A stretch of DNA of 63,873 nt, counting the filler, from Nitrospinae bacterium RIFCSPLOWO2_12_FULL_45_22 (GTDB taxonomy: Bacteria; 2-12-FULL-45-22), in assembly GCA_001803565.1 (NCBI GenBank). It is 6 parts of 6 records of this genome, joined end to end, with 100 filler letters (N's around TTAATTAATTAA, not from the genome) between each part and the next. Parts side by side here need not be neighbours in the genome. Positions count along the whole stretch, not along the records: positions 30,106 to 52,383 come from MHDQ01000205.1; 5 more parts are not named here. One strand, given 5' to 3'. Below, piece after piece: positions 1 to 63,873 of this stretch. Made by a program: the position numbers and the translations under genes. The notes under the pieces were generated by a model. The model searched no databases. It was not told where the DNA came from and worked only from the letters and a program-made list of their open reading frames with translations. How positions within the stretch are numbered: position 1 is the first letter of the stretch; each line of letters begins with the position of its first letter.

Positions 1-1560
1 AAGGAGCAGGTCATAGCCCCAGGCTTTATTGATGGCCATATGCATCTGGACTGTACTTTAGGCACAGTAGAGGAATTCATAAGATATGCCATCCCAGGCG
101 GCACTACCTCGGCAGTAGTAGAGACCACTGACATAGCTAATATCCTGGGATACGAAGGGGTAATATCTTTCCTGGATATAATCAAAGGACACCCGATGAA
201 ATTCTTTGCCCTGGCGCCTTCCCTCATGCCCTCCTTACCGACTATAGAAGCCAGACCCCTTATTAGCCAGGAGGAGTTGGAAAAGATTATAGCCTGTCCT
301 GACATAGTGGGCTTAGGAGAGACTATCTGGCCTTTTGTGACCGATGAAGACCCTTATGTGATGGATATGCTGGCAACTACCCACAAGCACAACAAGGAGC
401 TCGAAGGGCATTCCGCTGGCGCCAAAGGCAACAAGCTAGTCGCATATGTGGCGAGCGGTATCTCCTCCTGCCATGAGCCTATTAAGGTAAATGAACTACT
501 GGAGCGGCTCAGATTAGGGATCCATGTGATGATCCGGGAAGGCTCTATCAGACGGGATTTAGAGGCCCTATCCCAGATAAAGGATCTGGATATTGACTAT
601 AGGCGATTGATCCTGGTAAGTGATGGGGTAGATGCCTATGATCTATTGACCCTGGGTTATATGGAGTATATTGTACAAAAGGCTATTGATCTGGGTATCA
701 ATCCTATCAAGGCTATCCAGATGGCTACGCTAAATGTAGCAGAACATTTCCAGCTAGATAAGAAGATCGGTGGGATTGCCCCGGGTAAAGAGGCCGATAT
801 CATAATATTACCCGACCTGAGGACTATCAAACCGCAATTAGTCATCAGCCGGGGTAAGCTGGCTGCTAAAGAAGGTCACCTGCTCCTATCTCCCAGGAAA
901 GTCTCTTATCCACCGGCTGCCTTAAACTCTATCCGCCTGCCCAGGCATTTAGAGGCCCAAGATTTTTCCATAAAATCGCCCGTCACAACCGGGGAGGTAA
1001 AGGTCAGGGTCATCGAAGTTGTCAGTCCCGTAATAACCCAAGAAGCCCAGGAGCTACTCCCCGCAATAAATGGAACCCTACCCTTAATTGTTGAGAGGGA
1101 CATACTGAAGCTCTCCGTGATAGAGCGGCTAGATAATACCGGGCGTATCTTTACCGGCTTTATTAAAGGGTTTGGGTTAAAGAGTGGGGCCTTTGCCTCG
1201 AGTTATAGCTGGGAGAGCAAGAGTCCGTTAGTAGTAGTGGGGGCGGATGAAGCCGATATGGCCTGGGCGATTAACCGAATAATAGAATTACATGGCGGGT
1301 TAGTGATTTGCCAAAACCAGAAGAGCTTAGTAGAATTGCCTCTCCCTATCAGTGGTTACTTATCAAGCCTGCCATTAAAGGAGATTGTGAGTAAATTAGA
1401 AGCGGTCAAAGAGACTATCCGGAGTATGGGTTCTGCCCTAGCCAACCCCTTCTTGACCCTACAGACTTTGCCAGGTACGATATTCCCTTATTTACGGATA
1501 AATGAATGGGGCTTGATAGATATCAAGAGCAAGACCCTGGTGAATCTGATCGTTAGCTAA
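1..1560 (+). CDS. ade: Adenine deaminase-family amidohydrolase, 5' end outside the window
   Basis: Frame is open from base 1 (KEQVIAPGFIDGHMHLD, metal-binding HxH). Also LEGHSAG, SSCHE, MIREGS, LVSDG, IAPGKEADI and an adenine-deaminase-type C-terminal domain (GFIKGFGLKSGAFASS). Confidence 0.85.
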   Translation, partial: KEQVIAPGFIDGHMHLDCTLGTVEEFIRYAIPGGTTSAVVETTDIANILGYEGVISFLDIIKGHPMKFFALAPSLMPSLPTIEARPLISQEELEKIIACPDIVGLGETIWPFVTDEDPYVMDMLATTHKHNKELEGHSAGAKGNKLVAYVASGISSCHEPIKVNELLERLRLGIHVMIREGSIRRDLEALSQIKDLDIDYRRLILVSDGVDAYDLLTLGYMEYIVQKAIDLGINPIKAIQMATLNVAEHFQLDKKIGGIAPGKEADIIILPDLRTIKPQLVISRGKLAAKEGHLLLSPRKVSYPPAALNSIRLPRHLEAQDFSIKSPVTTGEVKVRVIEVVSPVITQEAQELLPAINGTLPLIVERDILKLSVIERLDNTGRIFTGFIKGFGLKSGAFASSYSWESKSPLVVVGADEADMAWAINRIIELHGGLVICQNQKSLVELPLPISGYLSSLPLKEIVSKLEAVKETIRSMGSALANPFLTLQTLPGTIFPYLRINEWGLIDIKSKTLVNLIVS

Positions 1561-1564
1561 TGGT

Positions 1565-1975
1565 CTATTTTTCTAAGACCAGGATATAGGCATCCTCCTG
1601 GCCATAGTATTTAGGAATGATCATCCTCTTTCTAAACCCTAGCTTATAATAAAACCTCTGCGCAGCTATATTACTCTCTCTTACTTCTAACCAGACCCTC
1701 TCGCCTGTCACACGGCTAATGACGGATTTCATTAACTCCGTCCCTATCCTTTTGTACCTATAAGCTGGATCCACGGCTATATTAATGATATGCCCTTCGG
1801 TAGTAAACATCACATAGCCGATAATTTTCTCATCTTTCTCATAAACCCAAAAAGTATCTGGATATTCCCGGTAAAAGGAATAAAAGGTAGTACGGCTATA
1901 GGGGTCTTTGAAAGAAGATCTCTCGATCTCAATAATTCTGTCCAGGTCCTTGGGCCGAAATTGTCTTATCTCCAT
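1565..1975 (-). CDS. rimI: Ribosomal protein alanine N-acetyltransferase (GNAT)
   Basis: HIINIAVDPAYRYKRIG, WLEVRESNIAAQRFYYKLGF, YYGQEDA. Confidence 0.85.
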   Translation of the reverse strand: MEIRQFRPKDLDRIIEIERSSFKDPYSRTTFYSFYREYPDTFWVYEKDEKIIGYVMFTTEGHIINIAVDPAYRYKRIGTELMKSVISRVTGERVWLEVRESNIAAQRFYYKLGFRKRMIIPKYYGQEDAYILVLEK

Positions 1976-2135
1976 TTTCTAAACGTGACTATTCCGCCAC
2001 AGATTTACGCTGATTGCCACTGATATTTTACACCGCCGAGCGCCCGGATAACAGTAAGCAGTGAAAAGTAAGGGGTGAGCAGTTACTCCTCACTGCTAAC
2101 GGCTCACTGCTCACTTTTAACTTAATGCCGTGCTG

Positions 2136-2994
2136 TCAGGAATTAATGGCCCAGACTAAAAACAAAGGGATAGTAACCAGACTTAGCAAGGTGCTTACAA
2201 AAATAGTAGAGGCAACCAGGTCAGCATTGGCCTGGTATCTTTCCGCCAATACAAAATTAATTACCGCCGATGGCATAATGGATACTAANNNNNNNNNTAA
2301 TGGATACTAACAGGATAATCTTTCCCGTCACTCCCGAGAGGCCCAAAATATTAATTATCATGAGGCCAAGGACAAACCCGCCACCGAGGCGGAGGAGGGC
2401 TGCCGCAGAGGCCATTTTAAGGTTATCGAGTCTTATGGTGCTGAGTTTGTAACCCAAAGAGAGGAGCATGAGGGGAATAGTGATAGAGCCTAGCATAGCT
2501 ATTGGTCGCATAATGGCTTCTGGCATCTGATAATGGACAATTGATACGGTCAGGCCCAATAGAAAGGCATAGATAATAGGGATTTTCAGCACATCCATTG
2601 GGCTATTTTGTCTACTTATGATAAAAATCCCCAGCGTATAAGTCAGGAAACTTACTGTCACATAGTAGATAATCCCCATCCTAAGGCCCTGCTCGCCAAA
2701 AGCCAGCAGGCATAAGGGCAGGGCTAGATTGCCGCAGTTCATGAACATAACGGGCAGATAAAGTTCCGATAAGCTGGTGCCTAAAAATGAGAAAAAAAGG
2801 AAGGTTATAAATGCCCCACCCAGTACTACTACCGTTGCCGAAAGGGATATGGCTATAAACTCGAACCAATGAATTCCTTTTTGGGAGAGGGAATCAAAGA
2901 CCAAGCAGGGGGCAGTTATAAAGAGTATTAAGTCAGTAATAGATTTTAAGTGGATATCCTTATTAAATCTCTCCGTCAAATATCCCAGGGCCAC
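2136..2994 (-). CDS. AEC (auxin efflux carrier) family transporter; the start may lie slightly upstream
   Basis: Multi-TM protein with FMNCGNLALP and GSITIPLMLLSLG. After the N gap at 2289-2297, which has TAATGGATACTAA duplicated on both sides, the frame continues VSIMPSAVINFVLAERYQANADLVASTIFVSTLLS to a TGA at 2136. Confidence 0.85.
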
Positions 2995-3047
2995 AATAGC
3001 AAAGACCGGGAATATAACATTACCAACTTTTATCCAGAGAATGTTAT

Positions 3048-4292
3048 CTACCCCCCATAAAAAACCATACTGGTAAAGGTTACCGCGGAAGAACCCTGTG
3101 GATCAGTCCATTGCTGATATTTCAATAGGGTTCCCTGGGTCTCATTATCCAGGATACTAAGCATAGCATAAATAGGTGGGAAGCCGCATATACGGCGGCG
3201 ATCAAAGTCCTTGCGGATAGATTGGAATAGTGCTTCTGGATTGTTTTTAGCGGCATATTCCAGGAAGTTAAGGTCTTCTCTGGAGATGGCCTGGAGAGAT
3301 GCTGGGGATGGGTCGCCATAGCGCAAGCCAACATGGGCTAAGTCAGCGCTGGCGATAAGACATATAGGAATATCCCTTTCCTTCATAGCTGCTTTCATAG
3401 CCCGGCTAAAATCCCCTACCTGACTAACCTCCCGGGGAGATACTCCAGAGAGGATCATTTCATGAAGAGAGCCGCATAGTACCGGGACAATTTTTATTTC
3501 TTTACCTTCCGCCTTTTGGTAAAGGTACTGGAGAAATAGGAGCTGGAATTCAATGGTATGTTCAGTACGGTGGAGCATCTCGTCCGCAAAGAGATCGTAA
3601 TCATACCGGGAGATCAAGTCCTGGATAAACTCTTTGTCAGTCTTCACTATTCCTAAGGGTGTCTCAAAATCTTTTTGGGTAAGGGTGAATAAATTCTGAG
3701 TAGCAGCGTGGGCAGTTCCGAAGATTATAAATAACTCCGGTGGAGGCGATTGGGCTAATTCTTTATAGGCCCAGGCAAAACATGGGCCACCGAAGCGGAG
3801 GTCTAGGTGGGGTGCAATGATACCTTTCACCATATTTCCCTTAATGTTTTTCCCCTCAATAGGTCCAGGGCCATCTGGGGCGTTGAAAAAACCGGTAATC
3901 AGGTCCCTGAGAGGGGCAGGCTCAGCCGGATAACTATCCCCGGCATGGTGCGACTTTCGCAAAGGCGAAGAAGAGAAATCCCGCTTTAGTTGCTGAAAAA
4001 ATTGCTCAAATCGCTCACTTTCTAAGAACATATTATCATCTAATTGGCGAATGACAGACTCGATCTGTTCACTAAATATCAACTCATTGAATCTCCGCAT
4101 ATACTCTGCCTGGATATCCAGGAGGTCATGTTTCCCATCAAGTAGAGTCACGATAAAAAACATAGGAAGGGATATTAATAAGGTGTTGCCACTAAAATTG
4201 TCCGGGTCTCTCAAGCAGATAACTCTCTGCCCATCGGTTTCCATAGGAAAGATCTCAATATTAGAGCGGAACTTAGGATACTTGCCAGTCAT
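3048..4292 (-). CDS. amrB: AmmeMemoRadiSam system protein B (MEMO1 family) with an N-terminal extension
   Basis: HAGDSYP, IIAPHLD, FETPLG, EHTIEFQL, IASADLAHVG, ICGFPPIY. Confidence 0.85.
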   Translation of the reverse strand: MTGKYPKFRSNIEIFPMETDGQRVICLRDPDNFSGNTLLISLPMFFIVTLLDGKHDLLDIQAEYMRRFNELIFSEQIESVIRQLDDNMFLESERFEQFFQQLKRDFSSSPLRKSHHAGDSYPAEPAPLRDLITGFFNAPDGPGPIEGKNIKGNMVKGIIAPHLDLRFGGPCFAWAYKELAQSPPPELFIIFGTAHAATQNLFTLTQKDFETPLGIVKTDKEFIQDLISRYDYDLFADEMLHRTEHTIEFQLLFLQYLYQKAEGKEIKIVPVLCGSLHEMILSGVSPREVSQVGDFSRAMKAAMKERDIPICLIASADLAHVGLRYGDPSPASLQAISREDLNFLEYAAKNNPEALFQSIRKDFDRRRICGFPPIYAMLSILDNETQGTLLKYQQWTDPQGSSAVTFTSMVFYGG

Positions 4293-4451
4293 AGTTACGT
4301 TATCGCCTCCCGCGAACCAAAATTACGAAATATCAATTGACAAAATATTAACAAATATTTGACAATAAAAAAATATGGTAACTGCTTGGTCACGTGCCAT
4401 GCTATTTTAGCTAAAAATGAATAAAAAACAACCATGAGGAGATACCCGGAC

Positions 4452-5657
4452 ATGAAAAAAGGGAAGATGCCTTTAGAAGGGGTAAGGATATTGGACATTG
4501 GTACCGCAGTAGCAGGGCCTTTTGGGCCCACTATGTTGTCAGACTTTGGGGCCGAGGTAATAAAAGTAGAATTGCCCGGCAGTGGCGATTTATTGCGCAA
4601 TATTGCCCCTATGTATGAAGGGAAATCCCTCTTCTGGGCGGTGGAAGCCCGCAACAAAAAATCTATCACGCTAGATCTGCGCCAGCCCAAGGGTCAGGAG
4701 CTATTAAAGAGGCTGGTCAGGATTTCCGATGTAGTGGTTGAGAATTTTCAGCCCGGTACTTTAGAGCGATGGGACCTGGGTTATGAGGCATTAAAAGAAG
4801 TCAATGAAAAGATTATATTAGTAAGGGTATCAGGCTATGGACAGGATGGACCTTACAAAGATAAGCCCGGCTATGACCGGATCGGGCAGGCAGTAGCGGG
4901 CCTGATCAATGTTACCGGCTATCCGGAACATCCACCAGTTAAGGCTGGTTTCGCCGTTTGTGATTATATGACCGGGATAATGAATGCCCTGGCAACGATG
5001 ATAGCCCTGTACTACCGGGATATTAATAAAGATGGTAAGGGGCAATGGGCAGATATTAGCCTCTATGAAACTATATTCCGGGTATCAGAGTTCACTACGA
5101 GCCAATATGATAAGTTAGGTATTATAAGAAACCGGACAGGCAATAGACACCCAGCGGCCTCACCAGGTGATGCTTACCTGACAAAGGACGAAAAATGGGT
5201 AGTTATCCTGGTACCAAGCGATACCATGTTCAAAAGATTAATAAAGGCAATGGGGCGGGATGAGCTAATAGACGACCCCCGGTTTAAAGACCCGGTAAAA
5301 CGGGTAGAGAATGCCGATGCGATCAATGGTATCGTGGCCGACTGGATCAGGCAATATACTATGCTGGAGATAAGAGATATCCTGGATGCCGCTGAGGTGC
5401 CAGTAGCGCCTATTTACAACATAAAAGACATCTTTGAAGACCCCCATTATCAAGCCCGGCAGGATATTATTGAGGTAGAGGATAGCCGCATAGGTAAAGT
5501 AAAGATGCAAGGGGTATTCCCTCGATTATCCCTCACCCCTGGCCAGGTCTATCGCAGTGCCCCGGCGTTGGGAGAGCATAACGAAGAGATCTATGGTGAG
5601 CTCTTGGGATTATCGCAAGAGGAAATAGGTAGATTGCAGGAGGAAAAGATCATCTAA
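4452..5657 (+). CDS. Family III (CaiB/BaiF) CoA-transferase
   Basis: PLEGVRILD, AGPF, GAEVIKVE, RNKKSITLDL, DVVVENFQPG, SGYGQDGPY, catalytic Asp in VCDY, APALGEHN. Confidence 0.92.
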   Translation: MKKGKMPLEGVRILDIGTAVAGPFGPTMLSDFGAEVIKVELPGSGDLLRNIAPMYEGKSLFWAVEARNKKSITLDLRQPKGQELLKRLVRISDVVVENFQPGTLERWDLGYEALKEVNEKIILVRVSGYGQDGPYKDKPGYDRIGQAVAGLINVTGYPEHPPVKAGFAVCDYMTGIMNALATMIALYYRDINKDGKGQWADISLYETIFRVSEFTTSQYDKLGIIRNRTGNRHPAASPGDAYLTKDEKWVVILVPSDTMFKRLIKAMGRDELIDDPRFKDPVKRVENADAINGIVADWIRQYTMLEIRDILDAAEVPVAPIYNIKDIFEDPHYQARQDIIEVEDSRIGKVKMQGVFPRLSLTPGQVYRSAPALGEHNEEIYGELLGLSQEEIGRLQEEKII

Positions 5658-5720
5658 ACTTGACTCCTTACCTCCTATTGGTTTGGGTGTGGCTATTCTT
5701 TGTCATAAAGCCTATATAAT

Positions 5721-5880
5721 TATCCTGAATCCGCAGTTAACCATCCCGAGCAAATGTAGCTGCAAAGCTTGGCTTTGCCATTGAATGAGGAAGGCAGAGA
5801 CAAGCTCTGCCGCCACATTTTGTGATGAGTAAATCTTTACCAGGACAGCATTTATTAACATTCGCTCTGGATCCAGGATA
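5721..5880. mobile_element. MITE-like element with TATCCTG(A/G)ATCC ends enclosing a GTAG-type REP-like hairpin
   Basis: Ends are TATCCTGAATCC and GGATCCAGGATA. The same right end (TCGCTCTGGATTCAGGATA) recurs at 40333-40351. No clear target duplication. Confidence 0.5.
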
Positions 5881-5917
5881 AATTCTTAATCCTAAAAGGA
5901 TACAACTGCCCAAAAAT

Positions 5918-7099
5918 TTATTTCCTCTTGATAGGGGGATAATATTCGGGAATGAACCTCTCCCAACCTACCTCGGGGTTAACAGCACATCTGATGCTAA
6001 AACCAGTAAACAGGGTCTTAAGGCAGGTATTGCACAAGACACAACGCCTTATTTCGTCAAGTTTACCAGCCTTTGCCTTATTAGCCCAGGCGGGATCTGC
6101 TATCAGTCCTCGAGATAGGGCTATCATATCAGTCATACCCTCCTTAATAGCCCTTTCTCCCGTTCGGGGATCATGTATATTGGGACATATGACCGGTATA
6201 CTTACTGCCTGTTTTATAGCCTTGGCATCATCCAACATAGTACCCTCTTCATCCGGGAGCATACGGTTCCAGACTTCATACCGGCCGGAAGAGATATGGA
6301 TATAATTTGCCCCAGCCTCCTCTAATTCCTTGGCAATCTTTTGGCCTTCTTCTATATTATAACCACCCTCTAAGTGTTCATCTCCACTCATCCTAAACCC
6401 TATAACAAAATCTGGACCCACCTTATCCCGGGTCTTCTTTAATAGATTTTTGGCCAACCTCAACCTATTCTCAAACGAACCGCCATATTCATCCTGCCTC
6501 TTATTACTATAAGGGGAAAGAAATCCAGCTATAAGATAACCGTGGCAGCCATGTACCTCTAAGCCATCAAACCCAGCCTTCATTATCCTCTCTGCCCCTC
6601 CGGCAAAAGAATCTTCTAATTCGATAATCTCTTCTTTGGTTAAGGGTCTTGGGGGCACCCCCACGGCACCATCCATAAACCCTAATCCTCTCGGGGCAGT
6701 CCCCTTACCAATGCGTGAAGGGACGTCTGAAGGACCTACCACCTCTCCACCTACGGGGAACATAGCCTGACTACCAAATCCTAGAGTTTCCTGAACTACA
6801 ACCCTGGCACCTGCCGCATGTATTGCCTCAGCCAAGTTCCTAAGGCCAGCCAATTGGCTATCATCCCAGCAACCCAGTAGTCTGCCAAAGCGGGCATATT
6901 TAGCAATAGGTAAGGCAGCCTCCACTATTATCAAACCTGTCCCGCCTTTAGCCCTGGCTACATAATAACATATAGCTTGATCACTTACGTGACCGTCTTC
7001 TGTACAATGGGATTTACCCGTTGGGGCATAGCAAATCCTATTGTTTACCTCTAGCTTGTTTATCTTTATGGGTTCAAAAAGTTTCTCTAATGATGCCAT
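5918..7099 (-). CDS. NADH:flavin oxidoreductase (Old Yellow Enzyme / BaiCD-like TIM barrel with Fe-S motif)
   Basis: NRICYAP, RAKGGTGLIIVE, GFDGLEVHGCHGYLI, NKRQDEYGGSFENR, CVLCNTC...CAVNP. ATG at 7099 follows a GAGGAG RBS. Confidence 0.9.
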   Translation of the reverse strand: MASLEKLFEPIKINKLEVNNRICYAPTGKSHCTEDGHVSDQAICYYVARAKGGTGLIIVEAALPIAKYARFGRLLGCWDDSQLAGLRNLAEAIHAAGARVVVQETLGFGSQAMFPVGGEVVGPSDVPSRIGKGTAPRGLGFMDGAVGVPPRPLTKEEIIELEDSFAGGAERIMKAGFDGLEVHGCHGYLIAGFLSPYSNKRQDEYGGSFENRLRLAKNLLKKTRDKVGPDFVIGFRMSGDEHLEGGYNIEEGQKIAKELEEAGANYIHISSGRYEVWNRMLPDEEGTMLDDAKAIKQAVSIPVICPNIHDPRTGERAIKEGMTDMIALSRGLIADPAWANKAKAGKLDEIRRCVLCNTCLKTLFTGFSIRCAVNPEVGWERFIPEYYPPIKRK

Positions 7100-7212
7100 G
7101 GTGAGTCCTCCTCTAATGAAAAAGTGATGTCGAGCAAGCTCGACCACTGCCTACTAAATACCTTGTTTCCATAGCAATATATGGTAGCGACGTTTGCTTT
7201 GCAGGGTTTTTC

Positions 7213-7641
7213 TTAAAGACGGGTGTTATATTCAAAAAGTCCATGACCAACCCGTTCTCCTAGTTGGTATTCAAACATAGCTTCGTTGAGGATATTGCCA
7301 TCGTAAGGCAAAGGGAAGTTGGCTATAAGCTTTCCCGTAATCTCTCGCCGCGTACCCCTTTCATCTTTAACTCGTAGATTGACACTTTTCTGAGTCAATC
7401 CATCTTCAGCTAGTTCTAGCTTTGGCTCTACCTCCACTACATCTATATTCCCTTTCCCATCAAATATAAACCCGGTATGTATAACCTTATCATCTGAGAG
7501 GGTTATTCTAATGGCTGTAATCAGCAGATCGTTACCGAAGATGGGCCAAAGGGCCATCCAGTTCTTAACTCCTTCCCAGTCCCTAATTCCCCAGGAGTGG
7601 TCACGCATACCGAACCCTTGGATGGGATAACTTCTTCCCTC
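7213..7641 (-). pseudogene. 5'-truncated remnant of a beta-rich G-x-G-x-RDHSWG-x-R-x-W protein (DUF7064/7065-like)
   Basis: Frame opens just after a stop as EGRSYPIQGFGMRDHSWGIRDW; the expected N-terminal half is missing. Confidence 0.5.
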
Positions 7642-7649
7642 TTAAAATT

Positions 7650-8171
7650 TTAGACTTTAGAGAGGAGATCTATCTCGATTTTACCACTCAATCTTCTCCC
7701 TAATTCAAACTGAGCCTTCAGGAATCTCCTGATCCTCCTCCTGGTTTCTCTGAGTCTATCAAAGAAGGAACCGTGGTAACTCTTTTCTGCCTCTACTAAT
7801 GTCAGGATGGTAAATTCTAGTAAATCATTGAGGCCCCGGTCCTCTTCCTTAAGTTTATGGCCCAGCGAAGCATTATACCCCTGATTAAGGACAAACCGGA
7901 TTTTTCTTTTCAGGTAGGTTAGCTGCTCATCTTGATCAAACCGACTTACTGATTCCAGAGATTCTAAAATGGCCTGGAATAGCTCTCTAAGAGAGGATAT
8001 ATCCGTGGCTAATACCTCCTGTTTAATCTCCCTCTTAGCAGCCACATCCTTCAGGAGTAGCAAAATAGCCATGGCCTGCCCTTTACTGTACTTGGTCTGT
8101 AACTCTGGTAATATTGTGTTCTCGATGGTATTAATAATGCTCTCCAGGATGGTACTCTCAGGTATATCCAT
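7650..8171 (-). CDS. Helical hypothetical protein, LvaB-like partner of the adjacent phosphotransferase
   Basis: Directly downstream of the APH gene; N-terminus (ILESIINTIENTILPELQTKYSKGQAMAI) is paralogous to 10647..11153. Confidence 0.6.
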   Translation of the reverse strand: MDIPESTILESIINTIENTILPELQTKYSKGQAMAILLLLKDVAAKREIKQEVLATDISSLRELFQAILESLESVSRFDQDEQLTYLKRKIRFVLNQGYNASLGHKLKEEDRGLNDLLEFTILTLVEAEKSYHGSFFDRLRETRRRIRRFLKAQFELGRRLSGKIEIDLLSKV

Positions 8172-8188
8172 AAAACCTCCGGTAATGT

Positions 8189-9208
8189 CTAAAAATTTAG
8201 TAGGTTGATAATTTCTTCTACCTGAGAACGATAGGTGCTGCTGATGGTGAGCAGACGGAGGTCAGGATTTTTCTTATCCAGGTAGGCCCTGACCCCGCAA
8301 ATTATTATGACAGCGAGTTTGAAATGTCCCAGAACCTTCCAATATAGTACCTCTTCCTCATTTACCTCTATGCCAGTAAAATCCTGATAAGATTTATAGG
8401 CATCTTCTTTCTCCAAAAGGTTACAGACTTTAGTCGGATCGACCGGGCTCCAATCTCTCATACAGAGCCACGCCAGGTCGCTTATAGGGTCTCCTATCCC
8501 CACCATCTCCCAGTCCAGGAAAGCAGAGATATGATCATTATGCCAGATAAAATTTCCTAAACGATAATCTCCATGTACAATAGTGAGCTTATTGGTAACT
8601 GGCATATTTTCCTTCAGCCACAGAAGGGCTTCGGCCAGAACTGGTTCTGACCCAACCCTGAAATTCCTAAGGTTATTCTCCCACCGCTCTATCTCTCGTC
8701 TAGCTGGGTTTCTTCCTTCTCCTGGCACCTCTAGATATCTATCTAGTCCTAATGCCTTCCAATCCACCCGATGGATCTGGGCCAGTACCTCTATAAGGTT
8801 CTTACCCATCTGCTCTCTCTTCACGGGATCATTATAACACTCATGTACCTGGAAGCCCCAGGGTATAGGAACCTCTCCTTCGACCTTTTCCATTACAAAA
8901 AACGGCCTTCTAAGGACATTTGGGTCCATTTCTAGCCAATAAACTTTGGGTACCGGGACGGTGGTTTTACCCAAAAGCTTAAGAGCCCAGTATTGGGGAC
9001 GGATATCATAAGGCTCTACTACACCCGCTTGGGGTTCCATCCTGAGAACAAAATCTTTAGAAACCCTCTCTCCCTTCTCTACCCACTCTGCCTGGAACGA
9101 AAAGGTCTCATAAGAAAAGCCCTCGGTCATCTTATCCAGCCCTTTTATCGAGATTTCATCGGCCTCTATCATCTTTGTCTTCAAATAGGCCCTTATCCTC
9201 TCCTCCAT
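8189..9208 (-). CDS. APH-family phosphotransferase (ACAD10/11 kinase domain / LvaA-like), copy 1
   Basis: GFSYET, VPVPKVYW, PFFVMEKVEG, VHGDYRLGN, LDWEMVGIGDPISDLAW. Confidence 0.9.
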   Translation of the reverse strand: MEERIRAYLKTKMIEADEISIKGLDKMTEGFSYETFSFQAEWVEKGERVSKDFVLRMEPQAGVVEPYDIRPQYWALKLLGKTTVPVPKVYWLEMDPNVLRRPFFVMEKVEGEVPIPWGFQVHECYNDPVKREQMGKNLIEVLAQIHRVDWKALGLDRYLEVPGEGRNPARREIERWENNLRNFRVGSEPVLAEALLWLKENMPVTNKLTIVHGDYRLGNFIWHNDHISAFLDWEMVGIGDPISDLAWLCMRDWSPVDPTKVCNLLEKEDAYKSYQDFTGIEVNEEEVLYWKVLGHFKLAVIIICGVRAYLDKKNPDLRLLTISSTYRSQVEEIINLLNF

Positions 9209-9404
9209 TTCTTTGTACCTTCAACCAATCCTTCCCCCTTAGGGTATAGTAAATGAGTAAGCCGTAATGGCTTATTGCTCACTAAAAATCTGGGTGTATC
9301 AAGGGTTTTACTTTTCAGATTTGCGAATCGCTTGAATATAAATAATCATTTTTATATTAGCGTAAATAAGTATATAATCTCAACTTGTATTTTGTCTTAT
9401 CAAG

Positions 9405-9563
9405 ACCCGAAGTATCCATCCGGAAATGTACCGCAAGAGAGCCTGGACAATGAGATGTTTGAGCGGATTTGGTACTTCTGCTGAGCATAAGCAGAGGATT
9501 AAGGCCTTGGATGAATTAGGGCAACAAGCCCCCAGTCTTCTATTTGATCTTCCCACCTCTATG
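9405..9563 (+). pseudogene. Fragment of a B12-dependent acyl-CoA mutase large subunit
   Basis: Translates TRSIHPEMYRKRAWTMRCLSGFGTSAEHKQRIKALDELGQQAPSLLFDLPTSM, matching the methylmalonyl-CoA mutase TRGxxxxMYRxRxWTMRQYAGFGT...FDLPT segment. Confidence 0.8.
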
Positions 9564-9594
9564 ATGTTTACCCATAAGGAAAGAGGGTATCCGC

Positions 9595-10632
9595 ATGACT
9601 GACCAAAATGATACTATAGAAAACAAATTTAAGACCTTTCTTCGTACTAAGATACCAGGTGCCAGGGAGCTTACTTTAACCAATTTTACCAGAATGACCG
9701 AGGGTTTTTCCTATGAGACCTACCTAGTTGATGCTCAGTGGACAGAGGATAATAATATAGTCTCTCAAGGTTTTGCCATTAGAATGGTCCCCGAAGCTGG
9801 GGTCGTGGAGCCATACGACATTGAAGCCCATTACAAAATTTTAAAGGTAGTAGAAGATACACCAGTCCCGGCCCCGAAGCCCTACTGGTTAGTAATGGAT
9901 AGCCATATCTTGGGGAGGCCCTTTTTTGTTATGGAGAAAGTTGAAGGAGAAGTGCCCATACCGTTTGGGTTCAAAAATCATCCTATATTTAAAGACCCGG
10001 CAAAACGGCTAAAAATGGCAAGGAATTTGATCCAGGTCTTGGCTGATTACCAGTCTATTGACTGGCGCAAATGTAGAGAGTTCCTGCCCGTTCCACAAGA
10101 AGAGACCGATCCTGCCCGGATGGAGATTGAGCGATGGGAAAGGAATATTGAGAAATTTAAGATCTTCCCCCAGCCCTTTCTGAAGGAAGTAAACATCTGG
10201 CTAAAGAGAAATATGCCCAGAACTCCATTCTTTACCTTAACTCATGGTGACTTTAGGGTAGGTAACTTCATCTGGCGGGATGATAGGATAGTTGCCTTTT
10301 TAGATTGGGAAATGCCAGGTATTGGTGACCCTATGATGGACCTGGCATGGATTTGCTGGAAAATCTTCCGCCTTGACGATCCTAACCTGATGTGCATGTT
10401 GATAGAGCGGGAAGAGCTTTATCGTATTTACGAAGAGTTGACCGGGATACAAGTTGATGAAGAACGGATTTTTTATTGGGAGGTGTTTGCTAACTATAAG
10501 GCGGCCTCAATATTTATTAGTGGTGTCAGGGCCTTTAGCGATGGGAAAAATAGAGATGTGAGATTGATCTCTTTGCAAGAGTCTATCCATTATACCTGTC
10601 TTAAGGAGTTAACTGAGTTGCTTAATTTCTAA
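9595..10632 (+). CDS. APH-family phosphotransferase (ACAD10/11 kinase domain / LvaA-like), copy 2
   Basis: MTEGFSYET, AGVVEPYDI, PFFVMEKVEGEVPIP, THGDFRVGN, LDWEMPGIGDPMMDLAW; clear paralog of 8189..9208. Confidence 0.9.
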   Translation: MTDQNDTIENKFKTFLRTKIPGARELTLTNFTRMTEGFSYETYLVDAQWTEDNNIVSQGFAIRMVPEAGVVEPYDIEAHYKILKVVEDTPVPAPKPYWLVMDSHILGRPFFVMEKVEGEVPIPFGFKNHPIFKDPAKRLKMARNLIQVLADYQSIDWRKCREFLPVPQEETDPARMEIERWERNIEKFKIFPQPFLKEVNIWLKRNMPRTPFFTLTHGDFRVGNFIWRDDRIVAFLDWEMPGIGDPMMDLAWICWKIFRLDDPNLMCMLIEREELYRIYEELTGIQVDEERIFYWEVFANYKAASIFISGVRAFSDGKNRDVRLISLQESIHYTCLKELTELLNF

Positions 10633-10646
10633 AAGGGGGGTTTATA

Positions 10647-11153
10647 ATGCAACTCTTTATTGATCAGCTTTTGAAGGGAATTATTTATTCTCTCGATCAG
10701 GTAATCCTTCCTGGTCTCTCCTCTCCATATCTAAGGGCCCAAGCCATAGCTATTAGTTCCAGCCTAAGGAATTTAGCCACTAGACTTGCTTCCTTAGATC
10801 AAGTCTTAGGGTATCAAAATCATTCATTAAAATCTATATTTCAAAGCCTCGAAAAAATCATTGACTCATCCCCTGAACTCTCTAATGATAAGACTTCTAT
10901 GGGATTGAAGGAGAAAATTGAGGGGCAATGGGCCAAAATCTATGATACCAAACAGCTTTTAGCAGATGAAAATTATGATTTAAAATTGCTCCTCGAGGAG
11001 ATTATTGGGAGCTTATGGGAGATAGAGGATCGAATCGCCATTCAAAGCTTGAGAGAACTGCATGGTCAGATTCGTCAATTCCTTAAACAGGAAGTGGAGA
11101 CCGAATTAAGCCTCCTAACACCACCTGATATGGCGCAAGTTTCCAAGGGATAA
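10647..11153 (+). CDS. Helical hypothetical protein, LvaB-like partner, copy 2
   Basis: LLKGIIYSLDQVILPGLSSPYLRAQAIAI and a C-terminal IRQFLKQE...SKG parallel 7650..8171. Confidence 0.6.
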   Translation: MQLFIDQLLKGIIYSLDQVILPGLSSPYLRAQAIAISSSLRNLATRLASLDQVLGYQNHSLKSIFQSLEKIIDSSPELSNDKTSMGLKEKIEGQWAKIYDTKQLLADENYDLKLLLEEIIGSLWEIEDRIAIQSLRELHGQIRQFLKQEVETELSLLTPPDMAQVSKG

Positions 11154-11160
11154 GCCACAG

Positions 11161-11394
11161 ATGAGCCAACATGCCTTAGGCTTCGGTTTGCCGGAACATT
11201 CCAGAGAGCGGTATGAGGCGTATAGAAGATCACAACCCCTGAGGACTAAGGGAAGAGAACCTGCCTATTTTCTGGCGGGAGATATACCCAGCAACAATGG
11301 GATGGATCCTGATGAACCCGAGGCCAGAGGTAGAATAGGTGTTTGTGGTGTTAGTTTAAGCACCCTAAAAGATTTTTTGAAAAAGGGTGAGTAA
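11161..11394 (+). pseudogene. Second, divergent acyl-CoA mutase fragment
   Basis: GFGLPEHSRERYE...GDIPSNNGMDPDEPEARGRIGVCGVSLSTLKDF aligns with the mutase GFG..EE.NER...DLPT.MGYDSD.P.A.GEVG..GV.I.SL.DM segment; cut off by the convergent HAD gene. Confidence 0.65.
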
Positions 11395-12075
11395 TTCATC
11401 AACACTCTTAATAGATAGGCAATCTAAATCATTATAATACCCTAAAGGATCAACCAGGACGGGGAATATACCGGCCCTTACAGCCCCCAATACATCAACG
11501 GGATATATATCACCCACATGGACAGCTTCATAAGGCTGAACACCCGCCCGTTCTAAAGCCAAGAAAAAGATCCGGGGATCAGGTTTCTCATAATTTACTT
11601 CTTTTGAGTCAATAATGAAATGAAAATAAGGTGTTAGCCCAAATTTATCCAGGGCTTTCCGGAGATTACCATCGGCATTGGATACAATACCAAGAATGTA
11701 GCCCCATTTTTGGAGGAGTTTCAAGGTAGTATAAGTACTTGGTGAGATGTTATTAAAGAGCTCTGCAATAGTCCCTCTGCTATTCACTAATTCCCTTGTC
11801 TTTGCTAAATCGGCTTCCGGGAGGCCCATTTCATGGAAGATAACATCGAAATATAGTATTAATGGCTGGGGATGAGCATCTTCTCCTACGGTTTTAAGCA
11901 CCTTAGCTAGTTTATCCTTGGCCCGGTACTCAGCTAACATAAAGTCTCTCTCTTCTATAAAAATACCCAATTTTGCTAAGCTCTGGCGCAATTTATTATA
12001 GTTGGGGAATATCAGGGTATTCCCGGCATCAAAAAGTATAGCCCTTATTTGTCTTGGATCCCATTGTGCTCTCAT
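11365..12075 (-). CDS. HAD-IA family hydrolase
   Basis: ILFDAGNTL, IVSNAD, KPDPRIF, HVGDIYPVDVLGA. Confidence 0.9.
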   Translation of the reverse strand: MRAQWDPRQIRAILFDAGNTLIFPNYNKLRQSLAKLGIFIEERDFMLAEYRAKDKLAKVLKTVGEDAHPQPLILYFDVIFHEMGLPEADLAKTRELVNSRGTIAELFNNISPSTYTTLKLLQKWGYILGIVSNADGNLRKALDKFGLTPYFHFIIDSKEVNYEKPDPRIFFLALERAGVQPYEAVHVGDIYPVDVLGAVRAGIFPVLVDPLGYYNDLDCLSIKSVDELLTLFQKIF

Positions 12076-12177
12076 AATATATTCTCACGACTTTATTAGA
12101 TTGAGTTGTATTTGTGCAAAAATGTTTTTGCATCCTTTTCCCATGAAGCGGTATATTATCAAAAGGAAATGTAAGGG

Positions 12178-12277
12178 NNNNNNNNNNNNNNNNNNNNNNN
12201 NNNNNNNNNNNNNNNNNNNNNTTAATTAATTAANNNNNNNNNNNNNNNNNNNNNNNNNNNNNNNNNNNNNNNNNNNN
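12178..12277. other. Artificial contig linker
   Basis: N-run/TTAATTAATTAA/N-run, 100 bp. Confidence 0.97.
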
Positions 12278-12347
12278 ATAAAGGGGAAAGATAGGTGCCA
12301 AGGTTTAACCTACCCTTGTCGGGGCTAGCTTCCCTATCCCCTTTATG

Positions 12348-12830
12348 TTACTGTGATATGGTGAATGAATAATACTTTTTCTTACCTAATCCCGGCACCT
12401 GATAGACCTTCATCCCTTGCTTAATATCGCAAGGAAATACCGGTACCAGCTCTATAATCTTGCCTTTAGCTAACACCAATAGGATATTAGTGAATACCTC
12501 AGTATCCGCTATCCCCAGGGCCTCCTGGAATAGTGATAAAGGATAGATACTCTTGGGTAAGTTTAGCCGCCGCCTCTCTGCTAGCTCTTTTATCTTCTCT
12601 ACAATGGGATCCAAAGGCTTTATCTCTATGGGTTCCTCATCCTCAAAAAAATCTTCCATACTAACCTTAAGGGCTTTTGCTATCCGCCTTAATGGTTCTG
12701 CCATAGGTTCCCTTTTTCCGGCTTCATAAGAGGCTATTGTCATTAAATGCAGGTCAGCTATCTTAGCCAGTTCTTTTCGGGTAAGCCTATTTTCCTTTCT
12801 AATCTTTTTTAACTTTTCCTTATTAAACAT
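12348..12830 (-). CDS. XRE-family HTH transcriptional regulator
   Basis: LKKIRKENRLTRKELAKIADLHLMTIASYEAGKREP...RIAKALKVSMEDF. Confidence 0.85.
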   Translation of the reverse strand: MFNKEKLKKIRKENRLTRKELAKIADLHLMTIASYEAGKREPMAEPLRRIAKALKVSMEDFFEDEEPIEIKPLDPIVEKIKELAERRRLNLPKSIYPLSLFQEALGIADTEVFTNILLVLAKGKIIELVPVFPCDIKQGMKVYQVPGLGKKKYYSFTISQ

Positions 12831-12848
12831 AGAGACCTCATTATTTAA

Positions 12849-12906
12849 TTACAAATGAATATATATAATAAGACAAATGTAATTATTTGTCAAGATAAAT
12901 TTGTAA
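12849..12906. promoter_or_regulatory. Putative XRE operator: nested ACAAAT/ATTTGT inverted repeats
   Basis: GACAAAT-N6-ATTTGTC at 12872-12891, flanked by TTACAAAT (12849) and ATTTGTAA (12899), just upstream of the XRE gene. Confidence 0.45.
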
Positions 12907-13086
12907 CCTATCCAGCTTATTTTAGAAGTTAGATGTTTTCACTTGCGAGGGTGTTTCATGCATGGGTAGTGGACTTAGGCTGGTGAAAAATTCCTATTGA
13001 CAGCCAATCGTTTCTTTGATTTAATTGGTTCCAGTATAAAGTCTCGCCTAGGAGCTTCTCTCTGAATACTCTAATAGGAGAGCAAG

Positions 13087-16000
13087 ATGGGCAGAGCAGT
13101 TTCCCTACCTAAATTATCCCTGAGACCTTGCCTGGCAATGGCTATAATCACATTCCTCCTGCTTCTCACCCCTAATAGCACTCTGGCTGCTGTAACCGGT
13201 AGCTTGAAACTGACTGATGCAAGCTGGCAGGATAAGACTATCTATCGAACTGGGGAGACTTTGTATATCCAGGTAACCGATACTGATGAGAATGAGGATA
13301 GTACGGTTAAAGATAGCTTGAGTGTATCAGTAGCAAGTAATACCGAGGCCACAGCAGAAACCGTTACCCTGACTGAGACCGGTATTTCTACCGGGGTTTT
13401 TCAGGGCTCCATAGACCTGGATGACAAAGGGGGTGTCGTGGCAGATGGGAAGCTGCAAGTTACTTTTGGTGGCGATAAGATAACGGTTACCTATAAAGAC
13501 CTTACCGATGACTGGAGCAACACCATAACTATCGTTAAGACAGCCGATTTCCTTGGTAAGGCCATTGGCGGTAATATTTCAACCGATACTACCTGGACTA
13601 AGGCCAATAGTCCTTATATTGTCAGCGATGATGTTTTTGTGAAGCCCGGTGTTCTCTTGTCCATAGAGCCTGGGGTAGAGGTAATGTTCATGTCCGGGTC
13701 AGGACTGTTTATCGCTGGAACTTTAAGGGCTATGGGCACCCCTAGCAAACTGATAAGATTTGCCTCCTATGCCGAGTCACCAACCCCCGGTGATTGGGGT
13801 GGTATTATAGTGCAGGGGGAGGCAGAGATGGGGCAAAATGGCAAGGCCACATTGCAATATTGTATTATAACCGAAGGAAAGTATGGCATTGGCTCAAGTG
13901 GTAATGGGTATGGTGGTATGAATCCAAGTGCTACTATAAGCAATAGTATGCTAAGTAATAATGTGGTGGGTATTTCTTTTGGAAATTATCCTGGTGGAAA
14001 TTTTAGTTTGTACGTAATAAATAGCATTATTTCTCAAAATGAGGGTACTGGCATTGGCTTTGGAGGAAGTAATTGTTCACTAGAGAATAACAACATATCT
14101 GACAATAAGGGAACAGGTATCAATTTAATATACCAAATTCACACTGGAACAATCACAATAAAAAATAATTACATATCTGGCAATAAGGGAGATGGTGTCA
14201 CTGGAAATATAGGCTCCACAAAAATAGCGAACATAGAAAATAATCGCATAATCGGCAATCATGAATATGGTATCTATTGCTTTGGTGCAACAATAAAGAA
14301 TAATCATATAATGGGAAATAATGGAGGTGTTGTCGGAGATGACCTAATAGTCGAGAATAATTACATATTTAGTAATTTTGCTTTTGGCGTCAACACAGGG
14401 GGTAGCTGGGGTAGCTCTACAATAAAGAATAATTACATATCTGGTAATAAGGGGTATGGTGTCAACACTTACAAATCCGGGCCGCTAATAGCTTATAACA
14501 GCATCATTGCTAATAATGCCTGGGGCATTTACCATGATTGGGGTTCTAGCTCGACGGTTAACTATAATAATCTGCATAGCAACGGTTCCTACGATTTTTA
14601 TAACAAGTCTTCTGCCGACAATGTCAATGCCAAATACAACTACTGGGGGAGCAAAACGACCCAGGAGCTGAATTCTGGGGGTAATCCTAAAGATATCAGT
14701 ACTATCTGGGACTATTTTGATGGTGGCAGCGACAATGGTATGGTGAATTACTCTAATTGGCTAAACAATATTACCCTACTCCCCCCTACCGCTGTTATGT
14801 TTACGCCAGGAGATAATGCCATTGACTTGTCCTGGGCAGGGAGTGAAGGGGCCGCTGGATACTACCTTTACTATGGCCTATCCTCTGGTACCTATTACGC
14901 TCCTATAGATGTTGGTAATAATACCAGCTACCAGTTGACAGGCTTGTCCAATAATACTACTTACTATATAGCTTTGACTGCTTACGATGGTCCGAGGAAT
15001 GAGAGTGCCTATTCTTATGAAATAATGGTAACTACCGGCAAGGTAACTATCGGTCCATTTCCAGGCAATAATAAACCCAACACCCCTAGCAATCCCTCCC
15101 CGCCTGATGGTGCTCTTAATCAATCCATAAATACCATCCTGACCTGGCACGGGGGTGACCCTGATGCCGATGATACCGTTACTTATGATATATATTTTGC
15201 CCCTGACAGTAGTCGCCCTTCCTTGGTGAAGAGTGGACACGGTACCAATAGCTATAACCCTGGTATCCTCGATTATTCCACTACCTATTATTGGCAAATA
15301 GTGGCCAAGGATAAATATGGAGCAACGGATGTCGGACCGATCTGGGTTTTCATGACTGGGTCTGCCTCTAATAACCCACCGAATACCCCCAGCTATCCTT
15401 CTCCCGCAGATGGCTCTACCAACCAATCTATCAATACCACCCTGACTTGGCAAGGTGGTGACCCAGATACAGAGGATACTGTTACTTATGATATATATTT
15501 TGGCACTAGTTCCACACCTTCATTAGTTGCTAGCGATCTTACTACCACCAGCTATAATCCTGGTACTCTGGCCTATTCTACTACCTATTATTGGCAGATT
15601 GTGGCAAAAGATAACCACGGAGCCACTACTACTAGTTCGATATGGAAATTTACCACCGCTGCTACCCTTAGCAATAATCCACCAAATACCCCCTCTAGCC
15701 CCAATCCTTCTGATGGTGCTACGAACCAGCCTATTGATCTTACCCTTAGTTGGAGCGGAGGTGACCCTGACGCTGGAGATTCGGTTAGCTATAATCTCTA
15801 TTTTGGAACTAGCAGTAGCCCTCCTCTGGTTAAGAGTAATCTAAGCGAGGCTAGCTATAGCCCCGGTACCTTGGCTTATGGCACTAAATATTACTGGCGG
15901 GTAGTAGCTAAGGACAATCATGGGGCCGAGGCCGGGGGGCCAGTCTGGATTTTTGAAACTAGCCCTGCTCCTAATAATCCACCTTATACCCCCAGCAGTC

Positions 16001-16986
16001 CGTCTCCAGCTAATGGTGCAACCGTGGCATCCATCAGCCTGAGGTTAAGCTGGAATGGGGGTGACCCCGATACAGGAGATTCGGTGGCTTATGATGTCTA
16101 TTGGGATGGTGCAGGTAATAACCCTGATCCACCCCTCTGGGCAAGCAACCAGAGGGATACTACCGTTGATGTGATCCCTATCCGGAACCCTTCTACTGTT
16201 TATTACTGGAAGATTGTAGCTAAAGATAATCATGGCGCCACTAGCACTAGCCCAATATGGAAATTTACTACCGCAGAGGTCCTTACTAACCCACCCAATA
16301 CCCCTACCGGCTTGAAGGCTACCGTAGCGGGTAAGGCCGTACATATCCAATGGCAGGCAAATAGTGAGTCCAACCTGGATCATTATAACCTCTATCTAGG
16401 TAATACCTCCAAAGGCTATAATCTATCTGGCAGCCCCTTCAATGTAGGCAATGTTACCTCCCTTACTGCCTCAGACGTCCCCGAAGGGACCTATTACCTG
16501 GCCCTGAGTGCGGTCAATAGTGCTGGCCTGGAGAGTAGCCTATCAGAAGAGATAAAGGTAGTGGTAGGTGCTGAGCCCACCATTACCATAAGCAGCAATG
16601 CGAGTAGCTATTCCCCAGGGGATACTTTTAGCCTTTCATTTGGCCTCAGTAATCCTACTACTACTACTCAGATAGTAGATGTCTTTATGGGAATTATTGC
16701 GCCAGATGGTAGTCTCTACTTTTTCGACTCTACTCCCTTTCTACCCAACCTGATACCAGCTAAGGTAGATGATCCAAGAACCTTTGTCCCAGCCAGTACA
16801 TCTCTACAACTCAGCCCAGGATACGATTTCCCTTTGACCCCATTCTTTTCTGTAACATTGCCGACCGGCTTACCAGAGGGTACTTATCAGGCCTTTGCTG
16901 CCTTAGCTGAGCCCGGCTCTGTGCAGGCCGGTTCCCCTAAGATAATGGGGGATGTCAGTATTAGTTCCTTCACCTATTCTCCTTAA
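13087..16986 (+). CDS. Large secreted or surface protein: signal peptide, parallel beta-helix (pectin-lyase/NosD-like), FN3 domains, four tandem FN3-like repeats, Ig-like C-terminal domain
   Basis: Hydrophobic signal ending in STLA; GNISTDTTWTKANSPYIV; repeated NNxISxNxGxG; LTGLSNNTTYYIALTAYD; four NNPPNTPSxPSPxDG...YYWQIVAKD modules. Confidence 0.85.
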   Translation: MGRAVSLPKLSLRPCLAMAIITFLLLLTPNSTLAAVTGSLKLTDASWQDKTIYRTGETLYIQVTDTDENEDSTVKDSLSVSVASNTEATAETVTLTETGISTGVFQGSIDLDDKGGVVADGKLQVTFGGDKITVTYKDLTDDWSNTITIVKTADFLGKAIGGNISTDTTWTKANSPYIVSDDVFVKPGVLLSIEPGVEVMFMSGSGLFIAGTLRAMGTPSKLIRFASYAESPTPGDWGGIIVQGEAEMGQNGKATLQYCIITEGKYGIGSSGNGYGGMNPSATISNSMLSNNVVGISFGNYPGGNFSLYVINSIISQNEGTGIGFGGSNCSLENNNISDNKGTGINLIYQIHTGTITIKNNYISGNKGDGVTGNIGSTKIANIENNRIIGNHEYGIYCFGATIKNNHIMGNNGGVVGDDLIVENNYIFSNFAFGVNTGGSWGSSTIKNNYISGNKGYGVNTYKSGPLIAYNSIIANNAWGIYHDWGSSSTVNYNNLHSNGSYDFYNKSSADNVNAKYNYWGSKTTQELNSGGNPKDISTIWDYFDGGSDNGMVNYSNWLNNITLLPPTAVMFTPGDNAIDLSWAGSEGAAGYYLYYGLSSGTYYAPIDVGNNTSYQLTGLSNNTTYYIALTAYDGPRNESAYSYEIMVTTGKVTIGPFPGNNKPNTPSNPSPPDGALNQSINTILTWHGGDPDADDTVTYDIYFAPDSSRPSLVKSGHGTNSYNPGILDYSTTYYWQIVAKDKYGATDVGPIWVFMTGSASNNPPNTPSYPSPADGSTNQSINTTLTWQGGDPDTEDTVTYDIYFGTSSTPSLVASDLTTTSYNPGTLAYSTTYYWQIVAKDNHGATTTSSIWKFTTAATLSNNPPNTPSSPNPSDGATNQPIDLTLSWSGGDPDAGDSVSYNLYFGTSSSPPLVKSNLSEASYSPGTLAYGTKYYWRVVAKDNHGAEAGGPVWIFETSPAPNNPPYTPSSPSPANGATVASISLRLSWNGGDPDTGDSVAYDVYWDGAGNNPDPPLWASNQRDTTVDVIPIRNPSTVYYWKIVAKDNHGATSTSPIWKFTTAEVLTNPPNTPTGLKATVAGKAVHIQWQANSESNLDHYNLYLGNTSKGYNLSGSPFNVGNVTSLTASDVPEGTYYLALSAVNSAGLESSLSEEIKVVVGAEPTITISSNASSYSPGDTFSLSFGLSNPTTTTQIVDVFMGIIAPDGSLYFFDSTPFLPNLIPAKVDDPRTFVPASTSLQLSPGYDFPLTPFFSVTLPTGLPEGTYQAFAALAEPGSVQAGSPKIMGDVSISSFTYSP
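15067..16275 (+). repeat. Four ~300-bp intragenic repeats encoding FN3-like modules (boundaries approximate)
   Basis: NN(K/P)PNTPS..SP.DG...L.W.GGDPD..D.V.Y..YF...YYW..VAKD..GA.....W.F.T repeated four times. Confidence 0.85.
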
Positions 16987-17013
16987 AGGCAGTAAATATT
17001 ACCCGTAGGTTAT

Positions 17014-17113
17014 CCCTACAACGTCACTTATAGCTTTTAATACAATATATTGTGTATCAAATTTAAATTAGCTACAAGATGCTGTATGATAACTGCTAAG
17101 TGGCGTTGTAGGG
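17014..17113. mobile_element. 100-bp MITE with 17-bp TIRs and a 4-bp target duplication (TTAT), carrying two NrdR-box-like sites
   Basis: CCCTACAACGTCACTTA / TAAGTGGCGTTGTAGGG (1 mismatch); TTAT at 17010-17013 and 17114-17117. Confidence 0.75.
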
Positions 17114-17276
17114 TTATACAGGCTTTAAATCAGTCCAGGGTCACCATTGCCCTTTTGCTTGGAGGTAGTAGCCAAAATGAGGAAATACCTTAGGGAAATC
17201 ACCCAAGAGGCAGGCAGAAAAAACCTATTTAAGGAAGAGCATAATTCTTGGCTTAACTAATAGGGAGGGTAGTGTT

Positions 17277-17651
17277 ATGAAGAAGATTTTATTAATAGCA
17301 GCAATACTTTCTCTAACAATAACGGCTGAAGCAATAGCTGGAGAATATGACGGGTTTTGGGTTACGGCAGTTTTACCCAATGAAGGCTTTTTTATTAGGA
17401 ATAATGAAGGCTTTGTCGTAGTTGTAAGGTTATCAGGGCCTTTTTGGGAAGCATACGCGGGGCCTATTTCCAATAATTCAGCAGTAATAACCACGCTTCT
17501 AACTTCTGACTTTTTTTACAGTGTTAATGTCAGTGTAACCTTATCCTTTACTTCCACAACTTCTGGGAAAGTACGAATAAATTTTTGTAGCCCAGTTCAG
17601 GATTGCCTATTTCCTAGTGGTACTGTTTTTCAGATTGAAAAGATTTTTTAA
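17277..17651 (+). CDS. Secreted hypothetical protein
   Basis: MKKILLIAAILSLTITAEA signal peptide; GGGAGG RBS. Confidence 0.65.
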   Translation: MKKILLIAAILSLTITAEAIAGEYDGFWVTAVLPNEGFFIRNNEGFVVVVRLSGPFWEAYAGPISNNSAVITTLLTSDFFYSVNVSVTLSFTSTTSGKVRINFCSPVQDCLFPSGTVFQIEKIF

Positions 17652-17693
17652 CTGAAATTTTCTCTCTCCAAAAGTACGAGAGGAGGTCTTACC

Positions 17694-17960
17694 ATGAAGA
17701 AGGTAGCTAATATGAAAAGAAATATCAAGATAGCAGTAATAGCCCTGATCTTGTGTTTTGCCTTAACCGCCTTTACCCAGGCGCAGGAGAAGCAGTATTA
17801 TGTTGGTTCTGCCAAGAGTACTAAGTATCATTACACCTGGTGCAAGTGGGCAAAGAAGATTAAGCAAGATAATCTGGTAGTATTTCATAGCGTTAAAGAG
17901 GCCCAGGATGCCGGATATATCCCATGCAAAGTCTGTACCCCACCATTAGAGGAGCCCTGA
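17694..17960 (+). CDS. Secreted Ada-type metal-binding domain protein
   Basis: Signal peptide followed by YVGSAKSTKYHYTWC...FHSVKEAQDAGYIPCKVC. Confidence 0.8.
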   Translation: MKKVANMKRNIKIAVIALILCFALTAFTQAQEKQYYVGSAKSTKYHYTWCKWAKKIKQDNLVVFHSVKEAQDAGYIPCKVCTPPLEEP

Positions 17961-18079
17961 AGCAAAGGAATAATCTGAACATAAGGCGCAAAACGAGGTC
18001 AAATAGAGGAGTTTTGCTTTCTCCGAGGGATAAAGTATGGGTCAGGATAGGAATCCTTTTCAAAACGCAAATATGGAGG

Positions 18080-18175
18080 CTAGTTCTCTCTCCTGGTAGC
18101 CAGGTAACTCATGAGAGCAATAAGAAGGGCCGTACCTCCAAAAATAATTATCGCACTGAGAGTATGGCTATCCAT
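18080..18175 (-). CDS. 31-aa single-TM peptide
   Basis: MDSHTLSAIIIFGGTALLIALMSYLATRREN, preceded by an AAGGTGA RBS, just after the RelE gene. Confidence 0.5.
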   Translation of the reverse strand: MDSHTLSAIIIFGGTALLIALMSYLATRREN

Positions 18176-18209
18176 TTTTATCACCTTGTATAAAGGAAAT
18201 AGCATCCCA

Positions 18210-18464
18210 TTATTTCCTATAAAAGGAAAGAAGGGTAACAGCTTCACCGATAACCTCATACATACAACGCCAAAGAGGAGTGAGCTTGAACCGATATTGA
18301 TTAGCGTATCCACTTTTGTACTTCTTTATGACACCTTTCCCTGGGTGTCTGAAGGGATCCCTTTCCAAATGAGAGATCATAGTATCAGCTTCCTTTTGCA
18401 AATTAGGAGGGAGCTTTTTATATTCCCTTTCAGCTCTCGGTGTCCATAGTACCCGATATGTCAT
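18210..18464 (-). CDS. RelE/ParE-family toxin
   Basis: YRVLWTPRAEREYKKLP...YRFKL...WRCMYEV; overlaps the upstream gene by 4 bp. Confidence 0.75.
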   Translation of the reverse strand: MTYRVLWTPRAEREYKKLPPNLQKEADTMISHLERDPFRHPGKGVIKKYKSGYANQYRFKLTPLWRCMYEVIGEAVTLLSFYRK

Positions 18465-18703
18465 GGCCTAACTGGTTTGGCCTTACCTGCCCTGGCTTCT
18501 GCAATTGAGGCATCAATCTCTCTTTTAAGCTCAGGGTGGGCATAGATATAAGCGGTCTCTTCCCAATCATCCAGGAGCTCCTCGGCTTTAGAGGTATCGC
18601 CATTCTTTGCTACTTCTTGCAATGTCTGGCGCAATTCCAGGATAAATTGCTCCAGGTCTTCTTTAGGCAAACAGGGAATCCATGTTGTTTCCAATGTCTC
18701 CAT
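18461..18703 (-). CDS. Cognate antitoxin
   Basis: Acidic 80-aa protein with DDWEETAYIYAHPELKREIDASIAEARAGK, resembling Phd/YefM C-termini; directly upstream of the toxin. Confidence 0.7.
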   Translation of the reverse strand: METLETTWIPCLPKEDLEQFILELRQTLQEVAKNGDTSKAEELLDDWEETAYIYAHPELKREIDASIAEARAGKAKPVRP

Positions 18704-19346
18704 TTTCCATCTCCTTATTTGTATGTTTTGCCAGTTCTGCCCTGGCTATGTCCTCAATGGTCTTACCGGCTTTAAGCTGGCGCTGGATACGTTTCTTTGC
18801 TGTATCATAACTCCTTCCTGGCGCCATGAGGTAATCCATCAGGTTCTTTCTTTTTTCCTGCCTTTGCTTTAGGATCTTCTTTTGTTCAAGGATCTGTCTT
18901 ATTTGCTCTATACTCTCCTGGGTAAGCCGTATCCTCCCATATCTATTTTGGGTTACCGGAACCTTGCCCTGTTTTATCCATCTATAAATTGTGTCCCGGC
19001 TTATCTCGTATCTTTCGTTTCTTAATTGGATAACAGCAGCATCTACCGAGATTAATCCTTCTTCTGATTGCTCTTTTGGTATCCTGCTGCGCTTGGAACC
19101 TTTTTCCTCCCGTACCCCTTTTTCTTGGGCTTTTTCAAGATCATCAACTATATACTCCTGCATATTCTTCTGGCGAAACCCCCGCTTAGCTTTCGAGATG
19201 TAGGCCCTCAGACCCTGCCAGCCTTTAGCCAGAGTATAGTGCCGCTGCAAATAGTCCAGGAAAGCAGGGAGAGTCTCTGTAATGCCAAAAGTTTTAAGAT
19301 ACTTAGAGAAAATCTCATATATTCCTCGGTCGTTTAACTGAATCAT
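18663..19346 (-). CDS. MerR/excisionase-like HTH-containing protein
   Basis: LISVDAAVIQL...ISRDTIYRWIKQGKVP...GRIRLTQESIEQI. Confidence 0.65.
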   Translation of the reverse strand: MIQLNDRGIYEIFSKYLKTFGITETLPAFLDYLQRHYTLAKGWQGLRAYISKAKRGFRQKNMQEYIVDDLEKAQEKGVREEKGSKRSRIPKEQSEEGLISVDAAVIQLRNERYEISRDTIYRWIKQGKVPVTQNRYGRIRLTQESIEQIRQILEQKKILKQRQEKRKNLMDYLMAPGRSYDTAKKRIQRQLKAGKTIEDIARAELAKHTNKEMENGDIGNNMDSLFA

Positions 19347-19372
19347 CCCTTCCTGCCAGAGATAGAGAGCGA

Positions 19373-20083
19373 TTAGGAAGCGAATATCTTCTCGTGGCGT
19401 TTCCCCAGGTGAAGGTGCGAGCCAGAGTCGTTTGATCGAAAAACAAACATCCCACTTCCAAAATACACCCCCTTTGCCGTTTCTGTAACGTTGAGTTCAC
19501 CACGGCGAATATCTATAGTTATGGTTTTTATAGGCGTTGTGGCTTTCTCATATGCATCTAGTGAGGGGTCATAGCGGGCTTCGTGTTCTTCAAATCTTTT
19601 CAGATCTTCTGGCTGCCAGGCTTCATCCTGGTCTCTGGAAGGCCCTTTAAATTGTGGGTATGATATCAGTCTAAGTATCTCCTCCTCTGTTTTAGGAAGG
19701 TACTGCTTAAGCTCAAGTACCAGACGAGACGGGATATTTTTCTCCCTTACGGAACGGCCTCTTCGGGTAGGATTCCGATGGTAATATAGATTATAACCCA
19801 GCCCATAAGTCCTTCCATAAGCTAAGCTCTTTCTTCCCATAGTCTTAGTTTTCATGGTTTTCAGTAATAGACGGTCATCCACGTCCTCCAGCTTAAGGTT
19901 CTCATTTTTCAATAAAGACCTGGCATTAGCTAACTTACTCAGAGGTGAAGAATATTCAGGCAGTTGCAGACAGAAATGTCCATCCCGACGTTTCTTACTG
20001 GCGTCCTCTATGGTGTCCTCTGTAGCCTGATCAAGCAGCTCTAAGACCGACTTATGTGTGAAAATTCGTTGAACTTCATCCAT
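19373..20083 (-). CDS. Hypothetical protein of the mobile element
   Basis: 236-aa ORF, no recognisable motif. Confidence 0.5.
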   Translation of the reverse strand: MDEVQRIFTHKSVLELLDQATEDTIEDASKKRRDGHFCLQLPEYSSPLSKLANARSLLKNENLKLEDVDDRLLLKTMKTKTMGRKSLAYGRTYGLGYNLYYHRNPTRRGRSVREKNIPSRLVLELKQYLPKTEEEILRLISYPQFKGPSRDQDEAWQPEDLKRFEEHEARYDPSLDAYEKATTPIKTITIDIRRGELNVTETAKGVYFGSGMFVFRSNDSGSHLHLGKRHEKIFAS

Positions 20084-20198
20084 TGTAAACCCTTGTTAAT
20101 ACTTAGTTTCAGAGTGTCCCCTTTTGCAACTATCTTTAATTATAGCACACATGAACATTAAAGTTAAATAGGAAGATGTCTAAAAATAGGAGGGGTTT

Positions 20199-20407
20199 AT
20201 GTTGACGGTTACTTTAAGCACTCGGCTCAAGGAATTACGGCAGAAACAGGGCCTAACCCAAATGCAGTTGGGCCAGAAAGCCCGCCTCACTCCACAGTTT
20301 ATCTCCGCGGCATTGAGCGGGGTCATCTGCGGCCTTATCCGAAGCAAATGGATCGGATTGCACGAGCTTTAAGAGTGTCTGTAAGGGAGGTATTTGCGGA
20401 TGATTAA
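20199..20407 (+). pseudogene. Cro/XRE-like HTH gene with a frameshift near 20307
   Basis: MLTVTLSTRLKELRQKQGLTQMQLGQKARLTPQFIS, then an extra GC, then GIERGHLRPYPKQMDRIARALRVSVREVFADD*. AGGAGG RBS; the stop overlaps the next ATG. Confidence 0.75.
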
Positions 20408-21941
20408 ATCTGCGATTTATGAGCGAGAAGCAGAAGTCATATCATCTAAACTTGCTGAGGTAAAAAGACTCTGGCCTGAGCTTAGCGAGGAAGAGCGCAG
20501 AAAAAAACTATATGAGTTACATCGCATGCTTGCTGTCAGCTCTGAGTTAATACAAGAAGCCGTCCTGAGTGATATAGTCCCTGATCTTGAGACAGAAGCT
20601 GAATACAGGGCAGAGCTTATGGCTGCAAAAGAGAGATTGGCAAAGAATGGTATTTTACCCCCAGGTAATGGTGGGCCGACAAATGGCCGGGATAGTCTTG
20701 ATAAGTGGCCCAGCCCTGTAGCACAAGAAGCGTACTATGGCCTTGCTGGTGATGTTGTACGAACTATTAGTCCTCATTCAGAAGCCGATGATGTTGCATT
20801 GTTAGTTAATTTCTTAGTAGCTTTTGGTAATGTTATTGGCCCTGGGCCTCACTTTATTGCCGGAGCCGACAAACACTTCACTAACCTCTTTGCTGTCCTG
20901 GTTGGTGAGACCTCCAAGGGCCGGAAAGGAATGTCATGGAACCGGATTCGAGAGTTGTTCTCTAGGATAGACGGGCAATGGGCGGCATACAAAACCCCCG
21001 ACGGGCTTTCCAGTGGCGAGGGGCTGATTTGGGCTGTGCGAGATCAGATTATGAAGGAAAACCCAATCAAGAAGGAGGGGTGGGTAGTTGACTATCAGGA
21101 AGTGATCGAGGATGCGGGTGTCTCGGATAAGAGGCTGCTGATCGTTGAGGGCGAATTCGCCTCTATTTTAAAAGTGATGCAGCGTGACGGCAACACTTTG
21201 TCGCCGGTCATTAGAGGCGCATGGGATAAGGGAATACTCCAATCACTCACTAAGAATAGCCCTGCCAAAGCTACAGATGTCCACATCTCTATTTTGGGGC
21301 ATATCTCACGAGAAGAACTTTTAAGGAATTTAACTTCAACCGAAATGGGCAATGGGTTTGGCAACCGTTTTCTATGGGTCTGCGTGCGGAGAAGCAAATC
21401 CCTGCCTGACGGAGGAATCGTACCAGAAGAAAAAATAAAAGCACTGGTAGATCGTATCAAGGATGCCGTATCAAAAATTCAAGGAATAGGGTTTGTTACT
21501 AGAGACAAAGAAGCGAATGAAATCTGGCATGCCGTTTATTCATCGTTATCAGAGGGTAAACCTGGGCTATACGGTGCCCTAATCGCCAGGGCCGAGGCCC
21601 AGGCTATGCGGCTGGCTTGCATATACGCCTTACTCGACTCATCAGCTATTGTACGGGCAGAACACCTAAGAGGGGCATTAGCTATCTGGGAATACTGTGA
21701 AGAAAGCGCCCATTACATTTTCGGCGACAGGACCGGCAACCCGGTAGCAGATAAAATCATGTTTGCGCTTTACAATGGCCCACTTTCTCAAACAGCGCTA
21801 CACGGTTTGTTTAAGCGACATGTAAAAGGCGAAGCAATTGGCGATGCCCTTGAGTTGTTGCTTAGGCTGGGCAAAGTAGAATGTGAAGAAAAAGAAACCG
21901 GGGGGCGACCAACAATTATTTGGCACTTAAAACAAGTGTAG
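20400..21941 (+). CDS. DUF3987 (YfjI-like) replication-associated P-loop protein
   Basis: LAGDVVRTISPHSEAD, NLFAVLVGETSKGRKG, LSSGEGLI, VEGEFASIL, GFGNRFL, RLACIYAL, C-terminal TGGRP. Confidence 0.8.
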   Translation: MIKSAIYEREAEVISSKLAEVKRLWPELSEEERRKKLYELHRMLAVSSELIQEAVLSDIVPDLETEAEYRAELMAAKERLAKNGILPPGNGGPTNGRDSLDKWPSPVAQEAYYGLAGDVVRTISPHSEADDVALLVNFLVAFGNVIGPGPHFIAGADKHFTNLFAVLVGETSKGRKGMSWNRIRELFSRIDGQWAAYKTPDGLSSGEGLIWAVRDQIMKENPIKKEGWVVDYQEVIEDAGVSDKRLLIVEGEFASILKVMQRDGNTLSPVIRGAWDKGILQSLTKNSPAKATDVHISILGHISREELLRNLTSTEMGNGFGNRFLWVCVRRSKSLPDGGIVPEEKIKALVDRIKDAVSKIQGIGFVTRDKEANEIWHAVYSSLSEGKPGLYGALIARAEAQAMRLACIYALLDSSAIVRAEHLRGALAIWEYCEESAHYIFGDRTGNPVADKIMFALYNGPLSQTALHGLFKRHVKGEAIGDALELLLRLGKVECEEKETGGRPTIIWHLKQV

Positions 21942-22001
21942 CTAATGTTATGTGCAAAATAAATTCATATGCGAAAAACTAAACTTTTCCGAGTAGCCTT
22001 T

Positions 22002-22305
22002 TTTCGCTTAATTCGCTTTTTTCGCAACATAAGAACAATTATTTATGGTTATCCTAATGATTACCACCAAGCCCAATATATTGATACCAATTGGACGAAT
22101 AATATGCAACATGCAGCAGCAATGGTAGTGAAGCGGACAACCTAATAATTATTTTTCCAGGAACCAGGTTTTATGGGACATTATCTTGAGATAGCTAAAC
22201 GGGTAAAAACCATAAAAAGAGAGAGTACAGAACCAAAACAAGAGGGAAGGATTATTGCGAGAAAAATAATAGAAACCTCTTGCGAAAAAAGCGAATTAAG
22301 CGAAA
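22002..22305. repeat. 26-bp perfect inverted repeat built from 9-bp GCGAAWWAA units; candidate replication origin
   Basis: TTTCGCTTAATTCGCTTTTTTCGCAA (22002-22027) vs TTGCGAAAAAAGCGAATTAAGCGAAA (22280-22305). Confidence 0.8.
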
Positions 22306-22703
22306 TAAGTGGGGCAGATTCACAGGTCGGAGAAGATCACCAGGGAGATCAAGAGAAATTTCCTTGTACGGCAACTGATTGTTTTGACCCCGATGGCGCC
22401 TTAGCTTCCCTGCTAAAGTGGGCTAAAATAAAAGGTATAAGTGATGTCCAGGTAGCTTCTGTTGTGGACGATCTTATCAAGTCAAAATCCCTCAAGGCGC
22501 CCTGGGGTATAAAGATCAAGAACAGCCCTGTCTTGGGTGATTACTGGCTCGTGAGCGATGACCAGGCCAAGAAGCATATCCCTGGTAATGAAACGGCCTT
22601 TACCCAGGATGAAATCGGGATACTGGCTGAGGTAAGAGAAATATTTGGTATCAAGGCCGTTGAGGTAAAGAAGTATGGCACAGGAAAACAAGCTGGCAAC
22701 TGA
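22173..22703 (+). CDS. Hypothetical protein containing the right iteron arm (CEKSELSEIS)
   Basis: ORF co-oriented with and downstream of the DUF3987 gene. Confidence 0.6.
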   Translation: MGHYLEIAKRVKTIKRESTEPKQEGRIIARKIIETSCEKSELSEISGADSQVGEDHQGDQEKFPCTATDCFDPDGALASLLKWAKIKGISDVQVASVVDDLIKSKSLKAPWGIKIKNSPVLGDYWLVSDDQAKKHIPGNETAFTQDEIGILAEVREIFGIKAVEVKKYGTGKQAGN

Positions 22704-22890
22704 ATTCCAAAACATGGATCAAGGAAAGGTTTTGGCCCTATACAGACAAGGGAAAGGCATAAAGGCTATAGCTAGGGAATTAAACACTTATCCCAACGCC
22801 ATAAAGCGATTTCTGATTAAAAAGGGGCTTTATAACGTCTCCCCTGAGGATAGGGTGACAACAATTAGCAATAAAGGTGACAAGCAATAA
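22675..22890 (+). CDS. Small HTH protein
   Basis: VLALYRQGKGIKAIARELNTYPNAIKRFL. Confidence 0.7.
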   Translation: MAQENKLATEFQNMDQGKVLALYRQGKGIKAIARELNTYPNAIKRFLIKKGLYNVSPEDRVTTISNKGDKQ

Positions 22891-23416
22891 CCAGCCCAGT
22901 AAAACATCTGATAATCAAACTGCTCTGAAACAATACAAGAAAGCCTTATGTAAAAATTCCGATGCTTGCGCTGTATGCAACCTTGAGCCGGAGAAGCTTA
23001 AGTTGTTGGAGGAGCTATATATTGCAGGGACACCTAGCCCAGTTTTGTATAGTTACTTTAACATACCGTCTAAAGACCTCGGCTATCATGCATACTACTT
23101 GAACTGGCATAAACAAAAGGCCAAATTGGAAGACCCCAGGCGCAAGAAGGCTGTGAAGGAAGCGTTGGAAAATGAGGTCTGGCAAACTATCATGTCTAGC
23201 GAAGCTTCTGGTAGCACAGGGGACAGAATAGCGGCTATGAAGCTGGTGGCACAAATGCAGGGCCTTGTCTCTTCTCAGAAAACCGAAGCCCACGTAAACA
23301 TTAGCTTTGAGCATCTCTTGGCTGAAGTGGAGAGGGGAGAGAAGCAAGGGAATCAGGATCATAAGCTATTAGACGGTGAGGTTGAAGAGGGCAACCTGAT
23401 AGACTGGGAGGAGTAG
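22877..23416 (+). CDS. Putative terminase small subunit-like protein
   Basis: N-terminal CxxC plus an HTH-like segment; DRIAAMKLVAQMQGL..QKTEAHVNISF resembles TerS helix/beta-strand C-termini; acidic tail. Confidence 0.5.
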   Translation: MTSNNQPSKTSDNQTALKQYKKALCKNSDACAVCNLEPEKLKLLEELYIAGTPSPVLYSYFNIPSKDLGYHAYYLNWHKQKAKLEDPRRKKAVKEALENEVWQTIMSSEASGSTGDRIAAMKLVAQMQGLVSSQKTEAHVNISFEHLLAEVERGEKQGNQDHKLLDGEVEEGNLIDWEE

Positions 23417-23446
23417 GTAGTATGAGGATAGAGGCTATAATTCAAG

Positions 23447-23622
23447 GTGAAAAAGATTATCAATCCAGATATGGACAAACGACTTCTCACATTAAAAGAA
23501 GCGGCTAAATATTTGGGTAAGACCGAAAAGGCCCTTTATCTCTCTGTGATGAGAAAGGAAGTCCCTTTTCGTAAATGGGGCAAGAAACTGATCTTTGACC
23601 GGATGGAATTGGATAAGTTCAT
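23447..23622 (+). CDS. Excisionase-like HTH_17 protein, cut by the contig end
   Basis: LLTLKEAAKYLGKTEKALYLSVMRKEVPFRKWGKKLIFDRMELDKF. Confidence 0.85.
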
Positions 23623-23722
23623 NNNNNNNNNNNNNNNNNNNNNNNNNNNNNNNNNNNNNNNNNNNNTTAATTAATTAANNNNNNNNNNNNNNNNNNNNNN
23701 NNNNNNNNNNNNNNNNNNNNNN
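23623..23722. other. Artificial contig linker
   Basis: N-run/TTAATTAATTAA/N-run. Confidence 0.97.
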
Positions 23723-23729
23723 ATTTTTC

Positions 23730-23996
23730 TCAATACGCACTTCCTCGTGGAAGGATGGCGTAAACATGAATAAGCTTTTTATTTTTGTCTGGTGTAAAGA
23801 GGATTCTCCAGTTCCCAACCCTCATGCGATAATCCCCTCTGAGTTCTCCTGTTAAATGTCTGACATTGCGGTGCAGTAGCGGGTTCCCTTCATGCTCCAA
23901 TTCTGCCAAGGCTTCCTTGATCCTTTTTCTAATGTTTTTCCCCAGTTTCAGATATTGCTTTTCTGCGGTTGGCTTGATCTCAATCTTCCAGTTCAT
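23730..23996 (-). CDS. RelE-family toxin
   Basis: MNWKIEIKPTAEKQYLKL...LTGELRGDYRMRVGNWRILF...ILPRGSAY. Confidence 0.88.
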   Translation of the reverse strand: MNWKIEIKPTAEKQYLKLGKNIRKRIKEALAELEHEGNPLLHRNVRHLTGELRGDYRMRVGNWRILFTPDKNKKLIHVYAILPRGSAY

Positions 23997-24219
23997 TAAG
24001 GAATTTCCCTTTGACACCCTTTGCAACTTCCTCTTTGCCCTTCCTGATTATTTCTACCCATTTGGGGTCAGAAAGGAGCTCAAGGGTCTCCTTATGCCTC
24101 TCAATGTATTCATCTATAATCTCAGACAGTATCTCTTTTATTTCCCTCTTCTCCATGCTTGCGATAATTTTCAGGATATCCCTTTTGTCTTCAGGGATAC
24201 GAACTGTTGCAGTGTACAT
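23980..24219 (-). CDS. RHH-type antitoxin
   Basis: TATVRIPEDKRDILK...ETLELLSDPKWVEIIRKG; overlaps the toxin start; GGAGGTG RBS. Confidence 0.75.
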   Translation of the reverse strand: MYTATVRIPEDKRDILKIIASMEKREIKEILSEIIDEYIERHKETLELLSDPKWVEIIRKGKEEVAKGVKGKFLNELED

Positions 24220-24458
24220 ATTATTCACCTCCTTCAGGCTATTAATAGTATAAGCGCTTAGTAGCTAAGCGTCAAATTTAACCGAGAAATACTCAGGGTG
24301 GTTAGCAAAATAAGGAAAGTGGATAAACTGGCATACTGTATTGTGAAGGATAGATTTCCGGTGGTAAGCAACACTATTGAATGCCCTTCATAAAGGGTAG
24401 ACTTCTACGAGAAAGCGGGATTTTAGGGAGGGGTTTTCACTGATCACGAGCCAGTAGT

Positions 24459-24578
24459 TACCGGGTTATGCCTCAGTTTGAGATAGCAGGTTACCGCATC
24501 GACTTAGTGGTCGAGGGGATGCAGGGCCGTCTTGCGGTCGAGTGCGATGGTGATGCCTGGCATGGAGCCGAGCGTTAG
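24459..24578 (+). pseudogene. Fragment of a Vsr/DUF559-like (REase_MTES_1575-type) nuclease domain
   Basis: YRVMPQFEIAGYRIDLVVEGMQGRLAVECDGDAWHGAER*. Confidence 0.75.
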
Positions 24579-24821
24579 TTGGCGCTGGAGCTCTTCTGGG
24601 GGAAAGTTAGCTATTGGTATATCATACTTAGCCATCAAATCAAAAAGAGTGTGCCTGTCTATGGCTAAAAGCTCGGCTGCTTTTCCCTGGGATATCTCCC
24701 CCTTTCGTAAAAGCTCTAAAATTATTGTTTCCTTGCCCTTCCTTATGACTTCTTTGTCTTGTAAACTTTCTTCTGGTAGCTCAACCGGAAATTTTAAAAC
24801 CACCTGCTTTGGCATCCTCAT
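24504..24821 (-). CDS. UPF0175-family protein; its C-terminus runs into unrelated DNA
   Basis: ILELLRKGEISQGKAAELLAIDRHTLFDLMAKYDIP. Confidence 0.8.
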   Translation of the reverse strand: MRMPKQVVLKFPVELPEESLQDKEVIRKGKETIILELLRKGEISQGKAAELLAIDRHTLFDLMAKYDIPIANFPPEELQRQLTLGSMPGITIALDRKTALHPLDH

Positions 24822-24841
24822 CCCTCCTTTAATGATAGCTA

Positions 24842-25099
24842 TCAGTCCGGGAAAATATGCCCATAAAAAAGGGAATTATTTATGACTATGTCATGTATTG
24901 TTTTAGGCCCCAAACAAAATCCCTGATCAATAAAGATCACGGGGATTTTCTCTTTAAACTCTTCATATATAACCTTATCTGATGTAATATCAACCTCTTC
25001 CAGCTTAAAGAGAAAATCTTTCTGGACGGCTAAGAAGGTCCTCCTGGCTTCTTCACATAAATGGCAACCCTCTTTAGGATAGATTTTAACCGTGATCAA
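24842..25099 (-). CDS. Glutaredoxin-like (DUF836) protein, C-terminus possibly degenerate
   Basis: GCHLCEEA...EEVDITSD...KIPVIFID. Confidence 0.75.
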   Translation of the reverse strand: MITVKIYPKEGCHLCEEARRTFLAVQKDFLFKLEEVDITSDKVIYEEFKEKIPVIFIDQGFCLGPKTIHDIVINNSLFYGHIFPD

Positions 25100-25679
25100 A
25101 AGGGTTCTTGCCCTTCTCCATCAGGGTTCCAAAAAATCTCTCTACTTCGCTGCCGGACCAATCTCTAGGGCCGATAACCTTATCCACTATCAACCCTTTT
25201 TGGTTAATGATGAAGCTTTCGGGGACCCCAGTGGTATTATAAATCTTTTTAATACTACCCTTTGGGTCTAATAAAGTTGGAAAGTCTAACTTATGTTTTT
25301 CCAGGAAGGGCTTAACTACCTGAGCGCCTAAGGCATCTATGCTTATGGTTAACAATTGGAAATCTTCATGGTCCTTTAAATCATCATAGAGCCGTTGGAG
25401 TTGAGGCATTTCTTCTAAGCAAGTAGGGCACCAGGTAGCCCATATGTTGATGAGTACTACTTTACCCCGTAAGGAGGACAAGCGTACTGTTTTGCCGGCT
25501 AGGGTGGGTAAGCTGAAATCTGGTGCCTGATCCCCTATGGTCAGGGGGATGAATCTAGTAGCCGCTGCTCGTTCTGGTGAATTTTTTATATAGAAGAATA
25601 TAAGTATAGCCAGAAAGATTATTATCGGACCAAAGACCAGATACTTGATGGCTTTCCGCCTTCCCTCCAGGTTAATCAT
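25086..25679 (-). CDS. TlpA/ResA-family thiol:disulfide oxidoreductase
   Basis: N-terminal TM, APDFSL, INIWATWCPTCLEEMP, TGVPESFII. Confidence 0.9.
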   Translation of the reverse strand: MINLEGRRKAIKYLVFGPIIIFLAILIFFYIKNSPERAAATRFIPLTIGDQAPDFSLPTLAGKTVRLSSLRGKVVLINIWATWCPTCLEEMPQLQRLYDDLKDHEDFQLLTISIDALGAQVVKPFLEKHKLDFPTLLDPKGSIKKIYNTTGVPESFIINQKGLIVDKVIGPRDWSGSEVERFFGTLMEKGKNPFDHG

Positions 25680-25680
25680 G

Positions 25681-26151
25681 TTAAAACCCTTGAAATTCTT
25701 TTAATTCCTCTTCTAACCTTTGTTTAAAGACATCATCGGTGTTGCTTTCAGGCAGCTTTGCGCAGATGTCTTCACTCAAATGGGGCGCTCTTCTGAGCCA
25801 GAGCCGTATTATCAGGTATACTATAAGGCCGCTATACATGATTACTAATAGGGGTAAGGTCCAGGCAGTTAGATAAAAACCTTTTTTGGGCGGTGAGGCC
25901 AGGACCTGTTCGCCATAAACCTCTACAAAATACTTAATAATATCCTCCTTGCCCTGACCTTGCTGGAGTTTTTGTCTAATAAGTTCCCGCAACTGCTTAG
26001 CTTCTCCGCTGGTACAATCTACCAGGAGTTTACCCGGACAGGCAGGACTCATCAGCTCCCGGCCTACCTCATTGAACGTAAGCTCAGCCACCCCATCCCG
26101 GCCAGGAAAGAATAGACTAAAGAAGATCAAAATCAGCACTAGCTTTTTCAT
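25681..26151 (-). CDS. ccmH: Cytochrome c biogenesis protein CcmH-like
   Basis: Signal peptide, ELMSPACPG, LRELIRQKLQQG, YFVEVYGEQVLASPP, AWTLP followed by a TM helix. Confidence 0.75.
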   Translation of the reverse strand: MKKLVLILIFFSLFFPGRDGVAELTFNEVGRELMSPACPGKLLVDCTSGEAKQLRELIRQKLQQGQGKEDIIKYFVEVYGEQVLASPPKKGFYLTAWTLPLLVIMYSGLIVYLIIRLWLRRAPHLSEDICAKLPESNTDDVFKQRLEEELKEFQGF

Positions 26152-26158
26152 ATTTATA

Positions 26159-26785
26159 TCACTTACTACCTTTACCACCGCAGCCACCCCAAAGACCCCG
26201 GTCATTATCCCTGGCCTCCCTCTGTAATCCCAGGAATAGCTCATGATATTTAAGATTAGTCCGGGAAGCAGTTACTCGGGCATAGCCCTGCTTTATCAAT
26301 TCAGCATTTACAAAATTATCACCCGCAAATACATAAGCCAGTAGCCGGCCATATCTATCCTTTTTTGTCCGATCAAATTCCAGTCTTATCTCTTTACCCT
26401 CAACCAGTTCGTTGTTGGCCTTTAGAGCTTCTTGACCACACTCTTCTGGCATGCGGGCGGGGTGATGGATTTCTGGGGCATCAATACCATTATACCTAAC
26501 TTTTTTACCGTTTGCTAGAACAATGGTGTCTCCATCAATCACTTTAGCCACTTGCATGGTTTCAGATGTTTCTTTAAAAAGAGGGTTTAGCTCCCAACCT
26601 TTCTGGAGAATCACTCGCTCCCTAAAAGATTCAGGCACCTGACCCCAATTATCCGTAAAATGTACCTGGCCTTCATTGTCTACCCATTGGTATATTTCCC
26701 CACGAACTCTACTCGTTGCTAGAAAAATAGCCATACCTAAGACAAAACTTATAATTAGTTGCCTCTGGCCCACTTTTTGATACAT
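26159..26785 (-). CDS. DUF4124 plus thermonuclease (SNase) domain protein
   Basis: IYQWVDNEGQVHFTD; VIDGDTI, VRYNGIDAPE, DRYGRLLAYV, GLWG. Confidence 0.88.
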   Translation of the reverse strand: MYQKVGQRQLIISFVLGMAIFLATSRVRGEIYQWVDNEGQVHFTDNWGQVPESFRERVILQKGWELNPLFKETSETMQVAKVIDGDTIVLANGKKVRYNGIDAPEIHHPARMPEECGQEALKANNELVEGKEIRLEFDRTKKDRYGRLLAYVFAGDNFVNAELIKQGYARVTASRTNLKYHELFLGLQREARDNDRGLWGGCGGKGSK

Positions 26786-26906
26786 GGGAGTAAGTATTGC
26801 ATAAACCACCAAGGCACAAAGAACACCAAGAAAAGCCAAGAATGTAATCTAGAGATTCTTTGTGTCCTTGGTGTCTTTGTGGTAAAAAAGTGAAGGAAAG
26901 GGGAAT

Positions 26907-27365
26907 TTAGGGACGGCCGTTGAGGATATCTTTCAGTTCGCTCATAAAGTCATTAATATCTTTAAATGAGCGATAAACCGAGGCAAACCGGACATAGGCA
27001 ATTTCATCCAGGGTATGTAATTCCTGCATCACCTTTTCTCCTATAACCTTAGAAGGGATTTCTCTATCACCTAATTCCTGGACAAATTTTTCTACCCTAT
27101 CCAGGAGGGCCTCTCTCTCCTCCACACCAACCGTCCTCTTTTCTAACGCCTTATTTATACCAATCAGGATCTTGTGCCTATCAAAGGTTTCTCGCCTGCC
27201 ATCCTTCTTTATTATTACCGGCAGACAATCTTCTACCTTTTCATAGGTAGTATAACGCTGGCCGCAGTCTATGCACTCCCGGCGGCGGCGAATAGAATTT
27301 CCTTCTTTAGATAGCCGGGAATCTATCACCTTGCTATCTAAGGAGCGACAATAAGGACACTTCAC
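26907..27365 (-). CDS. nrdR: Transcriptional repressor NrdR
   Basis: [35 protein letters not shown] cone, [12 protein letters not shown]. Confidence 0.97.
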
Positions 27366-27865
27366 AACAACTCTCCTCCTTGGCGGGGGAATTGGATGTT
27401 TTCCAGCCCAGCTTCTTCCATCAGATTACGGGCCAGCTCATCAGGATAGCCATTACTATAAATAACCTTCTTTACCCTGGCATTGATAAGCATCTTGGTA
27501 CAAAGGCTACAAGGGAAGTGGGAGCAGTAAAGGATGGCATCCTTTATGGTTACCCCATGCAAGGCAGCCTGGATAATAGCATTTTGCTCGGCATGCAGGC
27601 CCCGGCATAGCTCATGTCTCTCACCTGATGGTATGCCGGCCTTTTCTCTTAGACATCCTGTATCCAAACAGTGCCTTAACCCCGAGGGGGCGCCATTATA
27701 ACCAGTGGCCAATATCCTCTTTTCCCGCACTATAAGGGCCCCTATTTGCCGTCTCAGACAGGTAGACCTTTGGGATACTAGAAAGGTAATATCCATGAAA
27801 TAGTCATCCCAATCGGGCCGCTTTATAAGAGACTTAGTAATAATCTGGGGAGTTTCGTCGGTCAT
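27362..27865 (-). CDS. dCMP/cytidine deaminase family (ComEB-like)
   Basis: [33 protein letters not shown]. Confidence 0.92.
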
Positions 27866-28326
27866 TACTTTTTAATACCCAATCTTTGTTCTAGATCTTT
27901 GATCTGCTCTAAACGGCGGCTATGCCTCCCACCTTCAAACTCTGTCTCTAACCAAGTCTTTACCACTTCCCGGGCTAAACCCTTCCCCAAAATCCTTCCC
28001 CCTAAGACCAATATATTGGCATCATTATGGCGTCGGCTCATAAAGGCCGTATATTGGTCATGGCAGAGGGCGGCGCAGACATTGGGATATTTGTTAGCCA
28101 CAATAGTCATGCCAATACCGGTACCGCATATCAGTACCCCTCGCTCTACTTTGCCCCGAGAGACCAACTCTGCTATTTTGCTGCCAAACAAAGGATAATC
28201 TACCGATTCCTGGCTGGCTGGGCCTAAATCTTGAACCTGATAACCTTCTTGGGCCAGGTATTCTTTTATATCCTCTTTCAGTTCATAGCCACCATGATCA
28301 CTGGCTAAAGCTATACTTCCCTTCAT
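27865..28326 (-). CDS. rpiB: Ribose 5-phosphate isomerase B
   Basis: ASDHGG, SVDYP, CGTGIG, HNDANIL, FEGGRH. Confidence 0.96.
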
Positions 28327-28329
28327 CTT

Positions 28330-29040
28330 TTACTCCAATATATACTCCTGCCCTGGAGTTAAGACAATAGTCTTCACCCCAGGCTTTTTATTCTGGATAA
28401 GGTTTACAAATCCTCCGGGTTCCTGAACCAGGAAGGGAAAAGTCTTAAAATGCATGGGGATAACTACTTTAGGGTTTAAGAGTTCTACCGCTTTAGCCGC
28501 TTGAACCGGGTCCATGGTAAAACATCCACCAATAGGCAGCAGGGCCACATCTATTGGGTATATCTCCCCCAGCTCTTTCATAGTACCAAAAAGACCTGTA
28601 TCACCGGCATGGTAAAAAGTCTTACCATTTTCTATCTTTACTATATACCCACAAGGGCTTCCCGTCTCCGAGGAATGGAAGGCCTGGGTCATAGTAATAT
28701 TTATCCCCTTCACTTCTACTGTCCCACCAATATTCATACCGAATCCGGCATTGACCACCTGGTTATCGGCTAAACCCAGGGCTGTTTTGAAGCGATTAGC
28801 GGTCTCGGGCTGGGCCACCACCATTGCCCCGGTATTCTGTGCCAGCCTTACGGCATCACCAGCATGGTCAAAATGGTCATGAGAGACCATTATCACATCG
28901 GCTTTATCAATATCCTGTGCCTTAATCGGACAGGATGGATTCCCTTCTATCCATGGGTCCATCAGTATTACTCTGCCTTGAGATGAAGTAACAGCAAAAA
29001 AGGCATGGCCTAGCCACTTCACTTTGACCTCAGAAACCAT
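28330..29040 (-). CDS. UPF0173 metallo-beta-lactamase-fold hydrolase
   Basis: WLGHA, DPW, SHDHFDH, YHAGDTG, LPIGG, IPMHF. Confidence 0.9.
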   Translation of the reverse strand: MVSEVKVKWLGHAFFAVTSSQGRVILMDPWIEGNPSCPIKAQDIDKADVIMVSHDHFDHAGDAVRLAQNTGAMVVAQPETANRFKTALGLADNQVVNAGFGMNIGGTVEVKGINITMTQAFHSSETGSPCGYIVKIENGKTFYHAGDTGLFGTMKELGEIYPIDVALLPIGGCFTMDPVQAAKAVELLNPKVVIPMHFKTFPFLVQEPGGFVNLIQNKKPGVKTIVLTPGQEYILE

Positions 29041-29064
29041 AAAGACATCCCCCTTCCCACCACT

Positions 29065-29700
29065 CTATTTATTATTATTAGCAACTATAACGCTCCATAA
29101 ATCTAATTTTTTCATCTTATAGTGGTTATCTACTTCCAAATTGCCATTCTTTATTAAATAATCGAGGGCCAGGTCAGACCGCCAGCCTACTTTTGTGCAC
29201 AGAGGAGAAATAATCTCTTCTATTTTAGCCACCACTTTGTGCCTGCTCTGAAAATGATTAACAATAACTATCCTTCCATCTTTCTTGCTAACGCGCTTCA
29301 TTTCCTCGATCAATTGTACCGGGTTCGGGACTACACTTATGACAAAGGTAGCTATGACATAATCAAAGGTATCATCCTTCAAGGCTAACTTCAAGGCATC
29401 CATCTCTGCCAGACAAACATGACCGAAACCGTTCTTCATTACCTTCTTGGCAGCTACCTTCAGCATGGGGCCAGATAAGTCTATACCTAAGACATTACAG
29501 TAAGGGGGATAAAGGCTAAGAGATAAGCCGGTACCAATACCTACGTCTAACACCCATTCCCCAGGCTTAATCCCTAAAGATTGGATAACATGGCGTTGCC
29601 TGGGGTAAAAAAAATTCTTAAAGATCAGGTCATAGAACTTGGCATAGCCGGCATAAATCTTCTTCATCTTCTCGGTTTCTAAAACCAAACTCTCTCTCAT
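29065..29700 (-). CDS. Class I SAM methyltransferase, PmtA-like phospholipid N-methyltransferase
   Basis: YAKFYDLIF, VLDVGIGTGLSL, GIDLS, VISVVPNP, IVNHF. Confidence 0.8.
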   Translation of the reverse strand: MRESLVLETEKMKKIYAGYAKFYDLIFKNFFYPRQRHVIQSLGIKPGEWVLDVGIGTGLSLSLYPPYCNVLGIDLSGPMLKVAAKKVMKNGFGHVCLAEMDALKLALKDDTFDYVIATFVISVVPNPVQLIEEMKRVSKKDGRIVIVNHFQSRHKVVAKIEEIISPLCTKVGWRSDLALDYLIKNGNLEVDNHYKMKKLDLWSVIVANNNK

Positions 29701-29729
29701 CAGTTCTTTTCCCTTCGGTTAAGCTACTA

Positions 29730-29852
29730 GTAACAGTTCAGGTTCTTTGTCATTTCGAGCGCAGCGAGAAATCTTTCCGAGACCGGAGGTAAATAAAGAT
29801 TCCTCCCTTAGGTCGGAAGGGACATTTATTTTCGATAGAGGCTGAATTGTTA
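29730..29852. mobile_element. MITE with GTAACAGTTCAG-type ends and an 8-bp target duplication (AGCTACTA), enclosing a GTCATT..AGATTCCT palindrome
   Basis: AGCTACTA at 29722-29729 and 29853-29860; ends GTAACAGTTCAG / CTGAATTGTTA. Confidence 0.7.
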
Positions 29853-30005
29853 AGCTACTAATTTTCCCAGGACGGCCACAAATTGCTATCCCTCACACCA
29901 ATGATCTCAGGCAAGATGCCTGACCTATCTCATGATCCAGACAGAAAATGCCGAGCGTAATTCAAATAGAAAATAGCCCGTGCATCTTGCCCGGGGAAAA
30001 AACTA

Positions 30006-30105
30006 NNNNNNNNNNNNNNNNNNNNNNNNNNNNNNNNNNNNNNNNNNNNTTAATTAATTAANNNNNNNNNNNNNNNNNNNNNNNNNNNNNNNNNNNNNNN
30101 NNNNN
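30006..30105. other. Artificial contig linker
   Basis: N-run/TTAATTAATTAA/N-run. Confidence 0.97.
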
Positions 30106-30342
30106 TCCTATCCCTTCAATGGTCTTCCGCACTATCCGGGGAAAATCGAGGATTGCCGCAGTGGTTATTTCTCCGGCTACGACCACTAAACCGGTGGTTA
30201 ATAGAGTTTCACATGCCACCCGTCCGGTAGGGTCTTGCTCCATAACCGCATCTAATATGGCATCAGATATCTGATCAGCAATCTTATCCGGGTGCCCTTC
30301 TGTCACTGACTCCGAAGTGAAAAGTCTACTCTTCTTGCTCAT
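30106..30342 (-). CDS. metK: S-adenosylmethionine synthetase (N-terminus only, cut by the contig end)
   Basis: [36 protein letters not shown]. Confidence 0.97.
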
Positions 30343-30414
30343 ATCCTCTCCCTTTCTAAGCTACACCGTCCAGATTAAAAAAGTCCACCAAAACTCCTAA
30401 AGTGGCACATCACT

Positions 30415-31173
30415 CTATGATACTTGATATCTTGGGCACTGGATCAGGCATTCGATACATTCGACCCTGAAAGGCCTACCCAAGGTATTTGTTACTAGCT
30501 GAGAAAAACTATCCCCCTGGAGCCGTCGGGGCAAAAAGCGGGTAATAACCGAGGCTTTTAAGAGGGGATGAGCAACTGCATGGTCAAAACACCGGGGCTG
30601 CTCAAATTTGTCTGGCTTAATAGCCCTTGGGGGACAGGCTTTTATACAGACCTGGCAAGCGGGCTCGCAGAAGGATTCTTCAAAGGGTTTATCAGGTACG
30701 AGCTCTGCCGTAGTCAATACCCCCCCCAGGCGCAACCTGGGGCCGTATCTTTCGTTTATCAGCAAGTAATTTTTCCCCAAGGAACCCATACCAGCTATCC
30801 GGGCAGCATGTTTTAAAGAGAATATCCCCCGATACCAACCATCTCGACGATGCAAAGGGGTACAGGAAGGTATAGGTGCAGAGAGGGATCCAGTCTCTTC
30901 TAATTTACCAGCAATGAGCAAGGCCAGGTCGTCCATAATAGCAAAATAGCGCTCATAGGCATGCATATAGAGATCATAGCGGCTATTTAATGCCTCAAAT
31001 ACCCCTCTAGGGATGGCCTTAGCAAAGATTATCACACTCCGGCACCCAGGTAAAATATCGGTAGGATTATATCCCGGGGGGGCGTCAAAGAGATTGGGGT
31101 CAGCAATCCCCATCAAGTCCATCCCTTTACCCAGGATATAGTCTCTTAAACCCTCTCTATTCATATTAGCCAC
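30415..31173 (-). CDS. QueG / reductive-dehalogenase-like cobalamin and 4Fe-4S protein
   Basis: SLKHAARIAGMGSLGKN, YGPRLRLGGVLT, CxxxCxxCxxxCP and CxxCxxxCP. Confidence 0.8.
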   Translation of the reverse strand: MANMNREGLRDYILGKGMDLMGIADPNLFDAPPGYNPTDILPGCRSVIIFAKAIPRGVFEALNSRYDLYMHAYERYFAIMDDLALLIAGKLEETGSLSAPIPSCTPLHRRDGWYRGIFSLKHAARIAGMGSLGKNYLLINERYGPRLRLGGVLTTAELVPDKPFEESFCEPACQVCIKACPPRAIKPDKFEQPRCFDHAVAHPLLKASVITRFLPRRLQGDSFSQLVTNTLGRPFRVECIECLIQCPRYQVS

Positions 31174-31189
31174 TTATCCATCCATCCAA

Positions 31190-32131
31190 TTAATCAAATA
31201 GAGAACTTATGGAGGTCTCATTATGTATACTGTTAATGGCCTCACCAAATAAATGGGCTACCGATAAGAGCCTAATCTTCTCACACTTTTTCGCCTCTTC
31301 TCTCAAGGCAATAGTATTAGTTACTACTACTTCGGTCAAGTCAGACTTTTCTATCCTCTGCACTGCTGGGCCGGAGAGGACGGGATGGGTAGCACAGGCC
31401 CGCACACTCCTGGCCCCATGTTTTAATAACGCATTAGCCGCTTGAGTTAGAGTACCCGCCGTATCAATCAGATCGTCCACAATCAAAGTATCCTTACCTT
31501 TTACATCGCCAATAACATGCATCACCTCGGAAATGTTAGGCTGATCCCGCCTCTTATCAATGATGCCCAGAGAAACATTTAATTTCTTGGCATAAGTCCT
31601 GGCCCGTTCTACCCCACCCGCATCGGGAGAAATTACTACCAGATTTTTTAGCTTGAGGGAGCGGAAATAATCCACCAGGACCGGGCGGGCGTAGAGATGA
31701 TCCACAGGGATATCAAAAAAACCCTGGATTTGTCCGGCATGGAGTTCCATAGCCAATACCCGGTCTGCACCTGAGGCTGTTATCAGCCGGGCCACTAATT
31801 TAGCAGTGATAGGGACACGGGGTTGGACTTTTCTATCCTGTCGGGCATAGCCATAATATGGTATCACCGCAGTGATCCGTTTAGCAGACGCCCTCTTCAA
31901 GGCATCAATGATGATCAGGAGCTCCATAAGGTTTTCGTTTCCTGGAAAGCAGGAAGGCTGTATTACGAAGGCATCCTGGCCCCGGACATTCTCATTTATC
32001 TGAACCAGGATCTCTCCATCACTAAAGTTAGATATCTCCATATCCCCTAAAGGAATTTTTAAATAATGGCAGACTTCTTGAGAAAGTCCTTCATTAGCCC
32101 TCCCGGAAAAAACCTTTAACCCATCAATCAC
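31190..32131 (-). CDS. prs: Ribose-phosphate pyrophosphokinase
   Basis: [45 protein letters not shown]. Confidence 0.97.
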
Positions 32132-32212
32132 TTCTCCCCCCTCCTTAACAATAAAAATAATGTTTTGAAAAGGCCCAGGTTGCTATCTTACCCTTTTGTA
32201 ACCCCAGTTTGC

Positions 32213-33064
32213 CTAAGGCACTCGTGCCAGATAGTCTTCTATCTGCATCTTGCGATATTCTCTAATCCCTTTATAGCGGAGCCGGTTTTTAGCTAGTGGA
32301 GACGCTAGCGCATCATAGGGGCAGATATTAATACAACCCCAGCAGCCCATACATCTATTATTATCCAGCATAGGGAAGGGTTTTAATTCTATAGCCTGGG
32401 TAGGACAATTGGCCGCACATAAGCCACACTGGACACACTTGGTCCGGTCCACTATCACCCGTCCCATCATACGCCGCATCATATCCTTGGTAGCGAAGCG
32501 GGTCAAGCTATCTAAAGCAGCCGAGCGGGAAAAGGCCAGCCCTGGGGAGATATCATATCCCCCCCTTACCAAGGTATAGCGATGAATCAGTTCGCTAGCA
32601 AAGTTCCGTACTAATATAGCATCGTGATTGGTAGGTCGGCCAGCACTGAGTATTAAGCCAGGAAACCTAATAGGAGTAAAGGATTCTTCTGCCCGCATTG
32701 CCTGTACCCCCAGCAGACGTATGCCTTTGGCCTGGAGGAGTTGAGCAAGGGTAGCTATAGTATTAGCTGGATACATGCCATAAGTGATAAACACAAAGCC
32801 ATATTTGCCCGGGAAGGAAGGTAGTTGAGCGAGACATTCAGTCACGTTGGGAGCAGGTTGTAAGCTATAAACCGGCGAAGCAATACCAATAGCATCATAT
32901 TTTTCTAGCTTATCTGCGGTTACAGCGGCTACCCTGGTAAGGTCACACTTACCCCCCTCCCTCTGTATCTGCCACTGGATTATCTCTGCCCCAAACCTGG
33001 TATTACCAGTAGAGGATTGATAAATAATGTTGCATTTCATTTTCTTTTCCGTCTTTCTGGGCAC
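32213..33064 (-). CDS. EFR1-family flavodoxin-ferredoxin fusion
   Basis: YQSSTGNT, ASPVY, two CxxCxxCxxxCP motifs; AGGAGG RBS. Confidence 0.85.
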   Translation of the reverse strand: MPRKTEKKMKCNIIYQSSTGNTRFGAEIIQWQIQREGGKCDLTRVAAVTADKLEKYDAIGIASPVYSLQPAPNVTECLAQLPSFPGKYGFVFITYGMYPANTIATLAQLLQAKGIRLLGVQAMRAEESFTPIRFPGLILSAGRPTNHDAILVRNFASELIHRYTLVRGGYDISPGLAFSRSAALDSLTRFATKDMMRRMMGRVIVDRTKCVQCGLCAANCPTQAIELKPFPMLDNNRCMGCWGCINICPYDALASPLAKNRLRYKGIREYRKMQIEDYLARVP

Positions 33065-33204
33065 TTAAAGACCTCCTTAATTATGAATAGGTCATAACCC
33101 TTATAAGAAGAAAAGATTTGGAGATACTCCTCTCTTTACACCCATAGTGGGTGAACATCTATAATAAATTAACCCCGAAGTTGGCCTAGAGCGCTGTATC
33201 CGGT

Positions 33205-34251
33205 TTATTTTTTTACGGGTTGTTTATTGTAGAGTAATTCTCTTATCCTCTCCCGGTCTAAACGGATCTCCTCAAAAGGTCTACGCCGTACCCGGTGGAG
33301 CAAAGCCAGCTCAGCGGTCTCTTCTACATCCGTTAAGCTTATTTCTGGCCTTTGATTAAGGGATGCCAGGGTCATAGCCGCTTTCATCATAACAATATCA
33401 GCCCGATGGCCATCTACGCCAATCTCTATAGCTACATTAGCTATCTTTAAGAGCATCTCGTCACTTATCTTGACCCGGGGGAGCAACTTCTGGGCCTCTA
33501 AGATTTGATCCCTTAGACACTGCTCTTCTGGCTGCCATTTTTCTACAAAGGCCTCGGGGTCTATTTCAAACTCCGTACGACGGCGGACTACTTCCACCCT
33601 CTGCTCTATCTCCCTTATTCCTTCAATGTTCACACATAGGCCAAATCTATCCAGGAGTTGGGGCCGTAACTCCCCCTCTTCTGGATTCATAGTACCTACC
33701 AGGATAAAGTCTGCCGGGTGACTAAAAGAGATCCCCTCTCGCTCTATGGTATTAACCCCCATAGCAGCCGAATCCAACAATACATCCACCAGGTGATCAT
33801 CTAACAAATTTACCTCATCTACATAGAGTATCCCTCGATTACAGTCAGCTAAGATGCCTGGTTCAAAACGCTTCTCACCAGTCTTTATGGCTTGTTCAAT
33901 ATCTAAGGTTCCTACTACCCGGTCCTCAGTAGCACTTACCGGAAGATTGACTACCTTTATCTTCCGCTTAGTAACTGGCAGAGGCGCCTTTTTCTCTACC
34001 CTGGCTTTACATCTCTGACATAGCTTATTAAAATCGTGGGGGTCACAACTAAACGGACAGTCTTCCACCACCTCTATCTCAGGCAATACCGCCGCTAATG
34101 CCCTGACTGCGGTAGATTTTGCCGTCCCTTTCTCCCCCCGGATCAATACTCCAGAGAGGCGATGATTGACAGCATTCAATATGAGGGATTGCTTCATCTG
34201 GGCTTGGCCAACAATAGCTGTAAAGGGATAAATAAAATATCTAGGTTTCAT
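33205..34251 (-). CDS. Magnesium/cobalt chelatase subunit I-like AAA+ ATPase
   Basis: YPFTAIVGQ, GEKGTAKST, ATEDRVVG, YVDEVNLL, MNPEEGELRPQLLDRFG. Confidence 0.92.
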   Translation of the reverse strand: MKPRYFIYPFTAIVGQAQMKQSLILNAVNHRLSGVLIRGEKGTAKSTAVRALAAVLPEIEVVEDCPFSCDPHDFNKLCQRCKARVEKKAPLPVTKRKIKVVNLPVSATEDRVVGTLDIEQAIKTGEKRFEPGILADCNRGILYVDEVNLLDDHLVDVLLDSAAMGVNTIEREGISFSHPADFILVGTMNPEEGELRPQLLDRFGLCVNIEGIREIEQRVEVVRRRTEFEIDPEAFVEKWQPEEQCLRDQILEAQKLLPRVKISDEMLLKIANVAIEIGVDGHRADIVMMKAAMTLASLNQRPEISLTDVEETAELALLHRVRRRPFEEIRLDRERIRELLYNKQPVKK

Positions 34252-34271
34252 TAAGAGATTTACCTTATTTT

Positions 34272-34493
34272 CTACTTTAAGAGGGCCTCGTATTCAGCCT
34301 TAGTAATTTGTTTTACATTTTCATGACCACACTTAGGACATTTAACCTTCCCACCAAAAAGCAGGTTTGGAATAAATAGAATAGGAGACAATAAACACCC
34401 CAACGGAAAACCTAAAGGGGGAAATAACCCCTTGCTAGCAGGACCAACATAACCACATTTTGGACATTCAACATACACTTCTGACTGGAACAT
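34272..34493 (-). CDS. Small zinc-ribbon membrane protein
   Basis: CPKC-hydrophobic stretch-CPKC; GGAGGTGA RBS. Confidence 0.7.
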   Translation of the reverse strand: MFQSEVYVECPKCGYVGPASKGLFPPLGFPLGCLLSPILFIPNLLFGGKVKCPKCGHENVKQITKAEYEALLK

Positions 34494-34747
34494 CCTTCAC
34501 CTCCTGAATAGAATGGTTAAATAATTTATTTTTAGGAAACTTTTTACCAAAAAGTTTAATAAAAGTCACCTACCCCTCGCCTTCAGTCATTAGACAAAGT
34601 AAGGAGTTTGACTCCTTATTTTGGACTCTCTGTTTGAAATTGTCAAGGGATTTTTATGATATCATGATTCATTTTTTGAACGGCTTTACAGAGGCAGTCC
34701 TTTCTAAGCTACAACGGAAGCGGTTATTTAGTTCTTATAGATTATAG

Positions 34748-35440
34748 CTAAGAAATGGAGTCTAGCAAAGTTTTATAAAAGGTTAGGTCGGACAATAGGT
34801 AGTCCGGGGAGAGTTGCTTAAGTTCTTCCAGGGAATAACGCCCGGTAGCTACGCCTACTGTGGTTGCTTGGGCTTGGCGGCCAAAGATTATATCCCGGGG
34901 AGTATCACCAATTACATAGATGTCCTCCTTAGTCAATTCTGTTTCGGGTAAAAACTTCTTTGCCCTACTAATAGCTAGCCGGACCAGTTCTCCTCTATCT
35001 TCTGAGTCAGAACCATAAGCCCCAAAAAGGAAATATTTATAGATTCCCCCCCGCTTTAGTTTTATCTCTGCACCCTGCTGGATATTTCCGCTAGCTATAC
35101 CCAGGAGGATGTTTTGCCGGGCATGGAGGTCTTCCAGCATCTCTTTTACGCCTGGCATGAGACGATAATTGGGCGATATCAATATCTCTTCTTTTAGAAA
35201 GGCAATATATTCCGTCAATATCTCCTCTATTTTAGTAGGTTCTATCTCTTGCTTGACCTTATTTTTGCGGATAGCCTCCCTAACAATTTCTGGGTCAGTC
35301 TTCCCATCCATAGTAATCCCCTGAAAGGCATTTTCTATCCCATAAATCTTTTGGAATGCCCGGCTAAGAGATCTGGTCCCTGCCCCACCAGTATGCAATA
35401 ATGTCCCATCAATATCCAATAGGAATACCTTCTGCCTCAT
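34748..35440 (-). CDS. HAD-family phosphatase (phosphoglycolate phosphatase-like)
   Basis: LDIDGTLL, GKTD, ASGN, GAYGSD, IGDTPRD. Confidence 0.9.
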   Translation of the reverse strand: MRQKVFLLDIDGTLLHTGGAGTRSLSRAFQKIYGIENAFQGITMDGKTDPEIVREAIRKNKVKQEIEPTKIEEILTEYIAFLKEEILISPNYRLMPGVKEMLEDLHARQNILLGIASGNIQQGAEIKLKRGGIYKYFLFGAYGSDSEDRGELVRLAISRAKKFLPETELTKEDIYVIGDTPRDIIFGRQAQATTVGVATGRYSLEELKQLSPDYLLSDLTFYKTLLDSIS

Positions 35441-35538
35441 CCTTATCTTTCCCTCGAGTTCCAAGAAAATAATAATAATTTCAACTCTGACCCAATGTGG
35501 GGTTTAAAATAACATATCTGACTGATAAAGGAAATATG

Positions 35539-35749
35539 GTAACTGTTTAGCCAAAATAAGCCCTATAATATTAGCCACGGGTACACACGGATGAACACTG
35601 ATTCTTGCCTTCATGGCAAAATTAACAAGGTAAAATTAGCAATTAACAAGAAGGAATTGATTTTGAAATGCTAACTGCTAATTTTGCATTTTGCATTGCC
35701 TATCCGTGTCCATCCGTGGCTAAAATCCTAATGTTGGCTAAGTTGTTAT
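35539..35749. mobile_element. MITE with GTAACTGTTTAGCCAA-type TIRs and an 8-bp target duplication (GAAATATG)
   Basis: GAAATATG at 35531-35538 and 35750-35757; right end TTGGCTAAGTTGTTAT; internal CACGG nonamer and AATTA heptamer arms. Confidence 0.75.
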
Positions 35750-35758
35750 GAAATATGT

Positions 35759-37189
35759 TTAATCGGCCTGGCCTTTTTTTGGTTTTAGAGCCCTTATTTC
35801 TAGGACGGTAGTAGTTGCAGGGGTTATCTTTGCCCCATCACTTATCTGATGCCCAACCACCCAGAGAATCTCTGCCCCTGAAACCACCAAGGGGATTCTA
35901 TCTCGGTCTTCCCGCCGAACTTTATGGTCAATAAAAAACTCTTTCAGCTTCTTACTCCCTCGCAAACCCAGGGGCCAGAATCGGTTCCCTATATCTCTGG
36001 TTCTAATGATTAGGGGCAGATTTAGTTTGTGATAATCAAGAAAGGCTATAAAACGATTATCTTTGGCTTCTTGTAGGCTGATATTGGTCCGGGGTTTAAT
36101 AGTAGTACTGAAGATCAGGCCATAGTCTGGTAAATAGGTGCTACCAGGAACCTCTAACTCTTTTTCTGGTAATGGATAAGAAGGGGAGCTTTCTTTCCAT
36201 CTAATTATGATTCTGTCCTTATCGCTTTGTGCCATTAATCCCCCGGGTAGATTAAGAGAGGCGGGTTCAGGGTTATCACGAGTTATTATCCTAAGAAGGC
36301 CAAAGGTATGCCGCGTCGGGAGGCCATACGACCCTCCCTGCAGCTCCTGTATGACCTGCCGTAAAACTCTTCTCTGCAAGGCAGGGTGTAGTTCTAACAA
36401 TCCAGGCTTATCGAGGATTATATTTAATGGGCCCTTCTCCAGGATTAGTCCGGATAAGAGCTGCTGAGATACATCCTCCAGGAGACTCTCTTCTTCACGT
36501 AATACTTCTGCCAGTCTGGCCAAGGTATTGACAATATTGGGGTTATACCCCTTCTTTATCTCTGGCAATAGCTCCAACCGGAGCTTATTGCGGAAATAGA
36601 CGGGCTTTAGATTGGAGGGGTCAGTAATATAGCTAATGTTCTGCTGGGTTAAAAAATCTTCTACCTCTTGCCTGGTAGTCTCTAGCAGGGGCCGGATATA
36701 GAAGAAAAAATTTTCCTCCCTGATAGGTAGGATACCGCTTAATCCTTTAAGACCTGTACCCCGTAGTAACCTCATGAGGATAGTCTCTGCCTGGTCATCG
36801 GCAGTGTGGCCCAGGGCAATCTTATTGAATTTCAGATTTTGAGCGGTTTGCATGAAAAAGCGATACCTAACCTCCCGGGCCGCAGTTTGCAAGGAAAGTC
36901 TTTTTTCTTTTTGATAAGCCAGGCAATCTATAGCTGCAATAGTATAGGGCAGGTTTAGACCCTGAGCAATTTTTTGGACAAATAAGGCATCGGCAAAAGA
37001 CCTATCCGGCCGGATCAGATGATTAAGATGTGCTATATGTAAAAAGAGTCCATATTCATCCGCTAAGGAATATAGGGCATATAGCAGGGAGATGGAATCA
37101 GCCCCACCGGAAACCGTTACTAATACCCTATCTCCTCGCTCTAATAACCTATATTTATAAATAGTGGCCTTTACTTTGTCTAAAAACAT
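35759..37189 (-). CDS. tilS: tRNA(Ile)-lysidine synthetase
   Basis: VSGGADS, HLNH, AREVRY, GHTADDQAET, IRPLL, DPSN, RNKLR. Confidence 0.96.
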   Translation of the reverse strand: MFLDKVKATIYKYRLLERGDRVLVTVSGGADSISLLYALYSLADEYGLFLHIAHLNHLIRPDRSFADALFVQKIAQGLNLPYTIAAIDCLAYQKEKRLSLQTAAREVRYRFFMQTAQNLKFNKIALGHTADDQAETILMRLLRGTGLKGLSGILPIREENFFFYIRPLLETTRQEVEDFLTQQNISYITDPSNLKPVYFRNKLRLELLPEIKKGYNPNIVNTLARLAEVLREEESLLEDVSQQLLSGLILEKGPLNIILDKPGLLELHPALQRRVLRQVIQELQGGSYGLPTRHTFGLLRIITRDNPEPASLNLPGGLMAQSDKDRIIIRWKESSPSYPLPEKELEVPGSTYLPDYGLIFSTTIKPRTNISLQEAKDNRFIAFLDYHKLNLPLIIRTRDIGNRFWPLGLRGSKKLKEFFIDHKVRREDRDRIPLVVSGAEILWVVGHQISDGAKITPATTTVLEIRALKPKKGQAD

Positions 37190-39940
37190 TTAGGCGGCAC
37201 AGCATTTTTTATATTTCTTGCCACTGCCACAGGGGCATGGTTCATTACGGCCTACCTTGGGGCCAACTCTCCTGACGGGTTGGGGCGCCTGGCCATCACC
37301 CCCTCCGGCCCCTGCCGAAGCAGTGGCGAACTCGCCACGGTGCTCTATTATCCTTTGGCGGGCAGCCCGGCGGTGTTCCAGCGGTGCTTCTTGCTGGAGT
37401 TCTGCCTTAAAGAGATATTCTGTGGCTTCTTCTTTAATACGCTGCACCATGGCCATGAACATCTCATAGCCTTCTTTCTTATATTCATTCAGGGGGTCTC
37501 GCTGGCCATAACCCCGCAGCCCAATCCCTTCCTTCAAGTAGTCCATATTAAGGAGATGGTCTTTCCATTGAGTGTCTATGATCTGGAGCATAATCATCTT
37601 CTCCAGATGCCGTATCATAGCTTCACCGTAGCGCTTTTCTTTATTTTCGTACGTCCGTTGTAAGGCGTTAAGCAATGCCTCTCTTAAAGAGTCGCGCTTA
37701 AGCTGCCCGATAGGCAAAGGCCCATCCTTACGCCCGTCAAGGGAAATGGTATCTTTGGCCCGATCAAGGTTCAGCCGCAGGGCAAGCTTGTTCCACATAG
37801 TCTCTCTTAAGCCTTCCAGGTCCCATTCTTCCGGATGCATTTCAGAGTTTACGTAGACTACCAGGATATCATCCAACACCTCTTCCAGCATGGCAAAGAC
37901 TATCTCCTTTAATCCTCTTCCCTCCAGACATTGCCTACGTTGCTGGTAGATAACCTCCCGTTGTTTATTCATGACATCGTCATATTCTAATAAGTGTTTC
38001 CGGATGTCGAAATTATGAGCTTCTACTTTGCGCTGGGCATTCTCAATAGCCCGGGTTACCCATTTATGCTCTATAGGCTGACCATCTTCCATACCGAGCC
38101 TCTGCATCAGGCCTGAGAGTCGTTCCGAGCCGAAGATGCGTAAAAGATCATCTTCTAAAGATAGATAGAAGCGGGAAGAGCCCGGGTCGCCTTGTCGGCC
38201 AGCCCTACCCCGCAATTGGTTATCAATACGGCGGGCCTCATGCCTTTCGGTAGCTATGATATGTAAGCCGCCAGGGATTTCTCCCTCTATAGCAGTATCG
38301 TCCGAGTTATAGATAAGCTGTTTCGGTCTAATAACTTCTTCATGCTCCCGGGCACATATCCCTCGGTATTTGGGCAAAGTCTGCTGGTATTTATCCGGGT
38401 CTTTCTGGGGATCAGCTTCAGCCAGGGCCAGAAATTCAGGATTGCCACCCAAAAGGATATCCGTTCCCCGCCCAGCCATATTAGTGGCAATAGTAACGGC
38501 TTCTAGCCGGCCAGCCTGAGCTACTATCTCCGCCTCCCGCTCATGGTGCTTGGCGTTCAATACCTGGTGTTTTATGCCCCGGCGCTTTAACATCCGGCTG
38601 AGGAGCTCGGATTTTTCAATAGATATAGTTCCGACCAGGATGGGTCGGCCCAGGCGATGCAATTCCTCAATCTCTTTTACCACAGCATTGAACTTCTCTT
38701 TTTCTGTGCGGTAGATAACATCAGAGTAGTTGTAGCGGATCAAGAAGCGGTTAGTGGGGATAACTATCACATCCAGGCCGTAGATCTGGTGAAATTCGGC
38801 TGCCTCGGTCTCGGCGGTACCGGTCATACCGGCCAATTTATTATAGAGGCGAAAATAGTTCTGGAAGGTAATAGTAGCCAGGGTCTGGTTCTCATTAGCG
38901 ATATGTACCTTTTCCTTGGCTTCCAGTGCCTGGTGCAAACCATCACTATAGCGCCTTCCTGGCATTAAGCGACCGGTAAACTCATCCACAATAATTACTT
39001 CACCATTCTTTACTACATAATCCACATCTCTTTTAAATAGCGTATGGGACTTTAGTGCCTGCTGGACATGGTGTAATATTTCCATATTAGAAGGGTCATA
39101 GAGGTTTTCAACCGCCAGCAATCTCTCTGCCTTACCTACCCCTTCTTCTGAGAGACTAACGGTGCGGGCCTTCTCATCTATCTGGTAATCCTCTTCCCGC
39201 TTCAGCCTTGGTATAATCCTATCTATCTGATAATATTTTTCCGTAGACTCTTCTGCCAGCCCAGAGATGATTAATGGGGTGCGGGCCTCGTCAATAAGTA
39301 TACTATCTACCTCGTCTACTATGGCATAGTTCAATTCCCGCTGGACATAGTGTTCCAGAGAGAATTTCATATTATCCCGCAGATAATCGAAGCCGAACTC
39401 ATTATTAGTACCATAAGTTACATCGGCCAGGTAGGCCCCTTGGCGCTGCCGATCATCCATCTGGTGCTGAATAACCCCTACGGTCAGACCTAAAAATTTA
39501 TAGATCACACCCATCCATTCACTATCCCGCTTAGCCAGGTAGTCATTCACCGTTACTACATGAACCCCTCGACCAGTAAGGGCATTGAGATAGACAGGGA
39601 GAGTAGCTACCAGGGTCTTACCTTCTCCGGTAGCCATTTCAGCAATCTTACCTTCGTGCAACACTATACCCCCTAGCAACTGCACATCGAAATGCCTCAT
39701 GTCCAATACCCTACGGGAGGCTTCTCGAACCACAGCAAAGGCTTCGCAAAGAAGGGCCTCCAGGCCCTCACCTTTCTCGAAACGCTCTTTAAACTCACCG
39801 GTCTTTTGTTGGAGCTGATAATCGGAGAGCTTCTGGATATCCTTCTCCCACTGATTGATCTGGTCTGCGAGGGGCTGGATACGCTTTAATTCCCGCTCAT
39901 TCCGGCTCCCAACTATGCGTTTTACAAATTCCCAAAACAT
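37190..39940 (-). CDS. secA: Preprotein translocase subunit SecA
   Basis: [41 protein letters not shown] motif [18 protein letters not shown]. Confidence 0.98.
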
Positions 39941-40015
39941 CGTCCCCTAGTCCCTTTATAAACCTGAATTTAGACCATATTCAATATTAATTAGTTGCCA
40001 CTGAAAAATGAGATC

Positions 40016-40351
40016 TCGAGCAAGCTCGCATGCTACAAGCAATTATTATTGAATTAACGCCCTTCGGGCGAGCTTTTTAGACAGGATTAACAGGATTTAC
40101 CAATTTTTCCCTGGAAAATACCTTCTTGTCAGGCTGGAAGCCTGACCTATTTTTCATGTCCTTTGTAAGCCAATAGCTCATGAGCGCTTCCTCGTATTTA
40201 TCCTGTTTCATCTGGTAAATCCTGTCAAAAAAGGAAATTGGTATGCGATTTACCTTCTTGGGATTGATACCCTGAAAAACCGCATTATTAAAATGGAAAT
40301 TCCTATGCAATTAAATTAGAAGCGAGATTTACTCGCTCTGGATTCAGGATA
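40016..40351. repeat. Cluster of short palindromic repeats and a second TATCCTG-family MITE-like element (40268-40351)
   Basis: CGAGCAAGCTCG; GACAGGATTAACAGGATTTAC ... GTAAATCCTGTC; GTCAGGCTGGAAGCCTGAC; TCGCTCTGGATTCAGGATA. Confidence 0.6.
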
Positions 40352-40886
40352 AAAATTTCACCCATTGAATTCGTCCTTAATTATAATATAAAATGTTCTA
40401 AAGTTTAAGAGATTGCTCTAACAAAATCTTGTTTTTTGCACGGAGAATATTTCTATTGGCTCAGGGTCCATGGAGTGAGGACTGCGGACAATTAACACTA
40501 TACCTGGTATAATAAAAATATCCCATATCCCGGAAACTATATGGACTACACAATAAAATACTAATTGCCTTATATGAAGCTCTGTTGGCAATATATTTAA
40601 CTTTTCTCATGGACTACATAGGAAATACAGTTGCTTAATTATATCCCTTTATGTCAATAATATCAATGGGTTAAGCCAATTTTATGCATATTTTTTCCGG
40701 AAAGCGGGCTATATATCACGTTATTTAACCCCATAGGAGGTGAATAGCAGTTTCATTCAACAACTTCTCCTCCCCAATTATCTTTTCAGGAAAAAGCTTA
40801 ATCGGTTCCTAATGCTTAAGGATCAAAGAAGAAAAAAAATCCACGGATTATAAAAATCTTTTAGTTGTATGGAGGCATTATGAATT

Positions 40887-43610
40887 ATGAGTAAGAAAGA
40901 GTTCTTTATAAATACTGTTCGTATGATTGATGTTGAAGGTAGCACAAACATACCTACCGTTCTATACTATAGGCCCAGGGCGTCGGTACTTATAGGCTCA
41001 TCGGCACTTGCAGAAGCCAAAAATCGCTACGAGATCAATGAAGATTTCAAGATTGATCTTGGCAATATTGATCCTAAATCCGAACCACCCAAAAAGTTTG
41101 ATACAGCAACTGGAGAAAGGGTATCAGCGCGTAAACTAACCCACGATTTTCTTCACGAGGTACTTAAGTATGTTAGCGAATGGTTAGAAAATAATGACGT
41201 CGCTAAGGGTACCAGCATCTTACTGGCTGAACCATTAGTGATGCAAACTGAATTAGTGGGTCCGGATTGGTTATCAAACTACCGTCGAAATCTCGAACGT
41301 ATCTTGGATGGAAAATTTGAAAAGATTGACTTTTTGCCGGAGCCATTTGCGGTATTCCAATACTACCGGTATGGGCTTAGACATCCTCTCGTAGCCGAGA
41401 GAACCAAACATTATGCCCTTGTTATGGACTTCGGGGGCGGTACATTTGACGTTTGCATAATAGAAACAACTAAGGAAGGAGATATCAGCCGAACCGGGAG
41501 TAATTCCAGGCCATTAGCAGCCTCGTCAGGGCCCATAGGAGGCTTTTATGTGAATCGGATGATCGCCCAGGAATTGTTTTGGAAATACCTGTTACCACAA
41601 AGCCGTAAGGACAAATTTAATAAAGGGCTAGAAGTCTACGGGAAGTGGCGCAAAGGCATAGACGACCTGTCCACGGCGGCTAACGAATACTGCAACTTCG
41701 TGAATAATTTTCATGAGACTATTTACAGGGTTGAGAATCCAAAGCTTACTTTATGCAAGAGCATTGTAAACTGGGGAATCGAATCCTTACTAACCGTTAA
41801 CGTCCCGATTGCCTTACCAGAAGACCCATTTTCTGCCACTGGCAAATTCATCAATGTGCAGTTTTCAGGGAGTGAACTTCGCAACATATTTGTTAGTAAG
41901 GTGTGGGAACCACGCCTCAAACATATTATTCGCCAAGCACTTCAACGTGGCAAAGAAGAACTTTGTGGTGCACCAATTTCAGTCGTACTCCTCTCTGGAG
42001 GATCAGCCAATATTGGCTGGCTTAGAGAACTTTTACAGCGCGATTTTGCAGGTGAATTGGGCGATGCCGAAATATTGCGCTTACCCGATTTTCAAGAAGT
42101 CGTTACCAAGGGTTTGGCAGTAGAGTGTGCTAGGAGGTTTCATAATCAAGGGGGGGACTTTTCCTCGGTCACCTATAATCGACTTTGCCTTATTCTGGAT
42201 GCCGACCGCTCGGTTTATCAGCCTCAGTGCTTTAGAGCTAGAGTGGAAGGTCTGCCTAACGTGACCGATATGCCCGGTGTTTTACTCCCCTCTGCGAGTA
42301 TCCTGCGAAGTTTTATTGATAAACCAATGAGGTGGCGAGTTAAGCTGGATCATCCACCCCGTCAGCAACTAGATTACTATTTCCTTCGGTCTAGCTTTGA
42401 CCCGAATGATCATGAAAACCTGCAAAATATAGAGGAGCACATAGTCTACACCCCACTTAACTGTCCCTTCGATGCAGCTTTGCAAGTGGAACTTATCGTC
42501 AAACATGACGGCACTGCTATGCCGACATTCATATACAAGAGCGGACGTACTGAAGCAGAAACCATCGCACTTAAAGGCAAGCCGTTCTATCTCGATATGA
42601 CATACACCCAGACAGCAGCAACCTCTAAGGCATACATTGGCCTAGATTTCGGCACTAGCAACACATCAATCTCATTCGTTGATGAATCGTCCATCCAGAT
42701 TTACCGAAAACGGGCAGTGGAAAAGTCATGGAAGGAACTGAGTGATCTTGTTTCCACTCTCCCCTACCCTTTAGCTGTACCATTGGCCCTGTACCTAAGT
42801 CAGGTTGATCAGGCCAAGCTTGTAAAACAGGCCTTCGAATTCATCGAGGCTGCACTTACAATGGCCGCTTACGTGGCATATTTGGATTTTTGTTTAAATA
42901 AAACAGAGGGCGAATCAAGACTTTTTAAGGGTTTCACACAGAGGTCAGCCGGGCCACTATGGGCCTTAATCAATGACTGTCTTAGTAAGTTGGGAAATAA
43001 TGCTGTCATCTCTTGCCCTTTTCAAGAACTCTTGAACCCTGAATTTCACCAACCGCTCAATGATGCTGTAACTTTCTTTGCATCGTATAAGCACGGCAAG
43101 GTCAGAGAAACCGAATTAGACATTCTCAGAGTAGTGCAAATATTAGCAAACATCAGCCAAAAAGTATTTGCGACCCATGTCTTCGGATTTTTTGAGAACG
43201 TCTCCAAACAGAGATTCGGGAGCGAGCATCACGGTATATTTCGGCATGCATGTGGCCCTCCTCCGTTCTTCAAATTCTCCCAATATCGAGGCCCTTATAC
43301 GTTCTCAGAGGACGAGCCATTTTTGCTGAATTTGGACAAGTGCACTGCTTTGCCTCTTCAGCCTTTGATCTTTTGGGACCGTTGCAATAAACATCCTGAT
43401 GTTGATATTGGTCATTGCTACCTCTTCGATATACCAGAAAAAGGCAAAGGCCAATACTCGTTTAAGGCAGTTGGGTATCCGTGCAGTTGCCAGGTTTCGG
43501 TTACAAACCAATATCGCGCTTTAGCAGAGAAGCTAGAAGAGTATAGAGAGCGCGACTCAAAGGCCACACTTTTGCAAGTAGGTTCCGTTGAAGATATCCT
43601 AGGAGGATGA
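40887..43610 (+). CDS. Hsp70/actin-like ATPase domain protein with permuted motif order and a C-terminal domain of unknown function
   Basis: IPTVLYY near the N-terminus, LPEPFA, DFGGGTFD (aa ~181), LLSGGSAN, VTKGLA, and YIGLDFGTSNT at aa 583. Confidence 0.8.
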   Translation: MSKKEFFINTVRMIDVEGSTNIPTVLYYRPRASVLIGSSALAEAKNRYEINEDFKIDLGNIDPKSEPPKKFDTATGERVSARKLTHDFLHEVLKYVSEWLENNDVAKGTSILLAEPLVMQTELVGPDWLSNYRRNLERILDGKFEKIDFLPEPFAVFQYYRYGLRHPLVAERTKHYALVMDFGGGTFDVCIIETTKEGDISRTGSNSRPLAASSGPIGGFYVNRMIAQELFWKYLLPQSRKDKFNKGLEVYGKWRKGIDDLSTAANEYCNFVNNFHETIYRVENPKLTLCKSIVNWGIESLLTVNVPIALPEDPFSATGKFINVQFSGSELRNIFVSKVWEPRLKHIIRQALQRGKEELCGAPISVVLLSGGSANIGWLRELLQRDFAGELGDAEILRLPDFQEVVTKGLAVECARRFHNQGGDFSSVTYNRLCLILDADRSVYQPQCFRARVEGLPNVTDMPGVLLPSASILRSFIDKPMRWRVKLDHPPRQQLDYYFLRSSFDPNDHENLQNIEEHIVYTPLNCPFDAALQVELIVKHDGTAMPTFIYKSGRTEAETIALKGKPFYLDMTYTQTAATSKAYIGLDFGTSNTSISFVDESSIQIYRKRAVEKSWKELSDLVSTLPYPLAVPLALYLSQVDQAKLVKQAFEFIEAALTMAAYVAYLDFCLNKTEGESRLFKGFTQRSAGPLWALINDCLSKLGNNAVISCPFQELLNPEFHQPLNDAVTFFASYKHGKVRETELDILRVVQILANISQKVFATHVFGFFENVSKQRFGSEHHGIFRHACGPPPFFKFSQYRGPYTFSEDEPFLLNLDKCTALPLQPLIFWDRCNKHPDVDIGHCYLFDIPEKGKGQYSFKAVGYPCSCQVSVTNQYRALAEKLEEYRERDSKATLLQVGSVEDILGG

Positions 43611-43728
43611 GGAAGGTAGACTTGTTGGTAATACAAGCCCAACTTCCATCCTGCTTAACAGAAGGATGCGTAGGCTTAGTGAGTCTTAGTCCTCAACTAT
43701 TCACAAATAGTAGGATTGAGGGCTTAGT

Positions 43729-44031
43729 ATGAAGATAGTTAAATCAAAAAACGGCATACCTATCCGATTATCGGAAGAGAGATGGATTCATATTACTGAA
43801 GAGCATTCAGAAATGGCCGGTTATTATTTTGAGGTTCTTGAAACCGTTCAAGAACCAGAGGCACTTTATGAAGGCGAGGCCGAAGAGTTGCTTGCACTCA
43901 AAGAAATTGAGTCCGGGAAATATTTGATTGTCGTGTACAAAGAGGTGAACAAAGAGGATGGATTTATCATTACAGCTTTCTTGACCAGGAGGATTAAGCA
44001 AATCGAAAGGAGGATAAAGCTATGGCCTTGA
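43729..44031 (+). CDS. DUF4258-like putative toxin
   Basis: RLSEERWIHITEEH...LIVVYKE...FIITAF; overlaps a DUF2283 gene. Confidence 0.7.
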   Translation: MKIVKSKNGIPIRLSEERWIHITEEHSEMAGYYFEVLETVQEPEALYEGEAEELLALKEIESGKYLIVVYKEVNKEDGFIITAFLTRRIKQIERRIKLWP

Positions 44032-44261
44032 TAAATGTGAAAGATATCCTCAACCTTACTCCCCAATTGTTAAGTATACCTTTTAATCGCATCTGGTATA
44101 GTTATGATGAGGAGGCAGATGTCCTGTATTTAAACTTTAAAAAGCCCAGCCATGCTGATGATAGCGAGCTCACTGATGACGATATTATCATCAGATATGA
44201 GGAGGGGGAAGTGATAGGCATTACGGTCCTTCATGCGAGTAAAAGAAAAGAGGCAATATAA
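44022..44261 (+). CDS. DUF2283-family protein (putative antitoxin)
   Basis: YDEEADVLYLNF...DDIIIRYEEGEVIGITVLHAS. Confidence 0.85.
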   Translation: MALINVKDILNLTPQLLSIPFNRIWYSYDEEADVLYLNFKKPSHADDSELTDDDIIIRYEEGEVIGITVLHASKRKEAI

Positions 44262-44353
44262 TTTAAATTTTTTTGACATGGAAAGGGAAATCGGTAATAT
44301 TATTAATGCCAATTTCTCTGGAAATCCAAGCAAGAAGATTAATGGCTGGTAAT

Positions 44354-44628
44354 GGCCGTGCTAGGTGGGGAGGTAGCGGTGCCCTGTAACCCGTAATCCG
44401 CTATAACGGGACTGAATCCCCTTTTCAGCGGCTCGGCTTCTTTCAGGGTCGGGTCTCTGGGTAAGTGGTGTTGACAACTGGGTCTTGTACAATAAGGACT
44501 TGCGAACCCCGTCAGGTCCGGGAGGAAGCAGCGGTAAGCAGGCACCCTTAGTTGCTGCAAGGGAGCCTGGTTCGAGCTAACTGCTCAGGAAGCGCCTGGG
44601 AGAGAGAGTCAATGAGGGGTGCACGGCC
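44354..44628 (+). ncRNA. ffs: Signal recognition particle RNA, large bacterial type with Alu domain
   Basis: Terminal stem GGCCGTGC/GCACGGCC; 5' GGGGAGGTAGCGGTGCCCTGT; helix 8 GTCAGGTCCGGGAGGAAGCAGC; lies upstream of dnaX. Confidence 0.93.
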
Positions 44629-44651
44629 TTTCTTATGAGGGAAATCAAGAA

Positions 44652-46283
44652 TTGAGCTACTTAGTTACTGCAAGGAAATGGCGGCCGCAACGCTTTGAAG
44701 AGGTAGTAGGCCAAAACCATGTTTGTCAAACCCTTAAAAATGCTATAGCCGCCGGTAGGATTGCCCATGCCTATCTCTTTGCTGGTACCCGCGGGGTTGG
44801 TAAGACTACTACTGCCCGGATATTAGCTAAGGCTTTGAATTGCCTGGCAGGGCCCAGTCCTACTCCCTGTAACCAATGTGTCATGTGCCAGGAAATATCC
44901 CAGGGTAATTCCATAGATGTGCTGGAGATAGATGGCGCTTCCAATAGAGGGATAGATGAAGTTAGAGAACTGCGGGAAAATGTGAAATATGTGCCCGCAA
45001 GGGGCCGCTATAAAATCTATATTATAGATGAAGTCCATATGCTGACCAAGGAAGCCTTTAATGCCCTATTAAAAACATTGGAAGAACCTCCAGCACATGT
45101 TATCTTTATCCTTGCTACTACTGAGCCCCATAAGGTGCCTAATACTATCCTGTCCCGCTGTCAGCGTTTCTATCTGAAGCTAGTTCAAGTATCCGATATT
45201 GCGGGCCGACTGGAATTAATTGCCCGCGAGGAAGGGATCGGTATAGGGGAAGATGGTCTTATACAGATTGCCCGGAAGGCACAGGGAAGTATCCGTGATG
45301 CCCAGAGTTTCCTGGACCTGGTGGTATCTTATGCTGGACGAGAAATAAAAAAAGAGGATATAGAGAGTATCCTGGGCGGGATTGATCTAGAGCTTATTCA
45401 CGCTATTGTGGAAGGTGTTGCAGATAAAGACCCGTCTCTGGTATTAGAATTAGCCCAACACCTCTCCCAGGCCCAACATGAGCTGAAAGATTTTTGCTAT
45501 GAATTTGCTAATTATATTAGAAACCTGGTTATCTTGAAGGTAACTCAAGCGCCAGAAAAGTTGATCCATTGGCCCCAAGCTGAACTTGCCCGGATAAAGA
45601 CCCAAAGCCAACGCTTCAATCTGGAAGAATTAAACCTTCTCTTTAACATCCTGTTAGAACTAGACAAGAATATCCGGGTAGCTTCCAACCCCCACATCTC
45701 CTTAGAAATGGCCCTGGTAAAGATGACTATGGTTAAGCCGGTGCGTCCGCTAGAAGATATTATTGAGCGAATAGCTAACCTGGAGCGAAAATTAGCCGCA
45801 AACCAGGGATCAGTTGTCAGAGGTCAGGGAGCAGATGTCCTGATCCCTGATCTCCGATCCTCAATCCCCGATCCCCAACCTCCGATCCCTGATCCCGGTT
45901 CTATACCCCCAGAAGAGGGCGAACTGAATCAGCTATGGGAAAGAATCAAAGGGATAGTTGCGCAGGATAAAGCCCCGCTAGCACCGTTCCTGGATTATAT
46001 AATCCCGAAAGAATTAAATGATAAGCATCTGGTCCTGGAATTAGATAAGAAGTATGAGTTTTATTTCAAGGATGAGCCTCACAAAAAAGAGATCATTAAA
46101 AAAGCGGCCTTTAAGGTCACAGGAAAAATGGTGGAGCCCCGGTTCCTAGTCTTGGAAAATAAAAAGGGTCAAGGGCAAGAGAGCGAAACAAAAGAGAGTA
46201 AACTAGATATATTACAAGAAGCCATGAAAATATTTGGCGGCCAGATTTTAAAGGATACAGGACACAGACTGAGTGAGGAGTAA
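44652..46283 (+). CDS. dnaX: DNA polymerase III subunit gamma/tau (TTG start)
   Basis: ARKWRPQRFEEVVGQ, GTRGVGKTT, EIDGASN, IIDEVHML, SRC. The ORF-track start at 44619 lies inside the SRP RNA. Confidence 0.95.
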   Translation: MSYLVTARKWRPQRFEEVVGQNHVCQTLKNAIAAGRIAHAYLFAGTRGVGKTTTARILAKALNCLAGPSPTPCNQCVMCQEISQGNSIDVLEIDGASNRGIDEVRELRENVKYVPARGRYKIYIIDEVHMLTKEAFNALLKTLEEPPAHVIFILATTEPHKVPNTILSRCQRFYLKLVQVSDIAGRLELIAREEGIGIGEDGLIQIARKAQGSIRDAQSFLDLVVSYAGREIKKEDIESILGGIDLELIHAIVEGVADKDPSLVLELAQHLSQAQHELKDFCYEFANYIRNLVILKVTQAPEKLIHWPQAELARIKTQSQRFNLEELNLLFNILLELDKNIRVASNPHISLEMALVKMTMVKPVRPLEDIIERIANLERKLAANQGSVVRGQGADVLIPDLRSSIPDPQPPIPDPGSIPPEEGELNQLWERIKGIVAQDKAPLAPFLDYIIPKELNDKHLVLELDKKYEFYFKDEPHKKEIIKKAAFKVTGKMVEPRFLVLENKKGQGQESETKESKLDILQEAMKIFGGQILKDTGHRLSEE

Positions 46284-46347
46284 GCCGTGAGCAGTAACTC
46301 CTTACTGCTTACTACCTAGAACCTAGAACACAAGTGGAGGTGAAAAG

Positions 46348-46662
46348 ATGGCCAAGGGAATCGGCAATATTTTCAAACAAGCCCAGGTCATGCAGCAGAA
46401 GCTTTTAGAGCTGCAAGATAAGATGGGTGAAAACAAAGTAGAGGCTACTGCGGGCGGTGGTATGGTGACGGTAGTAGCTAACGGGAAGCAAGAAGTCCTC
46501 TCTATCAAAATAGACCCTAGTGTTATAGATCCAACCGATTTAGAGATGCTGGAGGACCTAGTTTGCGCGGCGGTAAATGAGGCACTGAGGAAAGCACGGG
46601 AAATGGTTACCGAAGAAATGGGTAAACTGACGGGGGGAATAAAGATTCCCGGCCTCTTCTAA
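46348..46662 (+). CDS. ybaB: YbaB/EbfC nucleoid-associated protein
   Basis: AGGGMVTV, LEDLVCAAVNEA; sits between dnaX and recR. Confidence 0.95.
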   Translation: MAKGIGNIFKQAQVMQQKLLELQDKMGENKVEATAGGGMVTVVANGKQEVLSIKIDPSVIDPTDLEMLEDLVCAAVNEALRKAREMVTEEMGKLTGGIKIPGLF

Positions 46663-46674
46663 TTATAAATATTT

Positions 46675-47271
46675 ATGGAGCTACCACCTTCCCTGGTAAA
46701 ATTAGTAGAAGCCCTTAGACGGCTCCCCGGTATAGGGCCTAAGAGTGCTCAGCGGCTAGCCTTTTTTATCTTAAAAAACCCCAAAAAAGATGCCGAGACC
46801 CTGGCTAAAGCTATCCTGGATATAAAAGAAAAGATACGCCATTGTAACATCTGCTATGCTATAACCGAAGGAGACCCTTGCCCTATCTGCCGATCTCCTT
46901 CAAGGGCAAAGGAGACCATATGTGTAGTGGAGGAACCAAGCGATATACTGGCTATAGAGAAGAGCCGTGGCTATAAAGGCTCTTATCATGTACTCCAGGG
47001 ACACCTCTCCCCTTTGAATGGTATTGGCCCAGAGCAATTAAAGATCGCAGAGTTGATAGCCAGATTAAAGTCAGGTGAGGTTAAAGAGCTTATCATTGCT
47101 ACTAACCCCAATCTCGAAGGGGAGACTACTGCTATGTACTTAGCTAAGCTGGTTAAACCCTTAGGTATAAAAGTAACCCGTTTAGCCAGGGGCTTACCGG
47201 TAGGGGGGGATATAGAATACGCTGATGAGATAACCTTATCCAAATCCCTGGAGGGCCGCCAGGAGATCTGA
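46675..47271 (+). CDS. recR: Recombination mediator RecR
   Basis: LPGIGPKSAQRLAF, C4 zinc finger, ICVVE, YHVL, EGETTA. Confidence 0.97.
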   Translation: MELPPSLVKLVEALRRLPGIGPKSAQRLAFFILKNPKKDAETLAKAILDIKEKIRHCNICYAITEGDPCPICRSPSRAKETICVVEEPSDILAIEKSRGYKGSYHVLQGHLSPLNGIGPEQLKIAELIARLKSGEVKELIIATNPNLEGETTAMYLAKLVKPLGIKVTRLARGLPVGGDIEYADEITLSKSLEGRQEI

Positions 47272-47288
47272 AATAAGGAGATAAAAGA

Positions 47289-48227
47289 GTGAGGTTTTTA
47301 GTTACTGGGGGAGCGGGATTTATTGGTTCGCACTTAACAGAATGGCTCTTAGAACAAGGGTATCTTGTTCGGGTACTGGATAATTTCAGTACCGGTAAGC
47401 AGGAAAATCTGGCCGGTTGCCGACAACGGTTTAACAAGGTGGAAATCTTAGAAGGTGATCTCAGGGATTTGGAGACTACTCGGCTGGCTTGCCAGGGTAG
47501 GGCTGGTATATTTCATTTAGGCGCCTTGCCTTCTGTAAGCCGCTCCCTGGAAAATCCTAGAGAAACAACGGAAATAAATATACTGGGGACTATTAATCTG
47601 CTTATCAGCGCTCGGGAAGCGGGAGTAAAAAGGGTTATCTTTGCCTCCTCTTCGTCGGTTTATGGTAACACTCCCCGACTACCTAAAAAGGAAGATATGA
47701 CTCCTAATCCCTTATCTCCTTATGCAGTAACCAAGCTAGCCGGTGAGGAATATTGCCGGATCTTTTATCGCACTTTTGGTCTGGAGACGGTTATTCTCAG
47801 ATATTTTAATGTCTTTGGTCCCTGCCAGGACCCTGCTTCTCCTTATGCCGCGGTGATACCCAAATTTATCCGCCTGGCTTTACAACAAAGGCCCCTAACA
47901 GTGTATGGTGATGGTAACCAGAGTAGAGATTTTTCTTACGTGGACAACGTGGTCTCCGCTAATATGCTAGCCTGGTCAGCTAAGGATGCTAGCGGTCAGG
48001 CATATAATATTGGCTGTGGCGAGCGCTTTACCCTTAATCATTTAATCAATGAATTGCGCGAGGCCTTAGGGATTAATTTGGAAGCCCATTACCTGGAGCC
48101 CCGGCCAGGTGATGTCAGACACTCTTATGCCGATATTTCCAGGGCCATGCAGCTTCTGGGGTACCGGCCGAAGGTAAAATTCCCTGAAGGGCTGAGATAT
48201 ACTATCCAGTATTTACGTAAGGCGTGA
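47289..48227 (+). CDS. NAD-dependent sugar epimerase/dehydratase (SDR)
   Basis: [31 protein letters not shown]. Confidence 0.9.
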   Translation: MRFLVTGGAGFIGSHLTEWLLEQGYLVRVLDNFSTGKQENLAGCRQRFNKVEILEGDLRDLETTRLACQGRAGIFHLGALPSVSRSLENPRETTEINILGTINLLISAREAGVKRVIFASSSSVYGNTPRLPKKEDMTPNPLSPYAVTKLAGEEYCRIFYRTFGLETVILRYFNVFGPCQDPASPYAAVIPKFIRLALQQRPLTVYGDGNQSRDFSYVDNVVSANMLAWSAKDASGQAYNIGCGERFTLNHLINELREALGINLEAHYLEPRPGDVRHSYADISRAMQLLGYRPKVKFPEGLRYTIQYLRKA

Positions 48228-48289
48228 GTAGTAAGTGGTGAGGAGTTACCCCTCACCACTTACTACTTACCCCTAGCTTCTCACCATAT

Positions 48290-48451
48290 GGTAATGTCAA
48301 AAGTTTTATGAAAAAAGAGGGAAAAAGTATGAAACCACAGAGAGCACAGAGCAATACCTTGTGTACTCTGTGGTGAAGTTGCGAAAAGCAGAAGGAGAAT
48401 TGATATTTAATGATTTCTCTGTGTACTCTGTGGTGAAGTTTTGACAATACC
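48290..48451. mobile_element. MITE with IS1-like GGTAATGTCAAAA TIRs and an 8-bp target duplication (CACCATAT)
   Basis: CACCATAT at 48282-48289 and 48452-48459; ends GGTAATGTCAAAA / TTTTGACAATACC; internal TGTGTACTCTGTGGTGAAGTT occurs twice. Confidence 0.8.
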
Positions 48452-48476
48452 CACCATATTATAGAGAGGGGTTAAA

Positions 48477-49781
48477 ATGAATATATGTGTTATTGGGGCC
48501 GGATATGTAGGATTGGTAACCGGGGCAGTGTTTGCCGATCTAGGCAATGAAGTGATATGTATTGATGTAGTAGAAGAGAAGATAAAGATGTTGCAGGAGG
48601 GAAAGATCCCTATCTATGAACCGGGCCTGGAAGAGATGGTTGTACGCAATACTAAGGATAGCCGGCTCTTCTTCAGTACTTCTATTGCTAAAGGGGTAAA
48701 GAGAGCCGAGATAATCTTTATCTGTGTAGGAACACCACCCCGGGCCAATGGTGAGACAGACTTATCTTATGTAGAAGCGGTTGCCAAAGGTATTGCCGAG
48801 GCTATGGATAGTTATAAGATCATCGTGAACAAGAGTACTGTACCCGTAGGTACTGGAGATTTTGTCCGAAAGATTATCGAAAAAAACAAGAAGGTAGATA
48901 CTGATTTTGACGTGGTCTCTAACCCAGAGTTCTTGCGGGAAGGCTCTGCTATCCAGGATACCATTTGCCCTGACCGGATAGTCATTGGCGCCCCCAACAA
49001 AAAGGTCGCTATGAAACTTTTGGAACTATATGCCACCCTGGGCAGACCCATGCTGATTACGGATGTATATAGTGCCGAGATAATCAAATATGCCTCTAAT
49101 GCCTTCCTGGCTACTAAAATATCTTTTATTAATGCTATTGCCAATATATGTGAGAAGGCCGGGGCCAATGTGACCGATGTAACCCGGGGTATGGGGTACG
49201 ATTCCAGGATTGGGCCTGATTTCCTCTCCGCAGGCTTAGGGTTTGGTGGCTCTTGTTTTCCTAAAGATTCGGAGTCATTAGTGCAAACTAGCGCCAAATT
49301 AGGCTACAACTTTGATCTGCTCCAGGCAGTAATTAATATAAATAAAGAGCGGGGTGCCCATTTTGTCAATCTAATCAAAGCAAGGATAAACCCCCTATCA
49401 GATAAAATCCTGGGGGTATTGGGCCTGGCCTTTAAGCCTAATACCGATGATATGCGGGACGCTAAATCTATCGAGATAATCAATAGTCTGCTAAACGAAG
49501 GGGCCCGGATAAAGGCATATGACCCGGCCGCTATGGAGAATGCAAAAAAAATACTCCCCCATATAACTTATTGTAGCAGCGCCTATGAAGCGGCAGAAAA
49601 TGCTGATGCCCTGGTTATCATTACCGATTGGAGGGAATTTAGGCTATTAAACATGGAACGGATAAAAGAGTTGATGCGTCGCCCAGTAATATTTGATGGT
49701 AGAAATATTTATGACCCCGAAAAGAAAAAGCGATTAGGGTTCGAATATTATAGTATCGGCCGAGGAAATAGTATCCCATGA
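48477..49781 (+). CDS. ugd: UDP-glucose 6-dehydrogenase
   Basis: GAGYVGL, PIYEPGL, SNPEFLREG, GFGGSCFPKD, AFKPNTDD. Confidence 0.93.
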   Translation: MNICVIGAGYVGLVTGAVFADLGNEVICIDVVEEKIKMLQEGKIPIYEPGLEEMVVRNTKDSRLFFSTSIAKGVKRAEIIFICVGTPPRANGETDLSYVEAVAKGIAEAMDSYKIIVNKSTVPVGTGDFVRKIIEKNKKVDTDFDVVSNPEFLREGSAIQDTICPDRIVIGAPNKKVAMKLLELYATLGRPMLITDVYSAEIIKYASNAFLATKISFINAIANICEKAGANVTDVTRGMGYDSRIGPDFLSAGLGFGGSCFPKDSESLVQTSAKLGYNFDLLQAVININKERGAHFVNLIKARINPLSDKILGVLGLAFKPNTDDMRDAKSIEIINSLLNEGARIKAYDPAAMENAKKILPHITYCSSAYEAAENADALVIITDWREFRLLNMERIKELMRRPVIFDGRNIYDPEKKKRLGFEYYSIGRGNSIP

Positions 49782-51538
49782 ACCTCTATCCACGGCTCCT
49801 GCAATTTATAAAGCCTTATTGGCGCCAGATAGCCCTGGCTATCTTCTGTAGTTTCTTTGTCTCTGCGGCTATAGCCCTATCTGCCTGGATAGTGAAGCCT
49901 GTGCTGGATGGTGTCTTCATGAATAGAGATGCCCGCCTGCTAAGACTGTTGCCCCTGGCTATTATAGGCATCTATCTGGTTAAAGGCGCCTTCAGCTATG
50001 CCCATGCTTACCTGATCCGATCCGTAGGGCAAAAGGTAATCCGGGATATGCGTAATCTCCTCTATGCCCATATTCAACACCTGTCCCTGAAGTTCTTTAA
50101 CGACAATCCTACCGGAGCCCTTATGTCCCGGATCATTAATGATATTGCCATGATCCAGCACTCAGTTTCTAATGTAATTAGCAGTCTGTTTCTTGAAATA
50201 ATAACCATGATAGGGCTGGCGGGTGTTGCCTTCATCCGAGATTGGAAACTAGCCCTTATTGCCTTTATGGTTATGCCCTTGATCGGCTTTTATACTAATA
50301 AATTGGGCAAGAAGCTCAAAAATATCAGCCGGCGTACTCAGGAGAAGATGGCCACCCTCAATGCCTATCTGCAAGAGACCTTTGTCGGTGCCAGGATTAT
50401 CAAGGCCTTTTGTCGGGAAGATTATGTGACAGAAAAGTTTCGGGTGCAGAATCAAAAATATTACCGGACTACTATGAAAGGTGTGCGGGCTGATGAATTA
50501 ACCTCGCCCCTGGTAGAACTCTTTGCTTCTATTGGTATCGGTGGGGTGGTACTTTATGGGGGCTATCAGGTGGTTCTGGGGCATACTACCCCGGGGACTT
50601 TTTTCTCTTTTATGGCAGCCATGATGATGATGTATTCACCAGTAAGGAAGATCAGTAAGGCCAATAATGCTATCCAGCAAGCCCTGGCGGCCGCTAGCCG
50701 GGTATTTGATCTGCTGGACACCGAGAGTGAGATCAAAGAAAAAGAAGCGGCCATAAATTTACCTGAGATAGCCCGCAATATTGTCTTTGAAACTGTGACC
50801 TTCCAATATAACTCTGGCGGAGGGCCGGTGTTAAAAAATATTAATTTGAAAGTTGAAAAAGGGATGAAGATCGCCCTGGTAGGCATGAGTGGAGTAGGAA
50901 AATCCACTCTGATGGATTTACTGCCCAGGTTTTATGACCCCCAGGAAGGAAGAATATTAATTGATGGTATTGATATAAGAGAGGCGAGTCTGGCATCGCT
51001 AAGGGCCCAGATTGGTGTAGTTTCCCAGGAGATCATTCTCTTTAATGATACCTTACGGAACAATATCCGCTTTGGTAGACTGGATGCTACTGATGAAGAG
51101 GTTGAGGCGGCCGCCAAAGCCGCTTATGCCTATGATTTTATTATCCAGTCCGCCCAGGGTTATGACACTCTAATTGGTGACCGAGGGGTACGGCTCTCGG
51201 GTGGGGAGCGGCAGCGGATCGCTATTGCCCGTGCCCTCTTAAAAAACCCACCTATCCTGATCCTGGATGAGGCAACCTCCTCTCTGGATACAGAGTCGGA
51301 ATATATGGTGCAAAAAGCCCTGGAAAATCTTATGAGAGACCGGACAACATTTATCATTGCCCATCGCCTCTCCACGGTCAGGGATGTAGATAAGATCATA
51401 GCTATGGAAGGGGGCAGGATTAGGGAGATAGGTACTCATGCCGAGCTATTAAATTCCAATGGGGTTTATAGTAGGCTATACGAGATGCAATACCGGCTGC
51501 AACAAGGGAATGGAGAGGAGCGATCATGGCTAGAATAG
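49778..51538 (+). CDS. msbA: MsbA-like ABC exporter (permease plus ATPase)
   Basis: TM domain plus [28 protein letters not shown]. Confidence 0.75.
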
Positions 51539-52383
51539 TAATAACCGGCGGGGCAGGATTCATCGGGTCACATCTCTGCGACTATCTACTAAAAAAAGGC
51601 CACGAGATAGTATGTATTGACAATCTTATTACCGGAGATAAGGCCAATATTGCCCATTTAATAGGGCGAAATAACAAATTTACCTTTATCCAACAAGATG
51701 TCACCAACTACCTCTCCATAGATGGAGAAACAGATTTTGTCCTGCACCTGGCCTCACCGGCTAGCCCCATAGATTATGCAGAATTACCTATCCAGACCCT
51801 TAAAGTAGGCTCTTTAGGGACTCATAAGGCCCTGGGCTTAGCTAAAGCCAAAAAAGCTGCCTTTCTACTGGCTTCTACCTCTGAGGTATATGGTGACCCT
51901 TTGATCCACCCACAACCAGAGACTTACTGGGGTAACGTCAACCCCGTAGGGCCCCGTGGTGTATATGATGAGGCTAAACGATTTGCCGAGGCTATGACCA
52001 TGGCCTATCACCGTTTCCATAAGCTGGAGGTAAGGATTGCCCGTATATTTAATACCTATGGGCCGAGGATGCGGATCAAAGATGGCCGGGCTATTCCTAC
52101 TTTTCTCTCTCAAGCCTTGAGGAATGAAGACCTGACGGTCTTTGGCGATGGTACTCAAACCCGTAGCTTTTGCTATATATTAGATCTCATAGATGGCCTT
52201 TACCGGTTATTACTGTCCAACATTAACCAACCTATAAATCTGGGTAATCCCCACGAGATGACTATCTTGGAACTAGCCCAACGGATCCTGGATATAACTA
52301 AAAGCAAGAGTAAAATAGTCTTCTCTCCTTTACCCGAAGATGATCCTAAGGTGCGGCAGCCCAATATCACTAAAGCAAAGACC
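51526..52383 (+). CDS. UDP-glucuronate decarboxylase family, cut by the contig end
   Basis: [41 protein letters not shown]. Confidence 0.92.
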
Positions 52384-52483
52384 NNNNNNNNNNNNNNNNN
52401 NNNNNNNNNNNNNNNNNNNNNNNNNNNTTAATTAATTAANNNNNNNNNNNNNNNNNNNNNNNNNNNNNNNNNNNNNNNNNNNN
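52384..52483. other. Artificial contig linker
   Basis: N-run/TTAATTAATTAA/N-run. Confidence 0.97.
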
Positions 52484-52784
52484 CCTTTCCATTGCCATAA
52501 GCCCGGGTTCCAAATAAAGTTTGTATTTATAAAACTTTAGGTATTGAACGATCCAGTCACACTATGCCTGCTCAGTTCGAGAGGCATAGTGATGATATCG
52601 TAGCACCTGCCGGGCTTGATCCATTAGTTTTAAATTGGTATCCGGTCTGAATTTTCTATTGTTTTCCATAAGTAATAGAATATATAATATCCAAGGCTAA
52701 TTTTCCATTTTTGATCCTCTAATATAAAAATAGCGGGAATTTTTTGATTTTTATAGTCGCTATAAATAGAATATTTTCCATTTA

Positions 52785-52890
52785 TTCTAACTTCCTTCGG
52801 ACTTCGCTCCGCTCGGTCGGTTGGCACGGAAAATTGCATAAGCAATTTCCGCCCCCAACCGACGGCGGCTCATCCCGCTGGCCGTTAGAC
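52785..52890 (+). repeat. attC-like site (imperfect or chimeric)
   Basis: TTCTAAC ... internal hairpin GTCGGTTGG/CCAACCGAC ... GCGGCTCATCCCGCTGGCC-GTTAGAC. Confidence 0.55.
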
Positions 52891-52924
52891 TCCGCAGAGT
52901 GAATTGCGGACGAGGAGGTATCTC

Positions 52925-54631
52925 ATGAGTAATTATCTAGTCCTTGACGTTGAAGCCCAAAATCCTGTGGTTAAGCAGCATGTTAAACGCGTGGCGAATC
53001 GCACATATCGTCTTCCGGAATTTCAAAGAACGTTTGTTTGGGACAACGATCGGGTCTTGAAGCTCTGGGACAGCCTTTACCGCGGGTTTCCAATCGGCCA
53101 ACTCATGTTGTGGAAGCCAGATAGTGAGGACTTTCCAATGCGTGGCTTGGGCCGTAATCAAGCAGAGTTGCAGTCTAATGGACAATGCGAGGCCATCATT
53201 GACGGCCAACAACGATTGACCGCATTGTATCTGGTTCTCACTGGTGACATCCGACTTAGATTTGACTTGGAGAGGGACCGCTTCACCTATAGTGAGGGCG
53301 AGAACTGCTTGCGCCTTGATGTTCTTCGTGACCTCGATGGTCGGCCAATAGAATTCGATGACGCTGCTGGTCGCCAGTTTTTCAACCGCCACGCTACCGA
53401 AGCTCAAAGAAGTACATTTGGCCTAGTAATTGATCATCTCAATGGAATTCTTACAGAGAGACAACTCCCTTCTCAACTTATCAAGTCAGCTAACTATGCC
53501 ACAGTCCTCGGGGTATTCAAGCGCCTAAACCAGCAAGGAGAACCTTTGAACGAAGCGCAACTTACCTTGGCAGGAATCTCCCCCCACTGGCCTGGTGTCT
53601 TTCGCCGGACGTACTCGCTCTTGCTCCGGATGAACTCAGAGATGGGTTTCGACCGAGCTGATGATCCCACATTCGTTTTCCAAGTCTGGACAGCAGTGCA
53701 CACGCAACAGCACCTTATCAGACACCTCGCTCCCGAAGATGAGCGTTCAAAATACAAGAGGCTCGTCGACCAACGCCTCTATGAAGATTCTTGGTCACGA
53801 ACAGAGCGTGGTATCAGTAGTCTTATCGAGATCATGCAACGTGATCTTGACCTAACTAACTTTCAGTTCATCAAGGCATACTACCCCCTTCAAGTCGTCG
53901 CTCACTACCTTGCCTCACACGATGAACCAAGTGATGAGGAGATCAAATCGCTTCGTCGTTGGCTCATCCTAAGTCTCGTTTCTGGTCGTTACCACGAGAG
54001 CGCCTTGAGTAAGTACGGGGCTGACATCAAGGCCACTACGGAAAAGAAGTCTCTTCAAGACCTGTTTAGCCACAAGGGGAATGTACTTGACCCGGCGATA
54101 GTGCAAACTACTCTTGTCGATACTGACCGACTACTAAGTGCTACGTTTCGTTCCGCATACGTCACTCTTCTATATCTCATTTCCCGACAACTCGAAGCTA
54201 CCGACTGGATGAAAACGGAAATTAAAGTCGGAGAACAACTTGAAGATGGGCCGTGGCACTTTCATCACATCTTTCCTGATGAGAGGTTCGATGGAGAACG
54301 TGCTCGGCTCAGGGATGAACTTGAGGATGCACAGTCAAGAGGTGACCACGAAGTCGCCAGAACTCTGGAGCAGGAACGCCAGCGACTTGAGGATCGAGTT
54401 GCATCAGTTGCAAATCTTGCATTCCTAATCCCACCGACTAACCAGAGCATCGGGAATCGTGCGCCGATTGATTATTTGGCAGAACTTGCTTCAACGCCGA
54501 GCGGTCGTAAGGCGCTTGAATCGCAGCTTGTGCCACTTGATCCAGATCTTTGGAAACAGCCCGCGTTTGAGTTGTTCCGACGTCGCCGCTGTGAGCTGAT
54601 CGTAGCGAAGGCAAAGGAGCTCTTCTTTTGA
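52925..54631 (+). CDS. GmrSD-family (DUF262 plus HNH-like) modification-dependent restriction protein; cassette 1
   Basis: LPEFQRTFVW, IIDGQQRLTAL, VFKRLNQQG, HHIFP...ANLAFL...NQSIGN; GAGGAGG RBS. Confidence 0.88.
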   Translation: MSNYLVLDVEAQNPVVKQHVKRVANRTYRLPEFQRTFVWDNDRVLKLWDSLYRGFPIGQLMLWKPDSEDFPMRGLGRNQAELQSNGQCEAIIDGQQRLTALYLVLTGDIRLRFDLERDRFTYSEGENCLRLDVLRDLDGRPIEFDDAAGRQFFNRHATEAQRSTFGLVIDHLNGILTERQLPSQLIKSANYATVLGVFKRLNQQGEPLNEAQLTLAGISPHWPGVFRRTYSLLLRMNSEMGFDRADDPTFVFQVWTAVHTQQHLIRHLAPEDERSKYKRLVDQRLYEDSWSRTERGISSLIEIMQRDLDLTNFQFIKAYYPLQVVAHYLASHDEPSDEEIKSLRRWLILSLVSGRYHESALSKYGADIKATTEKKSLQDLFSHKGNVLDPAIVQTTLVDTDRLLSATFRSAYVTLLYLISRQLEATDWMKTEIKVGEQLEDGPWHFHHIFPDERFDGERARLRDELEDAQSRGDHEVARTLEQERQRLEDRVASVANLAFLIPPTNQSIGNRAPIDYLAELASTPSGRKALESQLVPLDPDLWKQPAFELFRRRRCELIVAKAKELFF

Positions 54632-54649
54632 GGGCAACGACTTTGCGGA

Positions 54650-54709
54650 GTCTAACAAGGGCATGCACCTGACGGGCTTTGCCCGCAGGTGATGCCCATG
54701 CCGTTAGGT
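54650..54709 (+). repeat. attC site (60 bp)
   Basis: GTCTAAC-AAGGGCATGCACCTGACGGGCTTTGCCCGCAGGTGATGCCCATGCC-GTTAGGT, with extrahelical bases. Confidence 0.9.
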
Positions 54710-54724
54710 TTCAGGGAGGACAAC

Positions 54725-55483
54725 GTGGATCAGCTATATCGCCAAGCACTAGAGATGATGGGCATAGCTTTTGATGCTTTGTCCCGCAAAGTAGGCGACC
54801 CTAAGCGGCAGCCGATGGGTGATGGGTATGTGTACCGTTACAAAGAGAAGTCGATTTATCAGGCGATCGTCCAGAAGTTAGCTAGAGTGATTACCGGACT
54901 ACAAGCGATAAGCCTCCTGAATAAGGCTGGCCGCCTTCAAGAGCAGGCAGCATTGCAAAGGACCCTCGATGAATTCGAGGAAGATATTGCCTTTTTGTGC
55001 TTTGGAATAATTTTCAACGAGATAACCGATCTACACAGAGAATACTTGGCCGCGTTCTATGAAGAGGAATTCGATGATCCGGAAAGCGCAATTCGCTCTA
55101 CGCAAAAGCGTCCGATGATACCTAGAAGGAAAATCCTGGCATTTGTAAGTAAAGATAGGGGTACCGGTTACGATCAAAGCTCGACAATAGAGATTGGGAG
55201 AACTATTAGTAAAATGTATTCTGGCTATGTTCACGGAGCATCTCCCCAATTAATGGAACTCTATTTTGGCAACCCTCCGCGATTCCAGTTATCAGGCGGA
55301 GCCGATTCGCCTTTTTACGAAGATCACTTGGAGGATTTGCTCAACTACTATTATCGATCCATACTCTCGTTTGCATTTGCAGCTAAAGCCTTCGGTGAAG
55401 AAGCCCTATTCGGGAGAGTCCGCGACTATTCAGGGGAGTTTGCTGTCGCTTCCGGCCGCGAAAATCAGCTCCGTGAAACATAA
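54725..55483 (+). CDS. Hypothetical helical protein (DUF5677/HEPN-like); cassette 2
   Basis: GTG start after GGGAGG; ALQRTLDE and YSGYVHG motifs. Confidence 0.65.
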   Translation: MDQLYRQALEMMGIAFDALSRKVGDPKRQPMGDGYVYRYKEKSIYQAIVQKLARVITGLQAISLLNKAGRLQEQAALQRTLDEFEEDIAFLCFGIIFNEITDLHREYLAAFYEEEFDDPESAIRSTQKRPMIPRRKILAFVSKDRGTGYDQSSTIEIGRTISKMYSGYVHGASPQLMELYFGNPPRFQLSGGADSPFYEDHLEDLLNYYYRSILSFAFAAKAFGEEALFGRVRDYSGEFAVASGRENQLRET

Positions 55484-55486
55484 GAA

Positions 55487-55545
55487 ACCTAACCCGCCAC
55501 TCCAGCGGACGCGAAAAACCGCGCCGCTGATTTAGGTTGTTAGAA
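55487..55545 (+). repeat. attC site (59 bp)
   Basis: ACCTAAC..CAGCGGACGCG..CGCGCCGCTG..GTTAGAA. Confidence 0.85.
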
Positions 55546-55561
55546 CTAGAAATAGAGAGTG

Positions 55562-56731
55562 ATGTTAGTAACAAGAATCATAGGAAAGTGCCCCGGATGC
55601 AAAAGAGAAAATTCATTTGGTAATGTGAATATTAATCAAAATTTGTTGCTCCGCGGATGTATTCATTGTGATTATTCAATACAAATTCCATTGCCAGCGC
55701 TTTCTAAGAAGATCATATATTTGGATCAGTTTTTCCTATCGCATGCCTTTAGAGAAAATTTAGAACAATTTGTTGAAGCGGCAAATATTATAGCTGAATT
55801 GGCACATGCACAACTTATTATCTGCCCTTGTTCACCAATTCATAAAACCGAAACGCTTCAGTGGAGGCACTCGCAGAAGGAACAACTTTTAGAATTCATA
55901 AAAAAGACATCGCGGGGCAACGAATTCAATCCCGAGTATAGGATAAAGAGGGCGCAAATAACCAATAGCTTTAAAAGGTTTCTTGAAAACGACGAAAAGG
56001 TGCCATCGATTAGCCTACGTGATGCCTTACCAAGAGAGATTAATAACTGGGAAGATTATTTTTGGATTGATGTGAAAGGACTTCCTGAAGATACAGAAAG
56101 AATAAGAAAATCTAAAGAAGACTCAGTTGCCCAGCTCGTAGGACTATTTCAAAATTGGCGAACTCAAAATACAACTTTTGAGCAAGACCATCAATTCGAA
56201 TTAATTGATGGTGCAAAAATATATATACAATTATACATTGAAATGGCTCAGCGTCTAGCCAATGGTGATTTTACGACTCTATTAGAATCGCCCATGATTG
56301 TTGAGACTCTATTGTATTTTGATAAAGACGAAATGGATATACAAAATCGCTTGAATCGAGTGATTGGTTTTTTTAAGTCGAAATATTATTATGAGGTGCC
56401 GTGTGAATATATTTCATCTGGATTATTTGCCGCATTGAAACAGAAAGTAAAAAATGGGCACTACGTTAATGAGGAAAAAGCCAAGAAAACACTCAGTGGC
56501 ATCTTTTATGATATTAGTTTTATTTCCACCTATGCTCCATATTGCGATGCCATGTTCATTGACAACCCAATGATTGATCTCGTCAAAGAACCGAAGCTAA
56601 ATTTAGAAGAGAGATTTAATACTAAGTTTTTTGCCAGGAAAACCTGGAATGAATTTATAGACTATCTCACAAAGATTAAAGAGCAGAAAAGCCAGGAAAT
56701 AGACTGGGGCCTCAGTCTTGTTCATGTATAG
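55562..56731 (+). CDS. Zinc-ribbon plus PIN-like hypothetical protein; cassette 3
   Basis: CPGC...CIHC, IIYLDQFFLS, HKTET, YDISFISTYAPYCDAMFID. Confidence 0.65.
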   Translation: MLVTRIIGKCPGCKRENSFGNVNINQNLLLRGCIHCDYSIQIPLPALSKKIIYLDQFFLSHAFRENLEQFVEAANIIAELAHAQLIICPCSPIHKTETLQWRHSQKEQLLEFIKKTSRGNEFNPEYRIKRAQITNSFKRFLENDEKVPSISLRDALPREINNWEDYFWIDVKGLPEDTERIRKSKEDSVAQLVGLFQNWRTQNTTFEQDHQFELIDGAKIYIQLYIEMAQRLANGDFTTLLESPMIVETLLYFDKDEMDIQNRLNRVIGFFKSKYYYEVPCEYISSGLFAALKQKVKNGHYVNEEKAKKTLSGIFYDISFISTYAPYCDAMFIDNPMIDLVKEPKLNLEERFNTKFFARKTWNEFIDYLTKIKEQKSQEIDWGLSLVHV

Positions 56732-56739
56732 GTAAATTG

Positions 56740-56799
56740 TTCTAACCAATGGATAGCAGGGAGGCTCGCTCCTAGCGCCCCACACCCAAATCGTCAGAA
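56740..56799 (+). repeat. Degenerate attC site
   Basis: TTCTAAC ... GTCAGAA (GTT core reads GTC); same length and position as the other attC sites. Confidence 0.55.
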
Positions 56800-56826
56800 T
56801 GCTTAGAATGCTTAAGGAGAAATCTT

Positions 56827-57153
56827 ATGTCATGGTATAAAATTACAATCTCGGCGCATCAAACGAATTTCGGGGAACATGGGAAAATCCAGGATCAGTT
56901 TGAAAAGATCTTTATTGTTATACAAAACCGACAAGACGTAGCTCTCTTTAGCAGCGGTTGGTCCCATTCAGACACGTTTAATATATATTTTACACCGGCT
57001 TGTACGTCACACCCCGCAATGAAAGCTCTTATGGATAGTTACGGTGCGACTCCTTGTGACGAGCCTACCCGAGAGACTGAAAGTGAATTGAGCCTGCTTG
57101 TTGGTGAATCAAATAGATGGAGGAACCATATCTGGTCACCGGATCTTTCTTAA
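56827..57153 (+). CDS. Hypothetical protein; cassette 4
   Basis: 108-aa ORF with an AAGGAG RBS, between attC sites. Confidence 0.7.
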   Translation: MSWYKITISAHQTNFGEHGKIQDQFEKIFIVIQNRQDVALFSSGWSHSDTFNIYFTPACTSHPAMKALMDSYGATPCDEPTRETESELSLLVGESNRWRNHIWSPDLS

Positions 57154-57279
57154 AAGGACCTAATAGGATTTTGTCTATTTGCAATTACACAAAGTCAACT
57201 TCTCTATACACAAAAAAACGAGAGGCCAAAAGCATAAGACGTTAAATATGATGATCTTGTTTGATCAAAGTAACAAAAA

Positions 57280-57336
57280 TTCTAACGAATTTCTCCAGTG
57301 GACTCGGTTCCCTCGCCGCTGAAAAATTCGTTAGAG
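57280..57336 (+). repeat. attC site (57 bp)
   Basis: TTCTAACGAATTT..CAGTGGACTCG..TCGCCGCTGAAAAATTC-GTTAGAG. Confidence 0.85.
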
Positions 57337-57396
57337 GGCTGTATTATGATGAACCTCCGTTATCCGGAGCTAAGCGCAACGATGAGGAGATATTAA

Positions 57397-58742
57397 CCTG
57401 AAACCGGCATATAGACTAATCTAGAAGGTATAACTCTTTGCTGATAAAGGGAAAAAGCCATATGATATTTGCTGTCTAGACAGCAAAAGCTTATGTAGCC
57501 ATAAATTGACTAATATTAGCTAATTATTTCTTTCAGGTATTATTATTTACTATAAAATTAAAGATTAATAAATATATTTTTTATAAATAGGTAGAAAAGC
57601 GATCTCCAATCCTGTAAAATAAGCATATTAGGAGATTAAATTTAGTATATAATCCTATTCTACACAGAAGGGAGATCGCCATGTATATTATAGCAGATAG
57701 ACCCAAGGAAATTCAGCCCGAAAAACTACCCCCAAGGAGAGAGCGGCGTGTAGAGCAGTTGGAACTTTACAGGAGATTCAAAAAGCTCAAGAAGCGAATC
57801 AAGGGCTGTGATCTTCCGGTAGACTTTGATAACGATAGTTGTACCTCTGTGGGTAACTTTGCCTCCATAGAGAGCTTTAAGAGGGGCATCGGATTTCTGG
57901 AGCAGATAAAGGGGTCACTAACCTTAAAGAAAGGAGCAAATAGCATGTTTGGTGCCCCGGAGATGATTGACTATCAAGTAGATGCCTTGCTAGCTGGTTA
58001 CTCCCGCATTGAGCATACAGAGCAGCTGCGCTTTGACCCTGGTTATCTTAAGGTCAAAGGGATCAAGTCCTTTCCCAGTGAGAAATGTTTTCGGGATCTT
58101 TATAGCCAGATGGAGGAAGGGCATCTGGCTGAGTTGGAAGGGCTCAATCTCTGGCTTATCAAGCAGAAGTCCCTCTGGGAGGGTCCTTGCTCTGTTAGCC
58201 TGGATTATGACGATACTGTGATCACCTTGCATGGTCAACAAGAGTTAGGGGAGGTGGGCTACAATCCCCGCTATCATGGTCGGCCTTCTCTGAAGGTCAA
58301 GGTCTGCTTTATCAGTGGGACCGATGAGGTCTTAAGTGCCCAGATATACGGGGGTAAGACCCACAGTAACGGGGGTTTTTTAGAGTTCCACAATGCCTGT
58401 GAGGCCAAACTCCCTCATAACTATGTCCTCAAGCGAGTCAGGTTGGACAAGGGTTTCTTTGATGAGGTAAACTTCCAATATTTTGAAGAGAGCACTAGCG
58501 AGTATATCTGCAAGGCCCCTTTAAAAGAGAATCTAAAGCGTGTGGCCTTAGATATATCTGACTGGGAGGAAATAAGCAAGCGTCACAGTGTGGCCGAGAG
58601 GACCCTGATCTTGCCTAGCTGGTCCAAACCGAGAAGGTTCATCTTCATTAGGGAGAAGATGGATCAGAATGGTCAGTTGTTGCTCCCAGGTCTCTATAAA
58701 TACCAAGCTATTGTGACCAATATCGAGGAAGAGACTCCCCTG
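57397..58742 (+). mobile_element. IS1380-family insertion sequence (left part only; left boundary inferred)
   Basis: Probable left end CCTGAAACCGGCA interrupts the next cassette; transposase gene follows. Confidence 0.7.
57681..58742 (+). CDS. IS1380-family DDE transposase, cut by the contig end
   Basis: LDYDDTVITLHGQQE..EVGYNPRYHGRPS, VRLDKGFF, WSKPRRFIFIR, YQAIVTN. Confidence 0.9.
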
Positions 58743-58842
58743 NNNNNNNNNNNNNNNNNNNNNNNNNNNNNNNNNNNNNNNNNNNNTTAATTAATTAANN
58801 NNNNNNNNNNNNNNNNNNNNNNNNNNNNNNNNNNNNNNNNNN
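58743..58842. other. Artificial contig linker
   Basis: N-run/TTAATTAATTAA/N-run. Confidence 0.97.
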
Positions 58843-58961
58843 CACAGGATACATAAGACAGACTGACCGAGGGATGTCACTCGGCTGTAGTATCATTAGC
58901 GCCGGTTAAATAATATACGGCACCCTCTTTCAGCCCGGGTCTCTCAAACTGTCCAGGAGGA

Positions 58962-59267
58962 TTGGAATTGAAAAAGATACTGACATTAGTCCTTATATTT
59001 GCCCTGATACCTCTGGCTTCAATAAAAGTCCATGCCGACTCTCCGGTGACATCTACACCCTTTTCTGACGCCTACATGGATATTGAGATCGTGAGAAAGG
59101 CGGGTACCGCGGGTGTCCTTGATTCAGAGATGGCAGGATATCTCTCCTCAAAAAAGAACCCCATAGACAAAAGGGCCGCGGTGATTAACGCCCTTTCCTG
59201 GAGATACGGGGGAAAAAGACAAAAATTATCTTGGAGTTTAAACACTTCAGGAAGCGGTTTAACCTGA
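58962..59267 (+). CDS. Secreted hypothetical protein, probably truncated
   Basis: Signal peptide ending VHA-DSP; AGGAGG RBS; C-terminus runs into unrelated sequence. Confidence 0.5.
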   Translation: MELKKILTLVLIFALIPLASIKVHADSPVTSTPFSDAYMDIEIVRKAGTAGVLDSEMAGYLSSKKNPIDKRAAVINALSWRYGGKRQKLSWSLNTSGSGLT

Positions 59268-59919
59268 AAAGAGTAAAAGAGGACATCGCAAAACTCAGCC
59301 TTCTTAAAGAAGTCTGCCCCGAAGGGCGTGCGGTTGTTTTATTCATCGATAACAGACTACTAAAAGAGGAGCACCGAAGAAGTATTGTGTCAGCTCGCAG
59401 CCCCGATGATCCTAATATACGTATTTATGTTTGCACGAATGATAAATCTGGCCAGAAACCTTGGATGCTTCTATGATGATGTTTGATGCTGTCAGGAATC
59501 AACAGGAACTACGATATGCAACATTGGGTTATCAAAAAACGACTAAAAGCAATTCCCATAAGATAGACCACTGGGAAGATTTTTAAAAATTCGGGGGATA
59601 CCTAATTTATCTTATAGCTTTTAAAGTCTAATATGTGTCGAGTTACAGGTTTATTCCCCACTTTTTCTGGGTTAAATTATAAAACTCATCCTGTAATTAT
59701 GTCTACCAATATTTCCAGTCACCTCCTTTCCCTGGGTTTTCACAGTATCACAGGCTTGACCGGAATAGGGAGTATCCCGGATTACAGAGGGGCCGTTGTC
59801 AAAAATCAGATAACTTCAATTGACACAAGAGGTTCTTTTAAGTAATATTTCCATATTATGTTCCCATACTTAGGGGATACTTCTGAATGGTTTATTAAGG
59901 ACATCGAGGAGGTGGTAAA

Positions 59920-60108
59920 ATGGCCGGAGTAAAGGAGCAAGTTATTCATATGATTCAATCTCTTCCTGAGGATTCTACTATTGATGATATTATGGCTGAA
60001 TTGTATTTTAAATTGCAGGTTGATGCAGGCTTGAAAGAGCTGGATGAGGGTAAAGGGATACCACACGAAGAGGTTAAAAAACGGATGTCCAGATGGCTTA
60101 CAAAGTAA
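59920..60108 (+). CDS. Antitoxin of a ParE/RelE pair
   Basis: LPEDSTIDDIMAELYFKLQVDAGLKELDEGKGIPHEEVK. Confidence 0.82.
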   Translation: MAGVKEQVIHMIQSLPEDSTIDDIMAELYFKLQVDAGLKELDEGKGIPHEEVKKRMSRWLTK

Positions 60109-60386
60109 GATGGTCTCCACGGGCTGTTTCTAACCTTGAAGAAATATGCGACTTTATCGCTAAAGATTCCGCACATTACGCCTTCCTTTTTGCAAAGAAA
60201 GTAAATGTCATCATCGAATCTATTCCTCAATTTCCCAAAGCAGGAAGAATTGTTCCAGAATATGGAGATGAGAATCTAAGGGAAAAGATTTATAATAATT
60301 ATAGAATCGTTTATCGCCTTAAAGGAGAAGTTGTGGAGATAGTTGTAATCTGCCATGGGGCCAGACTGTTGGATGATATTATATAA
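60093..60386 (+). CDS. ParE/RelE-family toxin
   Basis: VRWSPRAVSNLEEICDFIAKD, FPKAGRIVPE, YRIVY, ICHGAR. Confidence 0.9.
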   Translation: MAYKVRWSPRAVSNLEEICDFIAKDSAHYAFLFAKKVNVIIESIPQFPKAGRIVPEYGDENLREKIYNNYRIVYRLKGEVVEIVVICHGARLLDDII

Positions 60387-60394
60387 GTTTCTAT

Positions 60395-60574
60395 ATCAAG
60401 TATTTTCTTGCATACGTGGTAAAGGATAAGCGGGTTATCGGCTATGATAACGGGGAGGGTCAGGGGGATCACAGGCACTATGAAGAAAATATAGAGCCAT
60501 ACGAATTTAGATCCGTATGGCAACTGACAGGCGATTTCTTTAAGGATATAGAAAAATACAAAAGGGGAAAATGA
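60395..60574 (+). pseudogene. 5'-truncated DUF6516-family toxin
   Basis: IKYFLAYVVKDKRVIGYDNGEGQGDHRHYEENIEPYEFRSVWQLTGDFFKDI; no N-terminus; stop overlaps the next ATG. Confidence 0.75.
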
Positions 60575-60948
60575 TGAAGCTTAAAAAAGTAAGGATAGGC
60601 ATAAAGGGCGTAAAAGAAGCCCTGGACGACTTTGCAAGGACTGCCGAGGCCATAGAACGGGGCGAGAAGGTGAAGAAGGAAAAAGGTGTCTACNNNNNNN
60701 NNNNNNNNNNNNNNNNNNNNNNNNNNNNNNNNNNNNNNNNNNNNNNNNNNNNNNNNNNNNNNNAGAAGCACCCTAAAAGCCTTCAGGAGTTATCCCGGCT
60801 TGCAAAGAGGGACATAAAGAGCGTTATCACGGATATTGCAATACTGGAGAGCCTTGATCTGGTTGACGTAGAGCGGAAGAAAAAGGGGCGTGGAGAGTCT
60901 ACACCGGAAGTCCATTATGATGCCATAGAGTTATTGGTTGCGGTATAG
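60571..60948 (+). CDS. HVO_A0114-like wHTH protein (antitoxin partner of DUF6516); has an internal N gap
   Basis: HPKSLQELSRLAKRDIKSVITDIAILESLDLV...PEVHYDAIEL. Confidence 0.75.
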   Translation: MMKLKKVRIGIKGVKEALDDFARTAEAIERGEKVKKEKGVYXXXXXXXXXXXXXXXXXXXXXXXXKHPKSLQELSRLAKRDIKSVITDIAILESLDLVDVERKKKGRGESTPEVHYDAIELLVAV

Positions 60949-61098
60949 GTTTTCTTCCTCTATACAAGACCTGAGAGAAATTTCCCTACCGATATAACAT
61001 TCGCCCCATTCTCAAGCCTGTCTACAAAATTTTTTTACTACCTGATAAATGATTTTAACACTTGACATGGCTTGGAGAACAATGCTACTGATTAACCC

Positions 61099-62133
61099 AT
61101 GAAGGCATCTATATTCCGTGAATTTGGCGGGCCGGAGAAGCTGGTCTATGAAGATGTTTCTGTACCTTCTATCGGTCGCGATGAAGTGCTGGTGCGTGTG
61201 CGGGCATGCGCCCTAAACCACCTCGATATCTGGGTACGGCAGGGCATACCAGCATACAAACTAATTCTACCTCACATATCAGGTTGTGATATTTCAGGGG
61301 TTGTAGAATCAGTTGGAGACGATGTTGATATAACCCGGATAAAGCAGGGAGACAGGGTAATCATAGCCCCTGGCCTTAGTTGTTTTAAATGTCCTTATTG
61401 TCTCGCAGGTATGGACAACATCTGTGAAACTTTCCGGATCATTGGTGGTCAGGTGGACGGTGGGTATGCTGAGTATGCAAATGCCCCTNNNNNNNNNNNN
61501 NNNNNNNNNNNNNNTGGTATCTCGTTTGAAGAGGCTGCCGCATTTCCCCTGACATTCGTCACATCATGGCATATGCTGATAGAAAGGGCCAGGCTTGCAC
61601 CAGGAGAGGACGTCCTGATTATCGGGGCAGGAAGCGGGATAGGTTCAGCCGCTGTTCAGATAGCAAAGCTTACCGGCGCCCGTGTTATTGCTACTGGAGG
61701 AGGTGATGAGAAGCTTGAACTTGCGAAGAAGCTTGGTGCAGATGAGATCATCAATCACTCACAGGAGGACTTCTCTCACAGGGTAAAGGAGATTACCAAT
61801 GGCAGGGGGGCGGATGTGGTGTTTGAGCATGTCGGCCCTGCAACCTGGGATAAGAGCATGGCATCACTTGCAAAAAACGGAAGGCTAATAACATGTGGTG
61901 CGACCACAGGCCCTGAGGTAAAAATTGACTTAAGATATGTCTTTATGCGCCAGCAGACGATAATGGGCTCTATAATGGGGACACGCAGGGAGCTGTTGCA
62001 GATAACAAATTTAATAGGTCAGGGGAGGCTTAAACCAGTTATTGATTCAACTTATCCTTTATCTGATGCCCGCAAGGCCCAGGAGCGTATGCTGAACCGC
62101 GAAAATTTTGGCAAGATAATCCTTTTGCCTTAG
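61099..62133 (+). CDS. Zinc-binding alcohol dehydrogenase / quinone oxidoreductase (MDR family)
   Basis: ALNHLDIW, CFKCPYCLAGMDNIC, GAGSGIG, GRLITCGAT, FGKIIL. Confidence 0.92.
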   Translation: MKASIFREFGGPEKLVYEDVSVPSIGRDEVLVRVRACALNHLDIWVRQGIPAYKLILPHISGCDISGVVESVGDDVDITRIKQGDRVIIAPGLSCFKCPYCLAGMDNICETFRIIGGQVDGGYAEYANAPXXXXXXXXXGISFEEAAAFPLTFVTSWHMLIERARLAPGEDVLIIGAGSGIGSAAVQIAKLTGARVIATGGGDEKLELAKKLGADEIINHSQEDFSHRVKEITNGRGADVVFEHVGPATWDKSMASLAKNGRLITCGATTGPEVKIDLRYVFMRQQTIMGSIMGTRRELLQITNLIGQGRLKPVIDSTYPLSDARKAQERMLNRENFGKIILLP

Positions 62134-62193
62134 CTTTCTTGACTCCCTTAGTTGAATTTGTTACTATCCTGTTAAATTTTGAAACCTTGACTT

Positions 62194-63525
62194 ATGGTAG
62201 AGCGTATCATACTTAATTGCATAAGCGATGGTGTCCTTACCATTGACCTGAATGGTAGGATTACGTATGTCAATAAGGCGATGCAGGAGCTTTTAGGATA
62301 CCCGGAAAAGGCCCTTATCGGCAAAAGGTGTGAGAAGTTTGTCCTGAGCAATATATGTGCTACTGATGATTGTATCCTCTGCCGCACGCTTGAGAAGAAG
62401 GAGACGATATCAAACTTTGAGTCTTTTATCACGAATAATGAGGAGCACCGTATACCAGTCAACATAAATACAGACCTCCTCTATGATGATGAAGGGAACC
62501 TGATCGGGATTATAGAGGTCTTCAGGGATATATCCCAGATAAAGGAGCTGAAGGAACGTCTTACAGACCTCTACCAGTTTGACAACATTGTAACGAAGGA
62601 CCGGCGGATGAAGGAGATACTGGCCATACTCCCATCTGTAGCCCAGTCAAAAAGCACAGTGTTAATAGAAGGGGAGAGCGGCACCGGGAAAGAGCTCATA
62701 GCAAAGGCGATCCATAACAACAGCCTGAGAAAGGATAAACCATTTGTGGCTGTAAACTGTGCGGCTATCCCTGAGACCCTTATCGAGAGCGAGCTCTTCG
62801 GGCATGTAAAAGGGGCCTTTACCGGGGCATATCAGGACAGGGTCGGCCGCTTTGAGAGGGCAAATCACGGGATTTTATTCTTAGACGAGATTGCGGATAT
62901 GAGCCTGTCCACACAGGCAAAGCTACTCCGTGTAATCCAGGAGGAGAAGTTTGAGCGGGTAGGTGGTTCAAAGACGATAGAGGTAGATGTGCAGGTTATA
63001 GCTGCTACAAACAAAGGCCTACTTAAGGCAGTGAGAGAGGGAAAGTTCAGGGAAGATCTATACTACAGGATCAGTGTCTTTCCGATTACCTTGCCGCCGT
63101 TACGGGAGCGTAAAGAAGACATCCACCTTCTTATTACACACTTTATAGAAAAATTTAACAAGGAGATGGGGAAATCCATAAACAACATCTCCCCGCAGGC
63201 AATGAATGTCCTGATGAATTATTATTACCCGGGGAATATCCGTGAGTTAAGGAACATTATAGAACATTCCTTTATATGCAGCAGGGGGAATACTATATTA
63301 CCGGAGCACCTCCCCAGGGAATTACTAAAAGAGGAGCAGCGCTTGGAGATTACCGCGGAAAGAGGTTCTCTGAACAGTGTGGAGAAAGAATGGATTTTAA
63401 AGGTGCTTGAAAAGACAGACTGGAAGTACTCAGAGGCGGCAAAGCGGCTGGGGATCAGCAGGACCACCCTCTGGCGGAAAGTAAGGTCTTATGACCTTGG
63501 CGAAGAAAAGAGTCCTGTTCATTAA
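62194..63525 (+). CDS. PAS-domain sigma54-dependent activator (NtrC/Fis family)
   Basis: PAS domain, GESGTGKE, ESELFGH, GAFTGA, FREDLYYR, Fis-type HTH. Confidence 0.95.
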   Translation: MVERIILNCISDGVLTIDLNGRITYVNKAMQELLGYPEKALIGKRCEKFVLSNICATDDCILCRTLEKKETISNFESFITNNEEHRIPVNINTDLLYDDEGNLIGIIEVFRDISQIKELKERLTDLYQFDNIVTKDRRMKEILAILPSVAQSKSTVLIEGESGTGKELIAKAIHNNSLRKDKPFVAVNCAAIPETLIESELFGHVKGAFTGAYQDRVGRFERANHGILFLDEIADMSLSTQAKLLRVIQEEKFERVGGSKTIEVDVQVIAATNKGLLKAVREGKFREDLYYRISVFPITLPPLRERKEDIHLLITHFIEKFNKEMGKSINNISPQAMNVLMNYYYPGNIRELRNIIEHSFICSRGNTILPEHLPRELLKEEQRLEITAERGSLNSVEKEWILKVLEKTDWKYSEAAKRLGISRTTLWRKVRSYDLGEEKSPVH

Positions 63526-63698
63526 TGAAACTTTTTGTCCTGTATTGAAACATTCCCTGAATCGCCGATAATTCCTTCATCATCCTGCCCCAAAAGAATA
63601 AAAAAAATTAAGTTGTTTAATTATGAAACGTTGGCGGTTTTATGTGGTTTATATAACCGCTTGATTTTAAAGAGTTTTTAATTTAGCACGCCTTTTGC
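63517..63698 (+). promoter_or_regulatory. Putative sigma54 promoter region: UAS-like palindromes, IHF site, -24/-12 element
   Basis: TGTTCATTAATGAAAC (63517) and TGTTTAATTATGAAAC (~63614); IHF consensus AATCAAGCGGTTA on the minus strand at 63654-63666; TAGCACGCCTTTTGC at 63684-63698. Confidence 0.55.
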
Positions 63699-63873
63699 TT
63701 TATACAGATAAGTGGACTGGGTGATTTCCAGGAGAACCCCTCATGAGCCAGGGGCTCACAAAGGAGCATGAAAATCAAATATCAAAAATCAAAAATCAAA
63801 AATCAAAATGACAGAGAAAAATTCAAAATTGAGAAATGCTAAGAGATAAATCCTTTTTGCATTTTAAATTACA

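Follow-up and report, generated by a model that had tools for sequence, protein, structure and literature searches.

The stretch of DNA analysed here (the window) comprised 63,873 nucleotides from Nitrospinae bacterium RIFCSPLOWO2_12_FULL_45_22. The ORF and its translation defined a gene on the plus strand at 40887..43610 (stop codon included), encoding a permuted Hsp70-like protein of 907 aa. An in-frame stop lay three codons 5' of the ATG, a Shine-Dalgarno-like GGAGG was read from the sequence at 40871..40875 (plus strand), 11 nt before the ATG, and the start was consistent with the N-termini of aligned homologues. The G+C content of the gene body was similar to that of the flanks, and an AT-rich stretch (G+C 0.34-0.37) was found 5' of the gene.

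The islet containing this gene was bordered on the left by secA (37190..39940, minus strand; Pfam SecA_DEAD at E 2e-134, plus four other SecA domains) and on the right by ffs, the large SRP RNA (44356..44626, plus strand; Rfam RF01854, 196.9 bits), with tilS also located upstream and dnaX, ybaB and recR downstream. Two further plus-strand genes were regarded as a separate module: a BECR-fold toxin-like gene at 43729..44031 (PBECR2, Pfam PF18810, E 3.4e-6, 27.7 bits where 27.1 is the cut-off, with a weak DUF4258 match) and a DUF2283 antitoxin-like gene at 44022..44261 (Pfam PF10049, E 5.6e-16), which overlapped the end of the toxin gene. This arrangement agreed with the neighbours named in an earlier note on this DNA.

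Motif order and the ATPase domain

Each motif named in the earlier note was found in the translated ORF at the position given there. From the N-terminus, the chain carried DVEGSTNIPTVLYY (aa 15-28), PEPFA of connect 1 (aa 151-155), DFGGGTFD of phosphate 2 (aa 181-188), LLSGGSAN of the adenosine motif (aa 368-375), VTKGLA of connect 2 (aa 406-411), the phosphate-1 segment YIGLDFGTSNTSISFV (aa 583-598), and LPYPLAVPL (aa 625-633). No upstream copy had been missed, as the pattern D.G[TS][TSA] was absent from all three forward frames between 40000 and 40950. The permuted order was displayed by 201 of 203 full-length relatives and an N-terminal copy by 0 of 203; the phosphate-1 motif, at aa 585-591 here, fell within the first 150 aa in none of them. 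The same order was seen in 55 of 66 genome loci, and in a sister clade of 23-27% identity it was found in 9 of 10 loci and 39 of 41 full-length database proteins. Because the order recurs across relatives, loci and the sister clade, it is neither a product of chance nor a local chimera. Two conditions named in the earlier note as refuting the permutation, an overlooked upstream motif and homologues in canonical order, did not hold.

Residues 5-422 (40899..42152, plus strand) formed an Hsp70-type nucleotide-binding domain without its first beta-hairpin, containing K55, E152 (in PEPFA), D181-D188 (phosphate 2) and S370-N375 (adenosine motif). The fold was that of an Hsp70-type, actin-like ATPase with two lobes, and the monomer model reached a pTM of 0.74. 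Two complementary profile alignments were obtained by hhalign, in which aa 15-414 corresponded to DnaK 29-374 and aa 583-608 to DnaK 4-29. In the structural alignments, identity to solved Hsp70 chains was 14-20%, and none of these alignments covered the ~20 residues with which solved Hsp70 domains begin. The equivalence of the catalytic residues to those of Hsp70 was taken from the hhalign alignments, except for K55, which was assigned by eye. The whole Hsp70 catalytic constellation was present, including the phosphate-1 Asp, the Lys, the connect-1 Glu, the phosphate-2 Asp/Thr and the adenosine GG. D587, K55, E152, D188, G371 and G372 were retained in 203 of 203 relatives and D181 in 202, and the T186 position was occupied by T in 192 and by S in 11. 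Over these 203 sequences, the complete catalytic set was essentially invariant only with the late hairpin counted in. The window's protein (P0001) scored below the Pfam PF00012 cut-off (17 against 20.6 bits), with the match limited to aa 173-195. Among the matches listed, PF00012 was precomputed for 34 of 120 relatives, and in one relative (L056) it reached 40.9 bits with a match beginning at profile position 31.

The relocated hairpin and its flanking domains

The phosphate-1 beta-hairpin was located at 42630..42683 (plus strand, aa 582-599) and contained G585, D587, F588, G589, T590 and S591. Its strands were modelled at residues 582-588 and 592-599 with pLDDT 84-85. G585, like D587, was conserved in all 203 relatives, and F588 and G589 in 202. 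L586 of the hairpin and L89 of lobe I ranked second for coevolution among 45,783 pairs, and in the DCA a single hairpin-to-domain pair was clearly above the shuffle maximum, the shuffles ignoring phylogeny. This covariation in the sequences links the late hairpin to lobe I, into which aa 582-599 would pack in three dimensions; helix 600-608 was placed on the same chain's ATPase domain in two VIA rows. Weak phmmer matches of aa 557-618 to the RuvC-I region of IscB (E 0.29-0.7) were taken as a shared RNase-H-like hairpin motif and not as homology. Profile alignments, structural alignments, conservation and coevolution all favoured the circular permutation that had been proposed, and supported an Hsp70-type ATP-binding domain whose first beta-hairpin lies about 570 residues further downstream than usual.

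A beta-rich domain was delimited from DSSP and pLDDT of the model at 42183..42590 (plus strand, aa 433-568). The size of ~170 aa assigned to this region in the earlier note was corrected to ~136 aa plus two flexible linkers, modelled with low confidence at aa 420-430 and 572-580. In fold, the modelled domain appears similar to the substrate-binding beta domain of Hsp70, a likeness absent from the earlier note. Six VIA rows with 429-438 aligned residues matched the model from about residue 6 to 568 to DnaK-type chains up to residue 471-538, and the profile comparison of the beta-rich domain with the DnaK substrate-binding domain was not significant (prob 0.6%, E 0.11). No helical lid was recognised after the beta domain, and an alpha+beta module of ~300 aa stood at that place.

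This C-terminal module (42684..43607, plus strand, aa 600-907) consisted of helices at 600-763 and strands at 764-871, and belonged to no recognised family. H736 and P826 were invariant in the 203 sequences, and E654, S687, D848 and K735 nearly so. For this module Pfam gave no match in the window's protein, and the best family shared among 41 members was matched by 2 of them (E 0.12); PHROGs gave two single-member matches only, with E above 0.003. The PDB-sequence profile search returned only fragments of nanobodies and of PARP14, none stronger than E 0.015, and these were judged as chance. When 1.84 billion representatives were searched by profile, 327 matches were obtained; the 150 listed were the same ~900-aa family or its fragments, with no new fusion among them. 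Fold-level neighbours in the ESM Atlas (TM 0.5-0.76) included CHAT, Macro, N6-methylase and SAM fusions, which are candidate leads, with feature matches scoring at most 0.86. A PD-(D/E)xK nuclease reading of D848...K860 was set aside, the middle acidic position being S in only 112 of 203 sequences.

Distribution, neighbourhoods and the Fic sister clade

A total of 431 database relatives of the 907-aa protein were found, full-length homologues sharing 45-73% identity with it, and an identical protein (P0002) was present on another public contig. The 66 genome loci carrying family members spanned at least six phyla, judging by record titles. Among congeneric genomes, just 2 of 101 and 1 of 24 were found to carry the gene, and the family is rare and patchily scattered. 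A canonical DnaK was additionally encoded in each of the five family-bearing genomes checked. The relatives were annotated publicly as "molecular chaperone", "Hsp70 family protein" or "hypothetical protein". No description of a permuted Hsp70 was found in literature searches limited to main texts.

In the sister clade, an intact Fic domain occupied the position of the C-terminal module. Its matches to the SoFic model of PADLOC had E values of 2e-24 and 1.6e-25, and the Fic catalytic motif was kept. A Fic domain with the HxFx(D/E)GNGRxxR motif was absent from P0001 and was confined to the sister clade within the family. The earlier claim that the ATPase is coupled to an effector was supported indirectly: it is favoured by the intact Fic at the same position in the sister clade, but the C-terminal module of the window's protein matches no known family. 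The label of output or effector domain for aa 600-907 accordingly follows from analogy with the Fic clade.

The neighbourhoods of relatives were rich in transposases, integrases, toxin-antitoxin and restriction/defence genes by raw counts, and a PADLOC match within two genes on either side was absent at 27 of 44 loci, also as a raw count. No PADLOC model was matched by P0001 or by five relatives. No DnaJ or GrpE Pfam match was detected among 126 neighbour proteins of 46 loci or in the islet, and no neighbour or partner gene was conserved across the family loci. Two relatives (L012 and L051) were flanked by HmaA and HmaB. HmaC, which is encoded with these two genes, is described as a DUF499 ATPase (PMC11232893); L012 and L051 match no PADLOC model, and HmaC identity was rejected. 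Both look like insertions into the HmaA/HmaB operon. The defence role suggested in the earlier note is a possible one for the permuted Hsp70-like gene; it fitted how seldom the gene occurs within genera and what surrounds it in relatives (raw counts). The window's own gene lies amid housekeeping genes.

Proposed mode of action and related systems

With moderate confidence, we propose that the protein is an Hsp70 ATPase in naturally circularly permuted form, working as a single-chain switch; its gene is most likely a conflict or defence gene, rare and moving horizontally. It is probably an ATP-driven switch acting on the attached output domain. Residues 5-422 would provide an Hsp70 nucleotide-binding domain that lacks the two initial strands, and a flexible linker would lead from it into the beta domain resembling that of Hsp70 substrate binding. 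A second linker would then bring back the missing beta1-beta2 hairpin with the phosphate-1 loop (D587, T590), and the returning hairpin would complete lobe I and the ATP site before continuing straight into the 300-residue C-terminal output module. It follows from this chain layout that a mechanical link may exist between ligand binding by the beta domain, the nucleotide state and where the output module sits. The Hsp70-like part could sense a peptide or protein cue and then release the output domain. The permuted module is portable: in the sister clade it is joined to a Fic (AMPylase) domain that looks active and is of the SoFic defence type.

It is hardly credible that an assembly chimera or a frameshift removed the true N-terminus: apart from the AT-rich upstream region nothing was noted for it, whereas the identical P0002 protein on another contig, the 431 relatives, the same order in loci from at least six phyla, the in-frame stop and the lack of an upstream motif in every forward frame all oppose it. 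Circular permutants presumably originate via duplication. This origin, and the ~570 residues that separate the late hairpin from the remainder of the site, would suit a non-catalytic relic of a duplicated second ATPase domain, with the N-terminal domain as a nucleotide-binding pseudo-enzyme lacking phosphate 1. Such a relic is very improbable in view of the near-complete conservation of G585, D587, F588 and G589, the retention of the GxDFGTSN motif in the distant Fic clade, the L586-L89 coevolution, and the model, in which no ATPase-like fold follows the hairpin.

In a further alternative with the same architecture, the hairpin would complete the ATP site of another protomer, with ATP-dependent head-to-tail oligomers or filaments as the working or activated state; the low-confidence linkers would let it reach a neighbouring subunit, and coevolution does not separate cis from trans contacts. 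Multimerising NTPase switches have been described in conflict systems (bioRxiv 10.64898/2026.10.19.760177). The confident monomer model, including its hairpin, and the placement of helix 600-608 on its own chain make this trans arrangement unlikely. The protein could instead be a specialised, incidentally permuted chaperone or proteostasis factor for one client or stress response and no immune or conflict gene. The Hsp70 fold with its complete catalytic set, the substrate-binding-beta-like domain, the housekeeping genes around the window's gene and the public chaperone annotations are all consistent with that. In eukaryotes, Fic enzymes act as regulators of the Hsp70 BiP (cf. the titles of PDB entries 7b7z and 6zmd), and the Fic fusions could accordingly be self-regulating chaperones. 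We regard the chaperone reading as rather improbable, given the few congeneric genomes carrying the gene, the lack of a conserved partner or of DnaJ/GrpE among the 126 neighbours, the mobile and defence-rich neighbourhoods, the SoFic type of the sister clade's Fic, and the canonical DnaK in each of the five genomes checked.

More tentatively than the single-chain switch itself, and with some doubt, the family may represent the first recognised natural permutation of the Hsp70 ATPase and a new class of single-chain immune switches, in which a client-binding domain precedes the hairpin and an exchangeable module for killing or output follows it, and client capture gates assembly of the ATP site (in cis or between protomers) and thereby effector release. 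If this is true, the exchangeable module would be a Fic AMPylase or the unrecognised alpha+beta domain, a single-gene system with a new sensor logic would be added to bacterial immunity, and Hsp70-Fic fusions would gain a functional context. Hsp70 is among the best-studied molecular machines, and a conserved family that moves its landmark hairpin past the client-binding domain offers a natural experiment on the wiring of nucleotide state, client binding and downstream action.

Throughout the actin/Hsp70/sugar-kinase fold, the phosphate-1 hairpin at the N-terminus counts as a fixed landmark. In canonical Hsp70 (DnaK, HscA, Hsc70 and BiP) the beta1-beta2 hairpin is N-terminal, whereas here it follows the beta domain, in a rare accessory gene without a DnaJ/GrpE neighbour whose product is below the Pfam HSP70 cut-off. 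The CoCoNuT type IV restriction-like systems contain Hsp70-like NBD/SBD units (CnuD, CnuCD and Hsp70-McrB fusions), linked or fused to McrB/McrC homologues, with Walker A-like motifs reported as degenerate, and the unit is thought to be a sensor or targeting unit and not a foldase (PMC11090510). The likeness lies in an Hsp70-like ATPase and substrate-binding unit followed by a helical region in predicted defence systems (PMC11090510), the main text of that paper being free of the string "permut". The present protein differs in its essentially invariant catalytic set and in an islet without an McrBC partner: no gene for an McrB-like GTPase or McrC N-terminal domain was found between secA and ffs, and an AAA_5 domain occurred in one neighbour across 44 relatives' loci. 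SoFic is a single-gene, standalone Fic-domain defence protein (Millman et al., preprint 10.1101/2022.05.11.491447). The C-terminal Fic domain of the sister clade resembles it in model match and catalytic motif, but is preceded by a 600-aa permuted Hsp70 module, and the window's protein has no Fic. Another comparable design is a lid-less DnaK-like domain fused to an EACC1-protease death-effector module and proposed as a misfolded-protein sensor (PMC12642450). That DnaK-like domain is reported to share 50% identity with canonical DnaK, and no permutation of it is described (PMC12642450), whereas the present family shares 14-20% identity with solved Hsp70 chains and carries another output module.

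Sequence evidence for a permuted Hsp70-like ATPase

The gene at 40887-43610 (+) was an open frame of 907 codons, with an in-frame stop three codons upstream of its ATG and a GGAGG 11 nt upstream of the ATG. The N-terminus of its product, P0001, whose residue numbers are used here, was consistent with those of the homologues in alignment A1. P0001 is barely recognised by family libraries: Pfam HSP70 matched aa 173-195 only, with 17 bits (cut-off 20.6), NCBIfam gave weak HscA, DnaK and YegD-type matches at about aa 144-239, and no PADLOC model matched. All the Hsp70 motifs listed in the earlier note were found in the translation at the positions claimed.

A1 (the query and 34 of 120 listed relatives) was compared by hhalign with A2, which held six DnaK/HscA sequences from genomes also carrying the family. 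Residues 15-414 aligned with DnaK 29-374 (prob 95.4%, E 2e-8) and DVEGSTNIPTVLYY was placed on NAEGSRTTPSMIAF, as expected if the protein starts with the segment that normally follows the first hairpin. The 42-sequence sub-alignment A3 (aa 571-627) matched DnaK 4-29 (prob 85%, E 6e-6), the corresponding P0001 residues being aa 583-608. The two matches were complementary, since the piece missing at the N-terminus corresponds to aa 583-608. Upstream of the gene no phosphate-1-like motif was present in any forward frame, and in 203 full-length family members such a motif lay at aa 560-687 in 201 and within the first 150 residues in none, so that the unusual motif order first proposed for P0001 is that of its family. 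A circularly permuted Hsp70 ATPase is the best-supported picture of P0001.

Across the 203 members, K55, E115, E152, D188, S370-G371-G372, G585 and D587 were invariant, D181, F588 and G589 were kept in 202, and positions 186 and 590 (T in P0001) were T or S in every one. By these counts, strict selection extends to the complete Hsp70 catalytic set only when the late hairpin is treated as part of the site. At the N-terminal position 15 (D in P0001), 72 members had E and 68 had D.

Coevolution and predicted structure

Mean-field DCA was performed over columns 3-200, 360-432 and 576-612 for the main family alone (201 sequences, effective number 148). L89-L586 ranked second of 45,783 pairs, and six of the top 25 linked a residue of the hairpin region with one in the ATPase domain (L89-L586, D57-T590, D199-T593, T24-V598, V92-L586 and K94-K581); the outcome was unchanged when the sister clade was included. 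In the hhalign maps L586 corresponds to DnaK I7, and L89 to DnaK L120 in the lobe-I helix after subdomain IB. The hairpin was paired with the lobe-I helix, with the N-terminal strands, with the loop beside K55 and with the phosphate-2 hairpin, partners that we would expect from Hsp70 topology for a hairpin in its canonical position. When the hairpin block was shuffled three times, the maxima were 1.09, 1.47 and 1.24 (real value 2.77), and 0, 1 and 1 pairs scored above 1.2, compared with 7 in the real data; only the top pair clearly exceeded the shuffles, which ignore phylogeny. From alignments, conservation and coevolution together it follows that the ATP site would be composite.

The AlphaFold2 model on A1 (pLDDT 83.9, pTM 0.74), with DSSP, delimited a predicted ATPase domain ending near aa 422 and, after a poorly defined first linker (aa 420-430), a beta-rich domain (aa 433-568); a poor second linker (aa 572-580) led to the hairpin (strands 582-588 and 592-599, pLDDT 84-85), followed by helices at 600-763, strands at 764-871 and a final helix. 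In the model, the beta-rich domain resembles a substrate-binding beta domain at the fold level only. The aa 423-576 profile (43 sequences) gave no significant match to DnaK/HscA (prob 0.6%, E 0.11), and its top local alignment landed on DnaK strands 458-480, as expected.

Exchange of the C-terminal module

In the C-terminal module (aa 600-907), H736 and P826 were invariant and E654, S687, D848 and K735 nearly invariant in 203 sequences. A Cys/His cluster at aa 833-868 (window about 43383-43490, +), comprising C833, H836, H843, C844 and C866, was conserved in about 140-145 of the 203 and otherwise replaced; the cluster resembles a metal site. The module had no match in Pfam, PHROGs or PDB sequences. 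Its profile gave 327 matches in 1.84 billion representatives, the best 150 being the same family or its fragments. Of the predicted-structure neighbours in the ESM Atlas (TM by query 0.5-0.76), some stood alone and others carried a fused N6-methylase, Macro, CHAT, specificity-subunit or SAM domain; all are treated as leads only.

At 11 distant loci, similarity was limited to aa 1 to about 598 (23-27% identity). Motif order was the same in nine of the ten examined, with GIDFGTSNSY-type hairpins at aa 447-573; a Fic domain lay about 100 residues past the hairpin in all nine full-length proteins tested (E 1e-15 to 2e-19), and its catalytic motif was intact in 9/10 ORFs. A search using the first 600 aa of a single Fic-clade protein returned 68 proteins: 46 with Fic, four pieces of about 600 aa and 18 of the window's family. 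Among 41 full-length Fic fusions the late hairpin motif was found in 39 and the Fic motif in all; a lone N-terminal regex match followed a VPTIVAY strand and was rejected as not being at the phosphate-1 position. The other two fusions, P0308 and P0315, carried no phosphate-1-like motif even under a loose pattern, and their ATP site may be degenerate. The permuted region of about 600 aa is thus a unit with its boundary just past the hairpin, and the C-terminal modules coupled to it are of at least two kinds. The Fic domains of the sister clade matched PADLOC's model for SoFic (E 2e-24 and 1.6e-25); SoFic has been reported as defence by a single protein (preprint 10.1101/2022.05.11.491447).

Distribution, neighbourhoods and possible role

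A word-indexed search found 431 relatives of P0001. The best 120 were mostly 900-930 aa, with 45-73% identity over the full length; those named came from Acidobacteriota, Verrucomicrobiota, Thermodesulfobacteriota and Geomonas, and annotations were 'molecular chaperone', 'Hsp70 family protein' or 'hypothetical'. Scanning one genome per species with two peptide patterns gave at least 66 loci, a lower bound, which by record titles span Acidobacteriota, Desulfobacterota-type lineages, Verrucomicrobiota, Bacteroidota, Patescibacteria and alpha-, beta- and gamma-proteobacteria. Among genomes sampled from two genera, the gene was found in 2 of 101 in the first and 1 of 24 in the second, a distribution consistent with an accessory, mobile gene rather than a housekeeping chaperone. 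At L027, L043, L048, L052, L053 and L063 it was broken into two or three ORFs, which could be frameshifts, pseudogenes or metagenome-bin assembly errors.

The window gene was flanked by tilS-secA on one side and ffs-dnaX-ybaB-recR on the other. Directly 3' of it, Pfam placed a separate BECR-fold toxin-like/DUF2283 pair (43729-44261) with a 10-nt ORF overlap. In this toxin-antitoxin-like pair the second gene was a clear DUF2283 (E 5.6e-16), and the first fitted PBECR2 (E 3.4e-6, barely above the cut-off) better than DUF4258 (E 0.059), the family named in the earlier note. An imperfect 19-nt direct repeat (40587-40605 and 44252-44270; 79% identity, spacing 3665 nt) brackets the Hsp70-like gene and the pair; it may delimit an inserted islet or may have arisen by chance. 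The roughly 950 nt between secA and the gene (39941-40886) were AT-rich (G+C 0.34-0.37 against 0.43-0.51 in the surroundings), with inverted repeats (40073-40102/40210-40233), two terminator-like hairpins (40058-40070 and 40128-40146, +) and a 77-codon minus-strand ORF without family matches; this stretch may be a remnant of whatever carried the islet in. The Rfam SRP RNA match (44356-44626) overlaps the longest dnaX frame (GTG 44619), the true start of which is probably further downstream.

No conserved neighbour was found across the family loci. The family scan covered 126 of 170 neighbour ORFs, with fragmented-gene loci and the distant clade left out, and identified transposases (DDE, Mu, IS21 and Tn7-type), integrases, PIN, AbiE, HipA, GmrSD/Schlafen-like proteins, C5-methylase, WYL, CHAT, and HerA and SNF2 helicases; no DnaJ or GrpE was among the 126. 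PADLOC was run on 117 of these (nine transposase-type proteins dropped; E 1e-8 or better) and, in raw counts, matched neighbours at 17 of 44 loci and none at 27. HmaA/HmaB surrounded the family gene at L012, L021, L043 and L051; further matches were SspF/DndF, AbiE, DUF4297-HerA, a Ppl-like protein and ShosA, and four of the 17 loci were doubtful (sigma-54 activator, TnsB, a weak type III match and an HhH-GPD protein). Matches were few among the neighbours of the Fic clade. At the four hma loci (L012, 4465-13753) the gene either separated an HmaA-type SNF2 helicase from an HmaB-type DUF1156 methylase or lay next to them, and looks like further cargo inserted in the operon, which has been described as an insertion hotspot of defence genes (PMC11232893, PMC8565338). 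HmaC was rejected as its identity, being described as a DUF499 ATPase (PMC11232893).

In the arrangement proposed here, an inserted client-binding-like beta domain would connect the original C-terminus of the ATPase domain to its original N-terminus, and the relocated phosphate-1 hairpin would run directly into an exchangeable output module. The DCA signal does not distinguish cis from trans contacts. An ATP site completed between protomers is a less likely alternative, as is a specialised chaperone in place of a defence protein, in line with some of the annotations; the Fic sister clade, together with the patchy distribution and the gene neighbourhoods, suggests that P0001 would act as a sensor-switch-effector in defence.

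No description of a permuted Hsp70 was found in the parts of the main texts searched, and the supplements could hold a listing of the family. Hsp70-like units in conflict systems are already known from published accounts: CnuD/CnuCD and Hsp70-McrB fusions in CoCoNuT (PMC11090510), HSP70-like NTPases replacing STAND switches (bioRxiv 10.64898/2026.10.19.760177), HSP70 in GTPase-centred systems (PMC7159879), and EACC1-protease modules fused to a lid-less DnaK-like domain (PMC12642450).
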